In this document: in pieces, positions 1 to 64,000 of the stretch
Layout of the letters: every line of letters begins with the position of its first letter
Position numbering within the stretch: position 1 is the stretch's first letter
NCBI GenBank assembly: GCA_028826165.1
Contig: JAPDFW010000070.1
Location: 1,550,001-1,614,000, forward strand
Source: Anaeramoeba ignava BMAN
Lineage: Eukaryota > Protista > Anaeramoebae
Reading direction: 5' to 3'
DNA length: 64,000 nucleotides
The notes under the pieces: model-generated
The model's input: only the letters and a program-made list of their open reading frames with translations
Database searches by the model: none
What the model was told of the DNA's origin: nothing
Made by a program: the position numbers and the translations under genes

Positions 1-574
1 ATTTTATTTTATAATTTTATTTATAATTTTATTTATAATTTTATTTATAATTTATTAATTTATAATTTTAATATATAATTTTAATTTATAATTTTTAATT
101 TAATTTATAATTTTAATATAATTTTATTTATAATTTAATATATAATTTAATTTATAATTTAATTTATAATTTTAATTTATATAATTTAATATATAATTTT
201 ATATATTTAATTTTATTTATAATTTAATTTATATTTAATTTATAATTTTATTTATATTTTTATATATAATTTAATTTATAATTTTATTTATAATTTAATT
301 TATAATTTAATTTATAATTTTATATATAATTTTATTTAATTTATAATTTAATATATAATTTATTTTTATAATTTTATTTATTTTATAATTTAATTTATAA
401 TTTAATTTATAATTTAATATATAATTTTATATATAATTTAATATATAATTTAATTTATAATTTAATTTAATTTATAATTTAATTTATAATTTAATATATA
501 ATTTAATTTATAATTTAATTTATAATTTTATTTATAATTTAATATATAATTTAATATATAATTTAATTTGTTAG

Positions 575-3159
<2,585 letters not shown>

Positions 3160-3348
3160 ATCAATTTTTTTTTTTTAAAATCATTTCATTTCTTTTCTTT
3201 TTTTAGGAAATTTTTTTACTTTTTTTTTTTTACTTGTTGAATTTTTTTTCATTTTTTTTTCATTTTTCTTTTTTCATTTTTATTCTCTTTTTCTTTAAAA
3301 TTCTTTTCAAAAAAACAATAATAAAAATTAAAAATAAAAAAAAAATAA

Positions 3349-4890
3349 ATGAAATTTTTTCAATTTTGTGAAGATATTTTAGATAAAGAGGTTATTAAAA
3401 AAAAAATTGAATTTAAAAAATTTAATTTCGAAAAATTCAAAAAATTTAAATCAAAAAAAAATTAATTGAATGGAAAAGGTTTTTCATTACTTTTATATTG
3501 TTAATCTGTGTGCTATTGTTCCTCCTGTTATATATTTATTTGTTTTATTGATTAAACTTCCTTTAGCAATTCGTAGATTTAAACAAGCAGGATTAAAAAT
3601 TTTAAGTGAAAATTTTAATTTCCAAAACAAAAATTAACATCAACAAAATGAAAAAAAAAAACTGAATATGAAAATCCCAACTTGAATTAAATGAAATAGT
3701 TTGGTTTTATGTAATGACATGGATTATTGTTTTGTTATTAATACTTCAAGCATTATTTGACCGAATTTTAGTTGTTGAATTGGTTACAAATTCAATGATT
3801 TATTTTTCTCAATTCATGGTTTTAACTTATATGATGTTTGGAATTTTAAAACCGAAAAAAGCATTATTTTCAACTTTAATTACTTCTGCGATTTTTACGA
3901 GCGTGATTACAATTACTCAATTATCTTTCATGGAATTAAATGAGGGTTTTTTTTTCAACTCAAAAAATCAAGATACTGTTCAACATGTTTTTTGGTCAAC
4001 TTTTAATGGTTCGTTTGCTATTATTTATGCTATTTTGATTTTCTTACCTCATTTTAAAAAATTTGAGAAATGGCTTCCTGGTAATTTTTAATCAATTTCT
4101 TTTTTTCTTCTTAAAAAAAAAGTGGAACATATTTTAATTTCAAAAATTTTAATTTTAATTTTAATTTTAATTTTAATTTTAATTTTAATTTTAATTTTAA
4201 TTTTAATTTTAATTTTAATTTTAATTTTAATTTGAATTTTAATTTTAATTTTAATTTTAATTATAATTTTAATTTTAATTTTAGCGAAAGATTTATTTTA
4301 TGCTTTTTTGTTTCTTTTATTTGTAAAAAATGCTTTATTTTCATTTGGACATTTTTCTATTCTTGATTCAAGTTCTGTTGGTTATTGGTAAATTTAAAAT
4401 CAAAATTAAATTCAAAATCAAAATCAAAATCAAAATCAAAATCAAAAATCAAAATCAAAATCAAAATCAAAATAAAAATTAAAATCAAAATCAAAATCAA
4501 AAATCAAAATCAAAATCAAAATCAAAATCAAAATCAAAATCAAAATCAAAATCAAAATAAAAAATAAATTCAAAATTAAATTCAAAATCAAAATCAAAAT
4601 CAAAATCAAAATCAAAATCAAAATCAAAATTAAAATCAAAATTAAAATCAAAATCAAAATCAAAATCAAAATCAAAATCAAAATCAAAATCAAAATCAAA
4701 ATCAAATTTAAATTCAAAATAAAAATTAAATTCAAATAGTTATATTGATATTAGTGTTATAATATTCAATACTTTTTATATTCCTTTTTGGTATTTTACT
4801 TTCCTTCATGGATTTATGATGAGTGATGCAATTCCAGTTTATTATCACAAACTTTTAATCTCAGAATTTGGAAATGAAGAACTTTTTTAA
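3349..4890 (+). CDS. Multi-pass membrane protein, TPRA1/GPR175 (Tmemb_40)-like, about 5 exons
   Basis: GT-AG spliced hydrophobic exons; FW..F.IIY..LIFLP...LPAKDLFY...GYCYIDI..IIF..FYIP.WYFTFL resembles TPRA1/CAND2. First exon and start are tentative. Confidence 0.55.
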
Positions 4891-5101
4891 TTTTTAATTT
4901 TTAATTTGAATTAATTTGAATTAAAAAGAATTTTTCAATTAAAATTCTCAAAATTAAATTTATATTAAAATTTATAATTAAATTAAGAATTAAAAAGTAA
5001 TTTGAAACTTGAATTTTCTTTTTCTTTTTCTTTTTCTTTTTCTTTGTTTTTCTTTTTTTTTTTTCATTTTTTTTCTCATTTTTTTTAATTTGTGATTATC
5101 A

Positions 5102-7778
5102 ATGACAGAAAAAGAAAGCAAAAGTAAAAAAGTTGAAAAAGAAGAATTTAAAGAAGAATATAAACCTTTTACTGATAAAAAATATACAACTCAAGAAAAA
5201 ATATTAGTAAAAAAAAAATTTTTTTAAAAAAGATGATTAATTTTTTTTAATTAATATTTAATAATTTTTTTTAATTAAAGATGATAATTGGATTTATTCT
5301 TTATGGATTTATTCGTTTGGTTATTTGTTTGTTACTTGCAATAATTTATACTCTAGTTTTGAAAATTGGTAAATAAAATCAAAATCAAACTAAATCAAAA
5401 ATATTTTGTTTGATTAATTTTAATTAAAATTATTTTTATTAATTTTATTTTAAAAGCAAGTTTATTTACTGAAATTGAGAAAAAAAGAAAATTCATGAAA
5501 ATTTGGACATCAATCGTTGTTAGAATGATCCTTTTATCACTTGGATTTTGGAGAATTGATTTGATTGGAAAAGATAAAGTATTTAAAATTAAAATTAAGA
5601 TCAAAATTAAGATCAAAATTAAGATCAAAAATTAAGATCAAAATTAAAATTAAAATTTAAAATTTAAAATTAAAAGTTAAGGAAATCAATTGAAGAAAAT
5701 ATTCGAATTTATATTGGAAATCATACTTCTTCAATGGATATTGCTTTATCAATGGTTTTATTTTTACCATCATTTGCAGCAAAAGTAAATCAAAATAATT
5801 CAAAATAAACCAAAATAAACCAAAATAAAACAAAATAATTCAAAATAATTCAAAATAATTCAAAATAAATCAAAATAATTCAAAATAAACCAAAATAAAC
5901 CAAAATAATTCAAAATAATTCAAAATAAACCAAAATAATTCAAAATAAATCAAAATAATTCAAAATAAATCAAAATAATTCAAAATAAATCAAAATAAAT
6001 CAAAATAATCCAAAATAATTCAAAATAATTCAAAATAATTCAAAATAATCCAAAATAATTCAAAATAATTCAAAATAATTCAAAATAATCCAAAATAATT
6101 CAAAATAATTCAAAATAATTCAAAATAATACAAAATAATACAAAATAATACAAAATAAATCAAAATAAATCAAAATAATCCAAAATAATCCAAAATAATT
6201 CAAAATAATTCAAAATAATCCAAAATAATCCAAAATAATTCAAAATAAATCAAAATAAATCAAAATAAATCAAAATAATTCAAAATAATTCAAAATAATC
6301 CAAAATAATTCAAAATAAACCAAAATAAACCAAAATAATCCAAAATAATCCAAAATAAACCAAAATAATTCAAAATAATTCAAAATAATCCAAAATAATC
6401 CAAAATAAATCAAAATAATCCAAAATAAATCAAAATAATTCAAAATAAATCCAAAATAATTCAAAATAATTCAAAATAATTCAAAATAATTCAAAATAAT
6501 TCAAAATAATTCAAAATAATCCAAAATAATCCATAAATCAAAATAATTCAAAATAATTCAAAATAAATCAAAATAATTCAAAATAATTCAAAATCAAAAA
6601 AAAAATAATTCAAAATAATTCAAAATAATTCAAAATAATTCAAAATAATCCAAATCAAAATAATTCAAAATAATTCAAAATAATTCAAAATAATTCAAAA
6701 TAATTCAAAATAATCCAAAATAATCCAAAATAATCCAAAATAATTCAAAATAATTCAAAATAAATCAAAATAATCAAAATAATTCAAAATAATTCAAAAT
6801 AAACCAAAAAATCAAAATAATCAAAATAATTCAAAATAATTCAAAATAAATCAAAATACTTCAAAAATAATTCATAATAATTCAAAATAAATTAACATTT
6901 TTTAAAGAAAAGCGTTCAAAATATGTTTCTTATTGGTTTTTTATCCAAAGTTTTTCAATCAGTTTACATTGATAGAACAAAATCAAATTTTGTTGTAATT
7001 GAAGAAATCAAAAAAAGAGCAAAAGAAACAGAAAAACCACCAATGGCTATTTTTCCAGAAGCAACAACAACAAATGGAGAATATTTGTAATTAATTTTTT
7101 AATTTAAAAAAATAAATCGGAAAAAAATTTTTTATCCGAATTTTTTCTTTTCTTTTTTCTTTTCTTTTTTTTTTTGAATTTAAAGAATTGGATTTAAAAG
7201 AGGAGCTTTTAATCCTGGAACAAAAATTCAACCAATGATTTTTAGGTTTTTTAAATTGAAATTTTTTTAAATTGAAATTGTTTTAAATTGAAATTTTTTT
7301 TAAATTGAAATTTAGATATAAAAAAGGATGGCCTTTTAATTTTATTCAATATGAATGGTCTTTAAGAAATGGAGTTTTTCATTTTCTTGATATGTTTTGC
7401 AATTTATTTACAACTGTAAAAAAATAAAATTTAAAATTATTTTTATGATTAAAATTTAAAATTATTTTTATGATTAAAATTTAAAATTATTTTTATGATT
7501 AAAATTTAAAATTATTTTTATATTATTAGGTTACAGTTGAATTTCTTGATCCTTATGAACCAAATCAAGAGGAAAAAGAAGATTCAAAACTTTTTGCTGA
7601 AAATGTTTTAAAAGTAAAATTTTAATTTTAATTTTTAATTTTTGATTTTTTAATTTTAATTTTAAATTTAAATTTTTTAAATTAGTATATGTCTCAAAAA
7701 TCAGGAATTCCAATAAGTCCAGCTAATTTTAGTCATAAAATTGAATACGCAAAAAAAATAGGAACAAGTTTAAAATAA
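5102..7778 (+). CDS. Lysophospholipid acyltransferase (PlsC/LPCAT-LPEAT family), multi-exon
   Basis: N-terminal TM segment, NHTSSMD (HxxxxD), FAAK, IFPEATTTNG, FKRGAF, VEFLDPYEP in GT-AG exons; stop TAA at 7776-7778. Confidence 0.88.
5785..6900. repeat. Intronic decamer tandem repeat (CAAAATAATT/CAAAATAAAT)n
   Basis: About 1.1 kb of 10-nt units filling one acyltransferase intron. Confidence 0.95.
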
Positions 7779-7969
7779 TCAAAATTAAAATTCAAAATTT
7801 CTTTTTTTCTTTTTTTCTTTTAAAATAATTTCGAAACAGAAAAAAAAAAATAAATCAAAATAAGATTTTAAAGAAAAAAAAAACAAAATATTCAATAAAA
7901 AAAATAAAAAAAAAGAAAAAAAATCAATTTCAAAATTATTTTTGATTTTTTTTTTCGTTTTTTTTGGAA

Positions 7970-10900
7970 TTATTTTTTTCCACTTTTTTTTTCATTCTTT
8001 CTTTGAAGAGTTTTCATTTTTATAGCTTCTTTTTCTTGTCTTTTTGATTCAGCTCTTTTTAAAGTTTCTTCTTTCTTTTTTAATTTTTCTCTTTCTTTTA
8101 ATTCTCTTTTTTGAATAGCTTGTTCTCTTTTTTGTAATTTTTCTCTTTTTCTTCTTTCAAGTCTTTCTTCTTTTGAAATTTTTTTTGGAATATTTTTAGA
8201 ACTTGATTCTTTAATAGGACTTGTTTGAGAATAAAAAGGTTTAACTTTCTCATTTTCATTATCATTTTTTGGATGTAAATTTGATTCTGTATAAAATTTT
8301 TGCATTTTTGCCGTTGGATTTTTTGTGATTAAATTTTTTCCAATTAAATTTTCAGTTAAATTTTTTTCATTTAATTTTTTTTCATTTAAATTTTCAGTTG
8401 AATTTGTTTCATTGTTTTGAATTGAATTTGTTTCATTGTTTTGAATTGAAGGTGAATTTTTTTCAATTAATTTTTCAGTTGAATTTGTTTCATTTAATTT
8501 TTTTTCAGGTGAATTTTTTTCATTGTTTTGAATTGAAGGTAGTTTTTGATCCAACGAAATATCTTCAATTCTAATTGATGTTGTTTTTGACATTGGTTTT
8601 GAAGGTCCAAAATTAGGATTAACAACTCTTTTTTCGACAAAATCCATAAATCGTTGGGCATATTTTCTTGGAGAAACTGAAGAAATAGTATATTTATCAT
8701 ATTTCCAAGATTTCAAACGATGTTCCAATTTTTTTTTCAAATTATAAGGTTGTAAAATATCAATAATTCCGAGATAATAAATTTCATTTAAAGGCATATC
8801 ATTTTCATCACTTCCTCTAAAACCTCCCAAATCAGCTTGAAACATGCATTTATCTCTTTCTCTTGGTGCGTGATTTGCTTCCTTTTCAAGATGTGTTGGA
8901 ATATCAAGTTCAGGTCGCGTTTTAATTCTTGATGTCATTAATTTTAATCTTTTTCCGCTTGTTGTTAGATCTTCGTTTAATTGCCTCATAAATTCTTGAT
9001 TTTCTAAATATCCAATTCGATCAAATGCTGGATCGTAATGAATTCCCAATAATAAACTATAATCCATAATTTTTAGGCTTGATAAAAACTATTTTAATTA
9101 TTAATAATCAAAATTAAAATAAAATTTAAAATTAAAATCAAAATTAAAATAAAATTATTATTATATTTTTCAAATAATCTTTTTACATCAGTATCTTTTT
9201 TTAATTGTGTAATTAAATTTTGTCTTTTTTGTGGTCCAAGTTTAATATGTTCTCCAAAATCTAAATCTTTTAATGTAACTCCTGGTTTCTTTTTTTTGGT
9301 TGAATCTGTTGATCTTCCACAAATTGAACCCTTTTATTAAAATTAAAATTAAAATTTAAAATTAAAATTAAAATTAAAATTAAAATTTAAATTAAAATTT
9401 AAATTAAAATTAAAATTAAAATTAAAATTAAAATTAAAATTGAAATTAAATGAAAATTAATATTAAAATTCATTTTGAAATTAAAATTAATATTAAAATT
9501 AAAATTAAAATTAAAATTAAAATTAAAATTAAAAATTAAAATTAAAATTAAAATTAAAATTAAAATTAAAATTTAAATTAAAATTAAAATTAAAATTAAA
9601 ATTAAAATTAAAATTAAAATTAAAATTAAAATTAAAATTAAAATTAAAATTAAAATTAAAATTAAAATTAAAATTAAAATTAAAATTCATTTTGAAATTA
9701 AAATTAAAATTCATTTTGAAATTAAAAAAATTAAATTAAAATTAAAATTAAATGAAAATTTTACTTTAAGATCATATTTTTCTGTGACTTTTTTTTCTGG
9801 AACAAAAACATTTCCCATAACAATAAAATGTACTTTCTTTCCTTTATATGTTTTAACTCGATGAAGACCAAAAAATCTAGTTAATAAAGTATGTTCATTT
9901 TGAAGAACATGTTCATAATAATAAGGAAGAATTGATTGAAGAAATTTTGCTTCTCCACTTGTTGTAGTTTTAAGAACAAATCTCCCATCATATGAAAAAT
10001 AAAACATACTTCCACTTTTTCCTGGTGTAATTAATTCATTCAAAATATAATCAGCTGTTAAAGAAACCTATTAAAAAATTAATTAAATTTTAATTTGAAT
10101 TTAAATTTGTATTTTAATTTAAATTTGTATTTTAATTTAAATTTGTATTTTAATTTATATTTGTATTTGTATTTGTATTTTAATTTGAATTTTAATTTTA
10201 ATTTTAATTTATATTTGTATTTGTATTTGTATTTGTATTTGTATTTGTATTTGTATTTGAATTTAAATTTTAATTTGTATTTTAATTTGAATTTTAATTT
10301 TAATTTTAATTTAAATTTGTATTTTAATTTGAATTTAAATTTTAATTTAAATTTGTAATATTTAATTTTAAATTTTTAATTTAAATTTGAATTTTAATTT
10401 GTATTTTTAATTTTAATTTGAATTTTAAATTTGAATTTAATTTTAATTTGAATTTAAATTTGTATTTGTATTTGTATTTGTATTTGTATTTGTATTTGTA
10501 TTTGAATTTGAATTTAAATTTGTATTTGTATTTGTATTTTAATTTGTATTTGAATTTGTATTTGAATTTAAATTTAAATTTGAATTTAAATTTGAATTTG
10601 TATTTTAATTTTAATTTAAATTTGAATTTAAATTTGAATTTGTATTTGAATTTGAATTTGAATTTGTATTTGTATTTAAATTTGTATTTGAATTTGTATT
10701 TGTATTTGTATTTTAATTTGTATTTTAATTTTAATTTGTATTTAAATTTTGGAGGATATTCACCATATAATCACCAGCATCAATTCCAAATTTTTCTCTT
10801 AAATGTCTAAAAGCCATTGGTGCATAATCTTTGAATTTAAAATCATATCCTTTATGTGGAGGTGTTGTTGAACTTCCAGCTCTTTAATAAATTAAAATTA

Positions 10901-11940
10901 AAATTAAAATTAAAATTAAAATCAAAATTAAAATTAAAATTAAAATTAAAATTAAAATTAAAATTAAAATTAAAATTAAAATTAAAATTAAAATTAAAAT
11001 TAAAATTAAAATTAAAATTAAAATTAAAATTAAAATTAAAATTAAAATTAAAATTAAAATTAAAATTAAAATTAATATTAAAATTAAAATTAAAATTCAA
11101 TTTAAATTTAAAATTTAAAAATAAAATTAAAATTAAAATTAATATTAAAATTAAAATTAAAATTAAAATTAATATTCTTTTTTTACCGAGGAATTGCTAA
11201 TTTATTTGTAATAGAAAAATCTTTTGAAGTTAAAACAGTTTTTTCAGGAAGTGCAGAAGTTTTTCCAACCTAAAAGAAACAAAAAAAAAGAAACAAAAAA
11301 TGAGAAAAAAAGGAAAAAAAAATTTATAAAGAATTTAAAAACTTACAACAACACGAATACCTAAAAGCATTCCATACATTAAAACATAGCTTTTATCACC
11401 AAATTTAATTTCTTTGCCAACTTTATCATTCACTTAAAAAATTAAATAAAAAATTAAATAAAAAATTTAATTAAAAAATTTAATTAAAAATTTAAATAAA
11501 AATTAAATAAAAATTAAATTAAAAATTAAATTAAAAATTTAAATTAAAAAATTAAATTAAAAAATTAAATTAAAAAATTAAATTGTTTGTTAATTACTTT
11601 TAATACTATATCTTCTCGCTTTAAATTTATTCGCTCTTTTTTTAACAGTTGCTAATAATTCATTTGGATCAAAATGACTTACTCTTTCTTCAATTAAATG
11701 ATCTGGATTTTTTTCATTTTCTTGTTTTTCTGTTAATTGTAAATCATTGTCAAAATGTATTTTACTTTCATTTTTTAAATTAATTATTTCTTTTTTTATT
11801 CCTCCAATTTCTATTTTAATTCCTGTATATTTAAAATCATCAAGTAAATCTTCTTTTTCAAATTGACTTAATTGTTTTTCCCACATTTCTTCTATACTAA
11901 TATCTTCTTCATCTGATAATAAATCATCTACTTCAATCAT
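7970..11940 (-). CDS. PIP5K: Phosphatidylinositol-4-phosphate 5-kinase, 7 exons
   Basis: Spliced exons give [45 protein letters not shown]|[17 protein letters not shown] and GIIDILQPY; all introns GT-AG. Confidence 0.95.
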
Positions 11941-11995
11941 TTTGAAAAAAATGAAAAAAATGAAAAAATGAAAAAATGAAAAAAATGAAAAAAAT
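11941..11995 (-). promoter_or_regulatory. Tandem TCA(T)n initiator-like array upstream of PIP5K ATG
   Basis: About 6 copies of TCATTTTTT on the sense strand directly before the ATG; the same motif precedes most ATGs in the window. Function inferred. Confidence 0.55.
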
Positions 11996-12231
11996 AATTT
12001 TTTTAAATAGATCTAGTTTAAATGTCTTTTGTTTTGTTTTCTCTTTTGTTTCCTTTTTTGTCTTGTTTTCTTTTTTAATTTTTTTTGGGGTTTTTTTAAT
12101 TAAACTAATGAAAAAAAATTTTTTTTTTTAATTATTTTTTTTTCATTTTTTTTTTTTCATTTTTTTCTCTTTCTTTTTTTTAATCAAAAAAATTAAAGTA
12201 AAAAAATAAGTTACAAATAAAAAAAAAATAT

Positions 12232-14871
12232 ATGGATCATACTTTCCAAAAATATCAAAAGGAAGCTCAAAAACTTTTAAATGCAAAAACAAGAGTAAAA
12301 AATAAAAAATAAAAAATAAAAAAAAAAGCAAAAAAAAAAAATGAGAAAAAAATGATTTAAAAAAATATAAATAACAAATTAAAAATAAAACAGCCACATT
12401 TTCCAAAACATCCCCAATTATTAAGAAAGGTTACAAAAGAAATAGGGTCATTAAGCACACAAGCAAATGTTCAAGTTTCAAAATTAGAATCTTTAGTGAA
12501 TGGTTATTGTCAATTGGCAATGGATTGTCTTAATAATTATGAAGGATTAATACTAAAAAAAGAAGATAAAAGAGAAGCAGATCTTATTTTAATAACGAAT
12601 CCAAAACAAATTAAAATCAAAACTGAAAGTTTAAATGAAAATTCAAACGAAAATTCAAAAAAAAATTTAAACGAAAATTCAAAAAAAAATTTAAATGAAA
12701 ATCTAAAAGAAAATTTAAACGAAAATTTAAACGAAAATTCAAATCAAAATTCAAATCAAAATTTAAATGATAATTCAAATGAAAGTCAAAAAGAAAGTAC
12801 TATAACAAATGAAAATTATCTGGACTCAATTTCAGAAAGTACTCGTGAAATTGATAATAAAAATATGGATGAAAATGAAGTGGATGATGATGATTTTATT
12901 GAATTAGATTTTTCAAAAGACACTTTTTCTTTTGATAAAAGTAGAGGAAGGTCAGAAAGATCATCTAAAAAATTAAAAGCAAAAAACAAGTATGAAAAGT
13001 TATTTCAATCACAAATTTCAAAAATTCGAGAAACTCCAGATTTGGATCTTTCTTTACAAAGATATCTTTATGAAGCAGAAGGTGTTAATCAAGAATTGAA
13101 CCAATTTTTGAATATGTATTCTTTATATCAGAGTAATATCACAAAGAAAAAGCTTAAAGCAGAAGGTCCAAAAATAGATACAATCCAAAAATTTCATCAA
13201 GATATTTCGTTAACGGAAATTCAACATATTAATTTAATTTTCGGTTTGAAAATGAGAAAAGTTGCTGAAAGGAAAAAAAAAATTTCAACAAAAAATTTGA
13301 ATAAAAGAGAAGAAAAACTAAATGAGAAAAAACAAATTCTAAATAATGAAACTTTGAAAATGAAAGATGAAGATGTTTCTTGGGATGGTGAAATGTTATC
13401 AGAAAATGTTCCTCGTGAAGAACAAATTCAATCAATTAAAACTCATATCAACAAAATTATTGGGTTTGAATTTTTTTTTCTTCAAAAAAGAAAAAATTAA
13501 TTCTGAAATTATTTCTAAAATTATTTATAAAATTATTTATAAAATTATTTATAAAATTAATTATAAATTTATTTATAAATTTATTTATAAAATTAATTAT
13601 AAAATTAATTATAAATTTAATTATAAAATTATTTATAAAATTATTTATAAAATTATTTCTAAAATTATTTATAAAATTATTTCTAAATTTATTTATAAAA
13701 TTATTTATAAATTTAATTATAAAATTAATTATAAAATTATTATAAAATTATTTATAAATTTATTTATAAAATTATTTAATTATAAAATTAATTATAAAAT
13801 TAATTATAAAATTAATTATAAAATTATAAATTATTTCTAAATTTATTTATAAAATTATTTATAAAATTAATTATAAAATTAATTATAAAATTATTTATAA
13901 AATTATTTATAAAATTATTTATAAATTTATTTATAAAATTATTATAAAATTATTTATAAATTTATTTATAAAATTATTTATAAAATTATTTATAAAATAA
14001 TTTCTAAAATTATTTAGATCAGAAGCACATCCAATTTCTAGAGCTTTGAAGAGATTTAAAATGAGAATTCAAAAAAATTATAATATGGATTTAAAGCAAG
14101 CAAAGAAAGAAATTCGAATATTTTGTGGTATTTTTTAAATCCAAAATTAAATTAAAAATTAAATTAAAAATTAAATTAAAAATTAAATTAAAAATTCAAA
14201 AATTTATTTATAAAATTAAAGAAAACTCAGCCCAATTTTTAAAAGAAAACTTTGCATTTTTTGATGAATCAACAAAAGATGTTAATCGATCAAGAGCTCT
14301 AATTCAAAATCATTTAGTTAAAAGCATTTATGAATTTTTATTCCCACTTTATGTTCAAGAATTCAAAAAACAAAACAAAATCATTGAAAATCAATTGAAA
14401 AAATTAGAAAATCACACACTTGCAGATTTTAAAGTAAGAGAAAGATTCTGGCTTATTCCAGAAAAATCAGATTCAGTAAATGAAAACACAGAAAATCAAG
14501 AACTACAAATTTATCAAGATCCATATATTAAAGCAATTGTGTCATTCCAAACAATTCCAAAACTTTATTCACCAATTAAAAAAATCAAAATAATTCTCAA
14601 AATCAAAGATGAAATTGAAGAAGCAATCACTGAATTTTATAAAGATAAAGAAATTAAACCTGGTTATTGTGATATTACTGCTGATGATAATTTGCAGTTA
14701 TTTCTCTACACTTTTCTTAAAGCAAATATTCCAAGTCCTTATTCTGAAATGCAATTTCTTAATGATTTTATTCCTGAAGAATATCTTCTTGGAGAACTTG
14801 GATTTTGTTTAGCTAATTATCAATCTGCAGTTCAATTTTTCGTTAATAAAGATCAAAATGAAAGAAAATAA
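12232..14871 (+). CDS. VPS9-domain Rab5 GEF, 4 exons
   Basis: ATG 12232; exons join through GT-AG; C-terminal ITADDNLQLFLYTFLKANIP..YSEMQFL...GELGFCLANYQSAV is the VPS9 signature. Confidence 0.85.
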
Positions 14872-15071
14872 TTCAAAAAAAAAAAAAGTGGAACAAAAAA
14901 TTCAAATATTTTTTTTTCTTCATTTGACAGGAAAAACACAAATAAAATTTAACCAAAAATTAATTCATTAATTAATTGATTAATTTTCTTTTTCTAATTT
15001 TTCTTTTATTGATTTGAAATTTTTTTAATTTTAATTTGAAAATTTTAATTTGAATTTTTCTTTTTTAAATT

Positions 15072-15586
15072 TTAAATTGAATTAAAATTGCTATAAACTA
15101 TAATCCAAATTAAAAGAAATAAAGCTGAAGAAGGCATCAAACCAGCAGATGCAAAAGTAAAAGCAGATCCGAAATCTTCAGGATCTAAATGATGTTTTTT
15201 TCTGCAATAAATTTCAAGAAAACCAACGCTAACTAACAAATAACTAAAAAAATTATTTTTTCAATTTAAAAATTAGAATATTTTTTTTTTCATTTCAATT
15301 CTTCGTTTTTTATTTGGTTTTTTTACAGAGCTATTGCAATAAAACCTGTTAAAGGAATTAAACCAAATAAAATTCCAAGAACAAAGCTTATTATAAATCT
15401 TGTCCATAATAAAATTTCTTGAAGATCTTCTTTTTGCCATTCAATTGTATCTTCATTTTTATAAAAATTTCGAAATAATTTTTGAATGTTTTCCCATTTC
15501 TCTTTAAATTGTAAAATAGATTCCTGTTTTATTTCTTGATTTTTTGCTTGTTTTTTTCTTTGTTGTTTTTCTATTTTTTTTTGCAT
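15072..15586 (-). CDS. RAB5IF: Rab5ip family membrane protein (RAB5IF/OPTI, EMC6-related), 2 exons
   Basis: W.KEDL.EIL.W.R.IIS.VLGILFG.IPLTGF, then LDPEDFG......GLMPS.ALFLLIWIIVYS after one intron. Confidence 0.8.
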
Positions 15587-15664
15587 TTTAATTTTTGTTT
15601 TATAAAAAAGAAAAAAATGAAAAAATGAAAAATATTTTTTTTTTCATTTTTTTACTTTTCAAAA

Positions 15665-17390
15665 ATGAATGAAATTATATTTTTTGGTTCAAATCAATAT
15701 CCAAAACTTATCAAAAATAAACCAAATAAAATAAAAAAACCAATTCAATTTAAATTTGAAAATGAAAATGAAAATGAAAATGAAAATGAAAATGAAAATG
15801 AAAAACAAATTAAACAAATTTCAACAGGAAATTTTTCAACAATTTTCCTTTTTAAAAATGGAAAAGCAATAGAATATTCAAATGAAGAAAACGATTCAAA
15901 TCAAAATCCTCAAAAAATCCAAATTGAAAATATTCAAAAAGTAACTGTTGGTTTTCAAAATGAAGCTATTTTAACAATAGAAGGAAATGTATTTGCCAAA
16001 GGAGAAGATATTAATCCAAATAATCCAAATGAATTTATCAATATTTCATCATTAATTGAAGATAAAAATGATAGAATAATTGAAGATATTGTTTCTGGAG
16101 ATAGTTCAATTTACTTATTAACTTCAAATCAAAATGTTTATGGAATTAGTTCAAATGAATATGGTCAACTTTGTTTTGATTCTGAAACACTTAAAGAAAC
16201 AGAAAAACCAATTTTAATGATGAAAAATGTTTCTAAAATATTTTCAGGAAATTCTTCAAATCATATTTTTCTTTTAAATTCAAATCAAGAATTATTTGGA
16301 TGCGGATATAATTATGGTCAACTTGGATTAGGAGAATCAAGAAAAGAAACAAAAATCGAAAAATTAACCAAAATCCAAAATATTCCAAAAGGCAAAATAA
16401 TTGATATTCAATCTGGAAATTATCATTCAAAAAGAAAACTTTATTCATGTGGTTATCAAAATACTTATGAATTTACTGAAATCAAATCATCTTTATTTGA
16501 AAATGATAATAATATTCTTGATTTTTCTGTTGGATTTGAACATACTTTGATTTTAACATCCAATTCAAAATTAATAGGATTTGGAAATAATGGTTATGGT
16601 CAATTAGGAACTGGAGATACAAAATATCATTTAATTCCAATTCAAATTGAACTTCCTAAATTAAGATTTAATGAAGATATTTCCAATTATCATATTTCTT
16701 GTGGAGAATTCAGATCATTTCTTTATTATTCTCCTTTTTCTTTTTCTAATCTTGAAGAAGATTTGATAAAATTATTTGAAAGAAAAGAATTTTGTGATAT
16801 TTCATTTAAAACAGAAAATGGAGAAATAATCAAAGCTCATAAATTAATATTGAAATATAGATTAAATCAAAATCAAAATGAAATCGAAAAACTTCAAGAA
16901 ATTATTTCAAAAATCAATTAAAGAATCAAATCAAATATTTGAAATGATTTATTCAAACAGAATAATAAATCCAATATTACATTCTGAAATTAAAGAAATT
17001 ATAAATTCAAATGAAAAAATTGAAGAAACAATGAAAAGAATTTATTTAAATGAAAATGAAAATGAAAATGAAAAAGATTTTATAATTGAAAGAAAAGAAA
17101 AACAATATAAATTTCCTAAATTAATATTAATAATGAGAAGTGAATTATATCGAGGAATGTTTTTATCTGTAACTGAAGATAAATCAAATAAAGTTACAGA
17201 TTATAGTGAATTAAGTAATAAATCATTTCAAATATTTGAATATTGGATTTATTCAAATCAAATTAAAGATGAAATTCAAATTACACAAGAAATAATTAAT
17301 GAAATTCAAATTGGAATTGATTATTTTCAATTAAATCAAACAAATCCAAATTTATTTGATTTATTAATTAACAAATTTAATCAAAATTAA
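15665..17390 (+). CDS. RCC1-repeat + BTB domain protein, copy 1 (one apparent frameshift near 16915)
   Basis: RCC1 blades (G.N.YGQLG, G..HTLIL) followed by FCDISF...IKAHKLIL BTB and a second degenerate BTB (SELYRGMF); ORFs 15665-16921 and 16878-17390. Confidence 0.85.
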
Positions 17391-17930
17391 AATTAAAATT
17401 AAAATCAAAATTAAAATTAAAATTAAAATTAAAATTAAAATCAAAATTAAAATTAAAATTAAAATTAAAATTAAAATTAAAATTAAAATTAAAATTAAAA
17501 TTAAAATTAAAATTAAAATTAAAATTAAAAATTAAAATTAAAATCAAAATTAAAATTAAAATTAAAATTAAAATTAAAATCAAATTAAAATTAAAATCAA
17601 AATTAAAATTAAAATTAAAAATTAAAATCAAAATTAAAATCAAAATTAAAATTAAAATTAAAATTAAAATTAAAATTAAAATTAAAATTAAAATTAAAAT
17701 TAAAATTAAAATTAAAATTAAAATTAAAATTAAAATCAAAATTAAAATTAAAATTAAAATTAAAATTAAAATCAAAATTAAAATCAAATTAAAATTAAAA
17801 TTAAAATTAAAATTAAAATTAAAATCAAAATTAAAATTAAAAATTAAAATCAAAATTAAATTTAAAATTAAAATTAGAATCAAAATTAAAATTCAAAATT
17901 AAAATTAAAATTAAAATCAAAATTAAAAAT
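17391..17930. repeat. Intergenic (AAAATT/AAAATC)n hexamer tract
   Basis: Visible tandem repeat; similar spacers at 19665-19850, 23425-23630 and 25376-25590. Confidence 0.9.
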
Positions 17931-17976
17931 CCAAAAATCCAAAAATCATTTTTTTTCATTTTTTTTCTTTTTGAAA

Positions 17977-19664
17977 ATGAATGATTGTTTATTTTTTGGT
18001 TCAAATTATTCACCAAAATTTATCAAAAACAAACCAAATATAATAACAAAACCAATTCAATTTAAATTTGAAAATGAAAATGAAAATGAAAATGAAAATG
18101 AAAAACAAATTAAACAAATTTCATCAGAATTTTTCAACAATTTTCCTTTTTAAAAATGGAAAAGCAATAGAATATTCAAATGAAGATGATTTAAATCAAA
18201 ATCCTCAAAAAATCCAAATTGAAAATATTCAAAAAGTAACTGTTGGTTTTCGAAATGAAGCTATTTTAACAATAGAAGGAAATGTATTTGCCAAAGGAAA
18301 ATATATTAATCCAAATAACCCAAAAGAATTTATCAATATTTCATCATTAATTGAAGATAAAAATGATAGAATAATTCAAGATGTTGTTTCTGGAGACAGT
18401 TCAATTTACTTATTAACTTCAAATCAAAATGTTTATGGAATTGGTTCAAATGAATATGGTCAACTTGGTTTTGATTCTAAAACACTTAAAGAAACACAAA
18501 AACCAATTTTAATGATGAAAAATGTTTCTAAAATATTTTCAGGAAATTCTTCATATCATGTTTTTCTTTTAAATTCAAATCAAGAATTATTTGGATGTGG
18601 TAATAATAGATGGGGTCAACTTGGATTAACCAAAATCCAAAATATTCCAAAAGGTAAAATAATTGATATTCAATGTGGATATGGTCATTCAATAATGATG
18701 ATTGAAAATGAAAATCAAAATCCAAAAAGAAAACTTTATTCATGTGGATATTGGGAATTTACTGAAATCAAATCATCTTTATTTGAAAATGATGATATTA
18801 TTCTTGAAATTTCTGTTGGTGGAAATACTCATGCTTTGATTTTAACATCCAAATCAAAACTAATAGGATTTGAAGATAATGCTTTTAGTCAATTAGGAAC
18901 TGGAGATATAAATGATCCATCAATTCCAATTCAAATTGAACTTCCTAAATTAAGATTTAATGAAGATATTTCTAATTATCATATTTCTTGTGGAGCCTTC
19001 TTTTTCCAATCTTGAAGAAGATTTGATAAAATTATTTGAAAGAAAAGAATTTTGTGATATTTCATTTAAAACAGAAAATGGAGAAATAATCAAAGCTCAT
19101 AAATTAATATTGAAATATAGATTAAATCAAAATCAAAATCAAATTGAAAAACTTCAAAAAATTATTTCAAAAAAATCAATTAAAGAATCAAATCAAATAT
19201 TTGAAATGATTTATTCAAACAATTCCAAAATAAATCCAAAATTATATTCTGAAATTAAAGAAATTATAAATTCAAATGAAAAAATTGAAGAAACAATGAA
19301 AAGAATTTATTTAAATGAAAATGAAAATGAAAATGAAAAAGATTTTATAATTGAAAGAAAAGAAAAACAATATAAATTTCCAAAATTAATATTAATAATG
19401 AGAAGTGAATTATATCGAGGAATGTTTTTATCTGTAACAGAAGATAAATCTAATAAAGTTACAGATTATAGTGAATTAAGTAATAAATCATTTCAAATAT
19501 TTGAATATTGGATTTATTCAAATCAAATTAAAGATGAAATTCAAATTACACAAGAAATAATTGATGAAATTCAAATTGGAATTGATTATTTTCAATTAAA
19601 TCAAACAAATCCAAATTTATTTGATTTATTAATTAACAAATTTAATAATCAAAATCAAAATTAA
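17977..19664 (+). CDS. RCC1-repeat + BTB protein, copy 2 (frameshifts near 18125 and 18995)
   Basis: Near-identical to copy 1 across three ORF fragments. Confidence 0.82.
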
Positions 19665-19896
19665 AATTAAAATTAAAATTAAAATTAAAATTAAAATTAA
19701 AATCAAAATTAAAATTAAAATTAAAATTAAAATTAAAATTAAAATTAAAATTAAAAATTAAAATTAAAATTAAAATTAAAATTAAAATTAAAATTAAAAA
19801 TTAAAATTAAAATTAAAATTAAAATTAAAATTAAAATTAAAATCAAAATTAAATTCATTTTTTTCATTTTTTTCATTTTTAAATTTTTAAATAAAA

Positions 19897-21371
19897 ATGG
19901 AAACTTATTTAAATTTAGAAAAACTTTCAAATGATTTAAAAAATTTATTTCAAAATCAAAATCAAAATGAAAATGAAGAAAGTTATTTTGATTTTGAAAT
20001 AATTTGTGAACAAAATAAAATTTCATTTAAAACTCATAAATCAATTCTTTCTTCAAGAAGTGAATATTTTAAAACACTTTTTAAATCTAAAATGAAAGAA
20101 TATCAAGAAAATAAATTAATTTTAAAAGATGTTTCAAGTTCAATTCTATTTTCAATTTTGAATTATTTTTATTCAGGAAAAATTGAAATTAATTTAGAAA
20201 ATGCAATTCAAATTTTAATTTTTTCATCAAAATATTTAATTGATGATTTAATTAAAATTTCTTCAAATTTTATCAAAAAGAATTTACAAATTGAAACTAT
20301 TATTGATGTTCTTAAATTATCCGAATCAATGAAAATAAATGAATTATTAGAATCTTGTTATCAATTTATTTCGAAAATCTTAAAAAATTTATTAAAACTT
20401 CATTTTTTCTTGAACTTGAAGAAAATCATTTAAATTTAATATTATCAAATGATAATATTTTAATAAATGAATTTAAAATATTTCAATCAATAATAAAATG
20501 GGGAAAACATAAATCAAATATTAATCAAATAAAAGAAAATGAAAAACTTGAAAAAGAAGAAAAAGAAAAAATTCAAAATCAAATTTCAAATATTATTCAA
20601 AAAATCAGATTTATTGATTTTTCTAAAAAAGAACTTACAGATACTTTGAAACAAAATTTAATTCCAAATCAAATTTCACAAAAATTAAATAATTTACTTA
20701 AATTAAAAACTAATAGAAACAAAAAAGAAATAAAAGAATTAATTAAAAAAGAAAAATCAAAATCAAACATTTTCAAAACAAGATTTCATTTTGAATCAAC
20801 AATTATTAAAAAAGTTGAACATTACAATAAATTAAAAAAATGGATAAATGATGATAAATTCTTTTCCAAAATGAAATTAAGATATTCAGCAAAAATAGAT
20901 GGATTTGATTGTAAAAAATGGCATGATAGATGTGATAATCAAGGAAAAACATTAATTATTATCAAAACAAAAGATAATTTTATTTTTGGAGGATTTACTC
21001 AAGTTGGATTTTCAACTGATAAATCAAAATGGAGTTATCTTTCTCCTTTTTCTTCTAAAGGAGGTTGGATTAAAGATTCAAATGCATTTATTTTTTCATT
21101 AAGAAATGATAAGAATGATAGAAAATCAGAGAAATTTTCAATTCAAGAAGGAAAAGAAAAAGTTGCAATTTTTTATAGTGAAAAAGAAGGACCAATTTTT
21201 GGAGGAAGTGGTTATGATTTGTATTTAAATTCTGAATTGCAACCTGGTTATACCTTCTTTGGTTCTACTTATATTCTCCCTCAAGGTATTTCCAACAAGG
21301 AACAATCTCAAAGTTATTTGGCTGGTTCTTTATATAATTGGGAAGTTGATGAACTTGAAACATTTTTTTAA
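19897..21371 (+). CDS. BTB-BACK-TLDc protein, copy 1 (frameshift near 20370)
   Basis: FKTHKSILSSRSEYF BTB, BACK-like helices (IFQSIIKWG, IRF), TLDc (DGFDCKKWHDRCD, IFGGFT, AFIFSL, GPIFG, EVDELETF). Confidence 0.88.
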
Positions 21372-21688
21372 AATTCAATTTTCTTTCTTTTTTCTTTTTC
21401 AAAATATTTTCATTTCATTTTCCAAATTAAAATTAAAATTAAATCAATATTTTTATTTGATTAAAAAAAATAAAGAATAAAAAAAAAGTGGAACATATTA
21501 ATTTCATTTATTAAAATTAAAATTAAAATCAAAATTAAAATTAAAATTAAAATTTAAATCAAAATTAAAATTCAAAATCAAAATTAAAATTAAAATTAAA
21601 ATTAAAATTAAAATTAAAATTAAAATTAAAATCAAAATTAAAATTAAAATTCCAAAAATCATTTTTTTCATTTTTTTTCTTTTCAAAA

Positions 21689-23425
21689 ATGAATGATTGT
21701 TTATTTTTTGGTTCAAATCAAAATCCAATACTTATCAAAAATGAACCAAATAAAATAACAAAACCAATTCAATTTAAATTTGAAAATGAAAATGAAAATG
21801 AAAATGAAAATGAAAAACAAATTAAACAAATTTTATCAAATAAATTTTCAATAATTTTCCTTTTTAAAAATGGAAAAGCAATAGAATATTTAAGTGAAAA
21901 AGGTTCAAAACAAAATACTGAAAAAATCCAAATTGAAAATATTCAAAAAGTAACTGTTGGTCTTGAAAATGAAGCTATTTTAACAAAAGAAGGAAATGTA
22001 TTTGCCAAAGGAGAATATATTAATCCAGAAAATTCATATGAATTTATCAATGTTTCATCATTAATTGAAGATAAAATGATAGAATAATTCAAGATATTGT
22101 TTCTGGATGGGATTCAATTTACTTATTAACTTCAAATCAAAATGTTTATGGAATTGGTTCAAATGAATATGGTCAACTTGGTTTTGATTCTGAAACACTT
22201 AAAGAAACAGAAAAACCAATTTTAATGATGAAAAATGTTTCTAAAATATTTTCAGGAAATTCTTCAAATCATGTTTTTCTTTTAAATTCAAATCAAGAAT
22301 TATTTGGATGTGGATATAAATCATATGGTCAACTTGGATTAGGAGAATCAAGAAAGAAATAAAAATCCAAAAATTAACCAAAATCCAAAATATTCCAAAA
22401 GGCAAAATAATTGATATTCAATGTGGATTTGAACATTCAATAATGCTGATTGAAAATGAAAATGAAAATCCAAAAAGAAAACTTTATTCATGTGGAGATT
22501 ATAGATATACTGAAATCAAATCATCTTTATTTGAAAATGATGATATTATTCTTGATTTTTCTGGTGGAAATACTCATACTTTGATTTTAACATCAAAATC
22601 AAAACTAATAGGATTTGGAAATAATTTTTATGGTCAATTAGGAACTGGAAATACAGAAGAACATTTAATTCCAATTAGAATTAAACTTCCTAAATTAAGA
22701 TTTAATGAAGATATTTCTAATTATCATATTTCTTGTGGAGGATACAAATCATTTCTTTATTATTCTCTTTCTTTTTCCAATCTTGAAGAAGATTTGATAA
22801 AATTATTTAGAAGAAAAGAATTTTGTGATATTTCATTTAAAACAGAAAATGGAGAAATAATCAAAGCTCATAAATTAATATTGAAATATAGATTAAAAAA
22901 TCAAAATGAAATTGAAAAACTTCAAGAAATTATTTCAAAAAAATCAATTAAAGAATCAAATCAAATATTTGAAATGATTTATTCAAACAGAATAATAAAT
23001 CCAAAATTATATTCTGAAATTAAAGAAATTATAAATTCAAATGAAAAAATTGAAGAAACAATGAAAAGAATTTATTTAAATGAAAATGAAAATGAAAATG
23101 AAAAAGATTTTATAATTGAAAGAAAAGAAAAACAATATAAATTTCCAAAATTAATATTAATAATGAGAAGTGAATTATATCGAGGAATGTTTTTATCTGT
23201 AACAGAAGATAAATCTAATAAAGTTACAGATTATAGTGAATTAAGTAATAAATCATTTCAAATATTTGAATATTGGATTTATTCAAATCAAATTAAAGAA
23301 ATTCAAATTACACAAGAAATAATTAATGAAATTAAAATTGAATTGATTATTTTCAATTAAATCAAACAAATCCAAATTTATTTGATTTATTAATTAACAA
23401 ATTTAATAATCAAAACCAAAATCAA
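21689..23425 (+). CDS. RCC1-repeat + BTB protein, copy 3 (several frameshifts, end approximate)
   Basis: Colinear paralog of copies 1 and 2. Confidence 0.78.
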
Positions 23426-23665
23426 AAATCAAAATTAAAATTAAAATTAAAATTAAAAATAAAATTAAAATTAAAATTAAAATTAAAATTAAAATTAAAA
23501 TTAAAATTAAAATTAAAATTAAAATTAAAATTAAAATTAAAATTAAAATTAAAATTAAAATTAAAATTAAAATTAAAATTAAAATTAAAAATCAAAATTA
23601 AAATTAAAATTAAAATTAAAATTAAAAATCCAAAATCATTTTTTTCATTTTTTTTCTTTTCAAAA

Positions 23666-25375
23666 ATGAATGATTGTTTATTTTTTGGTTCAAATAAAAA
23701 AACCAATTCAATTTAAATTTGAAAATGAAAATGAAAATGAAAATGAAAAACAAATTAAACAAATTTCAACAGGAAATTTTTCAACAATTTTCCTTTTTAA
23801 AAATGGAAAAGCAATAGAATATTCAAATGAAGACGATTTAAATCAAAATACTGAAAAAATCCAAATTGAAAATATTCAAAAAGTAACTGTTGGTTATGAA
23901 AATGAAGCTATTTTAACAAAAGAAGGAAATGTATTTGCCAAAGGAAAATATATTAATCCAAAAACCCAAAAGAATTTATCAATATTTCATCATTAATTGA
24001 AGATAAAAATGATAGAATAATTCAAGATGTTGTTTCTGGACACAGTTCAATTTACTTATTAACTTCAAATCAAAATGTTTATGGAATTGGTTCAAATAAA
24101 TATGGTCAACTTGGTTTTGATTCTGAAACACTTAAAGAAACAGAAAAACCAATTTTAATGATGAAAAATGTTTCTAAAATATTTTCAGGAAATTCTTCAT
24201 ATCATGTTTTTCTTTTAAATTCAAACCAAGAATTATTTGGATGTGGTAATAATAGTGGTCAACTTGGATTAGGAAAATCAAGAAGAAAAGAAACCAAAAT
24301 CAAAAAATTAACCAAAATCCAAAATATTCCAAAAGGTAAAATAATTGATATTCAATGTGGATATGCTTATTCAATAATGATGATTGAAAATGAAAATCAA
24401 AATCCAAAAAGAAAACTTTATTCATGTGGATATTGGAATTTACTGAAATCAAATCATCTTTATTTGAAAATGATGATAATATTCTTGATTTTTCTGTTGG
24501 TGGATATACTCATACTTTGATTTTAACATCAAAATCAAAACTAATAGGATTTGGAAATAATGATTTTGGTCAATTAGGAACTGGAGATACAAAATATCAA
24601 TTAATTCCAATTCAAATTGAACTTCCTAAATTAAGATTTAATGAAGATATTTCTAATTATCATATTTCTTGTGGAGGATTCAAATCATTTCTTTATTATT
24701 CTCCTTCTTTTTCCAATCTTGAAGAAGATTTGATAAAATTATTTGAAAGAAAAGAATTTTGTAATATTTCATTTAAAACAGAAAATGGAGAAATAATCAA
24801 AGCTCATAAATTAATATTGAAATATAGATTAAATCAAAATCAAAATGAAATTGAAAAACTTCAAGAAATTATTTCAAAAAAATCAATTAAAGAATCAAAT
24901 CAAATATTTGAAATGATTTATTCAAACAGAATAATAAATCCAAAATTATATTCTGAAATTAAAGAAATTATAAATTCAAATGAAAAAATTGAAGAAACAA
25001 TGAAAAGAATTTATTTAAATGAAAATGAAAATGAAAATGAAAAAGATTTTATAATTGAAAGAAAAGAAAAACAATATAAATTTCCCAAAATTAATATTAA
25101 TAATGAGAAGTGAATTATATCGAGGAATGTTTTTATCTGTAACAGAAGATAAATCTAATAAAGTTACAGATTATAGTGAATTAAGTAATAAATCATTTCA
25201 AATATTTGAATATTGGATTTATTCAAATCAAATTAAAGATGGAATTAAAATTACAAAAGAAATCATTGATGAAATTGAAATTGGAATTGATTATTTTCAA
25301 TTAAATCAAACAAATCCAAATTTATTTGATTTATTAATTAACAAATTTCAAAATCAAAATCAAAATCAAAATTAA
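23666..25375 (+). CDS. RCC1-repeat + BTB protein, copy 4 (several frameshifts)
   Basis: Colinear paralog; ATG AAT GAT TGT at 23666. Confidence 0.78.
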
Positions 25376-25632
25376 AATTAAAATTAAAATTAAAATTAAA
25401 ATCAAAATTAAAATTAAAATTAAAATTAAAATTAAAATCAAAATTAAAATTAAAATCAAAATTAAAATTAAAATTAAAATTAAAATTAAAATTAAAATTA
25501 AAATTAAAATTAAAATTCAAAATTAAAATCAAAATTAAAATTAAAATTAAAAATTAAAATTAAAATTAAAATTAAAATCAAAATTAAATTCATTTTTTTC
25601 ATTTTTTCAAATTTTTAAATTTTTAAATAAAA

Positions 25633-27100
25633 ATGGAAACTTATTTAAATTTAGAAAAACTTTCAAATGATTTAAAAAATTTATTTCAAAATCAAAATCA
25701 AAATGAAAATGAAGAAGAAAGTTATTTTGATTTTGAAATAATTTGTGAACAAAATAAAATTTCATTTAAAACTCATAAATCAATTCTTTCTTCAAGAAGT
25801 GAATATTTTAAAACTCTTTTTAAATCTAAAATGAAAGAATATCAAGAAAATAAATTAATTTTAAAAGATGTTTCAAGTTCAATTCTATTTTCAATTTTGA
25901 ATTATTTTTATTCAGGAAAAATTGAAATTAATTTAGAAAATGCAATTCAAATTTTAATTTTTTCATCAAAATATTTAATTGATGATTTAATTCAAATTTG
26001 TTCAAAATTTATCAAAAAGAATTTACAAATTGAAACTATTATTGATGTTATTAAATTATCTGAATCAATGAAAATAAATAAATTATTAGAATCTTGTTAT
26101 AAATTTATTTTGAAAAATTTTAAAAAATTTATTAAAACTTCATTTTTTCTTGAACTTGAAGAAAATCATTTAAATTCAATTTTATCAAATGATTATAATT
26201 TAATAAATGAATTTAAAATATTTCAATCAATAATAAAATGGGGAAAACATAAATCAAATATTAATCAAATAAAAGAAAATGAAAAACTTGAAAAAGAAGA
26301 AAAAGAAAAAATTCAAGATCAAATTTCAAATATTATTCAAAAAATCAGATTTATTGATTTTTCTAAAAAAGAACTTACAGATACTTTGAAACAAAATTTA
26401 ATTCCAAATCAAATTTCACAAAAATTAAATAATTTACTTAAATTAAAAACTAATAAAAACAAAAGAAATAAAAGAATTAATTGAAAAAGAAAAATCAAAA
26501 TCAAACATTTTCAAAACAAGATTTCATTTTAAATCAACAATTATTAAAAAAGTTGAACATTACAATAAATTAAAAAAATGGATAAATGATGATAAATTCT
26601 TTTCCAATTTAATATTAATATATTCAGCAAAAATAGATGGATTTGATTGTAGAAAATGGCATGATAGATGTGATAATCAAGAAAATTTATTAGTTCTTAT
26701 TAAAACAAAAGATAATTTTATTTTTGGAGGATTTACTCAAGTTGGATTTACAACTGATAAATCAGAATGGGAGAATGATCGAGGATATGGTTGGGGAAAT
26801 ATTCCTGATCCAAATGCATTTATTTTTCATTAAGAAATGATAAAAACAATCGAAAACCAAAAAAATTCCCTGTTAATGAAGGTGATGAAGAAATTGCTCT
26901 TAGTTATGATCCAGATTGGGGTCCAAGTTTTGGAGATGAAGATATTTATTTAAATCGTACATTAACATCAGGTACTTCCAAATTGGGTTGTAGTTACAAA
27001 TTTGCCTAAAGGAATTAAATCTAGAACAAATGAAGCTAAAAGTTATTTAGCTGGTTCTTATGATAAATGGGAAGTTGATGAACTTGAAACATTTTTTTAA
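25633..27100 (+). CDS. BTB-BACK-TLDc protein, copy 2 (frameshifts near 26462, 26828, 27001)
   Basis: ORF 25633-26484 plus hand-translated TLDc downstream ending WEVDELETFF*. Confidence 0.82.
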
Positions 27101-27616
27101 AATTCAATTTTCTTTCTTTTTTCTTTTTCAAAATATTTTCATTTCATTTTCCAAATTAAAATTAAAATTAAATCAATATTTTTATTTGATTAAAAAAAAT
27201 AAAGAATAAAATGAAATTTGAGAAATAATTCTAAAATATTTCTTTTAAGAATTCAAATATAATATCAATTTCAAATTTAAATCAAATTTAATATTAATTT
27301 TGAAAAGAAAAATAAAAACAAAAAAAGTCGTCCACTTTGAAGCAAAAAAAAAAATGGATAAAAAAAATAAGTTGTCGAATTTTATTAATTATCAAAAAAA
27401 TTTTTTTTTTCTTCACTTTTCTTTTTTTTTTTTTTTTGAATATTAATTAATTTAAAACAAATTTCCTTTCTAAAATTACTTTCTTTCTTATTTTCTTTAA
27501 AATCCACTTTTTGAAAAACTTATCATTTTCTTTTTTTTTTTCTTTAATTTAAACAAACAAAAAGAATCCCAAAAAATCAAAATAAAAGAAACAAAAAAGA
27601 AAAAAGAAAAAAGAAA

Positions 27617-28756
27617 ATGATTACAAGAGATGATATTTTCGAAAGTTTATTTGAAGGATTTTCTGATCTATCAACTCTATTAAATAATAATTTAAGAGAA
27701 GAAATTCGTTCTTCTTTACAAGAAAAAAGAGAAGAATTTTATTTCTCTTCAATTCAATCTCCAAATCAAATAAATCCAAATCAAATAAATCCAAATAAAA
27801 TAAATCCAAATCAAATAAATAAAATAAATCAAATAAATCCAAATCAAGTAAATTCAAATCAAATAAATCCAAATCAAATAAATCAAATAAATCAAATAAA
27901 TCAAAGAAATAAAATAAATCAAATAAATTCAAATCAAATAAATCCAAATCAAATAAATCCAAATCAAAGAAATAAAATAAATTCAAATCAAATAAATCCA
28001 AATCAAAGAAATAAAATAAATAAAATAAATCAAATAAATCCAAATAAAATAAATTCAAATCAAATAAATTCAAATCAAATAAATTCAAATCAAATAAATT
28101 CAAATCAAAGAAATCCAAATCAAATAAATTCAAATCAAAGAAATCAAAGAAATCAAATAAATAAAATAAATCAAATAAATTCAAATCAAATAAATCCAAA
28201 TCAAATAAATAAAATAAATCAAAAAATAAATCAAATAAATCAAATAAATCAAATAAATCAAATAAATCCAAATCAAATAAATCAAAGAACAAAAAGAAAA
28301 TATTTAAATGAAAATGAATCAAGTGAATCAAATGAAAATGAATCAAGTGAATCAAATGAAAATGAATCAAATGAAAATATATCAAGTCAAACTGAATCAA
28401 ATCAATCAAGTCAAATTCATCAACAACAAATCAAAAAACAGAAAATTAAAAGAAGAACTCCAAAAATTGGATATAAAATTGATGAAATTGCTTCACAACA
28501 TCCAGAATGGTTTGAAGGTTGGGATCCAAATACTTACAAAAATTTTAAAGAAAAAGGAATTGTTCCAGATAGAATATTCATTAAAGATGAGGCAATTTTT
28601 CTTTTGGCAAATCTTGATCCTTCAAGCAAAAAAAAAACTGCAAAGTGGAAAAACAAAAGGAAAGTTGTGACTCAAATTCTTGCAAATGAGATGGAAATGG
28701 TAAATACAGAACATCCATTCAAAAGATATGGAATAGTTAGAGTTAAAAGAAAATAA
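27617..28756 (+). CDS. Hypothetical protein: N/Q/I-rich repeat region and basic C-terminal globular domain
   Basis: Intronless 379-aa ORF with complex N- and C-terminal segments; family not recognised. Confidence 0.7.
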   Translation: MITRDDIFESLFEGFSDLSTLLNNNLREEIRSSLQEKREEFYFSSIQSPNQINPNQINPNKINPNQINKINQINPNQVNSNQINPNQINQINQINQRNKINQINSNQINPNQINPNQRNKINSNQINPNQRNKINKINQINPNKINSNQINSNQINSNQINSNQRNPNQINSNQRNQRNQINKINQINSNQINPNQINKINQKINQINQINQINQINPNQINQRTKRKYLNENESSESNENESSESNENESNENISSQTESNQSSQIHQQQIKKQKIKRRTPKIGYKIDEIASQHPEWFEGWDPNTYKNFKEKGIVPDRIFIKDEAIFLLANLDPSSKKKTAKWKNKRKVVTQILANEMEMVNTEHPFKRYGIVRVKRK

Positions 28757-29001
28757 ATTCTTTCTTTCTTGATATTTTGCAATAATCATTTTGTTTTTTT
28801 TTTTGTTAATATGTTTATTTTGAAATTAATTTAATTTCTTTGTATTTTTTTGATTTTGATTTGGAGAAATTTTGAATAATTAAATTTTGGATCGTTCTTC
28901 TTTTTTATTTTGGAAAAAAATTTTTATTCTATTTGATCTTTTTGCTTTTTGTTTTTTGTGAGAAAAAAAAAAAAAGAAAAGAAAAGAAAATAAAAGAAAA
29001 T

Positions 29002-30468
29002 CTAATTTGAAATTTTAAGAATAATTTGCTTCACAGTTTGATCTGCAGAAGCTGTTAATAAGTTTTGTGAATCAAGCCAATCAATATCCAAAATTTTCTC
29101 TGAATTTCTTTTCAAAGTAAATAAGGGAATTTTAGTTCGAATATCCCAAATCTTAACTGAACCATCATAAGAACCTGAAGCAAAAACAAAATCAGAATTT
29201 GGTTTCCATTTAAGAGAACTTATCCAACTTGTATGACTTTTAAAAAGAGTTTTTATAACACAACTTTCTTCTGAATTTGATGGAATTCTGTTATCCCATA
29301 ATCTAATGATTCCATCACTATGTCCAGTAAGAAGAAGTTCTGATTCTTTGCGAGTTTGATTTTGATTTTGATTTTGATTTTGATTTGATTCAAAATTTAG
29401 ATAGGGATATTCATATTGATTATAATGTAAACAATGAATAGTGTTTTTTGAAAATGCTTCCCAAACAAGTGATTGTTTTTCTACATCCCATTTCTTTATT
29501 GTGTAATCATATGATGTTGTATAGATTGAAGATTGTGATGGCCAAATAGCGGCTGAAACAGCCTGAGTGTGTCCTCGTAAGGAAGCAATTGGGGTATTAT
29601 TTTCAATGATTTTGTTTTCATTTTGATTTTCATTTTGATTTTCTTCTTGATTTTCTTCTTGATTTTGATATTCATTTTTCTTATCGTTAATATCCCAAAT
29701 AAAACAAAGTGAATCATTTCCACAACTACAAAAAAGATTTCTTTTAGGATTCAAAGCAATATCATTAATTCCTTCAGAATGACCAATAAATTTTGTTAAA
29801 ATTGAATATGAGTTTAAATTTGAGGAAATTTTCCAAAGAATAATTTGCTCATCAAGTGAAGCACTAAGTAATAAATGATATTTTTGATTTGAGATATTTT
29901 CATTGAATTTAAGCCATTTAACAGATTTTATAGGCTTTGAATGATGGGATAAAATTAAAGAAGGTTGTTCTTGATTTTGATTTTGATTTTGATTCAAATT
30001 AACATGAATTGGTTTTTTTTCTTCAATTTCATTTCCCTTTAATTTATATAAACCACTTTTCCAAATTCTAACTAAATTATCATAACAACCAGTTGCAAAA
30101 ATATTGAAACTATTTTTTCCATCAACTGCACTAACCCAATCATCATGAAGAAATTGATTAAATTGTTTTGGCTGAGGCAAAGCTGGAACATATTCAAGTG
30201 TAACTTGTTTTTCACTTGATAAATTTTTTTCATCCAAAAATTGTTTTAATGAAGTTCTTAAAAATTCTTCATTTATTAAAAATTCAAAAGGAATCGGTTT
30301 TTCTTTTCCAAGTAAATGATTAATCACTTCTGAAAGTCCATATCTTGTTAAACTCACTGGGATTTCAAATGGTGTTTCGATAACTTGATATTCTTTGTAT
30401 TTTGTTGTGAAAATTACTTGTACTGTTTCTGTTTGTTTTTTTTCTTCTGTTTCGTTTTCTATTTCCAT
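29002..30468 (-). CDS. WDR12: Ribosome biogenesis protein WDR12/Ytm1
   Basis: N-terminal NLE/UBL domain (LSEVINHLL...PFEFLINEEFLRTSL...E....LEY), HDDWVSAV, and WD40 repeats (GHTQAVS, SGSYDGSVKIWDIR). Confidence 0.93.
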   Translation of the reverse strand: MEIENETEEKKQTETVQVIFTTKYKEYQVIETPFEIPVSLTRYGLSEVINHLLGKEKPIPFEFLINEEFLRTSLKQFLDEKNLSSEKQVTLEYVPALPQPKQFNQFLHDDWVSAVDGKNSFNIFATGCYDNLVRIWKSGLYKLKGNEIEEKKPIHVNLNQNQNQNQEQPSLILSHHSKPIKSVKWLKFNENISNQKYHLLLSASLDEQIILWKISSNLNSYSILTKFIGHSEGINDIALNPKRNLFCSCGNDSLCFIWDINDKKNEYQNQEENQEENQNENQNENKIIENNTPIASLRGHTQAVSAAIWPSQSSIYTTSYDYTIKKWDVEKQSLVWEAFSKNTIHCLHYNQYEYPYLNFESNQNQNQNQNQTRKESELLLTGHSDGIIRLWDNRIPSNSEESCVIKTLFKSHTSWISSLKWKPNSDFVFASGSYDGSVKIWDIRTKIPLFTLKRNSEKILDIDWLDSQNLLTASADQTVKQIILKISN

Positions 30469-30544
30469 TTTATTTTAATAAAAATGAAAAAAATGAAAAA
30501 AATGAAAAAATGAAAATTTATTTTTTTTTAATTTTTAAATAAAA

Positions 30545-32019
30545 ATGGAAACTTATTCAAATTTAGAAAAACTTTCAAATGATTTAAAAAATTTATTTCA
30601 AAATCAAAATGAAAATGAAAATGAAGAAGAAAGTTATTTTGATTTTGAAATAATTTGTGAACAAAATAAAACTTCATTTAAAACTCATAAATCAATTCTT
30701 TCTTCAAGAAGTGAATATTTTAAAACTCTTTTTAAATCTAAAATGAAAGAATATCAAGAAAATAAATTAATTTTAAAAGATGTTTCAAGTTCAATTCTAT
30801 TTTCAATTTTGAATTATTTTTATTCAGGAAAAATTAAAATTAATTTAGAAAATGCAATTCAAATTTTAATTTTTTCATCAAAATATTTAATTGATGATTT
30901 AATTCAAATTTGTTCAAAATTTTATCAAAAAGAATTTACAATTTGAAACTGTTATTGATGTTCTTAAATTATGTGAATCAATGAAAATAAATGAATTATT
31001 AGAATCTTGTTATAAATTTATTTTCAAAAATCTTGAAAAATTTATTAAAACTTCATTTTTTCTTGAACTTGAAGAAAATCATTTAAATTTAATATTATCA
31101 AATGATAATATTTTAATAAATGAATTTAAAATATTTCAATCAATAATAAAATGGGGAAAACATAAATCAAATATTAATCAAATAAAAGAAAATGAAAAAC
31201 TTGAAAAAGAAGAAAAAGAAAAAATTCAAGATCAAATTTCAAATATTATTCAAAAAATCAGATTTATTGATTTTTCTAAAAAAGAACTTACAGATACTTT
31301 GAAACAAAATTTAATTCCAAATCAAATTTCACAAAAATTAAATAATTTACTTAAATTAAAAACTAATAAAAACAAAAGAAATAAAAGAATTAATTGAAAA
31401 AGAAAAATCAAAATCAAACATTTTCAAAACAAGATTTCATTTTAAATCAACAATTATTAAAAAAGTTGAACATTACAATAAATTAAAAGAATGGATAAAT
31501 GATGATGAATTCTTTTCCAAAATGAAATTAAGATATTCAACAAAAATAGATGGATTTGATTGTAAAAAATGGCATGATAGATGTGATGATCAAGGAAAAA
31601 CATTAATTATTATCAAAACAAAAGATAATTTTATTTTTGGAGGATTTACTGAAGTTGGATTTTCAACTGATCGATCAGAATTGAGTGAAGAATATTCTTA
31701 TTATGAGGAAATATATATTAAAGATCCAAATGCATTTATTTTTTCATTAAGAAATGATAAAAACAATCGAAAACCAAAAAAATTCCCTATTAAGGAAGAT
31801 TATGGAGAAACTGCTCTCCATTATGAACCAGGTTGGGGTCCAGATTTTGGAGATGGAGATATTTCTTTAAATACTACATTAACATCAGGTACTTCCAAAT
31901 TTAGTTGTAGTTACAAATTGCCTAAAGGAATTAAATCTAGAACAAATGAAGCTAAAAGTTATTTAGCTGGTTCACCTGATAAATGGGAAGTTGATGAACT
32001 TGAAACTTATTTCATTTAA
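30545..32019 (+). CDS. BTB-BACK-TLDc protein, copy 3 (frameshifts near 30920 and 31375)
   Basis: Three ORF fragments colinear with copies 1, 2 and 4. Confidence 0.82.
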
Positions 32020-32137
32020 AAATTAATTATCATTTTATTTTTCAAAATAAAGAAAAATAAGAAACAAATTCAAATTTAAATATTGAATTGAATTGAATTT
32101 TATTTGTTTAGAAAAAAATAAAATTTAAAAAGAAAAT

Positions 32138-35100
32138 TCACCAATATTCTTCAAAAAGTCTTTGTTTTTGTCTTAAAACAGAAAGATCACCAAAAACACT
32201 TTCCAAAACTTTTCTAACATCTTTTCCCATTTGAATTGTTCCACATAAAAAAATATTTCCTTGATTTTGAGAAATATCTTTCAAACAATCAATATTGTCT
32301 TTCAAAACATGTTGAACATAAACTTTTTTGTTAGATTCTCTTGAAAAAGCAAATAAAGTTTTATCAATCAAATGATTTTCTTTCAATTCAAAAATTTCTT
32401 TTTTGAGCAAGAAATCATCATTTGAATTGCGACATCCATAGATGAAAACTAGGCTCTTGCGCTGAGAGTCTGGAACCAAGGTTCTCTCCATCAACATTCC
32501 ATAGAAAGGAGCAATACCTATTCCAGCTGCAATAAAAACTGAAGGAATTTTTGGATTGTATTTAAAAGTGGATTTCTGAAGAAAAATTGAAATTTTAGAT
32601 CCAATTTCTTTATGAGATAAATATCCTGAACAGAGACCATTTTGAACCACTCTAACCAGAATTCCCACACTCTCAGGATTACTATTAAAAGATGAAGCGA
32701 TGGAATACAAACGCGGCGCCATTCTGGGAAGAGAATTCACAAGCTCTTGGAATTCTATCTCGATACTGGGAAACTTCTTCAAAACGTCAATAATATTCAA
32801 TTTCTCTCTCATAATTTCTTTCTGATAAATTTCTTGGTTACTTTCATAAAGCAAGATTTTTTTCTTTTCTTTTTTGTTTTTGCAATACTGTGAGAGAATT
32901 AAAAGAGAATTCTGAGGAAGAATAGAAGAAATATCAACATATTTGGTCAGAAATTCTCCGATAGTGATTGTGTTTTGAAAACGAAGATCGTTTTTGATCA
33001 TGATTGGTTTCATTGGATCAATCTTTATTCTTTCACAGAGTTGGGTTACTAGTTTTGGATCGTTTTCTGGAAAGACACAAAGATGATCACCTGCTTCATA
33101 TTTCATAATTCGAGAATTTATTCTCATTTCCAAAAAATAAACGCTTCTTGGTTCATATGAGCGTTTTTTCCCAGATTGAGATAACTCCTTTTTCTGGATA
33201 ATCTCTGATATATAAGGGTTAGTGTGATCATAATACATTTTTTGATTGTTTTCGTTGACGAAGTTTTGAATAGGAACATTTTGATTTGATTCATCCATTT
33301 GAATTTCAAATTTATTTTGTGAAATATTTGAATTTTTGAGTTGATTTTCCTTGACAACTATTCCTTGGGATTCAACAATCTCTTTAATTAGATTTTTGCT
33401 CCAAGAGTTGAATGTATTCGAGGATGGGTTAGTTATATCAATTTCGTTGAGAGGAAGAATTTTTTCTGCTCCAAGTTTTTCAAATTGATGATCCAAAAAT
33501 CTACTAAATTTTTGGTAATTTTCTGAATATATTGAAGATCCAATTCCCAAGATGCTGTATTTGATTGATTCTAAAAGATGAGGAGTTTGGTTTGAGTTGA
33601 AACTTTGCAAATATTTCCATAAACGGTGAGCATTTTGAGGAGGTTCACCATTTCCATAAGTTGATGTCTTTTTTAAAAAAATTTGAATGAATTATTTTGA
33701 TTTCATTTGATTTCATTTGATTCATTTATAAAAAAATTGAGAAAAGAAATGAGATGAGTTTTTTAGCGAATAAATATTGAAAATGATATTGTATTTAAAG
33801 AATATTTAGATACCAAAATAATAACTATTGATTCTGAAGGTAAATTTTCAACAGAATAATTTTCCAGATCAATGACATTAATATCAAAAGAACTTTCCAC
33901 ATGAGGAGTGAGTCTAAAACGGAGTAATAATTGATGAGCAAGTTCTTCAGTGGTTCCAGTTTGTGTACCGAATAAAATGGCTATTCTATGTTCCTTATCA
34001 AAATGAGTGATAGAAAAAGTTGGATTTTGCCTTATGTCGAGGATATTTGAATTAGAATTAGTCTCATAAATGATATCTTTTATATCCTTTGGTCTTTCTA
34101 AATAGGGTTTTGGGAATTCGTCTGACCAAATGCCTTTAACTTCCGTGCCACAAAATTTACAACAACCTTTAGAAATGTTCATTTCTATTAAAACTCTTCT
34201 TTGTCTTTTCATGATCATTTTGTTACAATTTGGACAATAAGTTGAAGTATGTTTATCACTTCTAACATTTCCCAAATAAATGTGATTCAGGCCTTGTTTC
34301 TTCCCAATTTTGTAAGCTCTTTTTAGTGTTTCTAATGGTGTTCTTCCGTGGTTTTGCATCTTAAAATCGTCATGATATGCACTTACATTCCAAGGTATAT
34401 TTTTATCAATTCCATAAATAAATTTTGCGATATTTTCTAATTCTTCATCGCTATCATTTTCGTCTGGAATTACGAGTGTTGTCTTGAAAATGAATATAAA
34501 TATTTAAAATATAAATATAAATATTTAAAATATAAATATTTAAAATATAAATATTTAAAATATAAATATTTAAAATATAAATATTTAAAATATAAATATT
34601 TAAAATATAAATATAAATATTTAAAATATAAATATTTAAAATATAAATATAAATATTTAAAATATAAATATAAAATTCATTTCAAATTCTTCTTTTTTAA
34701 ATGTTTACAAGTTCAACCCAAACTCCTAATCTATACCATCTTTCAATATTTCTTAAAACTGGTGATAATCTTACACCAGATAAATTTTGATAAAATTCAT
34801 TTGTAAATGCTTTAAGATCAATATTAATTCCATCAATATATGGTGATAATAATTCAATTGTTTCAGGTGACATATATCCATTTGAAACCATAACATTTTT
34901 AATACCTTTTTTATGAGCCAATCTTAAAAAAGAAAATTGAATTGATTTAATTTAATTTAATTTAATTTAATTTAATTTAATTTGATTTGAATTAATTTGA
35001 TTTTAATTTTGATTTTAATTTTGATTTTAATTTTGATTTGATTTAATTTGAATTTAATTTGATTTTGATTTTGATTTTGAATTTAATTTAATTTGATTTG

Positions 35101-36129
35101 ATTTGATTTAATTTGATTTTAATTTGATTTGATTTGATTTAATTTGATTTTGATTTTGATTTAATTTGATTTGATTTGATTTGATTTGATTTGATTTGAT
35201 TTAATTTGATTTGATTTAATTTGATTTTGATTTTGATTTTATTTGATTTGATTTGATTTAATTTGATTTTAATTTTGATTTTGAATTTGATTTGAATTAA
35301 ATATTATTGAAGATTTTTATGATTTACTTTGCAGTATCATAAATATATTCAGCAAATATTGTTGGTTCCTGTTTTATTTGTGTTTTTTTTTTGAAAAATT
35401 AAAAATCGGAAAAAAATAATTTTTGAAATTAAATTTTACATTATAAGTATAAGCGATTGATTTGCAATTTTCTTTTATACAATTTTTCACAATTTGTTCT
35501 GGTGATAATTTTTTTCCAATATCCAAATCTTCAATATCAATTCCTTGTCTTGTGGCCATTGAAGTTTTCCAATTTTGACAAAAACTACAAGTAAAATTGC
35601 AACCTATTGAACCAATTGAATAAGCAAAACTTGAAGGATAAAAGTGCCTTAACTAATTTTGATTTTGAATTTTGATTTTGATTTTGATTTTAATATTTAT
35701 TTTGAATTTTGATTTTAATTTTGATTTTTATTTTGATTTTGATTTTGATTTTAATTTTGATTTTGATTTTGATTTTAATTTTAATTTTGATTTTGATTTT
35801 AATTTTGATTTTAATTTTGATTTTTGATTTTTGATTTTGATTTTGATTTTAATTATAATTTTAATTTTGATTTTAATTTTGATTTTAATTTTAATTTTAA
35901 TTTTAATTTTGATTTTGATTTTAATTTTGATTTTTACAGGTTTTTTTTCAATTGGATCAACATGAACAGATTTTCCATATCCATAAACTTCTAAAAATAA
36001 TTCACCATTTCTGTTTTTTCTAACTCCACATTCTCCTGTTTTTCCATTTGCAATTACACATCTTCTATAACAACAAGTGCATTTTACACTTTTATTATCA
36101 AGTTTTTCAAATAAAATTGCTTTGCTCAT
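32138..36129 (-). CDS. amrS: Fusion protein: AmmeMemoRadiSam-type radical SAM enzyme (AmrS) + flavodoxin + FAD/NADPH diflavin reductase, 6 exons, about 952 aa
   Basis: Exons 36129-35938, 35652-35440, 35368-35328, 34922-34709, 34482-33814 and 33667-32138 (all GT-AG; sum 2859 nt, in frame). AmrS motifs: CTCCYRRC..G.CGVR, DPIEKKP|LRHFYP, GCNFTCSFCQNW, AYTYN|EPT, SNGY, NIDLK, WVEL|TTLVIP..NDS, YLGNV, CPNC...CKFCG. Reductase motifs: FGTQTGTTEELA, TSTYGNGEPPQNA, GDHLCVFPEN, PRLYSIASS, GLCSGYL, AGIGIAPF, YGCR, FSR..KVYVQH, LCG...M, C-terminal EEYW. Confidence 0.93.
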
Positions 36130-36138
36130 TTATTAAGA

Positions 36139-36385
36139 ACAAAATGAAAAAATGAAAAAAATGAAAAAAATTTTTGCTTTTTTTTTAATTTAAAAAGAGG
36201 AAAATTAGATTTTTATTTGTTCAAAAAAAAAAGTGGATTTAATTAAATTAAATATTGAATTAAATTAAATTAATATTAATTTGAAAATTTGTTTTTAAAT
36301 TTAAATTTAATATTAATTTGAAAATTTAAATTCCATTTTTCATTTTTTTCATTTTTTTCATTTTTTTCATTTTTCATTTTTTAAA
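36139..36385. promoter_or_regulatory. Divergent promoter with TCA(T)n arrays facing each gene
   Basis: AAAAATGA repeats (TCATTTTT on - strand) at about 36139-36170 before the amrS ATG; TCATTTTTT repeats on + strand at about 36333-36382 before ATG 36400. Confidence 0.55.
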
Positions 36386-36399
36386 TTTTTTAAATAAAA

Positions 36400-37874
36400 A
36401 TGGAAACTTATTTAAATTTAAAAAAACTTTCAAATGATTTAAAAAATTTATTTCAAAATCAAAATCAAAATCAAAATGAAAAGAAAGTTATTTTGATTTT
36501 GAAATAATTTGTGAACAAAATAAAACTTCATTTAAAACTCATAAATCAATTCTTTCTTCAAGAAGTGAATATTTTAAAACACTTTTTAAATCTAAAATGA
36601 AAGAATATCAAGAAAATAAATTAATTTTAAAAGATGTTTCAAGTTCAATTCTATTTTCAATTTTGAATTATTTTTATTCAGGAAAAATTAAAATTAATTT
36701 AGAAAATGCAATTCAAATTTTAATTTTTTCATCAAAATATTTAATTGATGATTTAATTCAAATTTGTTCAAATTTTATCAAAAATAATTTACAATTTGAA
36801 ACTGTTATTGATGTTCTTAAATTATGTGAATCAATGAAAATAAATAAATTATTAGAATCTTGTTATAAATTTATTTTCAAAAATCTTGAAAAATTTATTA
36901 AAACTTCATTTTTTCTTGAACTTGAAGAAAATCATTTAAATTTAATATTATCAAATGATAATATTTTAATAAATGAATTTAAAATATTTCAATCAATAAT
37001 AAAATGGGGAAAACATAAATCAAATATTAATCAAATAAAAGAAAATGAAAAACTTGAAAAAGAAGAAAAAGAAAAAATTCAAGATCAAATTTCAAATATT
37101 ATTCAAAAAATCAGATTTATTGATTTCACAAAACAAGAACTTACAGATACTTTGAAACAAAATTTAATTCCAAATCAAATTTCACAAAAATTAAATAATT
37201 TACTTAAATTAAAAACTAATAAAAACAAGAAAGAAATAAAAGAATTAATTAAAAAAGAAAAATCAAAATCGAACATTTTCAAAACAAGATTTCATTTTAA
37301 ATCAACAATTATTAAAAAAGTTGAACATTACAATAAATTAAAAAAATGGATAAATGATGATGAATTCTTTTCCAATTTAATATTAGGATATTCAGCAAAA
37401 ATAGATGGATTTGATTGTAAAAAATGGCATGATAGATGTGATGATCAAGGAAAAACATTAATTATTATCAAAACAAAAGATAATTTTATTTTTGGAGGAT
37501 TTACTGAAGTTGGATTTTCAGCTGATCTTTCTGAATTGAGTGAAGAAGATTCTTATTATAAGGAAATATATATTAAAGATCCAAATGCATTTATTTTTTC
37601 ATTAAGAAATGATAAAAACAATCGAAAACCAAAAAAATTCCCTGTTAAGAAAGATTATGAAAAAACTGCTCTCCATTATGAACCAAATTGGGGTCCAATT
37701 TTTGGAGATGAAGATATTTCTTTAAATCGTACATTAACATCAGGTACTTCCGAATTGGGTTGGTTTTACAAATTGCCTAAAGGAATTAAATCTGGAACAA
37801 ATGAAGCTAAAAGTTATTTAGCTGGTTCACCTGATAAATGGGAAGTTGATGAACTTGAAACTTATTTCATTTAA
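36400..37874 (+). CDS. BTB-BACK-TLDc protein, copy 4 (frameshift near 36480)
   Basis: ATG GAA ACT TAT at 36400 as in paralogs; ORF 36597-37874 carries the rest. Confidence 0.87.
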
Positions 37875-37991
37875 AAATTAATTATCATTTTATTTTTCAA
37901 AATAAAGAAAAATAAGAAACAAATTCAAATTTAAATATTGAATTGAATTGAATTTTATTTGTTTAGAAAAAAATAAAATTTAAAAAGAAAA

Positions 37992-40187
37992 TTAATCATA
38001 TCGATCTAAAGGAATTGCTCCTTTTGGAGGGAAATTTTTGGATCTTCTAAAAACCCAAATCAAAGCAATAATCACAATAAAACCCATAGAAACACAAACA
38101 CCAATAATAATACCAGCATTATATTTTTGACTTGAAATATCAACAGAAATAGGAATAGGAGTAGGAGAAGGATTAACATCAGAAACTTCGACTTGAATCA
38201 CAATTCCAGGTTCAGTATTTGTTCCAAAATAAATATTCAAGTTCTTGTCATCAAAACTTGCAGAAGAAACATAAACTTCACCTTGATCCAAACTAATTGT
38301 TGAGTCTATTGAAATATTTGCCAAATCAATTCGATAAATAACTTCATTCCAAGTCATTGACATAGCTGCAAAATAAGCATATCCATGTGAAGAATCAATT
38401 AATCCTGTATCAATAAATCTTTCACCAGATGAAAGTGAAATTTGACCAGTTTTTTCTAGATTCATTAGCTCAACTTGTATGATTTTTGAGGTTGAATCAT
38501 TAACTCCAAAATATCCAAATCCATTCACAGAATCAATTACAGATGAACTAAAAAAATTATCATCTTGAAATTGTGATCTTCTTGTTGCTATAAAAGTTCC
38601 AAGTTCAATTTGAATTATTTGGCCTGGAGAAGTATTTGTTCCAAAATAAACAAATTTATTAACAATATCAATACTAGCAGTTGTTAAAGAATCTTCGCCT
38701 GAATTCAAAGTAATTTTGTTTGCTCTTTGAAAATTAATTAAATCAATTTTGACAATTTGACCTGGAGAAGTATTTGTTCCAAAATAAGCAAATTTATTAT
38801 CAATATCAATAACAGAGGACACTAACAAATCTTCACCATTTCCAAGTTGGATTTCATCTTCTTTTTTGAACTGATCAATATTGAATTTGATAATTTTGCC
38901 AGGCGAAGTATTTGTTCCAAAATAAGCAAATCTATTTTCATTATCAAAAACAGCAGTTGTTAAGTAATTATCACCATCGCTCAAAGTAATTTTGTTTTCT
39001 CTTTGGAATGTTGTTAAATCAATTTGAATTATTTGACCTGGAGAAGTATTTGTTCCAAAATAAACAAATTTATTAACAATATCGATAACAGAAGACACAA
39101 GATAATTTTCACCAATATTAAGAGTTTTTTCTGAGTTTTGAGACAATGAATCAATATCAATTTGAATAATTTTTGTTGGTGCTGAATAGGATGAAAAATA
39201 AGCGAATCTGTTTGTAGTATCAATTAAACCAGTTGATAAAGGAAGTTGATCCAAACTTAATTGAACTGAATTTTTAATTGTGAAATTTTGCAAATCAATT
39301 TGGTAAAGAAAAGGATTATCAGTATCAGAATCGCCATCAGAATCAAAAGCAAAATAGGCGAGAGAATTTGGGATATCGATAAGAGAAGTAATAAAATCGC
39401 TATTATTTGAAGAAATTTCTAAAGAATCAACTTTTGAAAAATTATCTGTTTTGATTTTAATAATTTTTTGAGATTTTTTTGTTCCCAAATAAATAAACCC
39501 GTTTTGGGAATCGAAAACCGAACAAGCAACATTATTTTCATCAGAATCCAAAGTTATGATTTGTGAATAATTAAAAACTGTCAAATTGATTTGGATCAAT
39601 TTTGAAGGGAAAGTGTCAGTAGCAAAATAAGCAAGAGAATTCAAAGGATCATAAACACTTGTTGAAATTTTTGCAATTTCAGTTGGAAGATCAAGAACAG
39701 AAACTTTTTGGAATGAAGACAAATCAATTTTGATAATTTTTGCAGGAGATAAATACAATCCAAAATATAAAAATTGATTTAATTGATCGATAAAAACAGT
39801 ATTAAGTGAATATTCTTGTTGATCAAGTTCTAAAGTTTGAACATAAGTAAAATTTAATAAGTTGATTTTAATAATTTTTCCAGGTGATATTTGAGTTCCA
39901 AAATATGCGAAATTATCATTGCTATCTATTACTCCACTGCATATTTCAGTGATATCTTTGGGAAGAAATAATACTCCTTCTTTTGAAAAATTTGAAAGTC
40001 TAATTTTGATAATTTGTGAAGGTGAAAATTCAGTTATAAAATATCCAAATTTGTTTTGATGATCTGAAATTGAGAAAATAATATTATTTTCTCCAGCTTC
40101 AAGATCGATTGATGCTTTTCTTATAAATGAAGTTTTATTTTGTTTAATTATTATTAAAATGAGAATTAAAGTGAGAAAAATTTTCAT
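37992..40187 (-). CDS. Type I membrane protein with about 44-aa beta-propeller-like repeats
   Basis: Signal peptide MKIFLTLILILIII, roughly 14 repeats of SSVID..N.FAYFGTNTSPGQIIKIDL..F, P/T/S stalk, TM helix GIIIGVCVSMGFIVIIALIWVF, short tail; intronless. Confidence 0.8.
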   Translation of the reverse strand: MKIFLTLILILIIIKQNKTSFIRKASIDLEAGENNIIFSISDHQNKFGYFITEFSPSQIIKIRLSNFSKEGVLFLPKDITEICSGVIDSNDNFAYFGTQISPGKIIKINLLNFTYVQTLELDQQEYSLNTVFIDQLNQFLYFGLYLSPAKIIKIDLSSFQKVSVLDLPTEIAKISTSVYDPLNSLAYFATDTFPSKLIQINLTVFNYSQIITLDSDENNVACSVFDSQNGFIYLGTKKSQKIIKIKTDNFSKVDSLEISSNNSDFITSLIDIPNSLAYFAFDSDGDSDTDNPFLYQIDLQNFTIKNSVQLSLDQLPLSTGLIDTTNRFAYFSSYSAPTKIIQIDIDSLSQNSEKTLNIGENYLVSSVIDIVNKFVYFGTNTSPGQIIQIDLTTFQRENKITLSDGDNYLTTAVFDNENRFAYFGTNTSPGKIIKFNIDQFKKEDEIQLGNGEDLLVSSVIDIDNKFAYFGTNTSPGQIVKIDLINFQRANKITLNSGEDSLTTASIDIVNKFVYFGTNTSPGQIIQIELGTFIATRRSQFQDDNFFSSSVIDSVNGFGYFGVNDSTSKIIQVELMNLEKTGQISLSSGERFIDTGLIDSSHGYAYFAAMSMTWNEVIYRIDLANISIDSTISLDQGEVYVSSASFDDKNLNIYFGTNTEPGIVIQVEVSDVNPSPTPIPISVDISSQKYNAGIIIGVCVSMGFIVIIALIWVFRRSKNFPPKGAIPLDRYD

Positions 40188-40239
40188 ATTTAAAATGAAA
40201 AAAATGAAAAATGAAAAATGAAAAAAATGAAAAATGAAT

Positions 40240-40883
40240 TTTGAATTTGATTTTAATATTGAATTTGATTTTAATTTTGAATTTGATTTTGATTTTGAAT
40301 TTGATTTTAATTTTGATTTTTAATTTGATTTTGAATTTGATTTTGAATTTAAATTTGATTTTAATTTTGATTTTAATTTTGATTATTTTAATTTTGAATT
40401 TTATTTTGAATTTGATTTTGAATTTTGATTTTGATTTTGAATTTGATTTTGATTTTGATTTTGATTTTGAATTTTGATTTTGATTTTGATTTTGATTTTG
40501 ATTTTAATTTTGAATTTTGATTTTGAATTTGATTTTGAATTTGATTTTGATTTTGAATTTAATTTTGATTTTGATTTTGATTTTGATTTTGATTTTGATT
40601 TTGATTTTGATTTTGATTTTGAATTTTTAATTTTGATTTTGATTTTGATTTTGATTTTGATTTTGATTTTGATTTTGATTTTGATTTTGATTTTGATTTT
40701 GAATTTGATTTTGAATTTGATTTTGATTTTAATTTTGATTTTTAATTTTGATTTTGATTTTGATTTTGATTTTAATTTTGATTTGATTTTAATTTTAAAT
40801 TTTAAGTTTTTCAAGTTAATTTTAATTTTGAATTTGATTTTGAATTTTAATTTTGATTTTGATTTTGAATTTGATTTTGATTA
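40240..40883. repeat. (GATTTT)n hexamer tract downstream of metallophosphoesterase copy 1
   Basis: Visible repeat; equivalent tract at 42256-42905 downstream of copy 2. Confidence 0.9.
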
Positions 40884-42155
40884 TTAAATTTTAAGTTTTT
40901 TCAAAGTTAATTGAATTAAATTTCCACTATCTTTAGAAGGAACTTCTTGAATCATACAAGAATATTTCCAAGCAATAGAACCAAGATGAAAAGGAGGAAT
41001 ACTTGCAATTTTATCCTTTTCATCAAATTTAAAAATATGAGTATGACCAATTAAAATAAAATCATCATCTGTAATAAATCTTGAATAAAAATGTCTAAGA
41101 CCACAAATAAAAGGTTTAACTTCTGTACTTGTTAATTTATAATTATTTCCTCCATCATGTGACATAACTAGAGATTTAATTTGAGTTTGAATAAAATTTG
41201 TTGATTGAAAAACTCCTTGATTTTTGATTTGATTTTTGAAACTATTTTGATTTTGATTTTGATTTTGATTTTGATTTTCATTCTCATTTTGATTTTGATT
41301 TTGATTTTCATTTTCATTCTGATTTTGATTTTGATTTTCATTTTCATTTTCATTTTCATTTTCATTCTCATTTTCATTCTCATTTTGATTTTCATTTTGA
41401 TTTGTATTTCCAACTGAAATATTATTATGTGGAGTAATTTTCATAAAATAATGTTTTGTGATTTTAATAAATTTCTTTTGTTCTTTTGTTAATTTTTCTT
41501 TTATTCTTAAAACTTTTCTTCTATCATGATTTCCACCAATTATATAAGTTGGAAGTTGAAATTTTAAAAACTCATTCATAATATCAAGACAATAATTTAA
41601 ATCACTACAAGTTGAATGGAATAAATCACCCAAAATTATAATTTGATCTGGTTTTTCTTTTTGGATCATTTCTCCAAGAAATTTAAATGTTGCTGGAATT
41701 TTGGAAATAGGAAACCACGACTCTTCTACATTATTCAAATGCATATCAGCAATAACAAATGCATTCCATGGTTTATTTCCTTCAGTTTTGATTTCCTTCA
41801 TTGTGCCTTCATTGAAACGAAGATTCATGATTTTTCCTTCAATTTTTTTCGAACTCGATTTTTTCTTTGTTTTTTCTTCTGGTTTTTTTCTTGTTTCCTT
41901 TGATTCATGTTTTTTGGATTCTATAGATTTTTTTGCATTTGGTGGATTTGAATTTTTTCCTTTTGGAGGAGGAGGAATATTTGAGTTTGGAGGTGTACTT
42001 TTTTTTGGATTTGGTGGATTTGGAATTTTATTTTGTTCTTCCGTTTTATTTTGTTCAATGGATTGTTGTTTTTCTTCTTTTTCTTTTTTGCTAGATGAAT
42101 TTGTTTTATGAGAATGATGTTTTTTTTCTTTGTTTTTTGAATTATCTGAACCCAT
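40884..42155 (-). CDS. Calcineurin-like metallophosphoesterase, copy 1, predicted N-myristoylated
   Basis: Motifs DMH, GDLF, GNHD, SH and GHTH; N-terminus MGSDNS (MGxxxS) with a basic cluster. Confidence 0.85.
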   Translation of the reverse strand: MGSDNSKNKEKKHHSHKTNSSSKKEKEEKQQSIEQNKTEEQNKIPNPPNPKKSTPPNSNIPPPPKGKNSNPPNAKKSIESKKHESKETRKKPEEKTKKKSSSKKIEGKIMNLRFNEGTMKEIKTEGNKPWNAFVIADMHLNNVEESWFPISKIPATFKFLGEMIQKEKPDQIIILGDLFHSTCSDLNYCLDIMNEFLKFQLPTYIIGGNHDRRKVLRIKEKLTKEQKKFIKITKHYFMKITPHNNISVGNTNQNENQNENENENENENENENENQNQNQNENENQNQNQNENENQNQNQNQNQNSFKNQIKNQGVFQSTNFIQTQIKSLVMSHDGGNNYKLTSTEVKPFICGLRHFYSRFITDDDFILIGHTHIFKFDEKDKIASIPPFHLGSIAWKYSCMIQEVPSKDSGNLIQLTLKKLKI

Positions 42156-42908
42156 TTTTTAATCAAAAAATAAAAAATGAAAAATGAAAATTGATTTTGT
42201 TTGTTCATAAAAAAAATCACAAATAATATTTTGGATTTCTTATGAAATTTTTATTTTGAATTTGATTTTGAATTTTAATTTTGAATTTGATTTTGATTTT
42301 GATTTTGATTTTGATTTTGATTTTGATTTTGATTTTGATTTTGATTTTGATTTTGATTTTGATTATGATTTTGATTATTTTGAATTTGAATTTAATTTTG
42401 ATTTTGATTTTGATTTTGATTTTGATTTTGATTTTGATTTTGATTTTGATTTTGATTTTGATTTTAATTTTGATTTTAATTTTGAATTTGATTTTGATTT
42501 TGATTTTAATTTTGATTTTAATTTTGATTTTGATTTTGATTTTGATTTTGATTTTGATTTTGATTTTGATTTTGATTTTGATTTTGATTTTGATTTTAAT
42601 TTTGATTTTGATTTTTTTTAATTTTGATTTTGATTTTGATTTTGATTTTGATTTTGATTTTGATTTTTATTTTTGAATTTGAATTTAATTTTGATTTTGA
42701 TTTTGATTTTAATTTTGATTTTAATTTTGAATTTGATTTTGAATTTGAATTTGAATTTGATTTTGATTTTAATTTTAATTTTGAATTTGATTTTGAATTT
42801 GATTTTGATTTTGATTTTGATTTTGATTTTGATTTGAATTTGAATTTGATTTTGAATTTGGATTTTAATTTTAATTTTGAATTTTGATTTTGATTTTAAT
42901 TTTGATTA

Positions 42909-44232
42909 TTAAATTTTAAGTTTTTTCAAAGTTAATTGAATTAAATTTCCACTATCTTTAGAAGGAACTTCTTGAATCATACAAGAATATTTCCAAGCAA
43001 TAGAACCAAGATGAAAAGGAGGAATACTTGCAATTTTATCCTTTTCATCAAATTTAAAAAGATGAGTATGACCAATTAAAATAAAATCATCATCTGTAAT
43101 AAATCTTGAATAAAAATGTCTAAGACCACAAATAAAAGGTTTAACTTCTGTATTTTTTAATTTATAATTATTTCCTCCATCATGTGACATAACTAGAGAT
43201 TTAATTTGAGTTTGAATAAAATTTTGTTGATTGAAAAACTCTTTGATTTTTGATTTGATTTTTGAAACTATTTTGATTTTGATTTTGATTTTGATTTTGA
43301 TTTATATTTTGATTTTGATTTTGATTTTGATTTATATTTTGATTTTCATTTTGATTTTGATTTTGATTTTGATTTTGATTTTGATTTTGATTTTGATTTT
43401 GATTTTGATTTTGATTTTCATTTTCATTTTCATTTTCATTCTCATTTTGATTTTCATTTTGATTTGTATTTCCAACTGAAATATTATTATGTGGAGTAAT
43501 TTTCATAAAATAATGTTTTGTGATTTTAATAAATTTCTTTTGTTCTTTTGTTAATCTTTTTTTTATTCTTAAAACTTTTCTTCTATCATGATTTCCACCA
43601 ATTATATAAGTTGGGAGTTGAAATTTTAAAAACTCATTCATAATATCAAGACAATAATTTAAATCACTACAAGTTGAATGGAATAAATCACCCAAAATTA
43701 TAATTTGATCTGGTTTTTCTTTTTGGATCATTTCTCCAAGAAATTTAAATGTTGCTGGAATTTTGGAAATAGGAAACCACGACTCTTCTATATTATTCAA
43801 ATGCATATCAGTAATAACAAATGCATTCCATGGTTTATTTCCTTCAGTTTTGATTTCCTTCATTGTGCCTTCATTGAAACGAAGATTCATGATTTTTCCT
43901 TCAATTTTTTTCGAACTCGATTTTTTCTTTGTTTTTTCTTCTGGTTTTTTTCTTGTTTCCTTTGATTCATGTCTTTTGGAATGTTTGGATTTATTTTCAT
44001 TTGGTGGATTTGAATTTTTTCCTTTTGGAGGAGGAGAAATATTTGAGTTTGGAGGTGTACTTTTTTTTGGATTTGGTGAATTTGGAATTTTATTTTGTTC
44101 TTCCGTTTTATTTTGTTCAATGGATTGTTGTTTTTCTTCTTTTTCTTTTTTGCTAGATGAATTTTTTTTATGAGAATGATGTTTTTGATGTTTATGATGT
44201 TTATGATGTTTATGATGTTTTTCTGAATCCAT
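42909..44232 (-). CDS. Calcineurin-like metallophosphoesterase, copy 2 (frameshift near 43225)
   Basis: Near-identical tandem paralog split into ORFs 43201-44232 and 42909-43190 by one extra base in a T run. Confidence 0.8.
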
Positions 44233-44325
44233 TTTTTTTTTTAATTAAAAATAAAAATATAAAAAGAAAATTAAATTTTTTTTTTTCATTTTTTTATTTG
44301 CTTTTTCAAAAATAATAAATTTAAA

Positions 44326-46430
44326 ATGTTTGTTTTTTTCTTTTTTTAAAATTAATTTATAAAAGAAATAAACGTTAATTTAATTTAATTTATTTTAATT
44401 TAATTTTAATTTTAGGAATCAAAAATTAATTCAAAATTTCTCTCATAAATCAATTTGGAAAGAAATGTTATCTCAAGAATGTAGAAAACAAATTCAAAAT
44501 AAAAGAAAAAATTTAATTAATCAATTAAGACAATCTGTTCAATCTCAAGAATCTCAAAATATTAAATCTAATTTTTTACAACAAATTGTTAATGATGAAA
44601 TTTCTAGAATGACTGAAAGCGAAAATTATGGTATTTCTTTTTTTAATTATATATAATTTTATAAATAATTTTATATTAAATTTTATAAATAATTTTATAA
44701 ATAATTTTATAAATAATTTTATAAATAATTTAATAAATAATTTTATAAATAATTTTATAAATAATTTTATAAATAATTTTATAAATAATTTTATAAATAA
44801 TTTTATAAATAATTTTATAAATAATTTTATAAATAATTTTATAATTAATTTTATAAATAATTTTATTAATAATTTTATAAATAATTTTATAAATAATTAA
44901 ATAATTTTATAAATAATTTTATATTTAATTTTATAAATAATTTTACTAATTTTAATAAATAATTTTATATATAATTTTATATATAATTTTATATATAATT
45001 TTATAAATAATTTTATAAATAATTTTATAAATAATTTTATAATTAATTTTATAAATAATTTTATAAATAATTTTAATAATAATTTTTATAAATATTTTAT
45101 AAATAATTTTATAATTAATTTTATAAATAATTTTATTAATAATTTTATAAATAATTTTATAATTAATTTTATAAATAATTTTATAATTAATTTTATAATT
45201 AATTTTATATTTAATTTTATTATAATAATTTTATAAATAATTTTATAATTAATTTTATAAATAATTTTATAAATAATTTTTATAAATAATTTTATAAATA
45301 ATTTTAATAATAATTTTATAAATAATTTTATATTTAATTTTATATTTAATTTTATAAATAATTTTATAAATAATTTTATAAATAATTTTATATTTAATTT
45401 TATAAATAATTTATATTTAATTTTATAAATAATTTTAATAATTTTATAAATAATTTTATAAATAATTTTATAAATAATTTTATAAATAATTTAATAAAAA
45501 TTTTTATAAATAATTTTATAATTAATTTAATAAATAATTTTATAATTAATTTTATAAATAATTTTATATTTAATTTTATAATTAATTTTATATTTAATTT
45601 AATAAATAATTTTATATTTAATTTTATATTTAATTTTATATTTAATTTTATAAATAATTTTATATATAATTTTATAAATAATTTTATAAATAATTTTATA
45701 AATAATTTTATAAATAATTTTATAAATAATTTTATAAATAATTTTATATTTAATTTTATAAATAATTTTAATAATAATTTTATAAATAATTTTATAAATA
45801 ATTTTATAAATAATTTTATAATTAATTTTATAATTAATTTTATAAAAGAATTTGACATTTCAGATGATGAATATTTGGAATTAATGTTACATTTAGAAGA
45901 GAGTTTAGAAAAAGAACTTAAAGAAAAAGAAGATTTAATAAAATATCAACAACTTGAAGAAATGGAAAAAGAAGAAATTGATGCAGCTGTTACTTTTTGG
46001 ATAGAATCACCTGTAATTTGTCCTTCTTGTAAACAAGGTTATTTAAATGAAGAGAATTTAAGTTTTAATTGTCAAAATTGTTCATTTTATATTAAAAATT
46101 CAACTGGAATTTCTCTTTCTGATTTTCAAAAATCTTTAGAAAATATGATTCAAACTCACAGGTTTTAAAAAAATTTCATTTTGAAAATTAAAATTAAAAT
46201 TAAAATTAAAATTAAAATTAAAATTAAAATTTATTTCAAAATTAAAATTAAAATTAAAATTAAAATTAAAATTAAAATTCATTTTGAAAATTAAAATTAA
46301 AATCAAAATTATTTATAAAATTGTTTTTATTAGATCAACTAATTGTTCTGCAGAATTACAATTTAATGGAAATGAAAATTTAAGAGTTTATTGTCAAGAA
46401 TGTGGTTTAGATGAAACAATTAATTTTTAA
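44326..46430 (+). CDS. RPAIN: RPA-interacting protein (RPAIN/RIP), 4 exons
   Basis: WKEML...C..QI..KR..LI.QLR N-terminus, acidic middle, ICPSCKQG.L...CQNC...H...C...CQECG Zn region; introns 44328-44415, 44631-45848 and about 46163-46333. Confidence 0.75.
44640..45845. repeat. Intronic 12-mer repeat (AATAATTTTATA)n
   Basis: About 1.2 kb tandem array inside RPAIN intron 2. Confidence 0.92.
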
Positions 46431-46559
46431 AAAAATTTCAAAAAGAAAAGAAAAGAAAAGAAAAATTTTATTTTGTTTAAAAAAAAAAAATTTCAAAAAT
46501 AAAAATCAAAAAAATCATTTTTTTCTGTTTCATTTAATTTAAAAAAAAAATATATAAAA

Positions 46560-49532
46560 ATGCAAAATGAAATTTCTACAACAATTCCAAATACAAATAA
46601 AATGGAAAAAATAATGGAAAATATTTTTCATAATCAAGAAACATCAGATATAAAATTTATAGTTGGAAATGAAAAAGAAGAAATATTTGCACATAAATTA
46701 ATATTATCAATATCAAGTTCATATTGGAAAAATCAATTTTATCCACCAAATTGGGATCAACAAGAACAAAAGAAAATGATTGAAATATTTATTCCAGATG
46801 TTCCAGTTCAATATTTTGTCACAATTTTAAAATTTCTTTATTCAAGAAAACTTGATTTGGGAGATGAAACAATTGAAGAAATTTTACATCTTGCTGATCG
46901 TTTTAAAATTCCTACTTTAATTGAATATTGTCTTGATTTTCTTTATCACAAAACAACTTTTGATAATTGTTTTAGAAATCTGCGAATTTCTCAAGAATAT
47001 CATTCAATTAAACTTCATAAAGAAGTGTGTTCTTTTATTCAAAAATATTCTTTGGAATTATTTTCTCATCCTCAAGTTTTAATTCCTTTTCCAAAAGAAA
47101 TTGTAATTGAAATTGCAAAGTTGGATTTTTTAAGGATTAGAGAATATGATTTTTTGGTTCAAGTTCTTGAATGGGCAAAACAGAAAGCTCAAGCTGTTCC
47201 TTTAATTGAAATTGTTTCCCCAATTCTTCCTTTTATTAGATTGGAAATTATGAATTTTTTTGATTTGAAAAATGTTTTACAACTTGATATTTTTCCTCGA
47301 TATCAAATTGAAGGTTTAATGAAAGAAGTCGAAAATAAAGGAAATGATTATTTTGATGGAAGAAGAGAAATTCCTGCGAAGGAACCACATCAAGTACAAA
47401 TCAAATTACAAATCAAATTACAAATCAAATTACAAATAAAATTACAAATAAAATTACAAATAAAATTACAAATAAAATTACAAATCAAATTACAAATCAA
47501 AATTACAAATCAAATTACAAATCAAATTACAAATAAAATTACAAATAAAATTATAAATAAAATTACAAATAAAATTACAAATAAAATTACAAATAAAATT
47601 ACAAATAAAATTACAAATCAAATTATAAATAAAATTACAAATCAAATTACAGATAAAATTACAAATCAAATTACAAATCAAATTACAAATCAAATTACAA
47701 ATCAAATTACAAATCAAATTACAAATAAAATTACAAATAAAATTACAAATAAAATTATAAATAAAATTATAAATCAAATTATAAATCAAATTATAAATAA
47801 AATTACAAATCAAATTACAAATCAATTTACAAATCAAATTACAAATCAAATTACAAATCAAATTACAAATCAAATTATAAATAAAATTACAAATCAAATT
47901 ACAAATCAAATTACAAAATTACAAATCAAATTACAAATCAAATTACAAATAAAATTATAAATAAAATTACAAATAAAATTACAAATAAAATTTAAAATAA
48001 AATTACAAATAAAATTACAAATCAAATTACAAATCAAATTACAAATAAAATTACAAATAAAATTACAAATAAAATTACAAATAAAATTACAAATCAAATT
48101 GCAAACAAATTAAATTACAAATAAAATTACAAATCAAATTACAAATAAAATTACAAATAAAATTACAAATAAAATTACAAATAAAAATCAAATTACAAAA
48201 ATAAATCAAATACAAATAAATTATAAATAAAATTACAAATCAAATTATAAATAAAATTACAAATAAAATTACAAATAAAATTACAAATCAAAAAATTACA
48301 AATCAAATTACAAATAAAATTATAAATAAAATTATAAATCAAATTATAAATCAAATTACAAATAAAATTACTATAAATAAATTATAAATAAATTACAAAT
48401 AAAATTATAAATAAAATTACAAATAAAATTACAAATCAAATTACAAATCAAATCAAATTACAAATAAAATCAAATTATAAATAAAATTACAAATAAAATT
48501 ATAAATAAAATTACAAATAAAATTACAAATCAAATTACAAATCAAATTACAAATAAAATTACAAATAAAATTACAAATAAAATTATAAATAAAATTATAA
48601 ATAAAATTACAAATAAAATTACAAATAAAATTACAAATAAAATTACAAATAAAATTACAAATCAAATTATAAATAAAATTATAAATCAAATTACAAATAA
48701 AATTACAAATAAAATTATAAATAAAATTACAAATAAAATTACAAATCAAATTACAAATAAAATTACAAATAAAATTACAAATCAAATTTAAAATTTATAA
48801 TTTATAATTAATATTAAAATTAAAATTGAAAAAAAATAAAAGATTTCAGTTATTATTGTTGCTTCAGATGATCGAGATAATTATCTAGAAGATGCAAAAA
48901 ATTCAATTAAAAGTATGGGAATCAACAAAATAGAAACATATAACGGAAGAATATCTACACCAAATTTAAGCAAATTATTAGATTATGATGTATTATTTTT
49001 ATATTCAGATTACAATTGGAAAGATAATCAAGCAATAAGTCAAGTAACTCAAAAATTTGTGGAACATGGAGGCGCATTAGTTTTTGCAGGAGCATTTGCA
49101 TTATCAATTGAACATCCACTTAAGGATCTTGTTGGAAACATAATCAATGGATTTCTTCCACTTGCAAAAGAAAGAGTAATTAGACATCATAATTCTTCAC
49201 TTGGAGAATTTGAACTAAATCATCCACTTATGAAACAAATCAAAGTTTTTGATGGTGGAAGAGCTAGTTTTTATGTTGATACTGAAGAGGTTTTTGGTGG
49301 AAAAGTTATTGCTCGTTGGAAAAATGGTCGTCCTCTTGTAATTGAGAAAAAAATTTCGCCTGAATTCGGACAAATTGTTGCTTTAAATATTTTCCCCATT
49401 TCAGAATCTGCTTTTGGAAATGGTTGGATTCCTGATACTGATGGTGATAAATTAATTTCAAATTCTGTTATTTATGCTGCAAATCATTCTCCTCATACAT
49501 TTAGAGAATTTCGAAAGAAAAATATTTTATAA
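46560..49532 (+). CDS. BTB-BACK protein with C-terminal class I glutamine amidotransferase-like fold domain, 2 exons
   Basis: SDIKFIVG...IFAHKLILSISS BTB plus BACK; intron 47394-48842 (GT-AG, frame conserved); exon 2 TPNLSKLLDYDVLFLYS...FVEHGGALV...HPLM..I...IARWKNGRPL. Confidence 0.75.
47396..48790. repeat. Intronic 12-mer repeat (CAAATMAAATTA)n
   Basis: About 1.4 kb tandem array filling the single intron. Confidence 0.93.
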
Positions 49533-49742
49533 TCATTAAAAATACAAATAATTTTTTTTTTTCAATAAATAAAAAGCAAATGAAAAAATTAAGAACAATT
49601 TTTGAAAGCAGAATAACTTATAATTTGAAATGAAAAATTATAAGCATTTCATTATTAAAAAGATATTTCTTTTTATTTTGTTTTGGATTCCAAATTCTTT
49701 TTTTTAAAAAAAAAACAAAAAACACTCTATCAAAATTCATAT

Positions 49743-51332
49743 TCAATTTTCCCATTCTTCTCTTCTCATAACAAAAGGTAATTTTCTTGAAATAGAACCA
49801 ATAGGTTGAGGAACAGGTTCATGAGCTCCAAGTTGAAAATCCATTTTTACAATAGGAACAGAATCAACAGGAAGTCCATATTTATTTGATTTCTTAGGAA
49901 TCAGCCATCTGACATAACACAAATTCATTGGAGAAGATTTCGCATAAATAATTGTTTTTATAACTGCAAATATTTCAATGGTTCTTGATATTTTCATAGC
50001 AACACAATCACCAGCTGAAACTTGAGGAAAAGCAAAAATATTTTGAAAATTTGGGACTAAATTCATATTTCCTTGATTTCTTGCCATAGATTGATACTGA
50101 GGCATTTGACTCATCAAGAAATTATTCATTGATGTGGTTGCATTTGGTTGCATTTGGTTTTGTGCCATTTGTTGAAGATATAAAAATGGCATCGGATACA
50201 TAAATGGTAATCTTTGTTGTTGTTGTTGTTGATTTGTTGATTTGAAATTTCCTCCAATAATATTATTAGTTCCAAACAAAGCATTATTTGGATTATTTAA
50301 AATATTCAATGTGTTTTGTGGTTTTCTTTGATTCATCATGTTAATATAGTTTATATTGTTGGTATTTGTATTTTGTGTTAATGTATTTAAATTATTTGGT
50401 TGTTTTGTTTTTTTTCGTTTTTCTTCAAAATTTTGAGATGTTTGGATTGGATTATTTTGTATTGATTGCATTTCATTTACATTTCTTTTTGAATGTAATG
50501 CTTCATTTTGGATTTTATTTTGCATCATTTGATTTTGAATTTGATTTCTAATTTGATTTCTAATTTGATTTCTAATTTGATTTTGATTTTTATTTTGATT
50601 TTTATTTTGATTTTTATTTTGATTTTTATTTTGATTTTTATTTTGAATTTTATTTTGAATTTGATTTTGATTTTGAATTTCTAATGACTGAAGTTTTTTA
50701 ATTGTTTGTCCGATATTTTCAACCAAAAAACTCAATTTTAAAGGAAAATAAAATTGTTGTTTAATTTGGAATTTTGAATTAATTTTAGATCTCAAATCTG
50801 GAAAGGAATCTGAATCTGAATCTAATTCTGATTCTGATTCTGATTCTGATTTTGATTTTGATTTTGATTTTGATTTTGATTCTGAATTTGATTTTGAATT
50901 TGATTCTGAATCTGAATCTGAATTTGATTCTGATTCTGAATCTGAATTTGAATTTGAATTTGAATTTGAATTTGAATTTGATTCTGAATTTGAATTTGAT
51001 TCTGAATTTAAATTTGAATTTGAATTTGAATTTGATTTTGATTTTGATTTTGATTTTGATTTTGATTTTGAAGATGAAGTTAATTTTTTTCTTTTATTTC
51101 GATTTTTATTTCGATTTTTATTTTTGTTTTTATTTTTTTTTTGATTTTTGTTTTTATTTCTATTTTGATTTCTAATTTGTTTTTCTGGTATGAATACTCT
51201 TTCTTTTCCATATGTTTTTAAATATACTGCACATCTATGACAATAAATTCGTTCGTTAATTTTTCTCCATGTTTCTGTTTGTTTAGTTAAACAATTTGGA
51301 TTTGAACATTTATATTTAATTCGTTTTTGCAT
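49743..51332 (-). CDS. GATA-type zinc finger protein with C-terminal GATAD1/BAH-like domain
   Basis: Likely start MQKR at 51332, preceded by a TCATTTTT array; CSNPNC..KQTETWRK......CHRC.VY.K.YGKER; C-terminal GDCVAM...FAVI...VRWLIP...F.LG.HEP.P resembles GATAD1. Confidence 0.7.
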   Translation of the reverse strand: MQKRIKYKCSNPNCLTKQTETWRKINERIYCHRCAVYLKTYGKERVFIPEKQIRNQNRNKNKNQKKNKNKNKNRNKNRNKRKKLTSSSKSKSKSKSKSKSNSNSNSNLNSESNSNSESNSNSNSNSNSNSDSESESNSDSDSESNSKSNSESKSKSKSKSKSESESESELDSDSDSFPDLRSKINSKFQIKQQFYFPLKLSFLVENIGQTIKKLQSLEIQNQNQIQNKIQNKNQNKNQNKNQNKNQNKNQNQIRNQIRNQIRNQIQNQMMQNKIQNEALHSKRNVNEMQSIQNNPIQTSQNFEEKRKKTKQPNNLNTLTQNTNTNNINYINMMNQRKPQNTLNILNNPNNALFGTNNIIGGNFKSTNQQQQQQRLPFMYPMPFLYLQQMAQNQMQPNATTSMNNFLMSQMPQYQSMARNQGNMNLVPNFQNIFAFPQVSAGDCVAMKISRTIEIFAVIKTIIYAKSSPMNLCYVRWLIPKKSNKYGLPVDSVPIVKMDFQLGAHEPVPQPIGSISRKLPFVMRREEWEN

Positions 51333-51557
51333 AATTTTAAAAAAATGAAAAATGAAAAAATGAAAAAATAAAAAAATTTTTTTTTTCTTCTTTTTTTTAA
51401 AAATTAAAAAAAATTGTTTATAAAATAAAAAATCGAAAAAATAAAAAATTGGAAAAATTCCAAAAAGAAGAAAAGATCTATTATTTAATCTAAAATCTAA
51501 AATCAAAAAATAAAAATAATCAAAAAATAAAAATAATCAAAAAATTTTTTTCTTTTT

Positions 51558-54500
51558 TTAAATTTGAATTAAAAATAAAAATAAACTTGTAATTGAATAA
51601 AATGTTAAATTGGATACTTCGTAAATAATTTTAGGTGAAAAAACAGTCCAAATAAATAAATGATTTTGTAAAATAAAGATGAATATAAAAAAAAGCATTA
51701 AAGTAAGTGAACTTATTTCTGATAGAAAAAAAGGGAAAATAGAATAATTTCCCAATTGATTTTCTAAATGATTTTCTAAATGATTTTCTAAATGATTTTG
51801 ATTTTGATTTTGATTTTGATTTTGATTTTGATTTTGATTTTGATTTTGATTTTGATTTTGATTTTGATTTTGATTTTGATTTTCATTTTTTAAATGATTT
51901 TGATTTTGAATTTGATTTTGATTTTGATTTTGATTTTGATTTTGATTTTGATTTTGATTTTGATTTTGATTTTGATTTTGATTTTGATTTTGAATTTGAA
52001 TTTGATTTTCATTTTTTAAATGATTTTGATTTTCATTTTTTAAATCATTTTGATTTTCATTTTTTAAATGAATTTGATTTTCATTTTTTAAATAATTTTG
52101 ATTTTCATTTTTTAAATGAATTTGATTTTCATTTTTTAAATCATTTTCTAATTTTAAATAATTTTGATTTAATTTCGAAATTAAAATCATCATTGAAATA
52201 GAAAAACAAAAAAATATTGGTCCAGAAAAAGTTATTAAAAATGTTAAAAATCCAACAATTATCTGATTATATTTAATCAATCCTGTATAAGCTCCATTTA
52301 TATCCAAACTAGATAATGAATTTGTATTTCCAAAAGCAAAAAAAGCAAGTCGAGAAAGATAATAAAATATGATCATAATTTCCTTATAATTTTGTTTTGA
52401 TTGATTTGTTTTTTTATGGAAAAGAATTAATACTTCTTGTTGTAAATAAAATAACACAAAAAGAAATGAATTTTGAGGTTTATGTATTAGAATCAATAAA
52501 ATCACTAAAATAGACTGAATATTTTGAATCAAATTCACTTTGATTTTGAGTGTTAAATTTGGATCGAAAAATTTTGAATAATAAACCAAATATATATAAA
52601 TTCCAACAAAAATTATCATGAAAAGAATAACAGTTAAATAATTGAACCAAATTGAAAAAAATTGAATTTGATAAATTTTTTGGTTTGATGATTGATTATG
52701 AAAATTTGCAATGAAAAACTGAATAATTGAGAAAAAAGAACTAATAACAAGTAATAAAATAAAGCTTATATAAATTTTTTGCTGTGAAAATTTGCTTTTT
52801 TGTTGTTTTAGCAAGTTAAAAAATTGAGTTAATCCTTTTAAATTGATGATCATAACAAACAAAATTGTGGAAATATTCAATACAATCAAAGCAAAACTCG
52901 AAAGTTTAGACGATGAATATTCAGAAAGCCATTTAGAAATATCTGGATCATTAAGCCATTTATCACCTGATTTATTCCATATTCGAAAAACACGAACAAA
53001 AATTAAAGGGATAATTGGAAGAAATGAAATGAAATTAAAATTGAAATTATTTTGGAATAGATTCTTCAAGAAAAAAATAAGAATTAAAGTTGTTGAAATG
53101 TAATAAAATGTTTGGTGTTCTTCTTCTACAAAACTACTTGAACTAAGTGAACAAATGTGGAACAATTCAAAGAAAAAAATGAATACTTCCATTTTAAGTG
53201 AATTGGCAATTTTTTTAATTTCTTGCTTTTTTTCGTTTTTGATAAAATGGATCAAAGGAGATATTAAATTACTCATTGTTTTTACTAAATAGGCAATAAA
53301 AATCCAGTACAAAATACCATATTTCCCAGAATCAACACATAAAAATGAATCAAAAAACACTCTGCAAATTAAGTATTTTTGTGCCAAAACAAGTGAAGAT
53401 GTGAATAAAAAGAACTTCAAATTAAATCCTTTTGTTGCTTGAATAATAATTTCGAATTTTGGATCAACTAAAAAATTCATCATTGTGAAAAATATATTGA
53501 AAATGATTAAAAAGAGCAATAAAATTGAAGAAAGCATCGAATAAGAATCTGATTGAGTAGAATTTTGAGTGAGAGTGTCTTGGAGAATATCCAAAGCTTC
53601 GAGATATAAATTTTCTGCATTTTGATATGATGCTGAAATATTTTTGGGAAATAAATGTTCATTTTGAGCTTGTTTAAAAATATTGTTAATGTGGTTCATT
53701 TTCTTAGAATCGATTGATTGAAAATTTATGTTCATTTTTTCTGCCAAATTAAGTAATTGTTGAGTATTTTTTCTCAAAAAATCCAATCTAATTTTTGGTG
53801 GATAAATTTTAAAGACTGGCAATATTAATTTTCCCATATTTTTTTCAGGAATTCCCAAATCAAACATTAAAGATAAAGTGGGGGAAATATCAAGTTGAGA
53901 AATTGATTGTGCTGGAGAAGAAACACCATTTCCATTTGCAAAAATTGATGGACTTAGAAAAGAAGCAATTGTTGATGTTTCTTGGGCAGAATTTCCGCCA
54001 TGATTCCCCATATCATTCATTCCATGATCTGAAACAATAAGAATCAATGTATTTTCATCATAAATATTTTGAGAATTTTGAGAAGAATTTTTGAGAAATG
54101 ATGTGTAAATTTTTTGGATGATTTGATCCATTTCTTGTTGTTTTTTTTTCAGTAAATTTGAGTTTGCTCCTGAAATATGTCCTGCATGATCCAATCCGAG
54201 ATAGTGAAGAATCATTATATCCCAGGTATTTTTATTTTTTAATTCCTCATCAAGATGTCTTGTTACATTCCAATCCACTTCAGTTGTATCTTGAACAAAA
54301 AAACTTGAGACATCATCTTTTCTTGTGAAATAATTTGGAAATAATTTAATCCAAGTATCATCTCCATAAAAAATGATTTTTTTATTTTTTTCATAGAAAT
54401 TTTTGATTATGTTATCCTCCAAAAACTCTACAGCTTGAAAATTATGAACGATATCTAAAAAATTTGGTATTATTCCTGCTGTTATTGATTTTATTCTTGG

Positions 54501-55119
54501 GAGTGTAACTGTTGGTGATTCGCATTTGGCTTTCATTGTGATTGATGAATTTGAATTAATTAAAGAAGACCAAAAAGGCATTAATAAAGATCTTTTTGGA
54601 TCAAGAATGAAATTTGAACGAAAAGCGTCAATAAGGATTATAATTAATTTATCAAAAATTTGATTTTGATTTTTTAATTGATTTTGATTTTGATTTTGAA
54701 ATTGATTTTCAAATTGATTTTGATTTTGATTTTTATTTTGAAATTGATTTTGATTTTCTAATTGATTTTCAAATTTATTTTCTAATTGATTTTCTAATTT
54801 ATTTTCTAATTTATTTTCTAATTGATTTTCTAATTGATTTTCTAATTTATTTTCTAATTTATTTTCTGAATTGATTTTCTTGATAATTTTTATCCAAAAA
54901 CTGATTTTCTAATTTATTTTGAAAAAATTTAGTAAAAAATTGATTTTGAAAACCAATAAAAATTATTTGATTTTCTAATTGATCAAAAATTTTATTTTCT
55001 AATTGGTTTTGATTTTGATTTTGATTTTCAAATTGAAAAAAGAAAAATCCAAAAAAAAAAATAAAAGAGGAAAAAGGAAAAAATTGAAAAATTATTTGAT
55101 TTCTTCTAAACCAATTCAT
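51558..55119 (-). CDS. PIGG: GPI ethanolamine phosphate transferase 2 (PIG-G/Gpi7); 5' part crosses a repeat with frame breaks
   Basis: IIILIDAFR upstream of the listed ORF, PTVTLPRIK, YGDDTW, LHYLGLDHAGH, SDHGM..GNHGG, SFVEEEHQ, GNTNSLSSLD, HLFIWTVFSPK. Start at 55119 is tentative. Confidence 0.9.
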
Positions 55120-55197
55120 TTAAAAATTTTAAAAACAGAAAAATGAAAAATGAAAATTAAAAGAAATTTAAAAGAAAATTGAATTGAAAAAAGAAAT

Positions 55198-57040
55198 TTA
55201 TTTTTTCTCATAAATCCATTTATCTAAATCAGCTGTTTGATTAACAATTTCATTATTTTTAAACCAAATTGAAATTTCCTTTTCAGCAGATTCTTTTGTT
55301 AAACTTCCATGAATTAAATTTCGAGCTAAATTTTAATAATTATAATTTTAATTTTAATAATTTTAATAATTTTAATTTTAAAAATTTTAATTTTAAAAAA
55401 ACAAACCAATATTAATTCCAAAATCTCCTCTAATTGTTCCTGGTTTACTTTTTAATGGATCAGGATCTCCAATTAATTTTAAAGCTGATTCAACAACATT
55501 TTTACCTTCCCAAATCATAGCAACAATAAAACTAGAACATAAATAATCAACTAAATTTTTATATTCTGGTTTTGATTGATCTAATAAATCCATTTCGAAA
55601 ATTATTTATAAATCCATTATTAAAATTATTATTAAAATTATTAATAAAATTATTATTAAAATTATTTATAAAATTATTATTTAAATTATTATAATTTATT
55701 TATAAATTTATTATTAAAATTATTTATAAAATTATTATTAAAATTATTATTAAAACTATAAAATTATTATTAAAATTATTATTTAAATTATTATTAAATT
55801 TATTATTAAAATTGTTATTAAAATTATTATTTAAATTATTATTTAAATTATTATTAAATTATTATTAAAATTATTAAATTTATTATTAAAATTATTATTA
55901 AAATTATTATTAAAAATTATTAAAAATTATTAAAATTATTATTAAAATTATTATTTAAATTATTATTAAAATTATTATTAATTTATTTATAAATTTATTA
56001 TTAAAATTATTATTTATTAAAATTATTATTAAAATTATTATTAAAATTATTATTAAAATTATTATTAAATTATTATTAAAATTATTATTTAAATTATTAT
56101 TTAAATTATTTATAAAATTATTATTAAAATTATTATTATATTTATTATTAAAATTCATTATTAAATTTATTATTTAAAAATCATTATTAAAATTATTATT
56201 AAAATTATTATTAAAATTATTATTAAAATTATTATTAAAATTATTATTAAATTTATTATTAAATTTATTATTAAAATTATTATTAAAATTATTATTAAAT
56301 TTATTATTAAATTTATTATTATAATTATTATTAATTTATTATTAAAATTATTATTAAAATTATTATTAAGATTATTATTAAAATTATTATTAAATTTATT
56401 AAAATTATTTATTAAAATTATTATTAAAATTATTATTAAAATTATTATTAAAATTATTATTAAAATTATTATTAAAATTATTATTAAAATTATTATTAAA
56501 ATTATTATTAAAATTATTATTAAAATTATTATTAAAATTATTATTAAAATTATTATTAAATTAATTTGCCAAGTGATCTATTTTTAGTTTACATTCTAAA
56601 TAATGTTTTTCTGCTTGTTGTTTTGTTGGTTTTATTAATTTAATGGCTAAAAAAGAAAAGAAAAGAAAAGAAAAGAAAAGAATTAAAATTTTGATAATTC
56701 TTTTAACAAACTTTAAAAAAAAATTTTACAAATTAATTTAAATCCTTTTGCTTCAAATCTTGATATTATTGCTCCAATTTTTTTAATTTGAATTCCTTCT
56801 GGTTTAATAGCAATAAAAGTTCTTTCATTTACTATAATTTTAATTTATTGATAATTTTATTTATAAATTGAAAATTAAAATAAATTGATTTTCATTTAAA
56901 TTTTTACTTGAATTTTTTTCTTCTTTTTTTTCTTCTTCTTTTTCTTCTTTTTGTTCTTCTTTTTCTTTATGAATAACATAAGCACTAACACTAACACAAG
57001 CAATTAAAGTTGAAAGAAAAACAAATTTTTTAGAATTCAT
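55198..57040 (-). CDS. Nucleoside diphosphate kinase-like protein with hydrophobic N-terminal extension, 5 exons
   Basis: Spliced: [61 protein letters not shown]; leader [23 protein letters not shown]. Confidence 0.88.
55610..56560. repeat. Intronic 12-mer repeat (ATTATTAAAATT)n
   Basis: Tandem array within an NDK intron. Confidence 0.9.
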
Positions 57041-57294
57041 TTTATTTTTCTAATTAAAAAAAATGAAAATTAAAAAAACCAAAAAAAAATTTTTTTTAAA
57101 TTAAAAAAAGGAGAAAAAAAAATAATTAAAAAATTTTTTCTCTTTTTAATTTTTAATTTTATTTTTATTTTTTTCATTTTTTTTTTGGTTGGTTTTTTTC
57201 TCTTTTATAATTCTTTATTATTTCTATTATTTTTTTTTTATATTTTTTTTTCCTTTTAGCTTGTTAAAGTTTTTGTGTTTTTTTTTTTGTTAAT

Positions 57295-61638
<4,344 letters not shown>

Positions 61639-61847
61639 ACATTATTATATTTTTTTTTTCTCTCTCTTTTATTTTTCTCAATTTTTTTTTACTTTCTATT
61701 TCTTTCTTTCTTTCTTTCTTTCTATTTGAATTTCATTTCAAAAAATTTGGTTTCTTTAATTTTGAAAAAACAAAATCAGTTTATTTTTCCTTAAATTTAT
61801 TTTTCTTTTTTTTTTTGCTTTTTTTTTGGAATTGTTTTTTGTTTTTT

Positions 61848-63721
61848 TTAATTAGCAAATTTTTCTGCAATTTCAAGTGAAATTTCTTTTGCTAATCCAA
61901 TATAAGTTTCTGGAATAAGTAATTCTTTAATTTGTTCTTCTGAAAAAATTTGTTTAATTGTTTCATCTTCTCTTAAAGCTTTTTCAAAATCTTTTTCAAA
62001 ACTTAAAACTCTTAAAAGCTAAAAAAATAAAAATTAAATAAAATTAAAATTTAATAAAATAAAAAAAATCGGATAAAAATTATTTTTACTTCATGTGCTT
62101 TTTGTCTTCCAATTTTTGAAGTTAATTCAATCATTAATCTTTCAGCAAGTTGTTTTCCTTTTTAAAATTAAATTAAATTAAAAAATTAAAAAAAAAGGAA
62201 AAGTTTTTCTTAAATTTTTTCTTTACCTTTTAAAAAATGAAGATTTCTTTCAATAGATTCTTTATTAACATAAAGTTTAGAAAGAATTTGAGTTAAAGAA
62301 AGTAATTGGAAATGATATAAAATAACAGAAGTTGAAACAGATACTCTTTCAACAACTGAATTAGTTAAATCCCTTTCATGTTCTAAAGCAATAGTTTCAA
62401 TTAAAGGATTAAGTTGAGCATGAACCAATCTAGTAATTCCACAAATTCTTTCAGATTTATGAGGATTCTAATTAAAAAAAAAATAAATAAAATAAATTAG
62501 GGAAAAATGAGAACAATTTTTTTGAACTAGCAAAAAAATTTTTTTACTCTTTTTTGAGGCATTGTTGAACTTCCAACTTGTTTTGGAATAAATTCTTCAG
62601 AAAATTCATCAATTTCAATTCTTTGTAAATTTCTAATTTCTTTTGCAATTCTTTCAAGAACACAAGAACCAGTTGTTAAAGAAAAAACAAAATCAACAAG
62701 ATGAAGACGAGTAAGAACTTGAGTTGAAATTGGGGCTGGTTCAAGTCCTAAAAACAAATTCAAAAACTTAATATTTTTTTTTAAAAAAAAAATAGAACAA
62801 ACCAAGTTCTTTAAGAGCTATTGTTTGAACATCTTTTGTTCCTAAAGCTGCGAATGTACCAATTGCTCCTCCCAATTTAGCTTAATTTTTTAATTTAATT
62901 TTTTAATTTAATTTTTTAATTTAATTTTTTAATTTAATTTTTCAATATAATTTTTCAATATAAAATACCAATATTAATTGTTGTTCTTTTAAGATGATTT
63001 TCTGCAACACTAATTTCATATAAAAAATTAGCAAATTTAAAACCAACTGTAAGAGGAATTGCATGCTAAATTTTAAATTGAATTTTTTAATTCAAATTTT
63101 TAATTCAAATTTTTTAATTCAAATTTTAATTCAAATTTTTAATTCAAATTTTTAAATCGGAATTCTATAAATGTTTACTTGACCATGAGTTCTTCCAATT
63201 TGAACAACATCTTGATTTTCTAAAATTAAATTTTTTAAAGTTTTTTTTAAATCTAAAATTGATTGTAAAAGAATGTTTTTAGCTTGAACTAATTGCAAAG
63301 CTTGAACAGTATCATTAATATCCTGACTAGTGCATCCAAAATGAACATACTCTCCATATTTCTCTGATCTTTCTGCAATTGCTTTAACCATTGCCATTAT
63401 ATCTTTTGAGAAAAAAAAAGCAAAAAATTTTTCGATTTTAAAAAAAAAAAAGCAAAAATTATTTTTTAAATTAATTTCCGTTTTTTTGTTTTTTTAATTT
63501 TTACCGTGATGAATTTCTGATTCAATTTCTTTTACTCTTTCTAATAAAATTGGTTCTTTTTCAATTAATTCTTTCATAACTGAATATGTTTCTTTTGGAA
63601 TTTTTCCAATTTCTCCTAATGCTTTTAAAATTGTTAATTCAACTTCAATTTGTAATTTTAATTTGTTTTCTGCTGAAAAAATTTCACTAATTGGTGTTTC
63701 ATATCTTGAAATCCAATCCAT
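61848..63721 (-). CDS. purB: Adenylosuccinate lyase, 8 exons
   Basis: SRY, HH|DIMAMV, VHFGCTSQDINDT, GRTHGQ|HAIP, GAIGT, STQV, QVGSSTMPQKR|NP signature, HERDLTNS, GRQKAHE, PETYIG. Confidence 0.95.
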
Positions 63722-63821
63722 TTTTTTTTATTAAATTTTATTTTTTAAAAAATTTGAAAAGAAAAAAATGAAAAAATGAAAAAATTTTTGGAAATTAAAA
63801 TTTGGATTTGGATTTGAACTT

Positions 63822-64000
63822 TCACATGAAAAAACATTTTTTTTCAGAATTTCCAAATTCATAAGTGTGAGTAAATGATTGATTCACAAGAAGTTCTGTA
63901 TCAACATTAATTTTGTTTAACATCAAACACATTATTGGACATCTCAAAATACAATCTTCAGTTATTTCTCTTGCAACATCAACAGTTTGATCAGTTCCAA
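63822..64000 (-). CDS. 3' end of a gene running out of the window, ending in a CaaX box
   Basis: Open frame ...GTDQTVDVAREITEDCILRCPIMCLMLNKINVDTELLVNQSFTHTYEFGNSEKKCFFM* (TGA at 63824-63822). Confidence 0.6.
   Translation of the reverse strand, partial: GTDQTVDVAREITEDCILRCPIMCLMLNKINVDTELLVNQSFTHTYEFGNSEKKCFFM

What the first reader, a model, noticed from the sequence alone, without database searches (positions are those of the whole stretch)
32138..36129. Eukaryotic AmrS radical SAM enzyme fused to a full diflavin (FMN/FAD/NADPH) reductase: a putative self-sufficient radical SAM system
Seen: six GT-AG exons splice in frame to about 952 aa, and the junctions rebuild conserved motifs exactly (PIEKKP|LRHF, YTYN|EPT, WVEL|TTLVIP, VIIL|TSTYGNGEPP). 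The N-terminal third is a complete AmmeMemoRadiSam radical SAM domain with CxxxCxxC plus N- and C-terminal Cys clusters. The radical SAM-to-flavodoxin junction lies inside one continuous exon (34482-33814), so the fusion does not depend on a guessed intron. The remainder has all cytochrome P450 reductase/NOS/MTRR/NDOR1-type motifs, including the terminal Trp. Known: radical SAM enzymes need a low-potential electron, usually from separate flavodoxin and flavodoxin reductase, and eukaryotic TYW1 fuses only a flavodoxin. AmrS is a bacterial/archaeal family of unknown substrate that travels with AMMECR1-like (AmrA) and MEMO1-like (AmrB) genes, which eukaryotes generally keep without AmrS. Inference: this anaerobe acquired AmrS and wired in its own NADPH to FAD to FMN to [4Fe-4S] chain, analogous to P450 BM3. 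It may run the complete AMMECR1/MEMO/AmrS pathway in a eukaryote. I know of no description of this architecture.
Basis: partly seen in the sequence, partly recalled or inferred. Interest (0 to 1): 0.95.

Follow-up and report, generated by a model that had tools for sequence, protein, structure and literature searches.

The report
Radical SAM enzyme with built-in reductase
An oxygen-avoiding amoeba (Anaeramoeba) has a real, spliced and transcribed gene that joins a radical-making enzyme of unknown job (AmrS) to a complete NADPH-driven electron supply, a design found in no paper searched, which gives a one-protein route to assay an orphan pathway whose other two genes (AMMECR1, MEMO1) humans keep.

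Summary
Confirmed. The six GT-AG exons give 952 aa. The database protein KAJ5074596.1 (Anaeramoeba ignava) contains every exon, and a transcriptome-derived complete ORF matches it at 951/952. Residues 1-342 pass the AmrS model TIGR04337 (344 bits, cut-off 220); about 386-952 are a soluble CPR-type FMN/FAD/NADPH reductase with its cofactor motifs.

The fusion recurs in three more A. ignava genes (two with AmrS end and reductase in one unbroken exon; one has lost CX3CX2C) and in two A. flamelloides families. The scan found it before on those other contigs. Parabasalids carry AmrS-flavodoxin; Monocercomonoides, Kipferlia, Stygiella and Blastocystis carry AmrS without reductase, so AmrS is not a private acquisition. 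AMMECR1 (4) and MEMO1 (3) are co-expanded; control genes are single-copy.

Likely mechanism (inferred, untested): NADPH to FAD to FMN to [4Fe-4S], then SAM cleavage on an unknown substrate. No paper searched describes this architecture, but yeast TYW1 already runs weakly on NAD(P)H alone, and diflavin fusions are known in anaerobic protists. New variant of a known kind. No reads could be laid.

The parts
35938..36129 (-). Exon 1 (aa 1-64): AmrS N-terminal Cys cluster (C17, C19, C20, C24, C34) and DPIEKKP motif; no N-terminal extension relative to prokaryotic AmrS
   Evidence: (TIGR04337 4-61)
35653..35937 (-). Intron 1 (285 nt, GT-AG, hexamer microsatellite); same position in all four A. ignava paralogues
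35440..35652 (-). Exon 2 (aa 65-135): radical SAM CX3CX2C (C82, C86, C89; about 35601-35578)
35369..35439 (-). Intron 2 (71 nt, GT-AG); position shared with the C88 paralogue
35328..35368 (-). Exon 3 (41 nt, aa 136-149): completes the conserved YNEP motif
34923..35327 (-). Intron 3 (405 nt, GT-AG, phase 2, pentamer microsatellite); position shared with the C88 paralogue
34709..34922 (-). Exon 4 (aa 149-220): radical SAM core (SNGY and IDLK motifs)
34483..34708 (-). Intron 4 (226 nt, GT-AG, 4% GC); position shared with the C104 and C24 paralogues.
34117..34482 (-). Exon 5, first part (aa 221-342): AmrS C-terminal region with four-Cys site (C303, C306, C328, C331)
   Evidence: (TIGR04337 213-336)
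33988..34116 (-). Exon 5, middle (aa 343-385): linker between AmrS and flavodoxin, partly disordered in the model (pLDDT under 50 at 363-372)
33814..33987 (-). Exon 5, last part (aa 386-443): first half of the FMN domain with the GTQTGT phosphate loop
33668..33813 (-). Intron 5 (146 nt, GT-AG) inside the flavodoxin domain; absent from the C104 and C24 paralogues
32138..33667 (-). Exon 6 (aa 444-952 + stop): rest of flavodoxin (to about 33416), FAD_binding_1 (about 33229-32642), NAD_binding_1 (about 32536-32210), terminal E-x-W

Best explanation
One probably cytosolic protein: an intact AmrS (AmmeMemoRadiSam) radical SAM enzyme followed by a soluble cytochrome-P450-reductase-type diflavin reductase. 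Shown here: one spliced ORF, both halves with their motifs, kept across two species. Inferred from how CPR, NOS and radical SAM enzymes work: NADPH gives a hydride to FAD; FAD passes single electrons to FMN; the FMN domain swings out and reduces the SAM-bound [4Fe-4S]2+ cluster, in cis or across a dimer; SAM is cleaved to the 5'-deoxyadenosyl radical, which acts on AmrS's unknown substrate. The CPR-length FMN loop (STYGNGEPP) suggests the FMN hydroquinone is the donor. The reaction most likely belongs to the pathway shared with AMMECR1 and MEMO1 (about 55%); Balaji and Aravind proposed an RNA base modification for it. History (inferred): AmrS-flavodoxin or the full fusion arose around the Anaeramoeba-Parabasalia ancestor, from a host diflavin reductase.
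For: Transcript-type ORF covers all junctions. Transcript-type ORFs also exist for the other three paralogues. C104 and C24 carry AmrS residue 221 to the terminal Trp in one exon. Two families in A. flamelloides. CX3CX2C, FMN loops, R-x-Y-S-I FAD motif, S885/R886/K891/Y893 NADPH site, C918 and E950-x-W952 all present. Model pLDDT 89.8; reductase part matches human CPR at TM 0.83 by target. Four of the five FAD_binding_1 genes detected in the genome are AmrS fusions. AMMECR1 x4 and MEMO1 x3 against TYW1, TYW3 and an Elp3-type gene x1 each and Dph1/Dph2 x2. AmrS is fused to Memo or AMMECR1 in many prokaryotes. A fused flavodoxin supports TYW1 turnover from NAD(P)H (PMC8941971). Some bacterial AmrS are fused to FMN_bind and Fer4_5 domains.
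Against: No biochemistry. [quoted passage not shown] The model was not examined for an FMN-to-cluster contact. AMMECR1 and MEMO1 are unlinked to the fusion genes, and many eukaryotes keep them without AmrS (own knowledge); copy counts are lower bounds. The window copy has Asn at a nearly invariant His (252) and Ile for Thr in GTG (826). One paralogue keeps the reductase but has lost CX3CX2C, so the fusion can persist without radical chemistry. Tree supports are moderate and composition is biased.
Confidence: 0.7

Rival explanations
1. The reductase serves mainly another acceptor: a downstream step of the same pathway (for example the MEMO1 metal centre), cluster assembly or repair on AmrS, or oxygen scavenging. 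The catalytic electron then comes from ferredoxin or another low-potential carrier.
For: NADPH to cluster is uphill (own knowledge). Metamonads studied lack Tah18/Dre2 (PMC6006210). The C88 paralogue keeps the reductase without CX3CX2C. The genome has other flavodoxin-bearing redox proteins.
Against: Parabasalid-type homologues keep only the flavodoxin, the classic radical SAM donor, fused at the same end. TYW1 is a precedent for direct use of the fused FMN domain.
Confidence: 0.17
2. The reductase does feed the cluster, but AmrS acts on a protein, PFL-activase style (puts a radical on, or modifies, a residue of a partner, possibly AMMECR1 with its conserved RGCIG motif), not on RNA or a metabolite. 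This concerns the substrate and is compatible with self-reduction.
For: The nearest solved fold to the AmrS model is PFL activating enzyme (Z 24.4, rmsd 2.4 A over 226 residues; next NifB 18.0). All four AMMECR1 copies keep RGCIG.
Against: Identity to PFL-AE is only 20-22%. Activase models score far under their cut-offs. A shared fold shows no function. Prokaryotic neighbours other than Memo/AMMECR1 give no consistent hint.
Confidence: 0.2
3. The family is real, but this window's copy is a diverging, weakly active or regulatory paralogue.
For: H252N and T826I substitutions; longest branch of the three intact A. ignava copies. A sister paralogue is already degenerate.
Against: All cluster and cofactor motifs are kept, TIGR04337 score is 344 against 349-355 for the others, and it has a full-length transcript-type ORF.
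Confidence: 0.1
4. Artefact: two neighbouring genes joined by the gene model, a mis-assembly, or bacterial contamination.
For: No raw reads could be laid.
Against: Junction inside one exon; same fusion at four loci and in a second species; transcript-type ORFs; spliceosomal introns; eukaryotic flanking genes (BTB-BACK-TLDc, NLE-WD40).
Confidence: 0.01

Closest known systems
AmrS, AmmeMemoRadiSam system radical SAM enzyme (TIGR04337)
   Same: Whole domain over the cut-off; N-terminal Cys cluster, DPIEKKP, CX3CX2C, YNEP, C-terminal four-Cys site; 40-52% identity to prokaryotic members.
   Different: Eukaryotic, with introns; not linked to AmrA/AmrB genes; C-terminally fused to a diflavin reductase. 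Prokaryotic fusions seen were to Memo, AMMECR1, inteins or FMN_bind/Fer4.
Eukaryotic TYW1 (flavodoxin-radical SAM; PMC8941971)
   Same: [quoted passage not shown] Nearest cluster by language-model features (0.75, a lead only).
   Different: TYW1 has an N-terminal flavodoxin only, with no FAD/NADPH module, and a different radical SAM family. A. ignava has its own separate TYW1.
NADPH-cytochrome P450 reductase and diflavin fusions (P450 BM3, NOS)
   Same: FMN, connecting, FAD and NADPH domains; top PDB matches by sequence (E 5e-60) and structure (TM 0.83 by target) are CPRs; same self-contained design as BM3 and NOS.
   Different: No membrane anchor; acceptor is a [4Fe-4S] radical SAM domain, not heme. 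In trees the fused reductases form their own clade, apart from NDOR1, MTRR, CysJ and BM3, beside Anaeramoeba's stand-alone reductase (SH-aLRT 95 and 89).
PNO and [FeFe]-hydrogenase-CysJ fusions of anaerobic protists (PMC4989108, PMC10703272)
   Same: A diflavin or flavodoxin module fused C-terminally to an Fe-S enzyme in an anaerobic protist; A. ignava itself has hydrogenase-flavodoxin fusions.
   Different: Those serve energy metabolism; their flavodoxins form a separate group from the AmrS-fused ones.
Parabasalid AmrS-flavodoxin (Tritrichomonas foetus OHT01850.1, OHS93219.1)
   Same: Same AmrS with flavodoxin at the same end; all flavodoxin-bearing AmrS group together in the careful tree (81/82, unstarred).
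   Different: Stops after the flavodoxin. UniRef labels these as TYW1, but the one tested (OHT01850.1) passes TIGR04337 (304 bits).

Membership tests
AmrS (TIGR04337) | Whole-protein score over the curated cut-off (220 bits) | tested here: met
   343.9 bits, residues 7-342 against model 4-336
AmrS (TIGR04337) | CX3CX2C plus the family's conserved Cys sites and motifs | tested here: met
   His252 is Asn in this copy
AmrS (TIGR04337) | Genome also encodes AmrA (AMMECR1) and AmrB (MEMO1) partners | tested here: met
   4 AMMECR1 and 3 Memo genes
AmrS (TIGR04337) | Adjacent to or fused with AmrA/AmrB | tested here: not met
   Partners are on other contigs or over 1 Mb away; expected in a eukaryote, and only 14 of 146 immediate neighbours of prokaryotic AmrS were Memo or AMMECR1
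Radical SAM superfamily | Reductive SAM cleavage by a [4Fe-4S]1+ cluster | not testable with these tools
   needs biochemistry
Glycyl-radical enzyme activases (PflA and kin) | Score over an activase cut-off | tested here: not met
   best 67.8 bits against 250.2 for YjjW; fold is nonetheless closest to PFL-AE
TYW1 | Wyosine_form domain and N-terminal flavodoxin | tested here: not met
   no PF08608; the true TYW1 is on C100
Diflavin reductases (CPR/NOS/MTRR/NDOR1/CysJ) | Flavodoxin_1, FAD_binding_1, NAD_binding_1 in order, each over its cut-off | tested here: met
   88.6, 127.7 and 52.9 bits
Diflavin reductases (CPR/NOS/MTRR/NDOR1/CysJ) | Ser/Cys/acid triad, terminal aromatic, 2'-phosphate residues | tested here: met
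   S765, C918, E950 (Glu where CPR has Asp), W952; S885, R886, K891, Y893
Diflavin reductases (CPR/NOS/MTRR/NDOR1/CysJ) | Binds FMN and FAD and passes electrons from NADPH | not testable with these tools
   needs biochemistry
Microsomal CPR proper | N-terminal membrane anchor | tested here: not met
   AmrS takes its place; highest 19-residue hydropathy is 1.71, in the NADPH-domain strand
NDOR1/Tah18, MTRR or CysJ orthologue | Groups with that clade or passes its cut-off | tested here: not met
   separate clade; CysJ 269 against 668 bits

The most novel reading that the evidence does not exclude
This is the first natural radical SAM enzyme wired to a complete NADPH-FAD-FMN chain, turning over efficiently with only NADPH and SAM, and it is the missing oxygen-sensitive step of an AMMECR1/MEMO1 pathway that anaerobic eukaryotes still run in full. 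Its product would name the chemistry behind two conserved human proteins.
Probability: 0.35. Interest if true: 0.9.

Novelty: new variant of a known kind. Interest (0 to 1): 0.72.

Why it matters
The physiological electron donors of radical SAM enzymes are called underexplored in PMC9204691, and the AmmeMemoRadiSam pathway has no known substrate in the papers searched. A protein that carries its cognate reductant removes dithionite artefacts and donor mismatch, so uncoupled SAM cleavage and substrate fishing become one-protein assays. The natural series AmrS alone (Stygiella, Blastocystis, Kipferlia), AmrS-flavodoxin (Tritrichomonas), AmrS-full reductase (Anaeramoeba) and a cluster-less paralogue supplies built-in controls. 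The co-expansion of AmrS, AMMECR1 and MEMO1 in one eukaryote hints that the three still act together. The design could also guide self-reducing radical SAM biocatalysts. Public annotation hides these genes as 'flavodoxin family protein', 'nitric oxide synthase-related' or TYW1.

Tried and rejected
Run X3 holds 0.70 of the words and exon-only words are 0.63, but DNA runs hold 0.67-0.84, so this does not discriminate and was not used.

The joined model was never assembled or typed: it was searched exon by exon by reference. Full-length work used database records returned by the tools (P0003, P0001, P0017).

Rejected: activase identity; TYW1 identity; NDOR1, CysJ or BM3 origin of the reductase; contamination; a fusion of the stand-alone C113 reductase to the actin-like ORF before it (a stop and a new start separate them).

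Inconclusive: prokaryotic donor of AmrS (none resolved); single eukaryotic origin (not in the best tree, not rejected, p-AU 0.40); whether the parabasalid flavodoxin is a truncated fused reductase (support 55, long branches); prokaryotic neighbours. ESM Atlas showed no cluster with this architecture, but covers only clusters of 50 or more. Stand-alone 340-aa AmrS were not surveyed exhaustively, so restriction to anaerobes is not shown.
Full report
Verdict. The gene is a real fusion of an intact AmrS radical SAM enzyme to a complete diflavin reductase in Anaeramoeba ignava. I found no description of this architecture in the papers I could search. The mechanism is inferred, not shown.

Gene model. 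The six exons total 2859 nt, 952 codons plus stop. All five introns are GT-AG and very AT-rich, and each brings an in-frame stop if retained. Searched one by one, exons 1, 2, 4 and 5 match consecutive parts of TIGR04337. Exon 5 runs from the AmrS C-terminus into flavodoxin in one frame, and exon 6 holds the rest of the flavodoxin and the FAD and NADPH domains.

Source and expression. The homologue search returned P0003 (KAJ5074596.1, 'flavodoxin family protein', A. ignava, 952 aa), which contains every exon translation in order. Its cluster also holds P0017, a complete EukProt ORF whose name (c20063_g1_i2, 'ORF type:complete') is that of a transcriptome contig. It is 951/952 identical with no gaps. 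I take this as transcript support for all five junctions and for one mRNA; that it derives from RNA is read from the record name. Flanking genes are eukaryotic.

N-terminal domain. P0003 scores 344 bits on TIGR04337 (cut-off 220) and 68 on the best activase model. It keeps the N-terminal Cys cluster, DPIEKKP, CX3CX2C, YNEP, IDLK and the C-terminal four-Cys site. One nearly invariant His (252) is Asn here. The domain model is confident (pLDDT 96.8). Its nearest solved fold is PFL activating enzyme (Z 24.4, rmsd 2.4 A, 22% identity), well ahead of NifB at 18.0. No AmrS was found among solved structures.

C-terminal module. Flavodoxin_1, FAD_binding_1 and NAD_binding_1 each pass their cut-offs. 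The best PDB matches are mammalian CPRs by sequence and structure. The FMN loops, FAD motif, Ser/Cys/acid triad, NADPH 2'-phosphate residues and terminal Trp are present; Thr of the GTG loop is Ile in this copy; there is no membrane anchor. The full-length model has pLDDT 89.8 and pTM 0.77, with a partly disordered linker.

Paralogues and relatives. The genome has four such genes, on C60, C104, C24 and C88. In C104 and C24 one exon runs from AmrS residue 221 to the terminal Trp, so the fusion needs no splice there. All four share the first intron position, and each has a transcript-type ORF. The C88 copy has lost CX3CX2C, DPIEKKP and IDLK but keeps its reductase. A. flamelloides has two families of the full fusion. 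Tritrichomonas foetus, several metagenomic eukaryote contigs and one Logan contig (DRR658064) have AmrS plus flavodoxin only. Stygiella, Blastocystis, Monocercomonoides and Kipferlia have AmrS with no reductase. No full fusion was found outside Anaeramoeba among 418 long AmrS proteins (best 120 shown), the best 150 of the exon-5 search or the best 120 reductase hits. These searches are not exhaustive.

Origin. In the careful AmrS tree the five intact Anaeramoeba domains are one clade (99/95), and all flavodoxin-bearing AmrS group together without firm support (81/82). One origin for all eukaryotic AmrS is neither recovered nor rejected (p-AU 0.40), and no donor is resolved. The fused reductases form one clade (100) beside Anaeramoeba's stand-alone soluble reductase (SH-aLRT 95 under LG, 89 under the mixture model). 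Composition bias could inflate that pairing. The simplest reading: AmrS is old in metamonads and was fused to a copy of a host reductase. Whether parabasalids lost the FAD/NADPH part or never had it is open.

Partners. The genome has four AMMECR1 and three MEMO1 genes, unlinked to the fusions. Controls are single-copy: TYW1, TYW3, an Elp3-type gene, and the Dph1/Dph2 pair. In prokaryotes AmrS is often fused to Memo or AMMECR1. The parallel expansion is circumstantial support for a shared pathway; the counts are lower bounds.

Mechanism. Shown: domain order, motifs, conservation, one ORF. From established enzymology: diflavin reductases turn an NADPH hydride into single electrons delivered by a mobile FMN domain, and radical SAM enzymes need a one-electron-reduced cluster. 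Inferred, about 0.7: the FMN domain reduces the AmrS cluster, in cis or in trans. The step is uphill, so a different acceptor is a live rival (about 0.17). The substrate is unknown. An RNA base modification was proposed for this gene trio (PMC2034487); the PFL-activase-like fold keeps a protein substrate in play (about 0.2).

What is known. [quoted passage not shown] CysJ/CPR-like modules fused to hydrogenase and PFO are known in anaerobic protists (PMC4989108, PMC10703272). The Anaeramoeba genome paper's main text does not mention this gene, and searches on the family name, its model number and the architecture found nothing on it. The library lacks most subscription journals. I class it as a new variant of a known kind. 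The scan's own notes record the same fusion on the three other contigs; I saw them only after reaching these conclusions, and they are not independent evidence.

Scores. Interest 0.72. Fusion real: about 0.99. Self-reduction: about 0.7. Works with AMMECR1/MEMO1: about 0.55. Most novel case: probability 0.35, interest 0.9.

Noticed in passing
G000:C88 (L019:1102-6935; P0135/KAJ5071532.1): Expressed paralogue with CX3CX2C changed to RX3CX5C, DPIEKKP and IDLK lost and a short tail after the terminal Trp, but an otherwise intact reductase and both other Cys sites: a probable pseudo-enzyme, annotated 'nitric oxide synthase-related'.
   Followed up: partly
P0007, P0026 (Tritrichomonas foetus); P0024, P0025, P0028, P0140: AmrS-flavodoxin fusions; UniRef labels the T. 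foetus ones as TYW1, though P0007 passes TIGR04337. P0007 starts with a short extension (MLSFFKK) and Stygiella AmrS P0008 has a long one; either might be an organelle-targeting signal or a mis-called start.
   Followed up: partly
L026 (Logan DRR658064, 1795 nt): AmrS-flavodoxin from an unidentified organism; branches next to Anaeramoeba (87/89) yet ends after the flavodoxin.
   Followed up: partly
P0047, P0056, P0076 (L126:4001-6310): Bacterial AmrS fused N-terminally to FMN_bind, in one case also to Fer4_5 domains: possibly an independent way of wiring electrons to AmrS.
   Followed up: partly
P0004-P0006, P0022, P0023 and others: Many prokaryotic AmrS carry an intein with a LAGLIDADG endonuclease; none was seen in the Anaeramoeba copies despite that genus's many inteins.
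   Followed up: no
L113, L114, L116, L117 (G000 C138, C1, C127, C104): Four [FeFe]-hydrogenase-flavodoxin fusions in the same genome; no FAD_binding_1 match at those loci.
   Followed up: partly
L021/L025 (G000:C113, about 64100-66300): The only stand-alone diflavin reductase detected: soluble, no anchor, not grouping with NDOR1. It lies about 100 nt after an actin-like ORF on the same strand.
   Followed up: partly
L121, L123, L124 (G000 C75, C64): Long flavodiiron-type proteins (466 to about 900 aa) with extra C-terminal domains, two in tandem on C64; identity judged by eye only.
   Followed up: no
G000:C80:152064-155098: Two Diphthamide_syn genes (Dph1/Dph2) are adjacent and convergent.
   Followed up: no
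window 30545-32019 (+) and 36597-37874 (+): The fusion gene sits between two BTB-BACK-TLDc genes, in a window rich in BTB and RCC1-BTB genes.
   Followed up: partly
window 40884-44232 (-): Two tandem calcineurin-like phosphoesterase genes.
   Followed up: no
L017:6915-7292 (-): A small intronless ORF (125 aa) that looks by eye like a bacterial VOC/glyoxalase protein lies just upstream of the C104 paralogue.
   Followed up: no
P0020 (Monocercomonoides exilis): AmrS at the C-terminus of a 933-aa model with about 580 low-complexity residues before it; possibly a merged gene model.
   Followed up: no
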